A stretch of DNA of 64,000 nucleotides from Amphiscolops sp. MND2022. Lineage: Eukaryota. Shown here piece after piece: positions 1 to 64,000 of this stretch (within the stretch, counting starts at the first letter, position 1; the number at the start of each line of letters is the position of its first letter). Made by a program: the position numbers and the translations under genes. The stretch spans positions 56,546,001 to 56,610,000 of the forward strand of contig OZ076409.1 of the NCBI GenBank assembly GCA_964187785.1, read 5' to 3'. Under the pieces are notes generated by a model. The model saw only the letters and a program-made list of their open reading frames with translations, made no database searches and had not been told where the DNA came from.

Positions 1-277
1 CAAAAAATGAGAAAGTTACGCTTAGCTAATTTTGAGCATTTTCGGGACTTTTTTGGGTTTTCGAATTTTGGGATTGGAAAAAGAACCTGGGGGGTTGGTA
101 AGGAACACTTTTTCTCTCAAAACCATAACCAAAAGTAGTCAATGATAGTAATAATTGCAGAATTAATGATGATTATTGCGATAATTATCAAAATTCGATA
201 ACTATTAAGACTCAATAATAATAATAGACAATTCCTAATAATTTAGATAAAATGCGACGGTTTATAGAACGTAATTA

Positions 278-337
278 CCGACGACGAAATTTCCGACGAC
301 GAAATTTCCGACGACGAAATTTCCGACGACGGAATTT
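278..337. repeat. 15-bp tandem repeat (CCGACGACGAAATTT) x~4
   Basis: Read directly; resembles the subterminal repeats of the DNA-transposon MITEs elsewhere in the window. Confidence 0.85.
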
Positions 338-519
338 ATGGTAACTGCAAATACGTATCACGCGAACCCGTAAAAGACGAGCACAAAAATCATAACACAA
401 TATGACCCAGTATCTTTGAACTGATATGTTATAGTTAACCTGTTGAAAAAGATAACGAAGACTTTTTTCAGCTCTCAGATTAGCACAGTGGCTTTACTAG
501 ATAGAATAAATATAAACTT

Positions 520-1960
520 AAAATGAAAGAAAATGGGAAGTTTTTGACCGAATAATTCAATTGAGTGTCATCAACGCAAAAAAATCTTGAAGGTTGCGGT
601 AGTCTTCTATAGCTGGACTTTATTCCTACAGCACTAACTGATACAAAATAAGCAAAAACAACTTTTCGATATTTTTAGGGTTTTCACAAATTTTGTTACG
701 ATTCCTATAGGTGTACCAAGTCATTCACAGATATGTGCATGAAAAGAATCTCACCATATATAACTTCCAAAAATTTCAAGAGAAAAAATAACAACTCTGA
801 TTGAGTATAAACAAAAACAGTCGCCTACTGTATACCATTCAAGAAGCTTGCCGACAGATAAGTTTTTGGAGAGTGAGCTGGGTTACAAATTGCCACCAGA
901 AAGTTCGTTGTGCCAACAATGTTTGGACAGAATTGACTAATTAATCGAAATTTCATCAATGATCAAAAACTTGGAATCAAACATTTATATGTCATATTCA
1001 ACAAAACAAAGAACCTCCGAATGAAAAGCGTTTTTGCTATTTTAGTTGGTGTTATAAATTTGCCTGCCAAACCATACCTATTATCATTGAAGGGTATGAA
1101 TAGTACAGGGGCCTTTGTTTCTCAGTATCTTATGGAAAATCTTTACACAGTGTTGAATGTCAAAGCATTTCAGTTTCGACTCTTGGTTACGGATAGGGCA
1201 GACTGTTGCATCAAGACAGGTCAAACCTTGAAATCCATTTTTTCCAAATCTGTTGCACGTAACCAGTGTAGTTCATGCAACACATTTGGCAATGGAAGAT
1301 GCGAGACATGGAATTTCTCACGCAAACGATTTCATTTCATCTCTCGAATCAGCTCTGTAAAAGTGCACAGACAGGCGCCTAACTTCCCAGTATCAATTCC
1401 ACCCTGGCCGGTACTAACGCGGTGTGGCACTTGGGGTAAATTTGGCATCTTTTTGGTGATGCACTGGGAGCCCATTTTTAATTGGGTTAACTCCTTGGAC
1501 CAGGCCGGATCCATTGTCTAAGAAGTGAAACGTGCTTTCAATCATCCATCAGCTCAGCAGTAATTATGTTTTTTTTATGTTCATTGGAACGAGCAGTTGA
1601 GGTACAGAAAGAAATGCAGTAATTTGCAATTAATATACAACATTAATTCAATTTACTGCAGATTTTTCAGTTAATAGACAGCAGTTAATTTACAACAACA
1701 CTTCAATTTACCGCAAATTTTTCAAGAGGAAACTTATGGTACTGAAGCAAAAGAAAAATTCAATACAGTTCTGCAAAAAAATCCAGACCTGGACAAATTG
1801 CGTGAAAATATGGCTGTTTTCACACATTCGCAAATTCATTCATGTGACATTGAGCGACTTTTCAGTCTTATGAAAGCAAAAGAACTTCATTTTGCTAACA
1901 TAACCACTGGAAGCATGCAAAAGTTGTTGTTTGTACGATTGATTAAATTCAACTATTTCA
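520..1960 (+). pseudogene. Decayed hAT-superfamily (DUF659/CGGBP1-like) transposase
   Basis: Motifs in order across frameshifts: GYKLPPESSL; LLVTDRADCCIKTGQTLKSIF; (frameshift) FPNLLHVTSVVHATHLAME; PPWPVLTRCGTW (cf. TRWGTW); SCDIERLFS (cf. hAT C-terminal dimerisation ERxFS). Many stops and frameshifts; boundaries approximate. Confidence 0.7.
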
Positions 1961-2995
1961 ATCCATTATTTTACGTTTTTCGCAACTATTCTAACTTTCC
2001 CTAATTTTCATTTCAATAATTATTGCCGTTATTGTCCTCTCAATTATTTATTACCAACTTATGGTTCACAGTAAGCTCATCAGGGCTTGTACAAAGAATA
2101 TCAACCATTGTCATAGTTTCTCGAAAGCGTTTTGCCAAAAAATAGTTCAGGGCGAAAAGTATCTCGTTGCGTTTCGAGTTTTTTATTGAGTTAACTGAAT
2201 GCAATCAACTGTTACCCCTCAGTCTTGGTGCTAATTGAGGTGTCAAATTGGGGTTTGTTGTTAAAATCTCAATTCTGTAATCTCATAGAAGAGGCTTTCA
2301 CTCTACTCCTTTATTGTAATTAAAACATTTCGCCAACAAAAAATTGAATGGATAAAAAATTCTTGCACAGAAACTTGTAGGTTCGTTAGGTTATATCTGG
2401 GGGCCTATTCTTCAGTTAGGTATGTCTGGGGGATTGTCATAAAATCCCAATTTTAGTCAGACTAAAATTAATTTTTCATTAACGCAGCATGCAACTGCTG
2501 CAATAGCAGAATATAAATGTGAATAATAATTTTTATTGGTCACTTCAATTTTGTCTGCCTCCGGGTGTACTTCTATTACATTAGAAATTTGTCTCGCATA
2601 TTCGCCCCCTGGTGTCGTAATAAAATAATGGGAGGGCTTCCGACTATGTCTGCTATTCCATTGACGTATTAGTCTTCACGAGGACTAGCTTTGCCTAAAA
2701 TCTGCATAAAGCTCCGTGCAAAATCTGTATTTAGCGTACTGACAAACGCCGCGGGTCTTTTTCTCTGATTTATTGAGACGGGGCGGTCACGCATTAAGCG
2801 AGGTATTGATTTTGGCAATCGGACGGTATTTAGAGCTTTTGTTCAGCTACTTCACCGTCCTCTAGACGATTCGAGATTTTTTTTAAAAAAAGATGAATAA
2901 ATTAATAAACTGTCTCACGCTTCTGTCTCCGCCATACAAATTTTTCAACCTAATGAAAAATTTATAAATTTGTTTTGTTTTTATTGAAGTCTTAC

Positions 2996-3097
2996 CAATT
3001 TTTTTTGCAACATTTTCTGCATTTGTTTCTTGTTGTAGACACTCGTAAATAGTTACAAGGCTCCTTCCCTCATAGATTTTTTTCTCAGATGACAAGG
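2996..3097 (-). CDS. Possible internal exon (102 nt, phase 1-1): LSSEKKIYEGRSLVTIYECLQQETNAENVAKKI
   Basis: Acceptor ATTTTCAG and donor GTAAG on the minus strand, open frame, phase-compatible with exon 27577-27615. Could instead be part of a decayed ORF. Confidence 0.3.
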
Positions 3098-3190
3098 CTG
3101 AAAATGTTTCGTAATCACTTCCGATTCTATTGAACTTGCAAGCAAGGTCATTGTCATATTTCAGGGAATTGAAGTGACTCTACATACTTA

Positions 3191-3918
3191 CCCGTACTGC
3201 CACTTCAGTGGGATTTAAGGCCTTGTCAGGATAACTCAAGGATTTCAAGTCCTTGACAGGATAACTCAAGGATACCAAAGGCTGCTAAGGATTTCCCCAG
3301 GTTTTGAAAAAACCGCGTCTTTACCAGCCCTGATCCAGTCCTTAGCAGCCCTTGGGAAATTTCGATGAAAAATTCGAAATTGTGTATAGGGCGCGGCCAT
3401 ATTGGATTTGAGGGGGAAAAACTAGTTGCATGTAAATTATGCGTCAATTTTGCCCCATGAGCGCTTGGGTATGGTATATTTGATGTTATATTGTGAATGG
3501 AGCGTTTACATGCACCTGCTCGTTGGTAGCGCTGCCGGTGTCGACTGTTCCCCAGTTGGCCAGCCAATACTAAAATATGGTTTTTTCGATGTCGTTATCT
3601 GATTAGTTGACGATAGACTATTTTCACAATTTTTGCAAGGAAACATACTGAAAATGTAGTTTTCTTGCTCCCAATAATAGATTTTTTGACCTAATCTAGC
3701 ACCTATTTGACCCTTATAAGCCCTGAATCGGTTTTGGGTTGTCTCATTTTCCAGTCCGTGGTATTGGATCTCCAGGATTCCCCAGGACTGATAAGGACTT
3801 GTCCAGGTCTTGTAAGGATAAAAGTGGCACATGTAAGGACTGGTCCAGAACTTGAAAAGTCTTTACCAATCCTTGGGAATCCTTGGCAGCTTGGAATTCA
3901 AACTTTTGTCAGTACGGG
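3191..3918. mobile_element. Non-autonomous TIR element (CMC/EnSpm-like MITE)
   Basis: TIR CCCGTACTG...CAGTACGGG; TA on both flanks (3189-3190, 3919-3920); subterminal AAGGA/TCCTT-type repeats; no coding capacity. Confidence 0.8.
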
Positions 3919-3951
3919 TATAAACAATTAATGGCAATCAGAATTTTCTAG

Positions 3952-5249
3952 TTATTCTCCGCCCATATTTCATATGGGAAAGGAAAATATTTAAATCAAA
4001 CGGGTTTTTTTTACAAAATTTGCCAAGAATTATTGTTTACGTAATATGAAGAAGTACATTCACAGAATTCAACTGACATAAATTTAGTTCCATGCGATAT
4101 GTATTTGTAACGATTTTTGGACTTTTTTGGGAATGACGGAAATGACCCCATAATGACCCAAAAATGACCCCGAAAATGACAAAAATTCAAAACTTTCCCA
4201 ATTTTCACCGTTTTCATGCATTTTTTGCCATTTTTTCGATAAACATCGTCAATTAGAATGTTGAAAACGTTCAACAAGGCACGAATTCGTTGTCCAATAG
4301 TATTCTGAAGAGATAAATGCGGTTTTTTAAAAGAAAAATTACCAAAAAAATGACAAAAATTCCAAAATTTTTCGACTTTTAACGTTTTAATGCAATTTTT
4401 GTCATTTTTTCGATAAACATCGTGGATTAGAATGTTGAAAACGTTCAACAAGGCACGAATTCGTTGTCCAATAGTATTCTGAAGAGATAAGTGCGGTTTT
4501 TTAAAAGAAAAATTACCAAAAAAATGACAAAAATTCCAAAATTTTTCGACTTTTAACGTTTTAATGCAATTTTTGTCATTTTTTCGATAAACATCGTGGA
4601 TTAGAATGTTGAAAACGTTCAACAAGGCACGAATTCGTTGTCCAATAGTATTCTGAAGAGATAAATGCGGTTTTTTAAAAGAAAAATTACCAAAAAATGA
4701 CAAAAATTCCAAAATTTTTCGACTTTTAACGTTTTAATGCAATTTTTGTCATTTTTTCGATAAACATCGTGGATTAGAATGTTGAAAACGTTCAACAAGG
4801 CACGAATTCGTTGTCCAATAGTATTCTGAAGAGATAAGTGCGGTTTTTTAAAAGAAAAATTACCAAAAAAATGATTTTAAAATTCCAAAATTTTTCGATT
4901 TTTAACGTTTTTATGCAATTTTTGTCAAATTTTCGATAGACTTCGTGGATTAGAATGTTGAAAACGCTTAACGTGACAGGAATGGCAGGAATTCGTTGTC
5001 CAGTATGCTTTTCCGAAGAGATAATGACTGTTTTCTAAATGAAAAATATATCAAATTGAAACCGAAAATGACAAAAAACCCAAAATTTTCCAATTTTCAA
5101 AGTTTTTTATGCAATTTTTGTCAAATTTTCGACAGACTTCGTAGATTGGAATGTTGAAAAGAGTCAACAAGGAACAAATTTGTTGTCCAGTAGTCTTTTT
5201 CGAAGAGATTTGGGGCGGAAAATATCCCGCTGGTCCGCGGGCGTCTTGT
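3952..5249 (+). mobile_element. Helentron/HINE (DINE-1-like) non-autonomous element, family A, copy 1
   Basis: 5' subTIR TATTCTCCGCCC and 3' subTIR GGGCGGAAAATA, then GC stem-loop CCCGCtggtccGCGGG and terminal CTTGT; internal tandem array; the same ends recur at 53070-55471 and the same 5' end at 56796. Confidence 0.75.
4170..5210. repeat. ~174-bp tandem array (~6 units; the central ones nearly identical)
   Basis: AAGGCACGAATTCG recurs at 4276, 4450, 4624 and 4797. Confidence 0.95.
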
Positions 5250-8200
5250 CTTCTAATTGATTGCGTGCGGGCAAAACTACTCTTGAACTAAATTTGTTCT
5301 CAACGTTTTCGGGCCGTACAAAAGCATCTGGTATTCAATATCATCATGTGTTTATTGTGATTTTATTTTCGAAGACATTGTAGCTACTTATTTTTCGTTT
5401 TTGAAAAGCAATGCATAAAATATTTGAAACGTTATAGCAGAACGTTACGCATTCTAATGTTACAAAGAACGTTAACGAACATTTAAAGATTTCACATTGG
5501 AAATTAATTCACATATTTCGTGCAGTCATAAAAAGAAAGATATCGACTATTGTAGCTCAGAAAGTAATAGATAGTTAGAGACTTTTGGTACCCATTATGG
5601 ATATACAGATGCTAGTAACAACCAACTTGGTATTTATCATATAGCATTTCGAAAGTACCCTTAGAGAGAATTTAATGCACTCTATAAACCTATTTTAGTA
5701 CTGACGACGGTATAAGCAATGTGATCCTAACTTTTATCATGCCCCGAAGTATTAGAAACGACTTTAAGGTATTGAGAATCATAAATGTGATATAAAGAAA
5801 ATAGAACTGTAACTCTTTTGATTACGTATTTTCAGACAGCTTTTTGGGCAAACAAAAAATCGTATCCATTCTGCGAAAATATAGCCATTTAAGTTAGTTG
5901 CTGTGAAATAAAGCTGCTCGCTGATTTTAACACTTTTGAAACCTGTCCTAAAACTGCGGTTGCGGTTCGAACTATTCGGCCACATAGCTAGAGTGGAGCC
6001 CCTATTTTGAATTTCAAATGACTCAAGTGGTCTCAATAAAGGTATTACAAATCTACTTCAGCGATTAAAGATGAAGATTAAACCAAAATCAAAAGCAAAA
6101 TCATTACAAAGGTTAAAAGCAAAATTATATGGGCATGGCTGTTCCGAGTTTTTGGAACGATTCACTCACAGCGGAATCAGTATTCGTCAAGTGTCACTAT
6201 TTCCCAATGACATATGCTTAAGTTAAGTTTCATTTATTTGAAAGATATGGCCTGCTTTCTTTAATAAGAGTAAGTGTTTGCTTTTAGCTGAGAGCCGCAG
6301 CTACAAGAGCATTTTTTCGAGAAATTATTCACGATACCAAATCAAAATCCCGCACTGGTAAGCGGCCCTTTGCAAGTGAAAACCATAAGATCTCATATAA
6401 TCAAAACGGCTGAAAACACTATTTTAATACAAATACTGAAGTAGTTTCTAATGAAAATGGTATCTCTAAGTTGTATATTCAGATTATGTAGGTTCAAAAG
6501 TCTGACACTGTCTGGTCTTGATTAAGTATGTCCTTCGCCAAAAAGAACGTACTTCAATCGAGGTCAACATAAATGAATATTGCCTTCTAGATACACTACT
6601 ATTTAATCAGTTGCCGCTGAAGTGTTAATAATCTCATCTTTGGGGAAAATGAAATGTTGCCGTAATCAGTGTTTTTTGGTTTCTCTAAATGAATGCGTAA
6701 TGAAATTCCGTCATTAAACCAAAATGAAAATTAACCAAAGTAAGAAGATTTAGTTTTTTTCAAACAGACTATTGATGGGAATTGAATATGTTAGGGTTGC
6801 AATTTAACTCAATATAGAAAAAAAATAAGTTTGATTAATATTTAAAAACTAATTTTGACTGTCAGTTTCGAAGCAAGGACAATTTGTACAAGTTTTGTTA
6901 GAAAAACTACGGAAATTATGACATCTGAGAGAAGCATCTGTTGATTTTATGTGATCGAGCACGTGGAAATTTTGACACCATATTTTTCTGAAATTGGTTC
7001 CCCAGGATTCAAACAATTCAACCCCAGAGCTAGATCAGTCGAATCGTTCACATGGTTTTTAACTTTTAATCATTCGCATCATTTCGATTTCATCGCATTT
7101 TCTATTTGAACAAAACAGCGAGATATCTTTTGTTTCAAACGACCTCAATGAAGGGGAGATTGCGGTTCATTTGCTGAAAAAGTAGAAGCTTCTCTGTGTT
7201 TATTAAAATAGGCGGGTCTATCATGTCATCGGGGATGGTTTGAATGTAGACCTTTAATCCCTAGTGGGGTTTCTTACTCTGGTATTTACTCAAAGAAGGT
7301 AATTACAAAACAGCTCAACGGGTAACGTGCACTTCCCGTCTTTGAGTCTGTATAAAATTGATTTTATTACTGGTAATCTTATAAGGCCATTAAAAGTCTT
7401 TCCACCTAAGATCTTGATCAAATATACCTATTCCCTCCAGACTTCTGTCAACCATGTTATACGTGACCTTTTTACTGACCACTTTTGTTCACTGGTCTGT
7501 CATAACTTCCTTAGTCATAACAAATATTAGAAAATCACTCTTGGATTAGATGGAATTACGCAAATGACGCGTCAATGAGAAAATAGGATTACCAAGACCT
7601 CATAATTACAGATATTTGGGGTTTTCAGCGGATGACCTCTTTTTTATATAAATTTTTAATGAGTTGTATTAGGCTTTATTGAAATGTCAAAAAGAATTTG
7701 GAAAGCGAGTTTTCTAAAATCCACAAAATCTTGGTGAAACATATAATTTAGGCATTGTGTCAACATTTCATCTGACAATGGTTGAGTCGGGGAGCCTGAA
7801 AGTTGGATAATTCAGTTAGGATAAGGAAGAAAAAAGGGGAAAATGAATACTTGGATTGCTCAACTTGGTAGCTCTTTGAATATTGACAAAATTTATTAGT
7901 GGAGCCGTTTTTCTAGAAATCTTAAGTTCACTTTATTAATTCTAAATCTTTTTTACCCCGAGTCTCAACCTGTATCATATTCGTGCACGTAGAAAGGCGT
8001 CAATAATTTGTGGGAAAATTTAGTTAGTTTATTGGACCTTTCATGTTAACAAACTTCATAATTTTGCATCTAAGCTGAGGATTCAGGTAGATGCAAATCA
8101 GAGATCGAAGTCTAATCAGTATTCATGAGTTGAAGATACTTTTCAAAATCTTTTCATCTTTGTTGAGATAAAAATATGCAGTTTTATGACGCCTCTTCGG

Positions 8201-9103
8201 TCATTCAAACCAATAGATTCCAACGAGTTTTGCCCCTCTTGAGGTAAAATGAGGCCAAAACAAAGAAAAGATTGTTTTTTTAAAAAAAATCCTAAACGAT
8301 AACTTGCAACCAAATGAAGTGAAACTGATCAAACCGAATATAATCATTAGAAACCAGAAGACTGAACCTATGACTAATATCCTCCATTGAAAGTACTTTT
8401 TTGAAAAAAAAATTATTTCCAGTTATAACCAATCTCTGTAGAAAAAAAAATTTATAGCGATGAGGCCTCGTAGACGGAAAAAATGTGACTTTGAAAACTA
8501 AATGACGGTACACATTTCTAAAAAAAACTTCACGGTGGAAACATGTCAGTGTCCATGAGCCTTTTGTTACAATTGAATTTATTCTCCAACTTCAAAATCT
8601 TGTTTCATGATGACAATTCACATCATTTGACACTAAACCGATGTGTAAAAAATTTATCTGTTGACATATGAATGTGAGAGAACATTTGAATGTGTTAAAA
8701 TACAAATACTCCACGTTGAGCTACCCGATATTACTTTGCAATAAAGTTTTTGTGTCTTTCGGCTAATATCGCAATTAATGAAAATTTTTCGGTGGATTTT
8801 GCTATTTATTGTGATCAAAGTTCCTTCAAAAGTTTGCCATGTCTTTAACAGTGTCATAGCCCTTTGGTTGGATCATTAATCAATCGCAAATACTTTTTAA
8901 TTTTTCATGCTGATGTGACTATGTATCTTATTGGAAATCTGTCAAAACACAGTTTGTCAAAAATACGAGTTTAATGAGCGTTTTCTTCCATTTGCTGTCA
9001 AAGAAGTTTGATCAATGAAACTTAACATCGAAAAAGTTCTTCCGCTGGAAGAGCAACATAAACCTCATCTGAAAACAGAACAACAACATCACCTCAAAAG
9101 TAA

Positions 9104-9630
9104 ACAAGCCGGGAATGGCCCAAGTCGGCACCATGCGCCATTTCTAAGGCTGAAAAACAGCAAGAAGACTTCAAAGTGTTTAAAGTATTCCCTTCTACAT
9201 TACACTAAAAACCCAAAAATTGGACCGAATTGCTGCACCAGGGGGGACGCTTTTTTTGAAAAAAGCCTCAAAATGCCGAAAAAACTGAAAGAGGAGACCC
9301 TTTGGGATTTTTCATCATCCTTTCTGTCGCAAAACTCCAAAAAAATTGAAGGGGGACCATTTGGGAAAATTTTTTTTTCGAAAAAAAAGTCTGATAATGC
9401 CGAAAAAACTGGAAGGGACTCCCTTTAGTCTCGCCCGGTATGTTATGGTACGCGGAGAAAACAAAAAGGTTTTTGGTTCAGTTCTCTGAGTCAATAGGTG
9501 CAATTTGGCGCCTTAAAATTTTTTAAACTTTTGGTAGAACTATTTTGGTCACTTCAGGTGTATCGAAAAAAAACACTGACGAGTGGCCATGATTATAGTC
9601 GACTCTTTTCTTAAGAAAAGCGCCGACTTA
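9104..9630 (-). mobile_element. Helentron/HINE-like element, family B, copy 1
   Basis: Plus strand begins ACAAG-CCGGGAATGGCCC-AAGTCGGC and ends GCGCCGACTT (subTIR pair, hairpin, and CTTGT end on the minus strand); same ends at 24446-25158. Confidence 0.65.
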
Positions 9631-10029
9631 AAATATCCAAAAAATCGGATCTTTTCCATTTTGCCTCATTCTGCAGTCGTTTTTGATTACCCATTTTGTA
9701 AAAATCCGCTTTTCATTTGTTTCAGCAGTGTCAGCTGTATCAGTTTGCTCGCGTATTTCACAAACAAAATGTAATTGTTGGAAGAGCTGATACGATTTCA
9801 AAAATCAGTGTCCGAATCAGGAATACGATGTTTGTAACTCAACAGAGTTTGTACTCAACATTTTTCAATCAGTCTCAGGACTTCTCCGAAAAATTTTCTC
9901 AATCGTATGAATGTCCTTGCCCAGAACTTTATGCTGAATTATTTTAGCTCTTTCAAAACTTTCATTTGATCTTTCTGATTTGTACTTTTTATAGTGAAAT
10001 ATGAGTATTTGAGGCTTCAGAGTTTCGAC

Positions 10030-10301
10030 TTTCCATCCATGGCCAGAGGTGGTTTATACATGCATGGCCACGGCTGTTCCATTGATGGCCCAGTGGTGGT
10101 CCATCGATGAGTTCAGAGTTGTTCTGAGTATCCGACGTTTTTTGAACGTCTTCAAAATGTTGGTTTCCATCCCTGGCCAGAGCCAGCTGCTCCAGGCCTG
10201 GCTAGGTGTAAAAGTATTGCTTGGCACTGGTTGACCAGGCCTGGTCGGGAATGGAAAGGCCATGGACCATCCATGACCATGGACGGATTTCTCAGGACGG
10301 G
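10030..10301. mobile_element. Truncated CMC-like MITE (right arm)
   Basis: CCATGG/CCATCC subterminal repeats ending CTCAGGACGGG, similar to the CAGTACGGG terminus at 3918 and 43808. Confidence 0.5.
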
Positions 10302-11734
10302 AACTGATGATCACCGATTATCTCGAACTTTCTAATAACTCCTAAATTTCTTCATACTGCTCAGATAAACCTGGAGACATACAAGAGGTCTCATGTAAAA
10401 CATGCTTATTCTCAACAATCACTTGATTTTTTTTCAGCTTGTGACTCATATTCAACACGAGGCGAAAATTCCTTAAAGCAAAATTGCATCCTTTTGATTG
10501 CTTGGCGCTCCATCCAATTTTAGTGACCTTGTTTTTATGCAGAAAGAACACCTCAAATTTTTGTCATATACGCTAAAGCACGTTTCTAAAGCTTTCTAGT
10601 GTGTGTTGAACTCTTCGCAGAAGTATCAAAGGGGTTGGAAAAGAAGTATGTTCACCCAAAAATGCTTCCTCCGAACCCGATCAATTATTTTAACCATTTC
10701 TGAAAGAACGCATCTGCCGTTGCCAAAAGGAGCTGCACTGTTTCTGTGAAAAGAGCCATGTTCAACATTGTTCACAATTTATTGAATTTGATTTTTGCAG
10801 TGGAACAAATTGATTATTTCACGTCCCTTCGAGACTTTTCACGCGATAAAGCAATTGATTCACACCTGCAGAATTTTCCCATTTGAACTTCCTGCTGCAC
10901 CTGCTGACGCGATTTCTAAATTCACTTAATTTTGGTTGGAGCCTCATTCACGGGAATTGCCTGCCGCTATCTCAAAGCAAAGCCAACTATGAAAAAGCTT
11001 TTCTAACTTTTGTTTAATTTTCATACTCTTTTGAAAAGATAAATGAAGTACTTTTATACCATGGTTTGTGGTATAAGTTTCTGTTAATCAAGTAAAATCA
11101 TTTTTCTTGTTATTGAATATATACATCCTACTTTTTTTATCTTTTACACACACCTCACTTGCTCCAACGGATCAAGCCGTTCTAATTTTTGACAGATGTC
11201 AATCAAACGGGATGAAGTACCAGTAGTACGATCGAGGTATACATTTGTGAAGCAGGAAAAAGCCTTCGAGCTTTGTCTCAATCTTATCCATTGTTACAAA
11301 TTTACTATGGAGAGCGATGACATTTCCAACCTTTGTCCAGAACCAGCAGTAGAAAAAAGTAGAGAGAGCAAGTGTATGAAAACAAAAACAAAACGTACGA
11401 CAACCGGAGTATTTTGTGCTATCAACGAACTTCATCAAATTGAAGCTCTAGCGCAGCGTAATAATTCAAATTTCCTGAAGTTCTAGAACAGCTGTAACAA
11501 TGTCAAAAGCAACGAAGTTTAAAATATATACAATATTAAATGAGATGTCTGAGAATTACGCTTCACAGATTGTCATTATCACTGATTGACGCGTCATGTT
11601 TTCAGAGTAGCAAAATGGTAACAATATCAGAAAAGAACTTGTCTCGATGCCAAATTTCACTACTCATCTATTTCGTAGATCATCGCATCTTTTCAAATGA
11701 CTGGTTCTTAACTGACTGCTGTGTTATTTAGTGT

Positions 11735-11915
11735 ACAGACAAAAGCCCCCAAACAAAAGCGTCCAGTAAGAACCGCCCAATTCATACAGTCAAAAGCGCC
11801 AAGTGCGAAGCACCTCTCAAATGTTCGAGATGAATAGTTCCGCCTCACTGACCTAACTGGGGCGCTTTTGACTGTGTATTCTGGGCGCTTTTGACTGGGG
11901 CGCTTTTATTTGGTG
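11735..11915. mobile_element. Foldback/MULE-like MITE remnant
   Basis: CAAAAGCGCC-type repeats on the left mirrored by GGCGCTTTTG repeats on the right. Confidence 0.6.
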
Positions 11916-13986
11916 AAAGAGCAATTTGAGTAAATTTAAACCAAGCAATTTGAGTTTAAACCAAGCATTTTGGTAGTTCCTTTTATGAATTTTTGTCAAG
12001 ATGAAGTGCAAAACATTCCCAGGCAGAAACCTAAGGCTAGTTACTCCGAACAACATCGTATATGGGAACCCCATACGTGACATGCATGGCCACGGCAGCT
12101 TTTAGCAAGAAGTTGCAAGAGATTGTTAGAAACGAGCGTTACTCAAACTCGCGCAGGAAACTGACAATATCGTTGAGAGACTCGGAAGCTGCAAGTAAAT
12201 CACGAAAACAGAACAAAACGTGATACCATTTCGGACTAGAGAAAACTACTCAAGAAAATTTGTTCGCCCAGTTTTGGTTTTGTGAACCAGCGCCCTTTTC
12301 GGATACTTTCCTGATGTATACTGTGACAAAAAAATATTTACTTTGAAAAATTCATTTTTTTTTCGAAACCTGAAGTTTTTTGTTTGAAAAATAGGCCCCT
12401 CCGGGCACATTACTATTTCTGCTTTAATCTTTCATTATTATTATTACACTGCTTGTTTTAAAACCAAGATGATCTTGTTTTTAATAACCTAGGTAAAATT
12501 CCGTGTTTTTTAAATAATAGAATCATATCTGGAATACCAATACAGTGTTTAATCATTATTTAGCGCACAATTAATCACTGTACAAGTTTACACCACCTTT
12601 AATTCTTCTCGGACTAAAGAAAATATAACTACTAAGCGTAGACGAAGTTTCGCATTCGCATTTGAAGCCGCGAACGAATAATCAATACTCATTCTCTTCA
12701 TCTCAATGACGTCAGCGTACGAATGCATAATTACCACTCGCTCGTTCCATCGCACGAGTATTGAAATGTCGTCGGCAGCTTGAGAAATTTAATTCCCACG
12801 CTTAGAGTCACTGCCGAACAAATATCTGAATTCTTCAGTATCGTGCGAAGAATTGTACTGAAAAAAAAGTAGACATCTTGAGATTTCAATAATATTTTCC
12901 TGCTATCGCAGAAATAATAAATATCGTCCAAAATGGCACAGATACTTTTGAAAATTTTTTGACCGTATCATTCAATTTTGGCGTATCATTAGGAAGTGTA
13001 TATTTTGCTAGAGTCCTAGGAATATTTCGTCACTAAATTAATTCAAGGCGGAAAAAATGCGGTGCTCACCTTGCCTCTTGTCAGTAAAAGTTTTGATCAG
13101 TCGCTTTTACTTATTCGAAGTTTTTTTTCCAAACAGCACTGAAATGAAACAAATTAAATACTGCCAGAAATTTCCAAGATTCAGTTAAACTTTTAGAAAA
13201 TTTTTCTGCAGGGTCCCTGAATTTTCTAGGTTTTGTTTTTTAAAAAATGCTTCATAGATGAATGCAGCACGTAAATAGCTCCAGGAGTTTCGACAAAGGT
13301 CACTGTGAAATATTTGGATTGAAGTAATTTTAAAAAGATTACACAGTTGTTATTTTCGAGCCGTAGTTCTTGCAAAAATATAATATCCAATTTGCTTCGC
13401 TGTGATTATTCTTCATGTCTCCGTTTCGTTTTCAACCATCGTGAAAACTAAGTTCTTTCATGTGGCAAGAAGCTAACAGGAAACATTTCACATTTTTTGA
13501 CCAAAGCGTCGAATCGATCCATTTTCGTGAAGAAACGTTTGCAGGCAGCTGAAAAAACTTGCTGTTAATAAAAGATTTCAATCAGCGCGTGCAGAAAATC
13601 CCGAAATCGTATTCTATTAAGTGTTTACAAAAGATAAAAGAAGGAGGTTCCTCTAACTATGTCTCGATCGACAAGTTGCATCTAGCAAATATTACAATAG
13701 TTTTTAGCCTTTGTTCATTCCGCGAGAGAGTTCTTTCAGAGGCACTTATGAAAAGAGAATGGCGACATTGGAAGTGGCTTCACAGCCTGATTTTTAATCG
13801 CCGAATAGAAGTCCGTTCGAAAAGTATCCCAATACATTATATGCTCAGTTCAAGTGTAAAAACGGAGCCGACTGTTACATACAGTGACCATTCTCTTAGA
13901 AAGACGTCAGTAAGACGGGGTCTTGGTATAGATATGTTAGAGTATGCCATATAGTTGTGAAAGTGTATCAGCAACAACGAAAAAGG

Positions 13987-14529
13987 GGGGGAAGTAAATA
14001 ACTTCTAAATAAATAACTTCTAATTAATATAGTAAACAACTTCTAAATAAATAAGTTCTAAAATTATTTTAGTAAATAACTTCTAAATTTCAATGGCATC
14101 TAGTAAATAACTTCCAAACAGCTATTTTGACGTAATTATTTCCATAACGTCGTTAGCTATGTTCACATACCCCTAGTTCCCTAAATGCAGGAGCGAAGCG
14201 AAGCGGAGCGACGTGCCATATGGCCATGCCTCAATGTTGCTACTTGGCGAAGGGAGCGAAGCGACCGAGCCATACAACAAATATGCTAATCTTTTCAAAT
14301 AACAGTTTTCGGAATAATAGAACGGTAAGTTTATTTTCGGAATAATGGAACGGTTAATTTATTTTCGGAATAATGAATAGCAATCTTTACTAGAATGATT
14401 TTAGAAGTTACCAGACGCAAATGCATTTTAGAAGTTATTTACTAATATAATTTTAGAACTTATTTATTTAGAAGTTATTTACTAATATAATTTTAGTACT
14501 TATTTATTTAGAAGTTATTTACGTGATCC
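13987..14529. mobile_element. MULE/foldback-like MITE
   Basis: Long inverted arms built of TAAATAACTTCTAA / TTAGAAGTTATTTA units; flanking direct repeat GAAAAAGG (13979-13986, 14530-14537; 9 bp if the preceding C is counted). Confidence 0.8.
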
Positions 14530-14908
14530 GAAAAAGGTACATATGGGAAAGAAAGGCCAAGATTACTTCCTAGAAAAAACGAACTCCAAGTGTGAAAAGT
14601 TGCAGATGTTGTTAAAGTTAGCAGTGCTGGTGGGTGGTATCAATTTTACAGACAAGAGTGCGCGTTTCTTTTAAAGGCATGACTACTCATCCAAAAAAAT
14701 CCAGGATCTCCTGAAATACTTCACACTACGAAAGGTCATTTCTCGGTTTTTTACTGGCGTACATCATTACTTAGAAGTAAAAACTTAAGAAAAGAACAGT
14801 GCATGAATTCACTGACAGTGTTCTAGTAACCAGTTAACAAAAATTTTTTTCTTACCAGTTTTTTTGAGTTTCTTCCTCCTCAACTAATCAGCTCAATGTT
14901 TTGACCGC

Positions 14909-15094
14909 TGTTGTATTCTGATATCTCTATTGAAAACGCTGTATAAAATAACGAGGTTTTTTCTAGCTCAGTTTGTATCGTAATGAAGTCGAGCTTTAAT
15001 TATAGAACTAAATGTATGTTGGTAAATACAAACATAAAATGGCAACGGATTGTTTATCGTGTTTATCAACAGGTTTCATTTCTGTTATTCTTCA
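14909..15094 (-). repeat. 3' LTR of the Gypsy element
   Basis: 186 bp; 8 substitutions versus 20702-20887 by manual comparison (~96% identity). Confidence 0.97.
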
Positions 15095-15103
15095 TTTCGC
15101 CCT
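15095..15103 (-). promoter_or_regulatory. Polypurine tract (AGGGCGAAA) of the Gypsy element
   Basis: Purine-rich run immediately before the 3' LTR on the minus strand. Confidence 0.65.
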
Positions 15104-18100
15104 ATGTGATTGGATGAGAGCTATCCAATTGGGTTTCGTTGCCGTCTAGGTTGTTGCTGTGATCGGTATCCCGTCCACGTCTTGTCGTCGTTGTATCCGG
15201 GTTTCCTAGATTCGGATTGTTGGTTTTCCGTGACTGGTTTGTTTGTGGTTGTGAGCGGATTATTGGTTTTCCTCGCTGTCCCGCTGCAGCATCTCTTCTG
15301 ATGTCTCCAGTTGTAGTGACAGGTTTAGTCGTTCTGCGGCGTTTCCTGTAATCAGATTGGTTAACTGGGTTATTTAGTCTAATAACCGGGTTCGTTTTTG
15401 TTAGGCGTTTTGACCGGCGTAGGCTAATTTCTTGTAAGTTTTCTGTTTCCTTATCAATTTCAGTGCTAGAGCTAAGGTTACTTGCTAAATCTAGGTCTGA
15501 GTCAGTAGTGTTAAATACCTTACCGTTTGTGTCTTTAATGTGTAGTTCTTGCCCTGAATGTTGAGTGTCGTTGATGATCTGTTCTATGTCGGATTCCGAC
15601 ATTTGTTCGGCGTTGATGGTGAGGGGCCCCATTGTTTTATTTTTGTTTGTTCCCGGTTGTTTCTCCGGTGAAGCTGGTTGTTCCCTGTTTCTTATCAATT
15701 TTGGCTTTCCTCTACCAATTGTTCCGTGTTTTCGATTGCTTGTCGGTTCTGGGCTGGTGTCCCATTGCTCTTCCTCTGATTGAAATGGTTCGGGGGTGAC
15801 TGGTGTTTTGTCTTCTTTGCGGGCGAATCGTCCATCCGGCCCTCTTGGTCCGGTTCCTCTGTTGGAAGGTTCCTGTTCGAATGGTGTAATTGGTTTACTG
15901 ATTAGTTTACGGTGAATGATTTTATTATCAGCCGTAGTTACGGTATGGTCTGTTCCTTTTATGGCAGTTTGTAATTGGTCGGAGAATGGGCTTTCAAATT
16001 TTGATTTTGAAATTTTTCTGTTCAAAAAATTGAAACGGGTATTTACTAACTGTCTTTGTTGATTTTCTCTTTTGCTTCAAAGGTAGATGGTCGGAACTAC
16101 TGCCTTCTCCGCTGAATGTGTAAATCTGTAGGGTTTCTGATTTTGCTGAAACGGAATAGTTATTCGTTAGTTTTTTAATTTCTTTTAGTTTTAGCATATT
16201 GCTCAGGTCCGTATTCGGTTCTCTACCGAAGTGTAGTTCAAATGCCGATTTTTTTATTCTAGTATGTGGGGTTGTTCGCATTACTCCTAGTGCCAAGTCA
16301 AGCGGTTTTCCGAAAGGTTCGCCCGCCTTGATGTTAGTTAGAAGGTTTTCTTTTAGCGTTCTCACCCCTCGTTCTACTAGACCGGTGGGGGTGTGAATGT
16401 ACGGTGTAATTATAGTGAGATATAATTCTTTTTGCAGAACTCTCTAAAGTAGTGACCCGTGAACGCTGACGATTTATTGGTTGGTATCGTTTTTGGTATT
16501 CCGTTTAACTGAATATATTGTTGAAGAATATTTACCGCCGTTTTTCCGTCTGTTGATTTAAATAGACTGGCTGCCGGCCATTTGCTATACCGGTCCATGG
16601 AGAGTAGAATGTAAACTCTACGGTTCTCTTCCGTGATTGGTCCGATGAAATCCAATTGGATTACTTCGTTCGGTGAACTTAATGGTGGTAAATGATTTTT
16701 TTCTGTTTCAGGTATATCTCTTTTAGGATTCTTACCGGAGAGTTTACACGGTATGCAGCTGTCACATTTTCTTTGTATCGCTTCTGTGATTTTCGGCCAC
16801 CAGAAGTGTTTTGCCGCCATTGTCATCTTGTTTATGGTGGGGTGGCCCTTGTGAAGAAGTGTGATGACAGTTGTCCTTAGGTTTGCAGGGACGATAATTT
16901 TCTCCTCAAAGAATACCAGTCCGTATCTTGTAGATAATTTCCGTTTGTACTGGTTGTACTCTTCTGGGATGCTGTCGAATTGTTTTCTTTCGAGGCAGAC
17001 GAGGGTTTTCAGCAGTTTTCGGTCATTACTTGTCTCCGTCATTAATAGTTGGAGATCCGTGGCGAATTCTTTTTCGGTCTCTCTGACGGTATTTTCGTGA
17101 TCCCAATTGTTTGGTTCTAATGCTTGTATCCTCGGGGCGTGTCCCATTTTGATGTATTGGGTTTCTGATCCTTGTATATTTTGACACTTTTTATTCCGAG
17201 GTAGTTAGCCCAGTTCATTGTGGGTACTTCCAGTACCGACGGTGCCATTTCCGAGTCACTGGAAATTTCTCCTTCTTCCATCGGTGTTTCGTCCGGTGTA
17301 TGGCTTGTTGTCGGACGTGTTGATGAGGTGCCGGCCCTGTTGATTTCTTGAGGAATGAATCCTCCTTGGTAGTTTCTGGTTTCTTTGAATTGCCAGTCAG
17401 GGAAGTAATTGGTTTGCTGTTGTTGATTTCTGATCTCTACGGCTGGTCTTTCCAGTCGTATGATTATTTCCATTAACTTCTCTTCGATAACTCTTCTCTC
17501 ATTTCGGAGGACTTTTGGCTCATGGTATTTCTTCCATTTGCCGTTCGATAGTCGGTAAATTCCCGGCTTTACTATCTTTCGCCATCTTTCAGTAGGATTT
17601 GCCGTCTCTTGGGACGAATCAATTCTCTCAAGGTTATCGATTGTTTTGGCGTCCATCGTCAGTAAATTTACGTCGCTATGTGAAATGCGATTAAGGCTGT
17701 GAATGGCGTTTTGTTTGCGTGTGTTGTCCAATAACCGGTATTTGTTTGCTTTTGTCAAGTTTGCTGCTCCGCTCGTTGGATGTGATTGGTTGAAATGGTT
17801 GCTAAGGCAACCGAATTTTGAAACAAATCCGTAGTGAGGTGTTACGCTGTTTATAACGTATTCTTCGTCGTATACGTCATCGTTTTGCGCCGGTGCGGTA
17901 GGATTTCTACTCAAGTAATCGGTAAGCGCTAGATGTTTTCCAGCGATATGGTTCACATTTACTGTAAAGTGTGCTAGGCGATCGAGTCAGCGCGTTAAAC
18001 GCGCACTGTATGTTTTGTTGGATCGGTTGCGCTTTTTTAGTGGTTCTAGGGCTTGATGATCCGTCAATCATTTGACGGGTTTTCCATAGATGTATAAGCG

Positions 18101-20657
18101 GAAATGTTCTTAGCCCCAGACAACCGCTAATAATTCCAACTCGTTTATTGCGTATTTTTTTTTCTGGGTCCGATAGAAATCTGCTTGCGAATGCTATCGG
18201 TTTCAAGTCTCCGTTGTCTTGTTCTTGCCAGAGAGTTGCGCCTAGGCCTTTTGTACTGGCGTCTGTTGTTATAGTGTTCGGTCAAACGGAGCTATAATGA
18301 GCGAGACACGGTATTTCCGTGATTTTGCGTTTTAACTGGTTAAATGCTTCGGAGTGTTCCGTTGTCCAGTTCCAGTTGTTTTTCTTTTTTAATAACTGTC
18401 TCAATGAGTCTGTCTGTGCTGACAGATTTTCAATGTATTTTGACCAATACTAGATTGCGCCTAAGAAGGATTTGAGTTCCTTCTAGTTTTTTGGTTCTTT
18501 TAATTCTTGTAATGCTTTCAGTTTGTCTTGCAACGGTCTAATACCGTTTTGATCACTTTTATGACCTATCCACTCTATTTCGGATTTGAAAAACTCTGAT
18601 TTATTCTCACTGAGTCTATAACCTGCGTTTTCTAGTTTATTTAGTACATCGGTTAACTCACGTTTGTGTTGTTCTTTTGTCCCTTTTGTGACAATAAGTA
18701 TGTCGTCTAGCCACGCCGGATGTTTGTTCTCCAGTGTTTGGTCGATCTTTTCTTGAAAAATGGTCGGGGTGTCCGCCAATCCGTAAAATCCTCTTTTGAA
18801 TCTTTCTGTAGTATCCGGTGAAGTTAGCCCCAGTTATTGCGAATATACATAGGTCCATTGGGTGTTTTGATAGCTGCATTTGGCCGTATGCATAATCCAG
18901 ATCCAGTTTTGATATCCAGATTAGGTCGGTTTCTCCGTCTGCTATTTTTCTTGATATTCGGGATATCACCTCCTCAGCATTTGGCATTTGTGCGTTTCTT
19001 TTCACGGTTTTTTCGTTTAATTTCCGTGAGTCTAAGGCAATTTTAACCGTTTTTTCTTTCTTAACGGTAATTACTGCTGGGCTTACGAAACAATTTTCGT
19101 CTATATTTGTTGCTCTTTCTATATGCCCGTTTTCCTTCAGCTTCTCTATTTCTCTACCGACTGCTGGCTGTAAATGTATCGGTATTGGTCGGCCTTTCTG
19201 TTGTATCAGCTTTGCATCCGGTTTCAGCTGAATGTCTACCTCTACTCCCTTTACCGTTTTATTTTCATGGAATAGCTTTGTAACCTTTCTTTTCAGCTCT
19301 GTTACGTCCGGATTTTCTTGGATGTTTTGTATTTTCAGGTTAGATTTTTCTGTATCTAATTTGATTCCCAATTGGTTCATCCAGTCCAGGCCGAGTAGTG
19401 GATTTGTTCTTTTTGTTGTTATTAGTAGTTCTAAGTTTTTTGTTTCTCCATTGATTTCTACTTTCGCCATGGTTTTTCCTTCGAACTTTATTTTGTTGTT
19501 GTTGACATTCCTGTATTCCGTAATTAATGGCTGTATTGGTGTTATTTGGTTAAATAATTGATTTGGTACCAGTGTGACCGGTGATCCACTATCAATTATA
19601 AGTTTGATTGGTCGCTTATTAACCGATGCTGTTGTAGTGAAGAATGGTTGTCCGTCTTTGGGGTTCTGTTTTGTTGAATGGACAGTTCTTGTGATGAGAT
19701 GTATTTTGTTTGGTGACCATTCGTCTTTTTCTGCGCTGGATGCCTCCGATTCCGGGTGGATGTGTTTTATTTTCCAGTCCGTCTTTTTTTGGTTCAACAG
19801 AGTTTCGCGTAGTGACCGATTTTGCCGCAATTTAAACATTTTTTTGTTTTTGCCGGACAATCGTGAAGTTTGCTCCAATTCGGTGCACCACATCTGATAC
19901 AGTCGACTTTTCTGAATTTGTTTGACTTTTCTTTTTACGGTTTTTGATAGTTTCGTTTTCTATCCACATGTTTTATTTTGGTTTCTTCTTCTGAATCTCG
20001 TGATTCGTTCATTTTTTCGTACATGTATTCGTGGATTGAGTCGGTAATTGCTTCCACCGACATGTCTCCTTTTTTGATTTTCTTTTTAAGTTCGGTATCT
20101 CCGGTTCATTTTCCGATGGCCGAGAGAAATTTTGATGCTAACAGTTCTGCTGCTGTTATTTCTTCGAATTCGCAGTTTTTTCTATCTCCAGAATTCGGTT
20201 CCAAATTTCGGCTGCCGTTTCTCCTGGTTATCTTTTCAGGTTGAAAAAATCGGCTCTGCTATGGTGTTTATTCCGTTCCGGAATAAAATGTAGCCTGAAT
20301 AGTGCCTATAGACGGTATAATGGTACGGAAGTTGATTTCTTTTCTCTTACCGTCTTCGTCATTTCTGTTAATGCTGACTGTCCAATCGCCCAGATGAAGA
20401 CGTCTTTTATTTCTTCTTCTAGTTGGTCTCTGTATTGTGGCAACACTTCTTTGGAGTTTGTCATTTTTGATAGGTCCAACTCTCGGGTCATTTTTATGTA
20501 TTGGACGAACTTTCTGCACCAGAGTTATGCACTGGTGTGATCATTTTTCTCCAAGATCGGAATGGGTAACTTTTGTATAGTCGTCCGTTCAACCGATCGT
20601 GTGGTAGCATGAGCGGTTGCTCGTTTCTCCTATGGAGTTGTTTTGTTCTTCTTCCAT
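15102..20657 (-). pseudogene. Gypsy gag-pol, disrupted by several stops and frameshifts
   Basis: Gag double knuckle CIRCGAPNWSKLHDCPA...CLNCGKIGHYAKLC; protease IIDSGSP; RT LDLDYAY...WLDD; RNase H TTDAS...PIAFASRFLS...YLSRNP; integrase HKGH...CDSCIPC, QLDFIGP, VERGVRTLK. Confidence 0.93.
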
Positions 20658-20688
20658 TGTGGTGAAGATTTTTCTGATAGTTCAGAAT

Positions 20689-20701
20689 GTTGACTGCGCC
20701 A
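20689..20701 (-). promoter_or_regulatory. Primer-binding site TGGCGCAGTCAAC (tRNA-Ser-like)
   Basis: Directly follows the 5' LTR; complementary to the ...GACTGCG-CCA 3' end of invertebrate tRNA-Ser (recalled, not searched). Confidence 0.75.
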
Positions 20702-20887
20702 TGTTGTATTCTGATATCTCTATTGAAAATGCTGTGTAAAATAACGATGTTTTTTCTAGCTCAGTTTGTATCGTAATGAAATCGAGCTTTAAATATAGAA
20801 CTAAATGTATGTTGATAAACACAAACATAAAATGGCAACGGATTGTTTATCGTGTTTATCAACAGGTTTCCTTTCTGTTATTCTTCA
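20702..20887 (-). repeat. 5' LTR of the Gypsy element
   Basis: Direct repeat of 14909-15094. Confidence 0.97.
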
Positions 20888-23114
20888 ACCGCTTTGAACG
20901 AAAATGCGATTTTAACCAAGACCCTGTCTTTAGACCCTAACTGAAACTGTTATAAGTAAGTTTCAGTAGTATAGCACAGTTATCGTGACTTTTGAAACTC
21001 TGATTTGAACTTTCGCTGGATTAGACTTTGATCAAGCTGACTGAGATTTCATACTTTAGGGCAGTTTGCAGTGTTGAGGAATATCAGATTTTGTTTATGC
21101 ATTGAATATTTTTAGTCATCATTCAAACATTGTCCGTGCTGGTGAAAGGATCCTGAAAAATGTTGCCAAGGTCACTTTTGACTGTTATGATAGAAATATG
21201 GGATCTGAATGTTAACGTTACATGCTCTTTTAGCCGTAAGAATGGTTTTCAACGCAGCATGTGCTGAAGCCGCTTATAAATGCTGGACTGTCAACTATTA
21301 CATTGGAGGTTCGAAGCTCGGCTTTTCATTGTTTAGTATGAGGCTTTCATGGTTTTTACCGTGGTCCACCAATTGCTACCACAAAAGCTGCAGATGATAT
21401 TTGTGAATTTTGAAAGATTGCTATCCACAAGTATAACTTTTTCATATAACGCTAGTGAGAACTAAAAAAAACAGAAAAATGTCAAAATCTTTCTGAATTG
21501 TAATAAGTACAGTGTGGTTTTTAAACAGTTTCAAAATTTAAAAAACAACAAAAAAATCACTTTCGCATATCAATAGTTTTTCAAAAATTCAGCTAATAGT
21601 TCTCTGGAAAAATCGCAATTTCCTATCTCAATTCTTCTACAAACACATCGAAACAGTTTACAATTAAAAACTTCTACAAATTTGGAAACTAATTGATGCA
21701 TTTTTGCATCTGAAGTTTAAAAATGGCCTCTCGAAAACATTATTTTCCTTGCTTCCGTCCTGGCGAGACCCATTCCCTTCCAAAAAATAACGCAAAGGTT
21801 TCAGATTTGGTGTGTTCCAAACTTTGTATGTGCTTCTTTAGATACAGCAAAAATAATGTTAAGATCGAAAAAATAAAAAAAGTTGCCCTCTGCTTTCTGT
21901 CGGTCGTAACAATTTTCAGATCGTAGGCGAACTCCCAAACTGAGCTTTTTCTTAACTTGAAATATCCAGAAACCAAAATAGTGAATAAACATTTTTTTGT
22001 TCAATTTTTTTTCGAAGATATTACTCGAATAGTGCTAAAACGTGAAAACGGGACAATTTCTGTTTTGAAAATGATATTTGCAAACAGAAAACTTGATAGA
22101 ATCAAAAGGAAGACACCTGGTGAAATGAAAAGTTTCCGGAAAAGTGCAGATATTTCTTGATCTCATTCAGGATTTAGTTGAAAATGCAAATGTGAAGTAA
22201 TCATTGGAGATCTTACGCCAAATAAAAACTTGTACCAAAAGTCTGTTTAAAAATCACGCAGAGTCGATACACTCTAAAGTGAGGACCATTTTGTCGCCAC
22301 CATTTGTTTAAACATGAAAAAAGTTTAGTCTAGCGCAGAATTTAAACTCAGGGAGTCCTGCTTCCAAGGTGCAGCCAAGCCAGACACCCACGGCAACTGC
22401 TACACTAAGTGGCTAATACTTTATAGCTATAACCTGGTCTGGTAGTTTGAAGCGGGAACTGTTGCATAAAAAAAAGATTTTCGCAGAACCGAAGGTTTTT
22501 ATATTAGAAAACAAATTCAAAAAACAAAATGATCGAGTTGATAGCGAGGTGTTACTTTATATAATTTCATTTGCAATGGTGGGAGCTGCAGTGTAATTCT
22601 ACAGTTTTTCCCGATAATCTCTCAAAGGTTTCCACTTATGTAATGTCTATTACCCTTTAATATGGATTGCAGCTAGCATCTTGCGCGGATCCACTGAACA
22701 ACTGGTTTAAAACTGTTTAGTTTTTTTTGAAACAGTGATCGCGTGGTCAGAGTCTTTGCAACAAAACATATACTTCGAAATTAATTTTAATTTGTATCGC
22801 TAACACCAAAAAATCTTTTTCTGTGCAGAGTTCTTTCATTCAGAAAGTTGTAGACTTACTGTCTTTTCATTTTTTTAAATTTTGTTTTTGTAATCGATCC
22901 AATCAATACGCTACATGACCGGGTAAAAGCGCTATTTGTTTTTCTGTGCACCAAGGTAATTTTTTGAACCGTTGCAAGTTAATTTAGTTTTCATTAGTTG
23001 AGCATTAATTTTGAAAGCTTACCACTCCTTCTAAGTTTTTTCTGTGACCGTAAATGATAAAGTTTTAAATTATTCAGGCAGTGAAAAAAAACGTTCTTCT
23101 TACATGGGCGTGAA

Positions 23115-23606
23115 GGTATGCGGAAAACTCGTCGAAAACAACTCGCCGAATGCAACTCGTCGAAAACAACTCGTCGAAAGTAAAGGGCGGAAAACTGGTC
23201 GAAAAGTAACTCGTCGAACAGAAATTGAGTGCAAACTCGTCGAATAATTACAGATTGCCCACAGGGATTATCAAGTGCTAATTATGGATCAATTTTCAAT
23301 AATTGATGCGTGAAATTTTCAGTTTCACGCATAAAATAGCTTTTGTAGTTATATAATTGCTTGAAATGTTTCACTTTCATAGTTTACAGTGCAGTACTCC
23401 ATAATAATTTAGAACTTCATAACACGGTAAGATTACAAAGTTAGCACTATATTTCCCTCAGATTATTTTCTGTTCTTGCGACGAGTTTACCGCCGGAGAA
23501 TTTTCGGCGAGTTGCTTTTCGACGAGTTTTCCGCCTAGTATTTTCGATCAGTTGTTTTCGGCGAGTTGTTTTCGACGAGTTGTTTTTGACGAGTTTTCCT
23601 AGATTC
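23115..23606. mobile_element. MULE-like MITE with 9-bp TSD
   Basis: Exact TSD GGGCGTGAA (23106-23114, 23607-23615); inverted arms of AACTCGTCGAAAAC / GTTTTCGACGAGTT units; G...C termini. Confidence 0.9.
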
Positions 23607-24445
23607 GGGCGTGAATCGTACGCCCTTACGAGATAAGAATATTCCGGTTAAGAAACTTTTCTTGAAAAAAAATTTTCTAGAAAATTTTCCTCGAAGAAAT
23701 GCCGTTATTGATTTGGATTCTGATCATAAGTTCTGCTTATAGTTCAACCAGGCTTATGATATTTATATCAGCTAAGTGCAGTTTTTTTATAGCTCTTTGA
23801 GTGAACATGCTGAACTAGACTTGAAAATTGCTGGATCAGAGCAAACACACAAAACAGGCCCCGTACGGAAGAAGGCCGAGGCATATAATCAATGTGAAAG
23901 CTCTACCATTTTCTTATGAAAGCATTTTCCCATAATCAAACTCAACTTGCTTGCCCTTCGTAGAAATCTCAAAGCTCACATGGGGGAACACTGATTCAAT
24001 TCAGCGACATAAAGTTACAATTCAACCAAATAATTGGTTTAGAAATACGTGTATTGTGAGAAATTGAAATGCAGACACGCAAAATCATCTTAGAATATCT
24101 TTAGCTACAAAATTTTTGAAAGTCCGGTTGTCTTTTGTTGTTTAAATACAAAGAGCAACATTCTCAACGAAAAAAGGATGAATTTCATGATTTTTGTCAT
24201 TATTATACAAAGTTCTAGTGACCCAGCTAAGGCGCGAGAATTTTTCAAATAAGTTCTAGAAAAGTTGATATCTGATACTGATATATTTTCAAATTGTGGA
24301 ACGTAATTCTTACAAAAGACGCTACTCCGACTAAGGAAATCTAAGGAGTTACCGAAGTTCAGGACTTCGCGATACTAAGCATTTGAGTCATTTTTCCCGA
24401 AAAAAAAACAGATCCTCCATTGAACTACCCGGTCTGTAATTGCTA

Positions 24446-25158
24446 ACAAGCCGGAAGGGCCCAAGTCGGCGCCCACTCAAGGTTCAAAAAAGTAAATTTT
24501 TTTTGTATATGTTATAGTTAAAATTTTATCATTTTTACATTACCAAAAAATACCCGAAGATACGGGATACGAATAAGACTCGAGAACATTTTTTTCACCG
24601 ACTGGAAACAACAAAAAACTTCGGAAAAGTCGAGTTGTGCAGAAAACCCTAAGGAGTTTTCTATGCTCGCAAAACGTTTCGTTTCTAGTGAAAATAAAGG
24701 GGGGCTTCGATATAAACAAATCAGAAAAATGTCGAATCGTGTCGAAAAAAATTGCCGTTCTAAAAAAAAGTTCGGGTGCAGCATACTGTTCCACTGAGGA
24801 AACCTAATTTCAAGACTAAAAATTATCGTTCCAAAAAATCACACAATGCCGAAAATTGTCAAAGGGGAACAACCCTTTGGGCTGGGACTCTTTGCAGACA
24901 TTGAAAAATTTTCAAAAAAAAGTCTCACAAAGCCAAAAAAAGTGGCAGTTGGAACCCTTTAGACTCGTCCGATTTTGCATATGCATGAAAAAGTTTCTGG
25001 CTGAAGCAGGGACCCAAACCCGCGACAGGTGGGTTCCCACTAAACAGATTAACCTCTCTGCCAAAAAGTGATACATACAGGGTAAGCTCTGTGGTCTGAC
25101 GAAAAAAAGAAATAGCCACTGAAATAAACGGGCTTTTTTCGCAAAAAGCGCTGACTAA
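24446..25158 (-). mobile_element. Helentron/HINE-like element, family B, copy 2
   Basis: ACAAGCCGGAAGGGCCCAAGTCGGCGC ... GCGCTGACTAAAA; ends match 9104-9630. Confidence 0.65.
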
Positions 25159-26256
25159 AAATAACGTAATAAGTTTGCAAATCCAAACACATGTCAGTAG
25201 GCTCTAAGACCGGTTACAAAGAATCTTGATTCTTGGTACTTGAGTCCTGAAGAAAACAAATCAGAAAAACACATGAGAAAAATAGAAAAAATCTGTCGAA
25301 AACGCAGAATTTCGTGGAATACCGATGAATCCTTTCCGAATAACGCAAATAATAAAATCAAATTCATTTAAAATTTGCTTGTATTTTGTACCCAAAATGG
25401 AATTTCACCGGCCAAATTACCCCACAACCCGCCATCATAAAAATTGGAAAAAGCAATTCACAGCGAAATCAATTTACATTCAAAGGGAACAAAAAAGCGT
25501 TCAATGTTACCAGCAATTAATGAAACTACTCCACCAAACCCCAAATATTACCAGAACAGCAAGCACTACATCAAATTCTCTACCAACCAAAAGGTCCTCT
25601 CATGCCCAATTGCATCCGTCAAAACTAAGTCGATATGGTATCTCAGAACTCAACAACCACTCTTGGAATGTTCCAGTGAAACAGAGAAAGTACCGGGCAT
25701 AACCAGGGACGAGCATACTCCAGACAAAAATTTAACGTGATGAGAGAAGCTTTCCTGCTCGAGCTGCGGAAGCTTAGAGTTGATTGATTCTAGCTCGGTT
25801 TTATAGCAGCCAATTTTTTCAGGGAATCAGAGTTTCAAATGATCCGTGAAAACAATAGTTATCAGACATTAGTTAGGTCTGACCCAGAGGTTTCTTAGTT
25901 TGGGTCATTTTTCGATCAGAGTTCTCGTACCAAGATCTTGTCACTTCATCCGTCAGAGCTGGGGCCAGATCTGGCCTTAGAATAGGAAGTCTCTGGCATA
26001 GCATCCCGGGAGAATTGAAAGGATTCAAAATTTATGATGGCTAATATCTTATTGAACAAAGATTGACAGACACACCGAGGTTACATGATGGATCTGACTC
26101 CTACGTACTTTTTTGTAGTACGGTCTTTAGTAACACAAAAGCCTCTCTAAAAGTGATTCTTTTTGAGCCCTAAGCGGAGTCTTAGGACGTTCGTAGCTTG
26201 TTACTCTAATACCGGGCACGGACATATATACATGCCCTATACAAAACATAGCCATT

Positions 26257-26310
26257 GAAAAATTAATTGAGGGTGAAAAATTAATTGAGGGTGAAAAATT
26301 AATTGAGGGT
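26257..26310. repeat. 18-bp perfect tandem repeat (GAAAAATTAATTGAGGGT) x3
   Basis: Read directly. Confidence 0.95.
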
Positions 26311-27576
26311 TATTGAAGCTTCATTGATCAAATTCAAAAACGTGGTAAACGTTACACAAGAGACTCTTATCGAACGAGTTGTATTTAGTGGTTAACGCTT
26401 CGTAATTAAGTTTTCAATGACTCAGTCATGCTTGGATGAAGAAAAACAAAACTTTTGATATGTCTAGAAACAAAACTTCACAATATATCTGATTAAAAGG
26501 AAATGGACGTTGGTGAAAACCATGTATCAATAATAATTCATGGAAGAAAATTGGTGATCACAAAATCTTTGATTTCCCTATTTAAACTACACTTCACCCC
26601 CTTCATTTTTTCATCCCCCTGCTGCAACTTGGGGGCATACGAATTAACGTTCAAATACCTTTATATCGATATCTTTTGCGTTAAAATTTTAGTCCAATGA
26701 AACAATGTCGACATAATCAACATCTCCTACATTGATTGGCAGCTAAAAATTGCTCATTATATTCAATGGCAGAAAACGAGCTAAATACGTGTGAAACTTA
26801 GCCATTTTTAAAGATGGAAAATCAAAATGCCAATGGCGCTTATGACGTGAAGTGCCAAAACAGCTCTACAGACAATTTATCAAGTGTTTGTAACAATTCA
26901 AAAGTGTTTCCTTTATTCAAGAGTGAATTTTCAAGTATAAATGCGTTTCGTCTGGGGGTATAAGAAGTAAGAAGAGATTTTTTTTTTTGGGGGGGGGGGG
27001 GGGTTAAGAGAAACATGGTCCGTTATTTCGAAGTAATGATTGTCGATATTTTTCTGCAATTTTCAAGATCTTGGATTAAAAGTCGGCATCTGCTTTCATG
27101 TTAAATGCTCAAAATTTGAATTTTGCAGCTCCGCAGAAAAATTCATTGAATAAATGCAAGTCGGAGCTTCGCTGAAATGCTGGTTTGTTTGTTTTCCCCA
27201 ATAAAATAAAAATGGAAAAAAGGAGAAAGGCAAAATAATGTACGTTGTTTAATGTTCCCGCGGCTCCTAATTTAACCTAGCAATGAGCAAGTTGGCGACT
27301 TTGTCATGATTTTTGTACAGCCATGTAAGGTTATTAGCACATGACAAGCTCATTTCGAATCTCAGTTCAAAGCAACATTTTTCCGATTTGGTGACTAATT
27401 GTCAGCTTCCAAAGTGAACGGTTTCTATTTTTCAGTGGCGGTCTATCTTTTCCAATGAAACGCATCACAAACAAAGCGTGAAATTTTTATTGTTCAATAT
27501 GAACGACTATCTTGAGTAAAAGAACAAGATCACACACAAAGAGAACGTATCTAGGAAACATAAAATTGGTACTTAC

Positions 27577-27615
27577 GTGCGACATTTTTTTCTTGTTGAT
27601 GAAATGATTCCGACG
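27577..27615 (-). CDS. Probable second coding exon (39 nt, phase 1-1): (A)SESFHQQEKNVA
   Basis: Branch-like CTAAT, acceptor TTTAG and strong donor GTAAGT; in frame with exon 28093-28255. Confidence 0.55.
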
Positions 27616-28092
27616 CTAAATTTGCAATAAATTAGAGAGAAATGAAGTAAAAGAAGTTTTATGAAAGCATACTATTTGTCACAAGCACGTCTAAATTATT
27701 CAAAGTTGAACCTACCTGTGCTGAGGTCAATTCAAATTCATATATTCAAGGTCGTATCAATTTTTATTATGTAATTGTATGCCTATGCATCGAATCTTGG
27801 CCCAAGTAGTTAAAACGAAGCTTCAGACATATTTGTGACTGCCAAATCGATTTTGAAAAGAAAAGAACGTCCTTATCTCAAAGCTGTTGACACAAAAAAA
27901 ATATATACCCTGTTACAAAAGTACAGAAATAAAACAAATCATTTAGCATATATTTATAATTGTTTTTTTTTTTAAAAAAGTATGTATATTTCTCACTAAC
28001 CGTGACAATGATTATCAAGAGGCCTTCAAAACAATTCTGCATCTTCATATTAATCTGTTTCATACAAAAGAAGGAAATGAAATTACTCTTAC

Positions 28093-28255
28093 CTGTATGT
28101 AGCAGAAGAATCACTAAAGTGACATAGGATAAAGGTAGTCTGACATTAAGAAACTGGCATAAACTACTTTCGAAGAAGATTATTGCAGAGTTTGACGCGG
28201 TCGAAGGACCATTAGAAGGGCAAGTTGCGACTTTTCTCTGCCGCGTTTTTGCCAT
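28093..28255 (-). CDS. Probable first coding exon of an unknown secreted or membrane host protein
   Basis: AAAATGG start context; 54 codons ending in hydrophobic PLSYVTLVILLLHT; donor CAG|GTAAG in phase 1, typical of signal-peptide exons. Confidence 0.6.
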
Positions 28256-31200
28256 TTTCCAATTGTTGAAGATCCGGCGTGACGCAACTTTGATGAGTGA
28301 GTGGAGAGATTTGTTCAGGTAGCTTCCAGTTTCAAGAGAGCTTCCAAAAAAGGAAGTGAAGAAGTTTTAGTCAAGCGAGTCAGCAACTGTTCAAGAAGAA
28401 ATGTAGAAGGAGCCACTTCTCGTCTGAAGCAGTAAGAGCAAGTGTGCAGATTGTAAAGTTTTACTGGTGTAAAATGCGAATTGTAAAAAGTGTTACAAGA
28501 TTATAAAAGTAGCAATCATATAAGCTTTGGTTGGTATATAAGTGGTATAGGCAATGAATATGTTGCAAGCGAATGTTGCAAGGAAAACGGGGGGTAATGA
28601 TGCAATTGCTTGTGATGTTTGAAAAGAAAAGAAAAGAAAAGAAAAGAGGAGGAGGCGGTGGTTTTCGTTTTTGTTTCTCGACGTTTCTTTTTCTTTTCAG
28701 CGAGACACACACCGAGACTGTGAGCTTCTACTGCAGTTAATGCATCCAATGCACCGCCACCGGTGTATCTTGAGCACAAAATGCGCGGGATACAAACGCG
28801 TGATCAAAAATAGATGATGCTGGTAGCTTCCAAAAAGAGTTGATATTTCTGCGTGGCAGTATTTCCAATTTTCCCAAGATGTTTCTTTCTATTCAATTAT
28901 TTAAAGTGTGCACTGAAATTTATTGTACTGCGCAGAAAAGACACGAAAAAAACTGTAAGGTAAAAAAGATTGGCCGTCTATTGTCTTAGAACATGTCCAT
29001 CAAAGATAACTCGTATTTAAACGCCGCGTTTTGACGCTGTAAACATTACATGAACCAAGAAAATTGACAAATGCAAGCTACACGCCGAGGAGGCAAGTGG
29101 TAAGGGGATACGTTAGATAAGAAAGCATGAAGACAAAAAAAGAATCTTCTAGAAAAGTTGGACTGTAAAATTGAGCGGAAATGACTGCTGTTTGTTTGAT
29201 ACGAAGTACGTGTTTTCTTTTTAAAAACCTGGGGGTGATAGTAACAGTGAGCAAGATTAGCGGTAATGAAAATGTGAGACCTTCAAAAATTAAAGAAGAC
29301 AATTAAAGAACGCGAGAAACTGAGGCCAAGAAAGGAAAAGTACAGAGGTAACAGCGAAGCATTAAATAAGCGTTTAAAAGTGAATGGAGCGTGTATCGGC
29401 TGCCGATTGAAAGCTACGCTGCTATTGTGGTAAATGAAAAAGAACGCTTTGAAAAAGATTCCTCAGTAAATTGTTCCTTTTTTTCTAACGTCAACATGTC
29501 AAGAAACAAAAGACTGTTTCGTTTAATAGTAAAAACGCGAGTACGTTAATTTTGAAAACAACCGTTTTGACAATCTTTTCAGAGCAAAAGGCAAGCTTTA
29601 CCAAAGCTGATTATATTTCTCACAAATCACAATTGTCACTGTAACAACGCTTACCGAAACTGATGATTTTTGCTGCTATAACAAGCAGTTATACCAACAT
29701 GGGCTGCAAAGAACTACGGTACTTCAATTTTGGGGATGCAAAGTCCTAATCCATGCACTGATTGGCAGTAATGTTTTAGTAAACAGTGCAACCTTATATG
29801 TCAAATTAGGAAATTTAGTAATTAATGGGTCTGTCGTTTATATATTGGAGTCTGCAAGCGTGAAAAAATGGACGCTCAATCTGAATTTGGGCTAGGGCGA
29901 GTGGTTGGGTAGAATAGAATTTGGATTGGCGCGTGGTTGGCGAGTGGGATGATAAACGATAAATACAACAACAGGCTAGTGGAGCAGGCAAAATGTTATG
30001 GTATAGACCTTACACAGACAGCGTTGCAAAAGGACTTAGCAGTAATTGAGCGAGGTGAATTGAAAGTACGCAAACCGATTAAGCGGCCCTAGTGCTCTTC
30101 ATTTATTCACAGCATTCCCCGCTGGTTCTCTGCATCCCTATTTGAAAGGGGGGAGAGAGAGAGAAGGGAGAAAGAGAGAAGGATTGTGGAGGGAAAAGAA
30201 AGAAAGAGAAACGAGGAAAAAAGTAGGAATGGATAGCTTGTGCCGTCGCTGCAGATTTGAGGATGATGATCATTGCGCAAAAAAGAGCGAGCGAGAGCGG
30301 CGAGGGTCGCGGCGGTAAGAGATGGTAAGAGAGGAGAGCTACTGGGAATGGTGGCGGTAGCAGGGATAGAAAAGTAGGAATAGGTGGTCGATGGATGGAT
30401 GAATGGATGGCCAAGCAATAGGGATAGGGAATAGAAAAAGATAGAGACGAAAAGAGCGATACACGGCTAAGACTACACGGCTCAGCAGACCGCGGTGGCT
30501 TAGTGGCGTGACGTGGTAGCTACCTGAACTGGGCTGGCGGCGGGTACTTTTGACCAGTGCAGTAAGAGTGCACGACATATAGACTACCTACTAGTCACTA
30601 ATAGAAAATTAAGCGACAAGTGACACAAAAGAAAGCGCTAAATGCCCGCCGCTATTTCCGCCAATACTTAAACTCTATCTGGGCCAATTTTGCGCCACCA
30701 CTGCCCAAGCTCCTACTTTCCTCTTGCAACTGTAATTGCGTCACTGTGCTCTGTAAAAATTATAGCAGTGCACATTCGACCGATTTCTCAGCATTCCACA
30801 TGCACTATACTTTTATTCACGCTCTTTACATGGTTGTTCACCCGGCTGCGGGCTAAATATGTGAAACAGCGCTCATAATTTATGCAACGAACCACGGGTC
30901 ATGGTTGGAGGTAAATTAATGCTCAAAAAATTAGGGTCCGAAAAATGGAAAACCCAAGAAGTGGGGAAAAAATTAATCGCAGAAAGACTGAATAAAGCAA
31001 CTGTGGAAGGGGTGTTGTTCAGCGTGACAGGAACATAGGACAGGTACGGTAAGCACCATAACAGGAATAACTGATAGTTCTAATCTGGTAGAAAAAAGTT
31101 AGTTACAATTTGCAAGGGAGATGTTACACAGAATATGTAGAATAATATAAGTAATAAGGGATAGGTCAAGGTGGCAAGGGGTATTTGTACTTACAATGAC

Positions 31201-32699
31201 TGCATCATAATGGAATTTTCTCTACATCGTATGTCAAAATATCACATCACCGTCATATCAACATGGCCATGAAGCGATGACCTGTCTCGCTCTTTAGCGA
31301 GGTAATGATCGAAAAAGAGCGATGCGGCACAGCAGTCGATATTAACTACAATCGAAGGCGGCAATGACAACTTTTTAAGAGGAAACATTTTCGTTAGTTT
31401 CTAAAAAAACTCAATCAGGAAAATTTGCGTTTACGTCATTACGCAAATGTAAAGTGCATTACTGATTAGCACATTTTCACAAAATTGAAAATTCTTTCGC
31501 AGAAATGTAGAAATGTTAATTTTACAAGGAAGTATCAATATTTATTTTTTTTCAAAATTTATTCAGAACTTTTTTAGAATTCATTTACAAAATTATTTAG
31601 AACTATAAACTGGAAGTAAAGTTGTCCAAAACGTAATGCTTTTCAGAAAAGCCAACGCTGAAACTTTCATTGGAAAAGACTATTTTAGTGAATTCTTGGA
31701 AAATGGAAGAGACAGGCAGATTATGCATATTATAGCATGATTAGAGATAGACAGGCAACGCAATCAAAACTTCATTTATTTCTCCTTGACTTTTTGCCTC
31801 ATGAACAACAAATAACCCTTGTACCGTCGGAGGACAGTACGCGTCTGAGACGAGGAGAAAATAGTAGCTTACCAAGTTAATTAACTATTATAGTTATGCA
31901 GGCTAAACTGACTTAGTGGGCGTACAAAATAGTACAAACGGGCTCTTTTTCGATTTGAATACCCTAGCTGGAAGTAAAATAATACTTGGGGCTTTACAAA
32001 TAGTTCTCCCGACTCCCCGCGAAGAGTTCCTTTACGTCATTAGGATGCTGATACTAACTATAGACACAAGTCTACTAAGTTTGATTGCCAAGTGTATCTA
32101 GAAACAGGTATTTCTATATTATTCCAATAATAACCCCCAAGACCCCTTATAGTCAACCATCACCTAGCTCTAACCACGCTGCAGAAAAATTCAAGAAGAT
32201 GTAATTTGAAACAGTACGTATTATTTATGTCTATAGCTATGTTCCGCATCAAAAATCCGGAAAAAAGCATCTAAAATTGAAAGAATTTGCATAATACCGG
32301 CAAATAAAATTGCAGTAACTTTGAACTTCATCAGAGACTCAATTATAAAAGCTATGAAAAGAAAACTTAGCATACACTTAAATAGGAGTTTTGGGAAAAG
32401 CATTGTTCTTTTGATCAACCATCAGGATATCTCAGATTCAGCCTGGCGAAGTTTTTTCGGATGGTTCTCCAACAGGTTGACCCTGTTACTAGCATCTTGG
32501 CTGTCTTGGCAAGATCTTACCAAATTCTTACTACATCTTAGCAACCGTGGATCACATGGCAATATTCTTACTGCGATCTTACCAAGATGCAGCATTATCC
32601 CAAGATCGAATATTACCAAGATTGAAAAAAAACTAAGATTTGAAAATTTCGATCAAGAGTGCTGAAAATAGCTATATTCGTATAATAATTTGTACATTC

Positions 32700-34170
32700 T
32701 TTTGCCGGGTCTTTACGCAATATTTCAGCCTGGACCTTTGTTTCCTGTAAAGATTCAATTTCTCTGGAATAAGATCGAAGAAATCATTGTCGTTCTGAGG
32801 AACTTTAGACCTATTCCAGTTGTTTTAGATGTTACAACGATAAATTGAGAACCGACCTACAAGGGTTTTGGAAATTTTTAGGGGTTTTCGGGGTGAAAAT
32901 GGAAAAAATATTGAATTTTTGGGGGACTTTTGTATCTTGTTCCACAGATCTGAGTAGGTATTACTGTGATCAGCTGTTTTAGATCCTAATCCACTGAAAT
33001 GTGTACCGACGTACACGGTTTTTGGTCCATTCATGGGTTTTCTATATGAAATTGGAGAAACTGTCGTTTTGGGGAATTTTAGATCTCAGCAATATACATG
33101 GAACAAGATCTAAAATTCCCCAAATTGACATTGGATGGATTCGGTTCTAAATTCAGTGGCTTTAGATTTTTTTTCTGTGATTTTAGTTCTTTTTCCAGTG
33201 GCTCTAGACCTAATACTAAGGAAATGAAAACCAATTTACAAGGTTTTTTCAGGGGTTTTTATTGTGAAATTTGAGAAACTTTCGTTGTTCTGATCAATTT
33301 TAGATCTTCCAGAGGTTTTAGTCCTTATTCCAATGGCTTTAAATCTTCTTCCACATAAATCAAAAGCAATGTACACTGTTTTTTGTCCATTCAGGGGTTT
33401 TCTGTATGAAACTGGAGAAATCATCGTCGTTCTGGAAGTTCTTTTAGACCTTGTTCCAGAGATTTTAGTCCTCGTTTTTTCAGTGACTTGGGACATTTTT
33501 CCGTGCTTTTAGATCTTATTCCAGTGATTTTCAGATATTTTGTGACTTTTAGATGTCATTGCGGCGGTGTTAGGTCCTATTATGGTGTTATTCAAAATAT
33601 ATTTGATTTTTTAAGATGTTTTTTCAATGGTTGTAAATATTATTTTGTCGTTTATAGTTTTGAGTGAGTTTTTTATTTTCCAAAGACAGAATTATATTAG
33701 ATTTAGGTAACATTCCAATTTCTTTAGATCTTATTTCACTGAAATGTGTACCGACGTACACGGTTTTTGGTCCATTCAGGGGTTTTTTGGTTGAAATTGG
33801 AGATATCGTCGTCGTTTTGAGGAATTTTAGACCTTTTTCCAGTGCTTTTAGTCCGTATTATAGTGGCTTTAGATTTCATTGCATTGAAAAAGAACCAACG
33901 TAAAAGTTTTTCAGGGGATTTCAGTATGAAGTTGAGAAAACATCGTCGTTTTGGGGAACTTTAGATCTTATTCCGTGTATATTCCTGTGGCTTCGGTTCT
34001 CAATTCAGTGGATTTAGATCTTATTCCCGTGATTTTTAGATAAACTCAGGGAATTTTAGATGTTAGATTTCAATTTCATGATGTTAAAAAAATTTCAGTT
34101 GTTTTCGATGTTTTTCTGATGGTTGAAAAGAGTCTTGTAATTTATAGTTTTGAGTGAGCTTTGGATTTTC
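32700..34170. repeat. Degenerate TE-associated tandem array rich in TTTAGATCTT, higher-order period ~370 bp
   Basis: GTACACGGTTTTTGGTCCATTCA-like block at ~33011, ~33371 and ~33756; flanked by CAAGATCTT-rich CMC-like remnants (32400-32660, 34230-34420). Confidence 0.65.
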
Positions 34171-37100
34171 AATAGCTTTTAATTAAAAGTTTTTCTGATG
34201 CTGCTTTTTTTCTCGATATGAGGCAGTTCGTAGCATCTTGGGCTTCTTAGTAAGATTTGTCTTGCCATCTTGGACTTCTTATCAAGAATTATCTTAGATA
34301 CATGCCTGTCTTTGTAATATCTTACCATAGCAAAATGAATACCCCGGCAAGATCTTGACAAGATCTTAACCAAGATTGTTCCAAAGATCCTAAAAAAGAA
34401 ATAGGAAGTTTGATCAATCAGCCATTCTCGATAATAGTCGACCAATCAACCATTCGATATATATCGTATATATATAAATTTTTATTCATTTTGTTCACAC
34501 TGAAAAGTGTCCCCGAATAAGGTTTTTTGAAACAGTATACAAAAATTATCCAATGCCACTGCACTTCTTGTTTGAAGTGTTCTAACTAGTTAGGCGTTCT
34601 TATCTTGTTGAAAAATCTTGTTAAATAATCAATGAAAAATGATTTTGCAACCCTAATTGAGACAACTGGAACTTCTTACATGCTGCAGGCCTGCTTGCAT
34701 GGTTATTTTTAATAAAACGCAAATTTCAGTAACGTTCCGGTTGTAAATTTTGTACCCATTGCTCCTTCAAAATGTTTGAAAACTTTGTCCCATTGGATGT
34801 GTTTTTTTGAAAAAAAAGTATTGATTGTTGAATCTGTTGAATTCGCAACATGCCTTAGTCGATCGATTCCCCTGAAAAATGATTCATTTGAAGTCAAAAA
34901 TAATTGAAGTTAGAACAACAGCAAAAAATGCAGCAACTTTGGATCACCATAAAATATAAACATGATTTTAGAATCACAGAGCGCTTCAAATTGAGTTTAA
35001 ACATTTTTCCGTCAATCTTTTGATGTAACTTGAAATTGAGAAAAATTTTGTTCTCATAATAACAACCACATACTTTCATGATTGTCGCACGTTTCATACT
35101 TTGTACAGACATGGTCTTAACCATTATGCAATACTTACTAAAAAGTTGTTGTAAATAATCTGACGAAAGGTGGTTCTTGGGGAAAAGTTATATCCTTGCT
35201 CACTGTCAAATTTGTTGTACTTAAAATGCAGTTTCATAATGATTCAATTTTGAGAGTAAAGAATAATAGAATAGTTCCAACTTTTCGAAAACAATTACTC
35301 CTGCATAGTTTAGACCAAATTCGATGTTGAGCTCGACGAGAACTCATGCTCATAAGTCCTCTCTAGTCCTCAAAAGTTCACAAAATCAGAACTAGTCGGT
35401 TGTGCATTTTGATTTTTGGATTTTCTCGGTCAGGCGGTGAGAAACAAAAGCGACTTATTCAATTTTTACAAGGTTCATACTTTCCAATAAACATTTCGTG
35501 AATGTTTTGAACAATTTGTCCCGTTGAACATAAAAGTCCCATCCCCATTTCTTTCCCTGTTCTTGGGCCAAAAAACAAAGCCAACAGAAACTTTTGGGGC
35601 CTGTTCTTTAAAAGGAGCTATTCGGGGGGTATTTCTGAGAAGAAAGTGCCCGCGGGAATTAAATTTCATATCTCGCCCTAAATATAATGCCCACTGGGCA
35701 GAAGGTAAAAACAGCAAGTATTTAGGCAGCATGAACGTTGAAAGTCAATTGTTCCTTTGATAATGGCTTCTCAGTGCAAAACATTTTGAAGGTCTCAAAT
35801 ATTTCCGTTCACTCTAGAAAACCTCAATAAGATTTAGTTTTTCTTGCTTCTCAAAAAAGGTCTTGAAATTTCTTTTTACCAGAAACCTTCGTAAGAATCC
35901 CATCAAAAGTCTAGTTTTTGAAGTGATGCTCAGAGGAGAGCACCAATTATTGAAAGTCAGTATGTGATAGCTTTGTTGGTAGCGTGAACGGCAGCGCGTA
36001 TCGAGTACACTGCTCAAACCGCAGTTGAAAACGTTATTTCCTTTTTCTTTCCCTTTTTTAGATTTTCTCATGCATCTCATCGCAAAATGTGCAAGTTCTT
36101 GTTTTGGTTTGTAAGAATCGAAAGTAAGAAACCAGTTACTAAGCGTTTCGCGTAATATATTACAAAAATTCGCGAATTCAAAAATTTCTAAAGTTTGACT
36201 CTGAGTTGAGGTGGCTATTGAGACGCAAATGAAGCAGTTTTTTCAGGTGAATTACCTTACTCACTCGAAGCTCAGTGGCACAATTTTGTATTTTTAAACA
36301 AATATTGGACAGAAGTTCACTAGTTCATTTTAATTTGAAATTTCAATATTGAAAGATCAATTGAACGCCGCTACCGAACCAAGTGAATTTAAAAGCTATA
36401 GACAGTTCTGTGAAACTGCAATATTTTTGGCATGTTCGGCTAATGTGCTTTTGGTGAAAAACCAGACACCTTGCAGTCTCAATTGTTTGAAGAAAACTAT
36501 CGGAATATTTTCATCTAAAAACATTCTACAGAAAAATTCTGAAAACCTGTTCAAGCAAATAAGAATCCAGAATTCCAAGTTGACATTTCGAAAAAAAAGT
36601 AGTTCACTTGATCTAGTCCTTGCACAATAGTGTATAAGTATAAATTGACGAGAGCTCGGATACATAGCATTTTTGTTATTATAACATTTTTTCTAATACT
36701 TTTTTTATTATAGATACACGACGCTTATCTCGCCTATCAGCCTAATGTTCTGCGTGCGTCATTGGGGAGCAGAAGTTTGAGAATTCAAACCCTGCACTTG
36801 TGTACTAAGTAATATTATTAGGTTTTTTGACGCTGTACAATTTTGTTTGGAAAAAATGTACATTCTGAAATGAAAATTTCCAAAATAGTTTGGAAATCCT
36901 TGAAAACTTTCGATTCGCATTCATTGCTACTAGTCGTAGTAAGTCGCTTGCCAAGGTTCTCATCAGATCTAAGCTTTCACAGTCTCTGCTTTAATCGCTA
37001 TCAAAGCTCTGCTCATAGTTTCAAAAAAAATCAGTAGGTTGTGCGAACAGCGCTTGTACGTGAAGATATTGGTTATTTGGATTTTTATAAATTTTCTTGA

Positions 37101-37414
37101 GACTCTTGATAAAACCTTCACAGGATCACTTCAAGATTTCTTTCTCTATGTTATAATTTATAATGAAAAAAAGGAAACCTGTACACTATTTATAACTTTT
37201 TTTCCAAAATTGGGAGTCAGTGCCATAGAAAAAAATTTCTTCAATTCCTGGTGGAGTACCCTCGCAGCTTTTCGAACAAACATTGGGTTCTCGTAACATA
37301 TTTCAACAGCTTTCAAAAACTATTTCTTTTAAAACAATGGAAAATCGGCTCTTATAAACGAATCAAACTTAGCGTTGAAGAAAATTCCAGCAAATTTTTG
37401 CTTAGTCAAGTACC

Positions 37415-37592
37415 ATCAAGAACTAGTTGAAAGTTTACAAAAGCTGTAAAAAAAATTCTCGAAGTTTCTCTCGAAAAGTTTTAGTTGGACAGGAAATGAA
37501 ATAATCAAGAACTAGTTGAAAGTTTCCAAAACCTGTAAAAAAAACTCTCGAAGTTTCTCTCGAAAAGTTTTAGTTGGACAGGAAGAGAAATA
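37415..37592. repeat. 89-bp tandem duplication (x2)
   Basis: ATCAAGAACTAGTTGAAAG starts at 37415 and 37504. Confidence 0.95.
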
Positions 37593-40500
37593 AACAAAAA
37601 ACCTTTCGCATTAGAATTTCATATCTTAATTTGGGAACTACATTATTGGCTTGTATACTTTCGGGAAAACCTAAAAAAACCTCCTTTATGTTCTTAGCTT
37701 TACAAGCAACCGGTAATGTATAAATGAATAATAGAGCTGAAAGTTACTTTTCTTTTTTTTTTGTATAATGTACCATTGTTTGCTGAAGACCATGCTGTCT
37801 TTTGGGACCAAAAATCGGAGCAAGTCTTGTGACTTGGTTAATGATTGACGGAGAACTAACCCAGACTATTGAGACGATGCAACGCATGACAAATGAGGGG
37901 TGATTAGTTTATATTTTGAGAGGCTTTTTTGCGGGAAAAATGGAAAAAGCGGGCAATAGAATAATAACGAGGAGAAACTTTTAATCAATAGAGGCTCCAA
38001 ATAATCTCTTTGTCTACATAAGTTGCATTCACTTCAAAGTATTGATCCAAGTTTTCAGAGTTGGCAATCTGGAGTGGTTTGAATCAAGAGGCAGTAGCAA
38101 AAAAAGACGAGAAAAATTTTAGAATCAAAATTTAAGGACGGCTGATGAGAAATGCAACTCAACAAGCAGTAGTGTTCCGATGATGTGAAAGCGAAGACGG
38201 AAAATGATGCAAGTATAAAAGAAGGAAGCAAAGAAGAAATGCTGTTTACAGTAGAAGATGGTAGCGGTGTAGCAGCAGCAGCAGCGGCGGCGGCTGGTTC
38301 GTGTGAAAAGGAGTCTGTTCTGTCTGGGTTATCACAGCCGTGCAGACCCCTCCGCCAGTTGCCAACAGAGTGTGGAAAGAACACAAGGCACCACACCGGC
38401 AGTCGCAACTAGGGCGAAAAGAGCAAAGAAGGGGACAGGTAGCTACCATCAGCAGAGGAGATAACAACACCAAGAAGGCGCAGTGCCGAAAAGGAGCGGA
38501 CCTGTGCTGTGGATTTGATTTTGTTGCGGTTGTTGGCGGCGGTTTTACCGAGAAATCAAGAGTGAGAGTATTTACGCCTTGGCCTTCACGGTGGAAGAGA
38601 AGTAATAAAAATGATAAATTTACTTTAACTTACACTTTTTAGAACCGGCGGCGACCCAACAACGACCGGGGAAATAAATGTCGCTAGGCCAATAGAGCGG
38701 ACCCAACTTAAGTGAAGGGCTGTTGTTTAGTGCTTTGTCAAGGTGCAGCCAACAACAAGAAAAACTGCTGTGGCTGCTTCGAACGGCTGATCTTACTCCA
38801 CCAGAATTAACAGACAGGAAAAAGAGCGGGAAACGGGCTACCGGGTGGCCTCAGCAATGGCCGAAGTTACCAACAGCAAATAGGGCAATATAAGAAATTT
38901 ATCTATGCACGGAGTGTGATACGATACCTGTTCTGTTCTGTTATGTTATGTTCAGTTCTCCTCTCCTCACGAACTTTTCATCCCGGTAATATTGCCACAC
39001 AGTAATACCCCGGTCGCAATAAGGAGCAGTTAGCAGCATGGTACGGCTACTATATGATTCAGTATTGCTGGTAATAATATTGCACGTTATTGTATTGCAT
39101 TATATTCTATCGAATTTGGTGTAAATCAAGAAATCAAGACTAGCTTGCACCCCTATACCATATCTAACTAATACCCCCACCACTGACACTGCACTATTGA
39201 GGTGAAGGTACTGGAAGTTGCTTGGAACTGCAGTCCGCAGTTCGCTTCCTTTTCTTTTCCGCTTGCCAAAAAGCGGAATACGAGGCACAAATAGATGATA
39301 GAAAAAAAAACGAAACAAGCTGAAAAGAAATTTATTCTTAGCAAATCTCGGCCATTTGCCTTCATTTTGAACGGCGGAAAAGTGTATTATGACAATCTCA
39401 TTCTCAGTCACCGCGTCTCGATAAAGGCGTTCTTATTTCCCACATTTTTCTCACTTTTCCCACACTTTTGCTTCAATCAACCGCTACGTCAGCTTGGCTT
39501 AATTGTGACCTACTTCACGGAATTATTCCTGGGACAAATGAACACGTGAATAGTTTGTCCGAAAAATACTTTATTACTTTTATATAATACCTCTCATCTA
39601 GTTTTTTTAACTTGCCCGTATAAATACAATAAATAAGGAAAGCAGTATTCGTTGTTTTTCACGCCTCCCCTAGGGAAATACCTTTAGCATTTTCGCGTAT
39701 CCTTCCCACCAATTTGGTTGAATGGTTTTGAGTAAATTCTCGTGCAACGATCAAGGAAAAATCCACTAATTCAATTCTCATCTTTAATTCACTTTCGCAA
39801 GTCCAAGCAAAGTAGAAGGAGAAAAAACGACGGTACACCTTGGAATAGGTTGTTTTGCGGACGCTGTGTTTTCGCAAAAATCAATCAATGCGGATGACGG
39901 TCGAACAAGATTAGAGTAAAATGCGAAAATTAATGGAAAGCAAGACAATAACCCTCGAATTTAGCTGCAGATAATGGATTGTCTGTAGGAGTGTTTTATC
40001 TATCCACCCCCTCCCCCACCAAGCGGGTGGGCGCTGCACCGGGCGAATTTTTCGGGTGGAAGGAATCGCGATATGTAACTTGTTACAAAGAAGTTGTAGC
40101 TCCGGCGGCGGCAATGGCGACTAAAGAACAAGAATGCCGGGTATGGATGGTATTAACGGAGTGAAGAACGCTTGTTCATGCCAGCGGAATTACACTTTTA
40201 TGGATCAGTCTTAGGTCCGGGGGCCATTGAAATATCAGAGGCTGGGTATAAAGCGTCCTCCTACAAGCCTGGTGAAAAGTTCAAGTGAAAGCTGCAAATT
40301 GAACAAGAATAATACAAAGAAAACGACGTTTAATCAGCAATGAAAGCAAAGAGCAGTTGAAAGAAAACATGGAAAGTTGAAATGGGGCGATTACTTTGAA
40401 GCCATTGATGTTTGTTTATTAGAAAGAAACACAATATCTTGGTTGATTTGCTAGGATTTATTGTTCTAACATTCAATACACTTAGGGAAAAGTCAATCGC

Positions 40501-42538
40501 GACAAGGCAATTTCAAAATGACAGCTAACAAGCCTTCAAGTCAAATCGGCGATGTGATAGTTTGATGACAGGCTGTTCAAAACGAAACAATAACTGTTTC
40601 ATGCATCGTAAGCTATCGATGCATGCATGGTAAACCATGGATGCTACATATAAAATGCATCGTGAATCAGCCTGTTGTTTTTCAAAATTCTTTAATTGAG
40701 GAAAAACTGAAAACATTTCGAGGCGATGCATGTTATTGATGATGTTATAATGTAATGACCGTGATGTTCAAAATAGAACTATTTTAAAATAAACACTTTT
40801 TAGAAAGTCTCCAAAATCTTTTAGAAGCACTTCGCTGAGAAGAGAAGAACACTTCTTGTCAAATGTGAAGTTCGTAAATCGATACCTGCGGTGTATCTAT
40901 CAAATTTTCACTTGAGCCTTCAAAATTTCACTACCTTCAAGTTCAGTACATCGTGCCTCACTCTACTTCAAATCGAACTCATTTCAACTCCTTTTCCTGC
41001 AAAATTTCGAATTCTTCCAAATGAAAACATGAATTTTACCCAAAAAAATTTCATTCAATTTCTAGGACAATAATTCAAAGTATTTTTGTGAAACAGTAAC
41101 TTAAATGAATTAAATGAATTAACAATAAATTTATTGATCAACCACTGTAAAAATAATTTCGAGAATGGAATGAATCATGTCTTTTTAAATAGAATCAGCT
41201 GTTAAGAAGCTTGGCCATTTTTACAACAGCATTTGAAACTGCTTGGATAAAATCAAAAGGTATTGAATAATACAACACATTGGATCCTTTCCTCGTAATT
41301 TCTTACGAAGCAAAAAAAAACTAGAAAAACTCAGCAATGCATATTTTTGGCCTGCGTTTCACAGAATAAAATTTAAGCACGAGTATTTTCGATACTTGCG
41401 AGCACCTGATATATAGCTGGGATGGATCAATTAGTTGCGAATTCCTTTCAATCGACCAAAAGGAAGCTGTCTGAAGTAGCTGTGGACTTTGAACAGAATG
41501 GTTCCTGTTCAACTGCTTTGAAGATACATGAACAAGTTTTTTCCTCTCCTTCGCTATCATGGATTTCATATTTGAACAAAGATAAAGATGTTAATGGAAC
41601 ATATATTTTTCGCAACACTTACAAAGGAAAATATAGATTTTTCATGTTTGGGACTGAATTAATTTTTCGTGCTGAGATCCTATGGCCTTTTAACTTGCCA
41701 GACTACATGTATGGCCAAGCATGGTAATCTATGGACTGAACCCTATTTGGAAGCATCGAAAAAGAATTTAAAAAATAAGAAAATCAGTTTTCGCAAACGC
41801 TTCTCGCAAACGTGAAAACATTAAAAGCTTCTCAATTTGAAAAATTGTTTTCACTGCCTTACAATAAATTTCAAGTTTTTATTGAAAGCCAAATTGAAAG
41901 TATTATTCTAGACTTTTTCTTTCCTCATGAGTGTTTACACATACACTGGAAAGACAAATCGAATGTTTAGGATGATACGTACAATCGCCTTAATTAGCAG
42001 ATTCTCATGATACCAATTTTATCAGTAAAAATGTGCCACCGAAAACATAATTCCCAATCTTTGCGAAAAATAGCTGTGTCGCACGTATTAAGATAGTAAA
42101 TAGAATAAAATAATAGAAACCCTTTCAAAAACTACATTATACCAATTATCTTGATGTAAAATAGTTGAATGGCTTCAGTAAATAAAGGTTCAGTTTATTT
42201 CTTTCACTATTGTACAATCCTCTGGTGTATGAATGGAACTCCTATTTGATATTGTGGCATAGCTCAGTATAGACTTCACGCAAGCTAATTGAATTCATTA
42301 TTCCATTACGATATACATGCCGCAAAAGTGGAATTTATCATCAAGTGTAAAGTGTATTTTCCGTAAAACGAAAGCGAACCGTATTCTAGTCAAACAGTGC
42401 AGTGTGCTCATCGTGAATTTTGATGCACAGTGTAATCAGAAATTGCGGATTGTGGTCATTGAGCGTAATTAGAAAAAAGTGGAAACCAGTCAAGAATTTT
42501 CAACCTACAATTGGCTCAATTCCGTAACGTGTATAAAG

Positions 42539-42710
42539 CGTAAATTAGTCAATCTTTGACTAGAATTCACTTTTCGAGTACTTAGAAATATCTACCACGT
42601 AAATTAGTCACTCTTTGACTAGAATTCACTTTTCAAGTACTTAGAAATATCTACCACGTAAACTAGTCACTCTTTGACTAGAATTCACTTTTCGAGTACT
42701 TAGAAATATC
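42539..42710. repeat. 59-bp tandem repeat x~3
   Basis: Units start at 42539, 42598 and 42657; each has the TAGTCA-N5-TGACTA inverted repeat. Confidence 0.95.
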
Positions 42711-43669
42711 ATTCATTGAAAACGGGGAAAGTGATCAAAGTTTTACTACTTTATACCAAACAAACATCCTTGCTTTCTTATTCAACAAAAACGCTTCACA
42801 TTGTAAGTGCAGTCGGTAATTGGTTCGACTGTTTTACACTATTCATTTTGACTGGTTTAGACTAATTTGACTAACTTACATAATTAACAAAACTCGTAAC
42901 GCGTATCTGAAATAAGAACGCGTTTCTAATGGCTGTTAATCGAACTAGCAAGATCTTGCTAGTCCGTTGCGGCACATGTATCATAATGCCGTAACCGATC
43001 CTTAGACATTAGATCTAGCTGTGATTAATATACTAAATTAGTTCTTCCATTTCACCAATACCTATTTTATCTTAGTAGGTTTAGAACACGACAAGATGCA
43101 ATATCCTGAATTTTTCAGAAATTGTTATTTAGGAAAACAACTTAGACCCATTCACTATTTCATATTTCCAAAGCTTGTGGAGCAATTTAGGGTTAGTATA
43201 TCTAATTTTAACATAATCTCATTTCCTTTTGGGCCTGAGTAAGCTTTCTCGAGCCTGAATATTACTTATTTCGGAGCCTTGCCCTTGAATTGTTTGAAAA
43301 AAATTGAAAAACCTGGCATGAATGCAAGTATTCGCATGAAAATGCGACGGAATCCAGCTTCAACTGCTGAGAAAATTATCTGCATGTAAGAAGAAAACAT
43401 ATCCGAAATATGCAGAAATTTGACTCTTAAAATACGTTTTTGTATTATAAAATTTGTTTTTTTTTCCTTGGAAAATCATCAGAGTGCGGTTTTTCACAAA
43501 GACAAATATTATGGATAACTATGTATAACTTAATTTCCGAATAAAATAGTTGGGCATCCTCGAAATCCCAAACATAGCTTAAATAGACTAAAAAACTTGA
43601 ATGGCGAGAGTTTTGTTGAAATTTTGAGCATGGCCAAGTCTAACGAATTTTTGTGATCGAAATATTCGA

Positions 43670-43808
43670 TTCCCATCGATGGGTCATCGATGGGTCATCG
43701 ATGGGATCATCGTTAGAAACACCTCATCGATGCCCATCGATGGACCATTGATGGCCATCGATGGACCCCATGGACCATCGATGAACTGCGATGGGATCTC
43801 AGTACGGG
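43670..43808. mobile_element. CMC-like MITE right arm
   Basis: CCATCGATGG repeats ending CTCAGTACGGG followed by TA; no matching left TIR seen. Confidence 0.65.
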
Positions 43809-43809
43809 T

Positions 43810-44140
43810 AGGTCTAATGGAAGAAGTCGCAATTTAAAATTATATCGATGGAACGTCACCCTTTTTGACAGAACAAGAAACCAAACTGCGAAAACGACTA
43901 ATGTGGGGAATGGGTAGCAGGCAATTCACGCAATGACCAGAGAAATACCCAAGGAACCGATGAGCTGTATCTAATTAAACTAATTAGTAGAGCTCTTTAA
44001 GAACCGTTTCATGTCGGATGGAAATCGACAACACAATAGAACCGGCTTCTTCGATTTGCAACCTGAAAAGGGTGAAACTAAAGACGAGACCTGGTAACAG
44101 CTACTAGATTTTCAAAGAAATTGTTATCGAACTGAGTTAT
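43810..44140 (+). pseudogene. Fragment of a Gypsy gag
   Basis: ELFKNRFMSDGNRQHNRTGFFDLQPEKGETKDETW*QLLDFQRNC aligns by eye with gag of the 14909-20887 element (LFRLHFIPERNKHHSRADFFNLKR*PGETAAEIWNRILEIEKNC). Confidence 0.65.
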
Positions 44141-46379
44141 AATGACACATGCAGAACATCACGGATTAAATACGTTGCCAAGTTTTTGATGTTTCTTGTA
44201 AGCAACTTGAAGTTTTGCAAGAAAGGTTTTTATCTGAGTTTTAGAAAATGTTGATAAAAATTGCTGGCATGCCATTTAAACTAGAGTGTCTTCGTTACCA
44301 CGAATCAAAGCACGAAAATTACAAAAAAGGAATTTCCCAAATGCAACATTTCCGAAAACTATTGGTCGTTTTTAAACCGGGTTTAAGTTTTTGAAAGTGA
44401 TCATCCAAATTTTTTAGATGGATACAAATGTCGCGATAAAATTTCGATGTGAAAATGTTCACAAAAAAACGTCTCCGACGTTTTTTTGTTCACATGAACA
44501 TCGTTTCATGATTTTGGACAAAATCTTCGACGACATCGACTTGAATTGGATTGAAATCATTCGTCACATTTTTAGCTTTTTCTGGATTTCAAATTTCTGA
44601 ATTTTCGACATCAGAACTTTGATGAGGATAATTGCACCGAGGCGTGTTCAAGAAATGATTACGGGTAAGAATAAGGATCTTTTATGTTAATTCACCCCAC
44701 CAATTTATTTGCACCCCAGTTAAGCGGTTAAGTGAAATTATCTTTTATTTAATAGTAACAACCAATCAAATTGCAGTATTTCATAACTCTAACTGCAACT
44801 GAAACTCATCGCTGATAGCGATGGGGAATTAAAATTTCCGCGCTTACTGTGGGGGGGATTAACAGAAAAGATACAAGAATAATTATAATAATGAAAATGA
44901 AATAATTTATTTTTTACACTCAAATGAACAAAAATAATTATTTTAGGACCTGTGAAAAGAAAAATAAATATTTTTGTGATACCTAAAACTAAGAGCGTTT
45001 AATTTACCATATCGTCAGCCAATTAACTTCGAGAATTGTTAACCATAAAAGATCATCGCCAAAAATTCAGCTCAGTGAACTTTGAGTTGCAACTTTTTTT
45101 GATGGCTTGCAAATGTTGGTCTGTTTGTGATGTTCAGAGCATAATTTAAGTAATTGTTGATATCCGTGTTTTTGCTGAGAATAAAAATGATTGTTTTAGC
45201 AAAAAATGATAAAATTATTCATTTTCCACCCTGAAAATCAAATAATTCATTTTTAGGCAATAACAATATTCCAATAAAACATTGAACACCCCTGATTGCA
45301 CCTCAACATTGCTGAGGCGGTTATCTAATAACAGAAAAACTTTGTGCAAAAATCAAACCAATCGAACCAAAAAATGCTCGTCGTAAATTGAGGACGAATC
45401 ACTGCGGAGGACATGTTTTAGCTTCAAGAAAAGTAAAGAAATGCGACAATCAGTTTGAGCTTCGAAAATGAAATATTCAAAAGATGGTCACAAGAAGCAG
45501 CTTGAATAAAAAATGAAGCCTATCATAGAAAATCATCCATCATTTTTTCTTCTTGAAAATACTTTTACAAGTTTCAAACGCAGCTATTTGCATGGAAACA
45601 CTTCATTCTCGGGGCATTTTGTCACAAATCTAAACAAGTAACGCCCCTTGTGGGACTTGAGCGGGTAACTTTGGATAAAATAAACAAGAATAATCAACAA
45701 AGAAGACTGTGAATAGCCATCCCCAAGAGAAGCAACGCCTTAATTGATCATTAGGAATAGCAAAACGAAATACTCAAAGTAGATTTCAAAATGATTAATT
45801 TTATTGAATCATCATTAACGTTTAACCGAAAGGCAACAAAAATTCAGATTATTACATTTTCCTCATAAACAAGTTGCTGGTGGTTCCACTTAGCTAATCA
45901 TAGAGTCGTTTCTCCGCCCACAAATCGTTTGCTCCGTGGAGGAGGAAGATTTTTACGAGAACACGAGGACAGTTTATTGCATGCTGCTTCTGCAAGACTT
46001 TGCCGCGTATCTAACTAACATTCATCAAATTGTGAACTTAATTTTGTTTCGGCAGTAACATAAAAGCATCAAGTTTCTTTAATTAATCAAGACAAACTGG
46101 AAGACCAATCAAAAACATTATTTTCATCATGAACAATCACGAATTACCTCAACTTCTTAATTTTACTGTTACAAAGATGAAGCATGCTTTTCTTAAGGTC
46201 TTCTCAATGAAAACAAAATGTTTTCACAGAAAAATGAACCTCAAAAGATAGATCGTTTGGCGATGACTTCTACTAGATTGACCTTCAAGTTTTTCCGAAA
46301 GCAAATTAAGAACTACCACTATCACAGATTACAAGATTTTTAAACGATTATTAAAAAGGAACATGGTGCAAGGCAACTC

Positions 46380-47017
46380 CCCAGGTTAACCATCATGGCT
46401 AATTCATAGATATTCATCCATGATTCATCCATGATTCATGGATCGCCATGTCATGAATCATTCCATGATCTTGGAAAGATATCCATGATTCATGGATGAT
46501 TCATGGATGGAAACCCATGATTCATGGATGGAAACCCATGATTCATAGATTAAATCCCCGACGCCGAGGATGAGCATCGACGCAAATTAAAGCGAAGGTC
46601 CAGTTTTTGAACTAGCCGTTGAACTGGATACACCAGATTCGATGAATTATGAAAAGAATAGTACCATAAAATCTATTTTTGGATTGATGAATTCCGAAAA
46701 GACCCTCAAAAATGATGAAAATACCGAAAAAGAGCACAAATTAAGCGGATATCATGGAATTTGACATCTATCGAAACAAACAAGTCAAATAAACCTCAGT
46801 TTTATGAGAACCGACACGCACATAAAATTTTGCCTAATTCGAACATTTGAACGAATTTTTCAACATTGCAAATCATGGATGAATCATGGATGAAAATCCA
46901 TGAAGCGTCACTCTGCCATGGATCATCGATGTTTTTCCATGAATAAGTATGTAATGTGTTGAAAAATCCATGATCATAGATGAATATCCATGAATTAGCC
47001 ATGATGGTCAACCTGGG
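46380..47017. mobile_element. CMC/EnSpm-like MITE with 2-bp TSD
   Basis: ~45-bp TIR CCCAGGTTRACCATCATGGCTAATTCAT...; TC on both flanks (46378-46379, 47018-47019); CCATGA/TCATGG subterminal repeats. Confidence 0.9.
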
Positions 47018-47690
47018 TCCATACAATTTCAGTCATAATTCAAGCACGACTGCATATTTCCAGAGATGTTTCAAAAAGAAAAGCATTTAGTTGGCAATGA
47101 AACGTCAAAAATTCAGTTGGATCTTTTCGACGTTTACCTGACGAAATTTAGACTTACTTCGTGAAGATGAATATTTTTTTTTGAATAATTTTTCAAAACT
47201 TTTTTCATCTGATAGCTCCAATAAATTGAAGGAAAACTCCAGGAAAGTTTTCTCGGTACCTATTTTTGAAAGTATTTAAGAATTTTTGGAACCTTCAAAC
47301 CAAATCAGCTGCGAATGTCACAGTGTCAAAAAAGTTCGATTAACCTAAATTTCACAGAAAAAAAGCGGTTCGAGAAATATTATCGTTCTGGTCTCAGTTT
47401 AAAAGTACTCTAACAACCTGGAGGGATCCAGGGCCACTCTGCAGCTATGTTAAAAGCTCTGTAGGAGCTAAGAATAATTTGAAAAAGCTCTGTAATTTCT
47501 TTCATCTGAAAACCATAGAAGAAATAGGCGGAATAAAGACAAAAATATCATAAATGTCTGGTATCATGAAAACTGGAGCTTCATATTGGAGGCCAGAGGT
47601 CTGAACGTTGTTTACATCAACCATGTCTGAAGTGTTAGAAACAAAAATGAAAATAATGAAAAATAACAATCAAAGGTTTGCTCAACTGTT

Positions 47691-47735
47691 TTCATTTTTC
47701 CCGCCCATTTTCCACATGGGAAAGGAAAATGAATA
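47691..47735 (+). mobile_element. Isolated 5' end of HINE family A
   Basis: TTTTCCCGCCCATTTTCCACATGGGAAAGGAAAAT matches 3952-3990. Confidence 0.55.
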
Positions 47736-49749
47736 TCTCAAATGAGTACAACTGCCGAAAATTACCAAACAAAATATTTTTTCCACAGTATTCAACGACA
47801 AAACACTAGATTCGTAGCATATGTAATTGTGGATATCATTGAAGTTTTTGAAAAAAAGTGCCTTCAGTGAATACAAAGACACCGAATGAGTGCTCAGCTG
47901 GGATGGACCGAAATTGGCTCCCTTTTCAAGACTGAAAGAAAACGAAATCTTTTATATATATGTACAGGAATAATTATTGAGAAAAAATTGAGAAATCCCA
48001 CAATGGCAAGTTTACCCGAGGAGAGGAGAAAGGACCTAAAGGCTCGAAAAACACTTCTCCGTAACATCAAAACACCCAATGTTTAAATCAGTAGTTTTCA
48101 AATAAAAGTCAAACTCAGCTCCGGCAAAATCCACAAAACACAATTTCAGAAACCATCTTCATGGAGAACACAATGAAGATAACGGAAATGGAAATAGGAC
48201 TCAATTTGATCAAAAATGTTCAAATGGAAGTTCATATTTTATGTTTTTAATCATCTCGCTGAAAAAGTTTTTACGACTTTGGTTGAGGCGTAATGATCGC
48301 AATTCAACGTTCCAGTGCTCCAGGCAAAATGTCACGGTGGGTATTATTTTCTGAAACCCAGACAAGTTCACATGCTTTCAAATTATGTAATTTGTTTGTC
48401 CAATTAGTGTCTTGGCGCAATGAAAGCAAAATTCTTTCAGTAATCAATTCTATAACGAAGGTGATTATTTTTGAAGGTCTTGTCTTTGTTTGGTCAAAGG
48501 AGCGGTGTATTCAAAACTAATCAGACAAGTATTAAATTCTGGTCTCCCATAAAGAAAGTGGTTTAGAAGTATGCGATGCGATATCGTCGGGATCAGGGAG
48601 ATGTAAGTCAATAGGCGTGCAATGGGAAATCAATCTTTCAACTGCAGCAAAAAAACACTTTGAGGAATCTCATCTGGCAGCGTCTTCGAGCCGATATCTG
48701 AAGACGGAGAGTCTTTGAATTATCAAATTAAATGGCCGCACACACACCGTCAAACTGTGGTGCTAAGGCGGGATTGAATTCCCAAGTATATTTCTTTACT
48801 GAAAAAATGCAATAACCGTTGTATTCAGGATTTTGATTGTTTCAATCAAACATTTGTTAGCAGTCACAAAGATTGTAGCCCTGTCGGACTTAATGCCATT
48901 AGGGTATCCAAGACGAGAGATGAAGCGTCGAAAACCATGTTTGATGGAGTCCGCAGACAGTATGTAGGTTCATTCCACATGGACGCTCTGGTTATAAGGC
49001 AAATGAACAGTGGTCCATACCACGTCTCATGCACTGGTGCATTAAGTTTAATCACGACACGAAAAGGATCGAAAATGTCTCCACACCTGAGACCCAGAAA
49101 TGTTTTATCGGCAGGAGACCTGCACTGGGAAAGATCTGCTTTTGTAGGTTGAAGACCGGCAATTCCGACGTGTACAAGCATGACAAGCTTTTTTACCTGC
49201 CTGGATATCTTAGAAAGAATCAAATTTAACTTGAAAATGGGTATCCAATTATCGAAATATTTGACGTTAAGGAGGTATAAAATTAATATGCTGAATTTCA
49301 AAATCAACGACGAAAAAAGGTCGTTGTGACAGAATCCAGTTATATCCAAATATCATTTGAGTGATTCTTCAAACATGCATTTTCTCACTATCCAGCGAAC
49401 CACAGTTCTTGTGGCAATGTTTTCTGGTGTGAAAATTCAGGCATCTAATACCAAGAATCGTGCAATTCATTTTTTGAAGTTTCAGGTTGTTTTGTCAGTA
49501 ATTTTGAAAATTTCAAGTGCTTCCAATATTTTTTCTCGAGCAGCAAATCATTTTTTGAGCAATTTCTTTTTTTAGTTTGATCTTAAATTCTGTGTTCCAC
49601 AACTTGCTCCAGTGACTTCAACCTTTTGAGGTTAGATTTTTTCTAGTTATTTTCAGTCAATGTTTTGGAAGAAAATGAACGACTGTTACAGTGGTTATTT
49701 GTTTTTCGTCAATTCAACGCGGCGCACGTTTACCAATTGTATTAAGTAC

Positions 49750-50391
49750 TTGGTTTAAACGCATGCAAAGCCTCTAACGTGAATCACAAAGCAAAAGGGT
49801 CCCCAATTTCTCTTTTTCGACACTTTGCGAGACTTTTTTCAATATTCCCCGCTTCAGTTTTTTGAAATCTTGCAACAGAAGGGATATTAAACCCAAAGGG
49901 TCTCAATTTTCGGATTTTTTGGCACTATGCAACTGTTGCAAATTCTCTTTGAATTTGATAGTGGGTTTTCTCAAAACATATCCACCAATAAATTTTCTCA
50001 ATTCTATCCGGATTGTTTTCAAGACCGGCGTTTTTTCGGTATTAAGGTTTTTTTTCTAAATGTTTTCATCGAAGCACCCCCCCCCCCCGATTTTTATTAG
50101 AAACCAAAGGTCTTGCGAGCATAGAGGACTTTGTAGGGTTTTCGGCACTATGCGACTTCCCGGGGACTTTTTTTGAAATAAATCGATTTTTGTTCTATGA
50201 GAGGTTTTCTGTTAAACAAGATGGTTTTTTTGCTGTTTATCCTTTTGGGAAAAAGTGGTTTTAGTGTTTTATGCGTATCCGTTCGGATATTTTTGGCACT
50301 GTAAGTTTGATGAAAGTTTAACAATGGCGTTCTTTTGCATATTTAAAAACTTTACTTTTTTGAACCTTGAGCGGGGCCATTCAGGGCTTGT
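49750..50391 (+). mobile_element. HINE family B-related copy
   Basis: 3' end TGAACCTTGAGCGGGGCCATTCAGGGCTTGT resembles the reverse complement of 24446-24490; start approximate. Confidence 0.55.
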
Positions 50392-53069
50392 TCATCTTAG
50401 CAATGATTTTAGATGTTGTTCCTGCAAAACAGTGTTTTAGATGTTGTTGCGATGGACTAGTTTGTTCGTGGGCATCTTAGAAATTCTTTCTTTTCCATCA
50501 CCTGTTGGTTTTAGTTAGACTTCTCCACAAGATTCTTGATTGTTCTCGGTTTTGTTGGAGATTTTTTTCTCGAGCTAAAGGTCCTTGTTGTGGTGCATTT
50601 TTAGAAGAGAAAACAATCGTTTTTCTTGAAGGTCGTACATGTTCTGGGCGTATTTGTTATGACCCTTGCAAAGATTTTTACCAAGGTCTCCATAAGTTTG
50701 CAAAAACGCTTGTCAAAAGTACCAAGAGTTTCCGGACTGAGTTTTTTGCGAACAACAACGTCCTATTGCGTCATAACGCCAACCTGCAATAAACAGCAAT
50801 TGAGTTTATGTCACAATATCTTGAGCTCAAAGCTAAATTTTTTTTATATTGCAACAAAAAATTTCCCGAAAATAACTTTTCACCAGTCTTTATCAGAGAT
50901 ATTGTTTTAACAATCATTTGTGACGCATCGTTTTTAAACGGGCTTCCTTAAAACTTTTTTGCAGAAACTTTTATCCTCTCTTCAAAATTGGTAAGCAGCT
51001 TTTTAGCACAGATTAACTCTTATTGTTAAGATTAGTTGAGGCGATCAGAGTAAAAAAAGTTGTTCCGCAATTTTGGAGAAAGGAAAAAATATACATATTT
51101 TTTGAATCGTACTTCGTAGATCTATCGTGTACATGCATTTGGCCATATCAGTTCTAAAAAAATTACTAAGCTGTGTTAAACAGAGTTTCTGAGAATTACA
51201 GTAAAAGTATGAAAATCTTGTGGAGGGAAAATTGGAAATAATTGAAAGGTATGTACTCAATGTACACGTACTCGGAGTAGGATAAGACAATCGTTTACGG
51301 CAGGCTTTCGCGATCTCGTATTCCGCTCAAATTTGACGTAAGAATTGACGTAACAAATTAACAGATAAGTGAAGTCGTTCACACAAGCAAGAAAAATGAT
51401 CTTTCCCCAACAATTTCCACTCAAAGAACGTGCTGTATCAATTTTAAAACGGCGGAAAAGTATTGACACTGGAGATAAAATTTTCAGCTAAAGGGGATTT
51501 TGTTCACACCTGCTGATGACTGGTTTCTATTAGTCAACAATGGTGGGGTTCAAACTCTTGACAACGTTTCCAGCGAGAAGTGTGTGGGATGTATCAAGAA
51601 ATGCGTATCAGAGAAAAGCAACTGAAAGCAAGCGGCGGTTAGTTGATGATAACCAAATTTGATGGCCTGGTAGAACAAGAATTCGAGCGTACAATTCAGA
51701 TGGGAGGAGCCAAGTCAAAGAAAAATGGGTGGGAGGGGAATAAACTGGCGTGAAATTTGTAAAATGACCAATGGAGAATTACAATGGTAGAAATTAAGCA
51801 GATCTCTGCTTAGTGTAGCTTATTGATTAAAAAAAGCAAGGGAAATAAAGTTGTGATGAAAATAAAGTCTCACCTTTCGGTTTGTTTTTCCTAAATCATT
51901 CTGAGGCGGCCGTGTAGCTGTGGAGTAGCGGCGGTGGCCGTTGGTTCACCGGGGATAACACGAAAACAAGGTTTCGTCAATAAGGGATGACAGTTTTGAA
52001 AGGTGACGGAAAATTATTCTATGCGGAAGTAAAATGCGAAACGTGAGGACGAGAGCGTCGACAAGAGCAGACAGCCAAAGCAGATGCTAGTGCAATAGAA
52101 GATGGTAAGATGGTATGAGATAGAGGAGGTAGAAGGTTGGTGGCAGGTACGAGCAGTAGACAAACGACAGCAACAGAGGAAAGCACGGGGAATTACATTG
52201 GTGGTGGATTTGCAGGGAGGGAGCCAGGAGATGCGATGAGAGGAGAGAGGCGCAGTGATTGGATTTCAGAGGCTGCGGCGAGAAGAAGGTGGCGGCGACA
52301 GTGGTCGTCGTGTTGATGTGTGTTTGATGCAGCAGCAGCCACCGCCGCCTCAGCGAGACCAGCACCAGAATGGTAAGACAGTAAGTATGGTATGGTTTGG
52401 TATGGTATGGCACGCCATGGAGTGGTATGGGGGATATGACACGGTGAAAATAAAAGAACAATAAAAACAACGATCTCTTTTGTCACTTGCCAAACGTCCT
52501 CCTATGCAAGTATTCAATTCCATTATTATATAGTCACGTCAGTAGCACTTTTATTGTAGTATCATTAAGTATTGTCCTACTGTAGCTGCAGCTCTGCGAC
52601 ACGCACTCTTCATACAATACACAAGAGCCCCAACAATCTCAGTTGCCTCCTCATATCCAGCAAAGACACTCCCTCTACATGATTGTATTACCATCTCATC
52701 TCCCATTCTTTTTTAACCAAGAGGATGACAACATTGGAACGTTGCAACTAGCAAACGCAAAAACTACACGAGCTAGACTTATGATACTTATGAGACTAGA
52801 ATTGTTTTTTTTCGTGAATCAAGGGTCTGATTTCTTTACTAATCAAGATGTTCATTTACAGTGTATGTATACTTACATGTGTAGAGAACAACATTTTTTG
52901 CAACATACTGCACAACAGCGATGATCTTTTTCGAAAAAGGAGATAAGGAACGGATCGTCATTGATAGCAGTGCAACTAGTGTTATTCGCATTTGAAAACC
53001 AGAAACAGGGTTCAAGTTATTGCTGGGGTGCGCCTGTAACATATCAAGTGAAACTTCATTACGAATAGT

Positions 53070-55471
53070 TAATTTTTTCTGTCCATATTTCATATGGAAA
53101 AGGAAAACATTTAAGTGAAACGTTTTTTTTCTACAAAATTTGCCAAGCACCAAATTTATATCCAAGCTAAAGGGTTTCAACCATAGAATTCAACTGACGT
53201 AAAAGTAGTATCATGCGGTATGTATTTTTAGAGACTTTTGGACTTTTTTGGTTGCCCCAAAGACCCCGGAATGACCCAAAAATAACACCAAAAAAAAGCA
53301 ACATTTTCCATTTTTTAACGTTTTCAGGCAATTTTTGTCAAATAATCAATAGATTTCGTGGCTTAGAGCGTTGAAAACGTTCGAAAGAGAGATTTTGTTA
53401 TCCAAGAACCTTAAATTGACAAAATTTTCGAAAAATTCAGTTTTCTAACGTTTTATTGCAATTTTTGTCTACTTTTCGAAAGACTTGGAGGCTTAAAATG
53501 TTGAACGCGTTTAAGAAGGAAAAAATTCGTTGTCCGGGAGAATTGTGGTCCGAAATAAAGACAGTTCTACAGTGCTACAATGACACTAAAATCGTGAAAA
53601 CAACCATTTTTTTTTACAATTTAGTTTCCAACTCAAATTTTGTAAAAGTTATAACGTGTTCATAGATTAGAACTCTGAAACTGTTCACCAACAACAAAAT
53701 GCGCCGGTTTCTGATAAAAGTGTGCTTTAATTTGACACCAAAGTTGTCAAAAAGTCCAAAAAATTCCAGTTTGTGTAGATTCTTCACGTTGTTTGAGTAC
53801 AAACTTTGAGAATTTTTGTAAGTTCGAAGTTTCGAAACAATCAGAACCGAAAGCATCGGGTATGTATTGTCCTTTTTCGATGCGAAATTTCTGGTGTTTC
53901 TTACCACAAAAACTTCAAAACGACCCAAGTGAGTAGGAAAGCAAAAAGATTGAAATTTCAAACGTTTTTGTGCAATGTCTGTGAACTTTCCGAAAGTTCC
54001 TACGGTTAGAATTATAAAATGGTTCAACAACAAATGCAGTTGATATCCAGTTGGCTTTTGTGGGAGACTCTTGGTGATTTGTGTTTGGAAAAGTTCTCAA
54101 TATGAACGGAAGAGAGCATAAAAAATCGAATTGTTTTTCACGATTTAATTGTTTGTGAAAGTTTTCGTGAACTAGATGGTTCTAAAGCTTTTTTGGGGGA
54201 ATTTCGTAAATTTCGTATATTAGATGAATGAAAACATTAAACAGCAAACAATCTTTGAAAAAAGTAAAGTCAATTGCAGTTTCATGTACGAGAAGAGACT
54301 CAAAATGACATTTTTCGACATTTTAACGCAATTTTTGCTCAAACGTTTAAAATTTTCATAATTTAGAACTTCGAAACGTTTCATCAACATTCGAATAAGA
54401 AGTCTAGTAGGCTTTTCGAAAAAGTAATTACAAGTTCTCATAAGAAAGGTGCCTCAATTTCACCCCAAAAAATCGAAAACTAAAATCTATCCATTTTGTC
54501 AATTTTCCTGCGATTTGTGTACAAATCTAGAGAAGTTTTGTGGCTAAAGAAGGTTCAAAACACTCGAATCTGGACAAACGGACTACGCAGTTTCTATTTT
54601 GAAGTGAGAGTTGCAGTATTTTAATCAAAAACAATTCAAAAAAGACCCTGATGATTCGAAATTGAAAAAATTCAAATTCAAGGTTTCTTATGCAAAGTCC
54701 TTAGTTTTTTGAGAAGTTTCCATTGTTGGAAGAATGAGAATATCAACAGCGATCAAATGGGTTACGTTATCCAGTAGGCTTTTTGGAGGTCAATTGAATT
54801 GCAGTTTCACGTTAGTAACGGGACTCAAAATGACCGCAAAATAGTGAAAAAAAAACAAGTTTTGGCAGTTTAACAAATCAGTGAATTTTAAATGAAAGTT
54901 ACCAAAGTTTCGCATTCGAAGTATTTAAGTTTTTTAAATTGGCTTGCAAAATGTTGAAAAAATAGAAATTTACAATTTTGTAGGAAAAAAGTTTGTCAGA
55001 ACGACTTGAAAAAAGTAAAAAAAAAACTTTTTTTTGTTTTTGAATTAATTATTTATCTTTTGTAAACCTTTCGAGCAATTTTCTCATTCGAGAATGACTG
55101 GACCCGGTTTCCAACAGGCCTTTTTAAAAAAACGTCTGGGTTGTTCTGGTAAATATCCTTAAATGACCGCAATGTTGTCAAAAAAGCACATTTTTTCAAG
55201 TTTTGAAATTTTTGGCGACTTCGCTCAAAATTATAAAAACGTTTTGGTGTTCACACAACCTGACGAAAAAAAGGTGAAAAATAGGTGTTTAGTGAGTTCT
55301 TGAAGTGTTTTCTTCTGATATGGGATGACCTTATTCAGAAAGTGTCAAAACTTTTTCATCAACTTTTTCTATGCGTTTTCATAGTGCAATAGCTACTGTT
55401 GAGCCTCAAAAATATGTCATTGCTAAAACAGTTTGGACGGAGAATATCCTGCTGGTCAGCGGGCGTCTTGT
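53070..55471 (+). mobile_element. HINE family A, copy 2 (old, with long degenerate array)
   Basis: 5' end CCATATTTCATATGGAAAAGGAAAA; 3' end GGACGGAGAATATCCTGCTGGTCAGCGGGCGTCTTGT matches 5213-5249. Confidence 0.75.
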
Positions 55472-55596
55472 TATATAAAGTTTTCACATGTTAATGTTTC
55501 ATGGCATCAGTTGAACTTTACAGTTCTTCTAATTCAGTCCTCTCCGGATTCTTAGTGACAAACGTAGAATCACATTAGTTCAATAACTTCAGTTGA

Positions 55597-55889
55597 TGAT
55601 ATCAGGTCAAGATCTCCGAAGTCGAAATCTCCTGAGTTAGAATCTCCTAAGTTTAAGGTATCGTGATTAGCTACGTTCATATACCGATAGTGCCTAAATG
55701 GAGGAGCGAAGCGGAGTGACGTGCCGCTACTGGTCCAGCGGCTGGTTTTGACAAAGGCTGACCTGGAAGAAGAAAAACCGAGTAATACAACCATTTTTTT
55801 ACTTCTTCTTGTTTAATTGATTTTAACCTAGGAGTTTTTCGTTTAGCAGATTTTAACTTATTTTGTTTTTGGAGATTTTGACGTAATCC
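55597..55889. mobile_element. Degenerate MULE-like MITE
   Basis: AATCTCC/GGAGATT inverted units; ~70-bp internal core shared with 14150-14220. Confidence 0.55.
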
Positions 55890-57399
55890 AACTGATAAAC
55901 AAGAACTTATCATACGTGCAGCGACCGTTCAAAACATCTAAGTTACATTTTTGGAAGCCACTATTTAAGTGTCATTTTCACGAACATGATCTAAAGGTCT
56001 CAAATGTGCTAAGAAAATTAACATCATGATTGCACTTACTGCCAAGTTATCCGATGTGACAAAAATCTTGAATACTGTTCAAAAGTTGATTTTGCAACTG
56101 TCACCAAAAAGTTAAAATGACCAGAGCTTTTGTGTCCTGGTACCTAGTGTTTTCTAAGTGCAGGACCGAAACGAAGTGTCGGTAACAATAACTCCTAATT
56201 CAAAGTCAAGTTTTCAAAAAAAGGAATATCAAGAGAATCCGAGGAGGCCAAAATACCTGAGAAAAAACTCAAATACCGCTATGAGTTTTGAAGCTTCCAA
56301 ATGTTATCATGATTTGGACTATTACGAACTTGGATTTGATGGTCGCTAAACATTGTCCATTTTTTTAGCTACAAAACTACTACAAGTAGAATCATCTAGC
56401 AACTAAACGAGACTTCATTGATTGCCGGGACCGAGTACGACCACTAGATAGAAAGACACTGGTAATAAATTCGCAATATATTGGCACAATGATTCTGCAT
56501 GATTCTGCAGAGTGATAGAAAAGTTTATAGCCCCTGAGACAATGGAAGTGCCATTGGTATTCGTTCAGCCTTTTTTATGCGCAATTTATTACCTTTTTCG
56601 TGCTTAAGTATTTGATACGCTTGAGACTCTTGGAGTCGGTAAGTCGAACAAAACCTAGAAACTTCCACTTTGTTCCACTCCCAAGTGCAAGGTTTATTTG
56701 CCAATAATTCAAATATACAAACTATATTTAATATGATTCGAAGTCGTCTTTATTTCCTCTCTGTTTCTAAAAATGTGCTGGCATGCCATTGATTGTTATT
56801 TTCCGTCCATATTTCACATGGAAAAGGAAAATATTTAAATCAAACGGTTTTTTTTACAAAATTGGCCAGGAATTAGATTATATCCTAGCTAAAGGGTTTC
56901 ACCCATAGAATTCAACTGATGTAAAATTAGTATCATGCGGTATGTATTTGTCGAAATTTTTGGACATTTTCATTTGACCCCAAAGACCCCAGAATGACAC
57001 AAAAATGACCCCAAAAATAGTAAAAACTGCAAAATTTTCAATTTTATGCAGTTTCTGTCAAATTATCGATGAATTTCCTGGCATTGAATGTTGAAATTGT
57101 TATCGAAGAGGCTTTTTCAAAGAAATAAATGCAAATTTTTAATGAAAATGCCTCAAATTTAGACCCAAAATGACAAAAATACTCCAAAATTCAGAATTTT
57201 CAAATATTTATGCAATTTTTGTTTATTTTTCGAAAAACTTAGTGGCTTAGAATGTCAAAGACGTTCAAAAAGGAACAAATTAGTTGTCGTGGTTGCTTCT
57301 TGTAATAGATAAAAGCAATTGGTGTTGAAAAATGCATCAAATTCTGACCGAAATTGACAAAAACACAAAAAAAATCAAATTTTTAAAGTTTTATGGAGT

Positions 57400-57588
57400 T
57401 GTTCAATACTTTTGAAAATTATTGATGATTCATTTCCTTATTTTGCACATGAAATATCTAAAGTTGATTTAACCCGCGTATTTATTAGTCATTGGTGTTG
57501 GAACTTTCAGGAAGTAAAGTTAAATGATTAAATTATAGTTTCTTTTACAAAGAACTAAGCTAGTACAGATCTGTTTTGCTGCTGTACA
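57400..57588 (+). repeat. 5' LTR of the BEL/Pao element
   Basis: 188/189 identical to 63682-63870 by manual comparison. Confidence 0.98.
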
Positions 57589-57590
57589 TT

Positions 57591-57606
57591 TGGTCCCAGC
57601 CGAGAA
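57591..57606 (+). promoter_or_regulatory. Putative primer-binding site TGGTCCCAGCCGAGAA
   Basis: TGG begins 2 nt after the 5' LTR; cognate tRNA not identified. Confidence 0.6.
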
Positions 57607-57699
57607 AAAACGAACCAGGAAAGATTGGAAACGAAGGGAGCGGACATTCTGCAATTCCTAGTTTCACGCAAAAAACTGTTAGTTTGTTCCAATTTTCTG

Positions 57700-58314
57700 A
57701 TGATACACATCGTGGGAGCAAGTTGTCTCAGTCGCGCCTTTGGTCAGCTAGACAAAAAGCAAAAAACGTCTCTTACCAGTAAAATTACTGCAATTCCTTC
57801 TTTGTCCTTAAACCCAAACGTCAATTTTCAATTGAAATCTTTGCAATTTTTACTGAATAATGGCTCGTTAGGGAGCAAAAACAATCTTGTTTTGTGGCAC
57901 GATATTATCAATGACTCCTTGACAAAACACAAGTCGAACGGGTATACAGCTTTACACCCCAAAGCTTTGGTGGAAATACTTGAAAGCAATAAAAGTCGGA
58001 TCTCTGCAATTCTTTACTGTCATAGAACAGGAGCCCCCGATATCTTTAGCACTCTGCGACAAATTGACATCCCCATTATTAGAGTTACAAAAAATCTTGT
58101 TTCGAAGAAAAAGCAGCAGTGTGTTTCGCTTTTATTGGAATACAGTAAAATTCATCCCCATTATTATCTTGAGTTGAAATCTTTGTCCATTGTCCTGCGA
58201 TATAGTCGTAACTTGCAAGCTTTATCCAAAAATACTCGACGCGATAACAGGAAACTATCCCAGCGTAAAAGACGCTTGTTAAAGAAAAGAAACCGTTTAC
58301 GAAGTGTACACTAA
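57700..58314 (+). CDS. Accessory ORF (204 aa), SGNH/GDSL hydrolase-like with basic C-terminal tail
   Basis: Intact ATG-TAA ORF (frame open from at least 57625). Motifs HIVGASCL, AIPSLS, LVLWHDIINDSL and SKIHP occur in SGNH block I/II/III/V order; tail RRDNRKLSQRKRRLLKKRNRLRS. Confidence 0.7.
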   Translation: MIHIVGASCLSRAFGQLDKKQKTSLTSKITAIPSLSLNPNVNFQLKSLQFLLNNGSLGSKNNLVLWHDIINDSLTKHKSNGYTALHPKALVEILESNKSRISAILYCHRTGAPDIFSTLRQIDIPIIRVTKNLVSKKKQQCVSLLLEYSKIHPHYYLELKSLSIVLRYSRNLQALSKNTRRDNRKLSQRKRRLLKKRNRLRSVH

Positions 58315-58465
58315 ACACGAAGACAGATGTTAGTTTCTTGATGGTGTAGTGTTGTCTCTAGACATTAATTTGTCACTGGCCTATCTGCTTCCGTCAATAC
58401 AACTAACTAAACTTTCAGTTTGATCACAGTTAGTCATTGCTGAACTTTTGTAGCAACAATTAAGC

Positions 58466-61400
58466 ATGTCTGAAGAACCTAAACAAGATGTCGAGAAACT
58501 CATACGAGTTCGTGGTGGACATGGAGCTGCGTTTACGCGTCTGGAAAGAAAATTAGATGAATTTTTTGCTCATCCAATAGATGATTCTGAACGATTATGT
58601 GAAGCCGAAGCCCTATTGAGTACATTAAAAAACAAGTCATCAGACATTCATCGTTGGGATCGTGAAATAGAATTATTTATTGAAGACGAAAACGAACTTC
58701 TCGCTGAAATGGAGACGACTACTGATTTCGATCATAACGCTAGCATCACGGTAGCTAGACTGTCAGCTCTAATTAGCAACTATCACAAGTCCTTGGAAAG
58801 CATCAATAATCCTCCCCGTTATGAATCTTCCGGTCGCAATACGAGTAAACTCAAATTACCCAAATTGGAACTACCAACTTTTACAGGCTCCTACACGGAT
58901 TGGATGTCCTTCATTGATTTGTTCCGGGCATCTGTAGATTCCAACTCACAGTTGACCAATTCTGAAAAATTGAATTACCTCCGTGCTTGTTTGAAAGGTG
59001 ACGCGGCAAAATTGATCAGCTCCATCACTATAACAGATGCCAATTATACTATTGCAATGCAATTGTTGCAGGAACGTTACGAAAATAAACGTAGCATTGT
59101 TCAAGCACATTTGCAAATAAGTTGGTCGCAACCTTCAATGAAAATGGAGTCATCAACCGGCCTGCGAAAAATCTTGGAAACTACAAATGAGCACCTCAGA
59201 GCTTTGGCTGAATTGGGTCAACCCGTTGAACACTGGGATTCCTTTTTAGTTTTTTGGCTTACCGACAAAATGGATATTGAGTCAAGGAAGCAATGGCAAC
59301 TAGATCACCCAGGAACTGATTTACTCACCTGGGCAGAACCAGCAAAGTTTCTTGATACAAGAAGTCGGGCACTTGAAACTGGTTCTATTGTTCACAAAAG
59401 CATTCCGAATAGCACAAATCAGCCTCCTTGGAAGGAAAAAAGAATACAGTCGTATTCTGTGGTTACTTGTTCTGATTGCGATCCCGAGCACAAACTACAT
59501 GCATGCCCCGAATTCAAGAAACTGTCTGTTAGGGAACGCTTTCAGATTGCTAAAAGCAAACAAGTTTGTTTCAATTGCTTACAACAAGGACATAACGCTA
59601 ACTCTTGTTCTTCCAAATTCAAATGTCGTGAATGTAAACAAAAGCATCACACGCTTCTCCATTGGCCACAACAAACTGTTTCCGACTCACCGAAGTCTTC
59701 AAAGAAAAAGGAAAATGATTGGACTCGAGGTGATCAGATGAATACAATGACAAATAACCATTGTAGTGCTCAAGTTCCTCCTGTTTCTGTTCTTCTAGCA
59801 ACCGCTTTAGTGTCTATTCGAGATTCTAAAGGAAATCCAGTTCAACTGCGCGCTATGCTGGATTCCGGATCCCAAGCCAGTTTCATCACCAGTGATAAAG
59901 CTCGTGCACTGATGTTGGCTATGAAAAAGACAAGCACTACGTTGACACCACTCGGTGCTGGTACCACGCAAAGAGTCAATCAGTTGCTAGCCACAAAGCT
60001 CAACGACTCAATTGATGTTAATATGTTTATCTTACCAAAGATAACAAACCACATTCCATCACATGAAATCGACATTTCACAAATGCGGCATATTCGAAAT
60101 TTAAATATGGCCGACCCCCAATTCAACGTGCCTAGCACTATTGATGTTTTGCTTGGAGCAGACGTCGTTGAAGAAGTCATGGTGGACAACCGTATTAAAG
60201 ATAACGGTGTTTACCTGCGGGAATCAATATTTGGTTGGATTGTGTCTGGTCCAATCAAAACGACGACAGCTGAAGTCAATTACTTTTCTTGTCATGTTAT
60301 CACGACACCGACCACTGATTCCCTTCTAAGTAAGTTTTGGGCGCTAGAAGAAGTCCCTGCACGCAAACTGCTAACTCTTGAAGAAACCCAATGTGAGGAA
60401 CATTTTTTGTCCACAACAAAACGCAATCACGAAGGTCGATTTGTCGTTCGAATGCCTTTCAAGGGAGGAGAGTTCAAACTAGGTTTGAGCAAAAACCTTG
60501 CTATGCGACGGTTTTTAAACTTGGAAAGAAAATTGAAACGTGATCCCGAGTTGCAAAAAAGGTACTCAGACTTCATAACCGAGTTTATTGACTTAGGACA
60601 CATGAAGAAAGTGCCAAATAGCGAACTGAATAACTCTCAGAACTTTTATCTTCCTCATCATTGCGTGTTCAAGGAAGACAGTTCCACAACAAAACTGCGA
60701 GTTGTTTTTGATGCAAGTGCAAAAACAACAAGTGGTTTCTCTTTGAATGATTGCCTAAGGGTAGGCCCTAAACTTCAAGATGATTTATTCGATATTCTTA
60801 TTCGATTCCGATTTTTCAAGGTAGCGATGTCCGCAGACGTAGCTAAAATGTATCGTCAAGTCGAATTACAGAAATGTGATCGAGATTTTCATCGTATCCT
60901 CTGGCGATTCTCAGGCAAAAAGGAAATTGAGACATTTAGAATGACCCGCGTAACCAATGGTGTGGCTAGTTCATCTTTTCATTCCATTCGATCTTTATCA
61001 GAATGTGGAAACTTTGAAACAACTCCCAAAGAGGTCAAAGAAGCACTTCAACGTGATTTTTACGTCGATGATATTTTGACTGGCGCTAGTTCTGCATCGA
61101 AGGCAAAGGAACTTCAAACTGGTCTAATTTTTACTCTGAAGCAGGCTCAATTTGATTTGAGGAAATAGACGAGTAGTGATCCAGAACTTGTTCTGAGTCT
61201 CCCACCTGAGTACAGGGAGGCAAACGAAAACTTCAAATTTCTAGACGAAGAACACACAATAAAGACATTAGGAATTGTTTGGAACCCTTCGTCGGATAAG
61301 TTTCGCTTCACTATTTCGAAATCGAATTCCTTGAAGGCAGAATCAATCACCAAACACCAAATGCTGAGTGATATTGCTCAAACATTTGACCCTCTTGGTT

Positions 61401-63635
61401 GGTTAACACCGGTCATAATTTCCCTGAAATGCCTGATGCAGAAAGCTTGGATTGCAAAACTAGATTGGGATCAAATATTGCCTGTTGACCTATCACGGGA
61501 ATACGTGGATTGGCGAGAACGACTCGGTTGCATTGAAATGATCGAATTGGATAGATTCGTTCTGAAAAAGGATCAATTGGATATTTTTGACCTCCATGTA
61601 TTTTGTGACGCTTCGGAACTCGGCTATGCAGCTTGTGTCTTCGTAGTTTCGCAGAACAACGGTGAGCGAAGGTCATCTTTACTTGTCGCAAAGTCAAAAA
61701 AAGGCCCCGATAAAATCAAAAACCATTCCTCGTTTGGAGCTTTGTGCTGCTCTACTTGGATGTAGACTTTTATCATCAGTGATTAAATCGTTACAAAAAA
61801 TGGAATTAAATGTTGACAAGACATTCGCGTGGACGGATTCTACTATTGTTCTCAGTTGGCTGAACCGAGAAGCAAGTAATTGGTCTACATTTGTTGCTAA
61901 TAGAGTAGCAGAAATTCAGGAAAGTAGTAATTTGAGATGGAACCATGTACTTTCTCATGAAAATCCTGCGGATTGTGCATCCCGGGGAGTAGACCCTTCC
62001 AGTCTGAAACAATTAAGTTTATGGTGGCAAGGCCCTGAGTGGTTGATCACCGGCGCACTTCCGAAGAAATTGGAATTACCTACCACGAAAGAGGAACTGA
62101 AACGAAAAGTTTTGGTTAATGTGTCTCAAGTTGCAGAATCTGAAGATATTATTGATTTATCAGCACAACGTTCCTTGAGAAAGGCTCTCAGAATTGTTGC
62201 TTATGTCAAGAGGTTTATCTCCATCTGCAAATATAAAACCAGTTATCCTAACTTCATTACAGCCAGCGAGCTAACTGAAGCCATGAGCAATCTCCTCATA
62301 CAGGAACAGAAAAAATTCTACTCTGATGAAATAAATACGCTTCAAACTAGTTCACAAGTAAAAAAGTCGAGTAAAATTCAATTGCTGTATCCTTTCCTGA
62401 ACGATGGAGTTCTCTGCGTTGGAGGACGCTTAGCTAATGGTAAATTCAACGATGAAGCGAAATATCAACGCCTCGTTTCGCAACAAAGCAATTTAGCTAG
62501 CCTTATTCTCCTGGATTCTCACCATGCTACATTGCATGCTGGGCTAAATCAAGTTTTGGTTCTTTTCAGAACTAAATACTGGATTCCTAGTTGTAGAAAC
62601 CTGATACGAAAAATAGTTAGAAATTGTGTGTCGTGCTGTCGCTTTCAAACCAGAGCCAATAATCCTCTGATGGGTGATTTGCCAAAGGAAAGAATAGATG
62701 TTCCACTTCGAGCTTTTCAAGATATTGGCATTGACTTTGGAGGACCGTTTTTGTGTAAAACAGGTGGCTCGAAGGAGGCTAAAGTTTATATGGCACTTTT
62801 CATTTGTTTTGCTAGCCGTGCTGTGCATTTGGAGTTAGTGTCCGATTTGAGTTCACAAGCCTTCATTGCTGCACTACGAAGATTTGTTTCTCGCCGAGGC
62901 TGTCCTAAGAGGATATTTAGCGATAACGGGACAAACTTCACTGGAGCGCAAGCAGAGCTGAAAGAACTACTTGTAGCCGATCATAGCGATTCCTTGCAGG
63001 CTTATTTAGCAGGATTGTCAGTTGTTTGGACGTTCATTCCTCCCAGGGCTCCCCATTTCGGTGGCTTGTGGGAAGCGGCCATAAAAAGCGCTAAAAAGCA
63101 CCTGCGACGTGTCATGGGCAAATGTGTCCTAAACTATGAAGAACTGGAGACACTTTTCTGTCAGATTGAAATGGTCTTGAATTCTCGCCCCATCAGTTTT
63201 CTGAGTGATGATCCTAAAGATGAATTACCACTCACTCCAGCAGATTTGTGTATGGGTGCAAAGTTGGAAGCCTTGCCATCAACAGCAGAAATTAATCAGG
63301 AGGCAATCTCAGCTTCGCATTGCAATTCAAAAAAAAGATGGGCTTGTATCCAAGCAAAATTGACACATTTCTGGAAGCGATGGAGTAAAGAGTACGTCGC
63401 TAGTCTCCAGGAAAGAAGCAAATGGAGGAATGAAGTCCCCAATATAAAACTTGGAGATTTAGTGTACATTACTGATGATAATGTTCCACCTCTACAATGG
63501 CCACTAGGACGTGTCAAGCAACTTTACGTTGGGCGAGATTCCCTTGTGAGGGTTGTTAAAGTAAAGACAGGAAGTGGAGAATATAATCGAGCCGTTCATA
63601 AACTGAGGAAACTTCCACTGCCTGTCACCGACTGA
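58466..63635 (+). pseudogene. BEL/Pao gag-pol polyprotein with one nonsense codon (61166-61168) and one +1 frameshift (A7 at 61696-61702)
   Basis: KLPKLELPTFTG (DUF1759-type gag); three Cys/His knuckles ending CRECKQKHHTLLH; protease MLDSGS; RT YLPHH, LRVVFDAS, ADVAKMY, YVDD; RNase H FCDAS, TIPRLEL; integrase IDFGGP, SDNGTNF, GGLWEAA; C-terminal FWKRW...WPLGRV. Confidence 0.95.
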
Positions 63636-63656
63636 CTCGAAATTCAGTTGATTTGC

Positions 63657-63681
63657 GTAGAGGAAATCAAGACGGGCGATA
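63657..63681 (+). promoter_or_regulatory. Polypurine-tract region of the BEL/Pao element
   Basis: GTAGAGGAAATCAAGACGGGCGATA immediately before the 3' LTR. Confidence 0.55.
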
Positions 63682-63870
63682 TGTTCAATACTTTTGAAAA
63701 TTATTGATGATTCATTTCCTTATTTTGCACATGAAATATCTAAAGTTGATTTAACCCGCGTATTTATTAGTCATTGGTGTTGGAACTTTCAGGAAGTAAA
63801 GTTAAATGATTAAATTATAGTTTCTTTTACAAAGAACTAAGCTAGTACAGATCTGTTTTCCTGCTGTACA
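63682..63870 (+). repeat. 3' LTR of the BEL/Pao element
   Basis: Direct repeat of 57400-57588. Confidence 0.98.
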
Positions 63871-64000
63871 GGAGTTTTTGTGTAATTTTGGAAAACCTTG
63901 GTGACTTAGTCATTTCAAAGACGTTCAACAAGGATCAAATTGTTTGTCAGGAAGGCTTTTTTTAGGGAAATGAACGAAGTTTTGTAATGAAAAAACGCAC

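Follow-up and report, generated by a model that had tools for sequence, protein, structure and literature searches.

We propose that the first open reading frame of a BEL/Pao retrotransposon, ORF0, is an accessory gene that has been conserved and holds the same leading place in BEL/Pao elements and LINEs; its product is predicted to adopt an SGNH fold. ORF0 was likely exchanged together with a hairpin that lies downstream of it, and its protein is likely a Ser-His hydrolase of atypical kind, with a basic tail that would bind element RNA. We put the probability of this combined reading at roughly 45%. ORF0 lies inside the element, travels with both BEL and LINE copies, has a tree that conflicts with that of its carriers, and is followed past its stop codon by a hairpin signal.

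A BEL/Pao element with a gene ahead of gag

The window (the whole 64-kb stretch of DNA analysed) contains one full-length BEL/Pao element with the following features.

57395..57399 (+): left copy of the 5-bp target-site duplication; right copy at 63871-63875
57400-63870 (+): full-length BEL/Pao element, with LTR pair and target-site duplication
57400..57588 (+): 5' LTR, 189 bp, TG..CA ends
57591..57603 (+): primer-binding-site-like stretch, starting TGG, 2 nt after the 5' LTR
57677..57690 (+): 14-nt non-coding motif, 9 nt before the ORF0 ATG
57700..58314 (+): ORF0, 204 aa, no internal stop
58341..58394 (+): predicted RNA hairpin in the ORF0-gag spacer, with a 6-nt loop at 58365-58370 and internal loops
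58466..61168 (+): first part of gag-pol, with DUF1759 gag, zinc knuckles, aspartic protease and RT; premature stop at its end
61169..63635 (+): rest of pol, with RNase H region, frameshift near 61700 and integrase (H2C2, rve, DUF5641)
63660..63681 (+): purine-rich tract upstream of the 3' LTR, read from sequence
63682..63870 (+): 3' LTR, 189 bp, 1 mismatch against the 5' LTR

The LTRs, target-site duplication, primer-binding site, purine-rich tract and domain order identify a BEL/Pao LTR retrotransposon. The order gag-PR-RT-RH-IN comes with BEL-type domains (DUF1759 at E 5e-36, DUF5641 at E 2e-32), and Peptidase_A17 is detected at E 4e-50 in the related BEL element L032. As the original prediction held, an uninterrupted 204-codon frame lies inside the LTRs, its ATG 111 nt past the 5' LTR and its stop 151 nt ahead of the gag ATG at 58466. 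The motifs it quoted (IHIVGAS, AIPSLS, SKIHP and an Arg/Lys-rich tail) are all present, and gag-pol carries the two lesions it mentioned: a stop (61166-61168) and, near 61700, a frameshift.

Each of five full-length sister insertions has its own target-site duplication and an open ORF0 at the same position, which supports ORF0 as integral to the element and not a nested insertion. The primer-binding-site-like stretch also holds an identical position in all five. Gag-pol is disrupted in all six full-length copies (the window copy and its five sisters), and among the matches listed, of which nine reach 80% identity or more, three of these nine have a broken ORF0. The earlier emphasis on an ORF0 left intact beside a broken gag-pol is correct as observation but weak as evidence, given the lengths at stake (0.6 kb against about 5.2 kb); because three further close copies have a broken ORF0, its intactness is no evidence in itself. 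A frame missing or broken in sister copies had been named as grounds for rejection: the five full-length sisters are open, and those three other copies are broken.

Two further repeats occur in the window. A 174-bp tandem repeat and related single copies occupy 4150-5050, 53100-53570, 56820-57395 and 63912-63964, and one copy related to this repeat was the insertion target of the BEL element. A decayed Gypsy-like LTR element at 14909-20887 (-) has 186-bp repeats that are 96% identical and, read by eye, protease/RT and integrase-like frames.

The ORF0 protein and its predicted fold

ORF0 is intronless, and its protein has a basic tail (pI 10.7; Lys or Arg at 14 of the last 28 residues).

ORF0 residues 1-174: predicted SGNH-fold part, with Ser8, His67, Asp68, Asn71, His77, Tyr106, Arg109, His152 and Glu158

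Modelling predicts a flavodoxin-like SGNH fold, in agreement with the original prediction. SGNH comparisons give an rmsd of 3.2-4 Å, and active SGNH enzymes rank above the OSK domain. Foldseek alone returned no match at E 0.001 or better, none of 104 family members had an SGNH Pfam hit within the 25 families listed, and no sequence or structure match to the ZfL2-1 structure 4C1B was returned.

Ser8 and His152 are predicted to be the block I Ser and the block V His, in a register read from alignment end points rather than coordinates. Both had been said to be kept, and they are among the best-kept residues of a family with about 30% identity (Ser8 in 255/272 members, His152 in 277/286). The Asp of block V (DxxH) is lost, also as claimed: position 149 is K, S, R or A across the family. 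Three of four Helitron-linked members have an Asp two residues before the block V His, and the acid of SGNH enzymes is Asp in only 23 of 30 SGNH structures. The block II Gly had been called changed, which is true of the window copy and its BEL sub-lineage, where Ser replaces it (7/20 BEL representatives, 0/17 LINE), but not of the family, which retains Gly (254/285). The "ND" once taken for block III GxND proves private to the window copy. That position is N in 275 of 290 homologues and 19 of 20 BEL representatives, the family consensus in this region is W-H-D-x-x-N-N, and the Gly of GxND is absent. On this model, ORF0 is likely an atypical Ser-His ester hydrolase.

One family in unrelated mobile elements

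A profile search collects 963 ORF0 clusters at E 0.001 or better, and none of the members examined from 10 clusters bears a name. Searches of the element's own genome list at least 150 matches each, and the one with the window ORF0 gives 3169 first-look candidates, so ORF0 is not a chance reading frame. Carriers were surveyed at 40 matches chosen to span subfamilies, with 9 kb read around each: 22 are BEL elements, 16 are APE+RT LINEs, and 2 loci have no assigned carrier. The BEL carriers fall in three lineages; the RT of the first shares about 32% identity with that of the others. The residues preceding DUF1759 number 139 in the window element against about 480-540 in the second BEL lineage (L042, L044, L119).

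In the LINE carriers, whose CR1-group label rests on APE+RT, a PHD-bearing ORF1 in some and microsatellite tails, ORF0 stands ahead of ORF1. Dispersed LINE copies hold ORF0, ORF1 and ORF2 as a single unit of about 5.4 kb at 99%. ORF0 occupies the same position in BEL families at about 50% identity, and among the ORF0 matches listed, one lies about 2.9 kb upstream of at least 22 of the best 30 RT matches. It is a separate ORF in every element with known context; a search for longer fusion forms found none, which is weak evidence.

Among 18 metagenome loci, ORF0 precedes an APE+RT LINE in two, a PHD ORF in two and a BEL gag in one, and follows GIY-YIG or PIF1 frames in two, while the rest are short or have no assigned carrier. 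The GIY-YIG and PIF1 cases led to a distant branch in the element's own genome, where ORF0 lies about 1 kb after RepHel in L169, L174, L178, L165 and L167, as adjacent genes. The upstream neighbour is a RepHel-GIY-YIG gene in L169, L174 and L178, ORF0 lies 1.7 kb before such a gene in L170, and the RepHel of L199 has both a Helitron_like_N and a PIF1 domain. In L199, L202, L204, L206 and L169 the RepHel ORFs exceed 2,300 aa and have GIY-YIG at the C terminus; their N-terminal stretch, read by eye, resembles OTU, and more ORFs without names lie nearby. L180, L184 and L185 form a divergent multicopy subfamily of ORF0 that has no recognised neighbour within 1.5 kb.

The family is therefore common to three BEL lineages, to LINEs and, as adjacent genes, to Helitron-like elements. 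Capture by a single BEL lineage, as first supposed, is not borne out: the genome search that had been suggested finds ORF0 travelling with LINEs as well as BEL/Pao and adjoining Helitron RepHel, with probable exchange between lineages besides. The arrangement is wider than was assumed, and less unprecedented.

Probable exchange between element classes

In a tree of 20 BEL and 17 LINE ORF0s, which omitted L048-L050, L126 and L128, BEL monophyly is rejected (AU p 0.0023). A second tree, with ten near-duplicates taken out and ten distant rows added, leaves the backbone mostly open and still rejects BEL monophyly (p 0.00055). Integrase groups the second BEL lineage as one clade, which ORF0 breaks up (p 0.0013). 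Repeated exchange between lineages is the simplest reading of these trees and a likely one, and the presence of the family in BEL, LINE and Helitron-like elements suggests that a single helper gene likely circulates among unrelated mobile elements. The 14-nt motif ahead of ORF0 is common to two BEL families (including that of the window) and four LINE families whose ORF0s are just about 36-52% identical to the window's; it has 88 matches in 1.05 Mb of loci, one of them within the window.

Selection on ORF0

Values of dN/dS were obtained by NG86 for 40 between-subfamily pairs at 58-90% identity, which are not independent. Silent sites are saturated in 16 pairs; the ratio is 0.04-0.24 in the 17 pairs with dS above 0.255 and 0.44-2.16 in the 7 whose dS is lower. 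Within families the range is 0.20-0.85, the top value being that of the window's own family; a ratio near 1 is expected among young copies because decay follows insertion. These sequence comparisons indicate purifying selection on ORF0 between subfamilies, in both LTR and LINE carriers. The proposed dN/dS comparison across copies argues for selection on the protein between subfamilies.

A predicted hairpin in the spacer

The window hairpin is the sole match of a covariance model in the 64-kb window, and this copy belonged to the training set. A hairpin rule, formulated after inspecting the sequences and with its four inner pairs present by selection, places a hairpin 30-120 nt past the ORF0 stop in 11 of 15 BEL and 12 of 14 LINE representatives, often doubled. 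Two lower stem pairs, outside the selection, hold in 23 of 25. The rule finds no match on the opposite strand, upstream of ORF0 or within it, none in six Helitron-linked or carrier-unassigned loci (Helitron-linked 0/5), and one in 11 metagenome loci. Helitron-linked ORF0s without the hairpin indicate that the protein can persist without it.

In 410,573 bases the covariance model gives 35 matches at E 1 or better, of which 34 are on the ORF0 strand, downstream of ORF0; many lie in near copies of training rows, and some in one untrained family. It missed L114, L116, L122, L046, L121, L182 and L183 along with nearly every metagenome locus, and it had no match in the Gypsy-like element of the window, and Rfam has no match for the hairpin. 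Of the LINE ORF0-ORF1 spacers listed, 16 of 17 measure 22-148 nt and contain no ATG. At L126:1354-6509, an intact ORF0 is followed by tandem repeats with 8 hairpin-model matches and no pol gene, perhaps a non-autonomous derivative or a decoy array.

Spliced leader on LINE copies

A leader of about 31 nt stands at the 5' start of full-length LINE copies from unrelated families, 40-220 nt before ORF0, and matches the spliced leader published for an acoel (10.1101/2022.08.27.505549). It is present in 14 of 17 LINE and 0 of 20 BEL representatives and is joined at alternative AG sites, with unique flanks.

Leader-bearing LINE loci: L035, L036, L037, L040, L041, L045, L111, L112, L123-L125 and sister loci

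LINE retrocopies thus record trans-splicing of LINE RNA, and the host, which is likely an acoel, trans-splices. Limited tests found no leader-joined spacer copies, and the ORF0-end/spacer/ORF1 stretch of one LINE family, with 42 matches, has no pile-up of copies starting in the spacer. Tandem 1.25-kb units at L085, L100 and L101 consist of the leader, 5' UTR and ORF0 of one LINE family.

How ORF0 may act

As the first cistron, ORF0 would be translated from capped RNA and would be the most easily translated ORF of its element. Its Arg/Lys tail would dock on the hairpin, after a proposal for the arginine-rich motif of ZfL2-1 ORF1p (PMC3905857, in part; sources so marked were available in part). 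The hydrolase domain could then ride on the RNP or particle, strip acyl or acetyl groups or bind membranes, and in that way help the RNP to enter the germline or persist there. Re-initiation across the short spacer, or a shorter RNA, would supply gag-pol or ORF1, and ORF0 could pass between elements by template switching during reverse transcription. The C-terminal arginine-rich motif and the conserved hairpin beside ORF0 favour such a Ser-His hydrolase tethered to element RNA.

The main alternative, a less probable one, is that ORF0 is an enzyme acting in trans against a barrier (silencing or access to the germline) that every transposon meets in the host, with the hairpin unrelated to the protein and serving the downstream cistron by re-initiation or spliced-leader trans-splicing. 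The hairpin-free ORF0s beside the RepHel of a DNA transposon fit this reading, the short ATG-free LINE spacers fit an expression signal, and a host that places its leader on most LINE representatives fits the trans-splicing variant. Yet no host target is known, and the lack of a spacer-start pile-up argues against trans-splicing within the spacer.

By analogy with Rev/RRE or lambda N/boxB, ORF0 and hairpin might form a plug-in protein-RNA module built on an esterase fold, which any retroelement of this trans-splicing host could acquire 5' to mark and protect its full-length RNA while the same enzyme serves DNA transposons. This is doubtful; if true, it would reveal a single barrier in the host that LTR, LINE and rolling-circle elements all face. 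That ORF0 is a scaffold for RNA or lipid binding without catalysis, in the manner of Oskar's OSK domain, is improbable: OSK has no triad, whereas Ser8 and His152 are among the best-kept ORF0 residues, and active enzymes outrank OSK. It is hardly tenable that ORF0 is merely carried along neutrally, or that it is an insertion of its own nested in the element, for although the 0.85 ratio and the three broken close copies would suit a passenger, the constant position in all five sisters, in diverged BEL families and upstream of the RT matches argues against both, and the low between-subfamily ratios refute neutrality unless they are alignment artefacts.

Significance

The repeated capture of SGNH esterases by transposons is a puzzle: cultured cells support ZfL2-1 without its ORF1p (PMC3905857, in part), and no selection was detected on the rotifer ORFs (PMC5408684, in part). 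Here one small, separate, intronless family is under apparent purifying selection in LTR and LINE carriers and has a distant branch beside Helitrons, all in one genome, which points to a need common to different transposition mechanisms. ORF0 and its hairpin offer a compact protein with a candidate RNA ligand. They add to the Belpaoviridae a genome plan absent from lists, a gene before gag, and the carriers add three-ORF LINEs and a family of about a thousand clusters invisible to Pfam.

Comparison with known systems

SGNH genes are known in CR1/L2/RTEX ORF1p and in Penelope (PMC3905857, PMC13343379, both in part). The esterase of ZfL2-1 works slowly and binds phospholipids; an arginine-rich motif was proposed to bind structured RNA, the isolated esterase failed to bind oligo-A RNA, and ORF1p was dispensable in HeLa assays (PMC3905857, in part). 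Like ORF0, it is an SGNH fold 5' of pol in a retrotransposon; both have Ser and His, an arginine-rich motif and, four residues ahead of the block III Asn, a further His (PMC3905857, in part). ORF0 His67 has the spacing expected of the CR1/L2 transposon-specific His (H191, S228 in the ORF1p esterase), a match of spacing only. The CR1/L2/RTEX esterase, however, follows a coiled coil as the C-terminal domain of ORF1p and has the complete Ser-Asp-His triad (PMC3905857, in part), whereas ORF0 forms an ORF of its own ahead of gag, or ahead of an ORF1 with its own PHD/coiled-coil, has its basic motif C-terminal and lacks the Asp. The OSK domain shares the SGNH fold, basic character and proposed RNA binding; it has no triad, whereas ORF0 retains Ser and His.

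Among DNA transposons, fish Helitrons carry the SGNH gene texim, which has introns and homologues labelled Lipase_GDSL2 (PMC4021074, in part), in contrast to the intronless ORF0, which matches no Pfam model; GIY-YIG has been reported in a Helitron family (PMC11417382, in part). In amphibian Ngaro elements, a tyrosine-recombinase retroelement, the SGNH ORF follows the recombinase (PMC9210276, in part).

The window element resembles Belpaoviridae in its LTRs, PBS, PPT, gag-PR-RT-RH-IN order, DUF1759 and DUF5641, with Peptidase_A17 in the related L032 (PMC8742986; PMC3118150, in part). The ICTV profile of that family lists gag, pol and env only and describes no ORF 5' of gag, where this element has ORF0 (PMC8742986); "esterase" and "hydrolase" do not occur in the available main text of a BEL-Pao paper (PMC3118150, in part). 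Full-text searching, which did not extend to Repbase Reports, most subscription journals or any supplements, showed neither an SGNH gene in BEL/Pao nor a stand-alone esterase ORF in front of gag or ORF1, so an entry in a database may exist.

An SGNH gene in an LTR element is nonetheless not new, contrary to what the original prediction implied, since bdelloid Vesta elements carry a GDSL ORF3 that is shared with Athena Penelope-like elements (PMC5408684, in part). Like ORF0, it is a stand-alone SGNH ORF common to unrelated retroelement classes. The clades of that study are Juno, Vesta, TelKA and Mag, not BEL/Pao, and ORF3 lies 3' of pol. Its invariant residues are intact and it was found by HHpred, whereas ORF0 lacks the block V Asp and matches no Pfam model. 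For ORF3 no departure from neutrality was found and the available text reports no RNA element (PMC5408684, in part), whereas ORF0 appears to be under purifying selection and has a predicted hairpin beside it.
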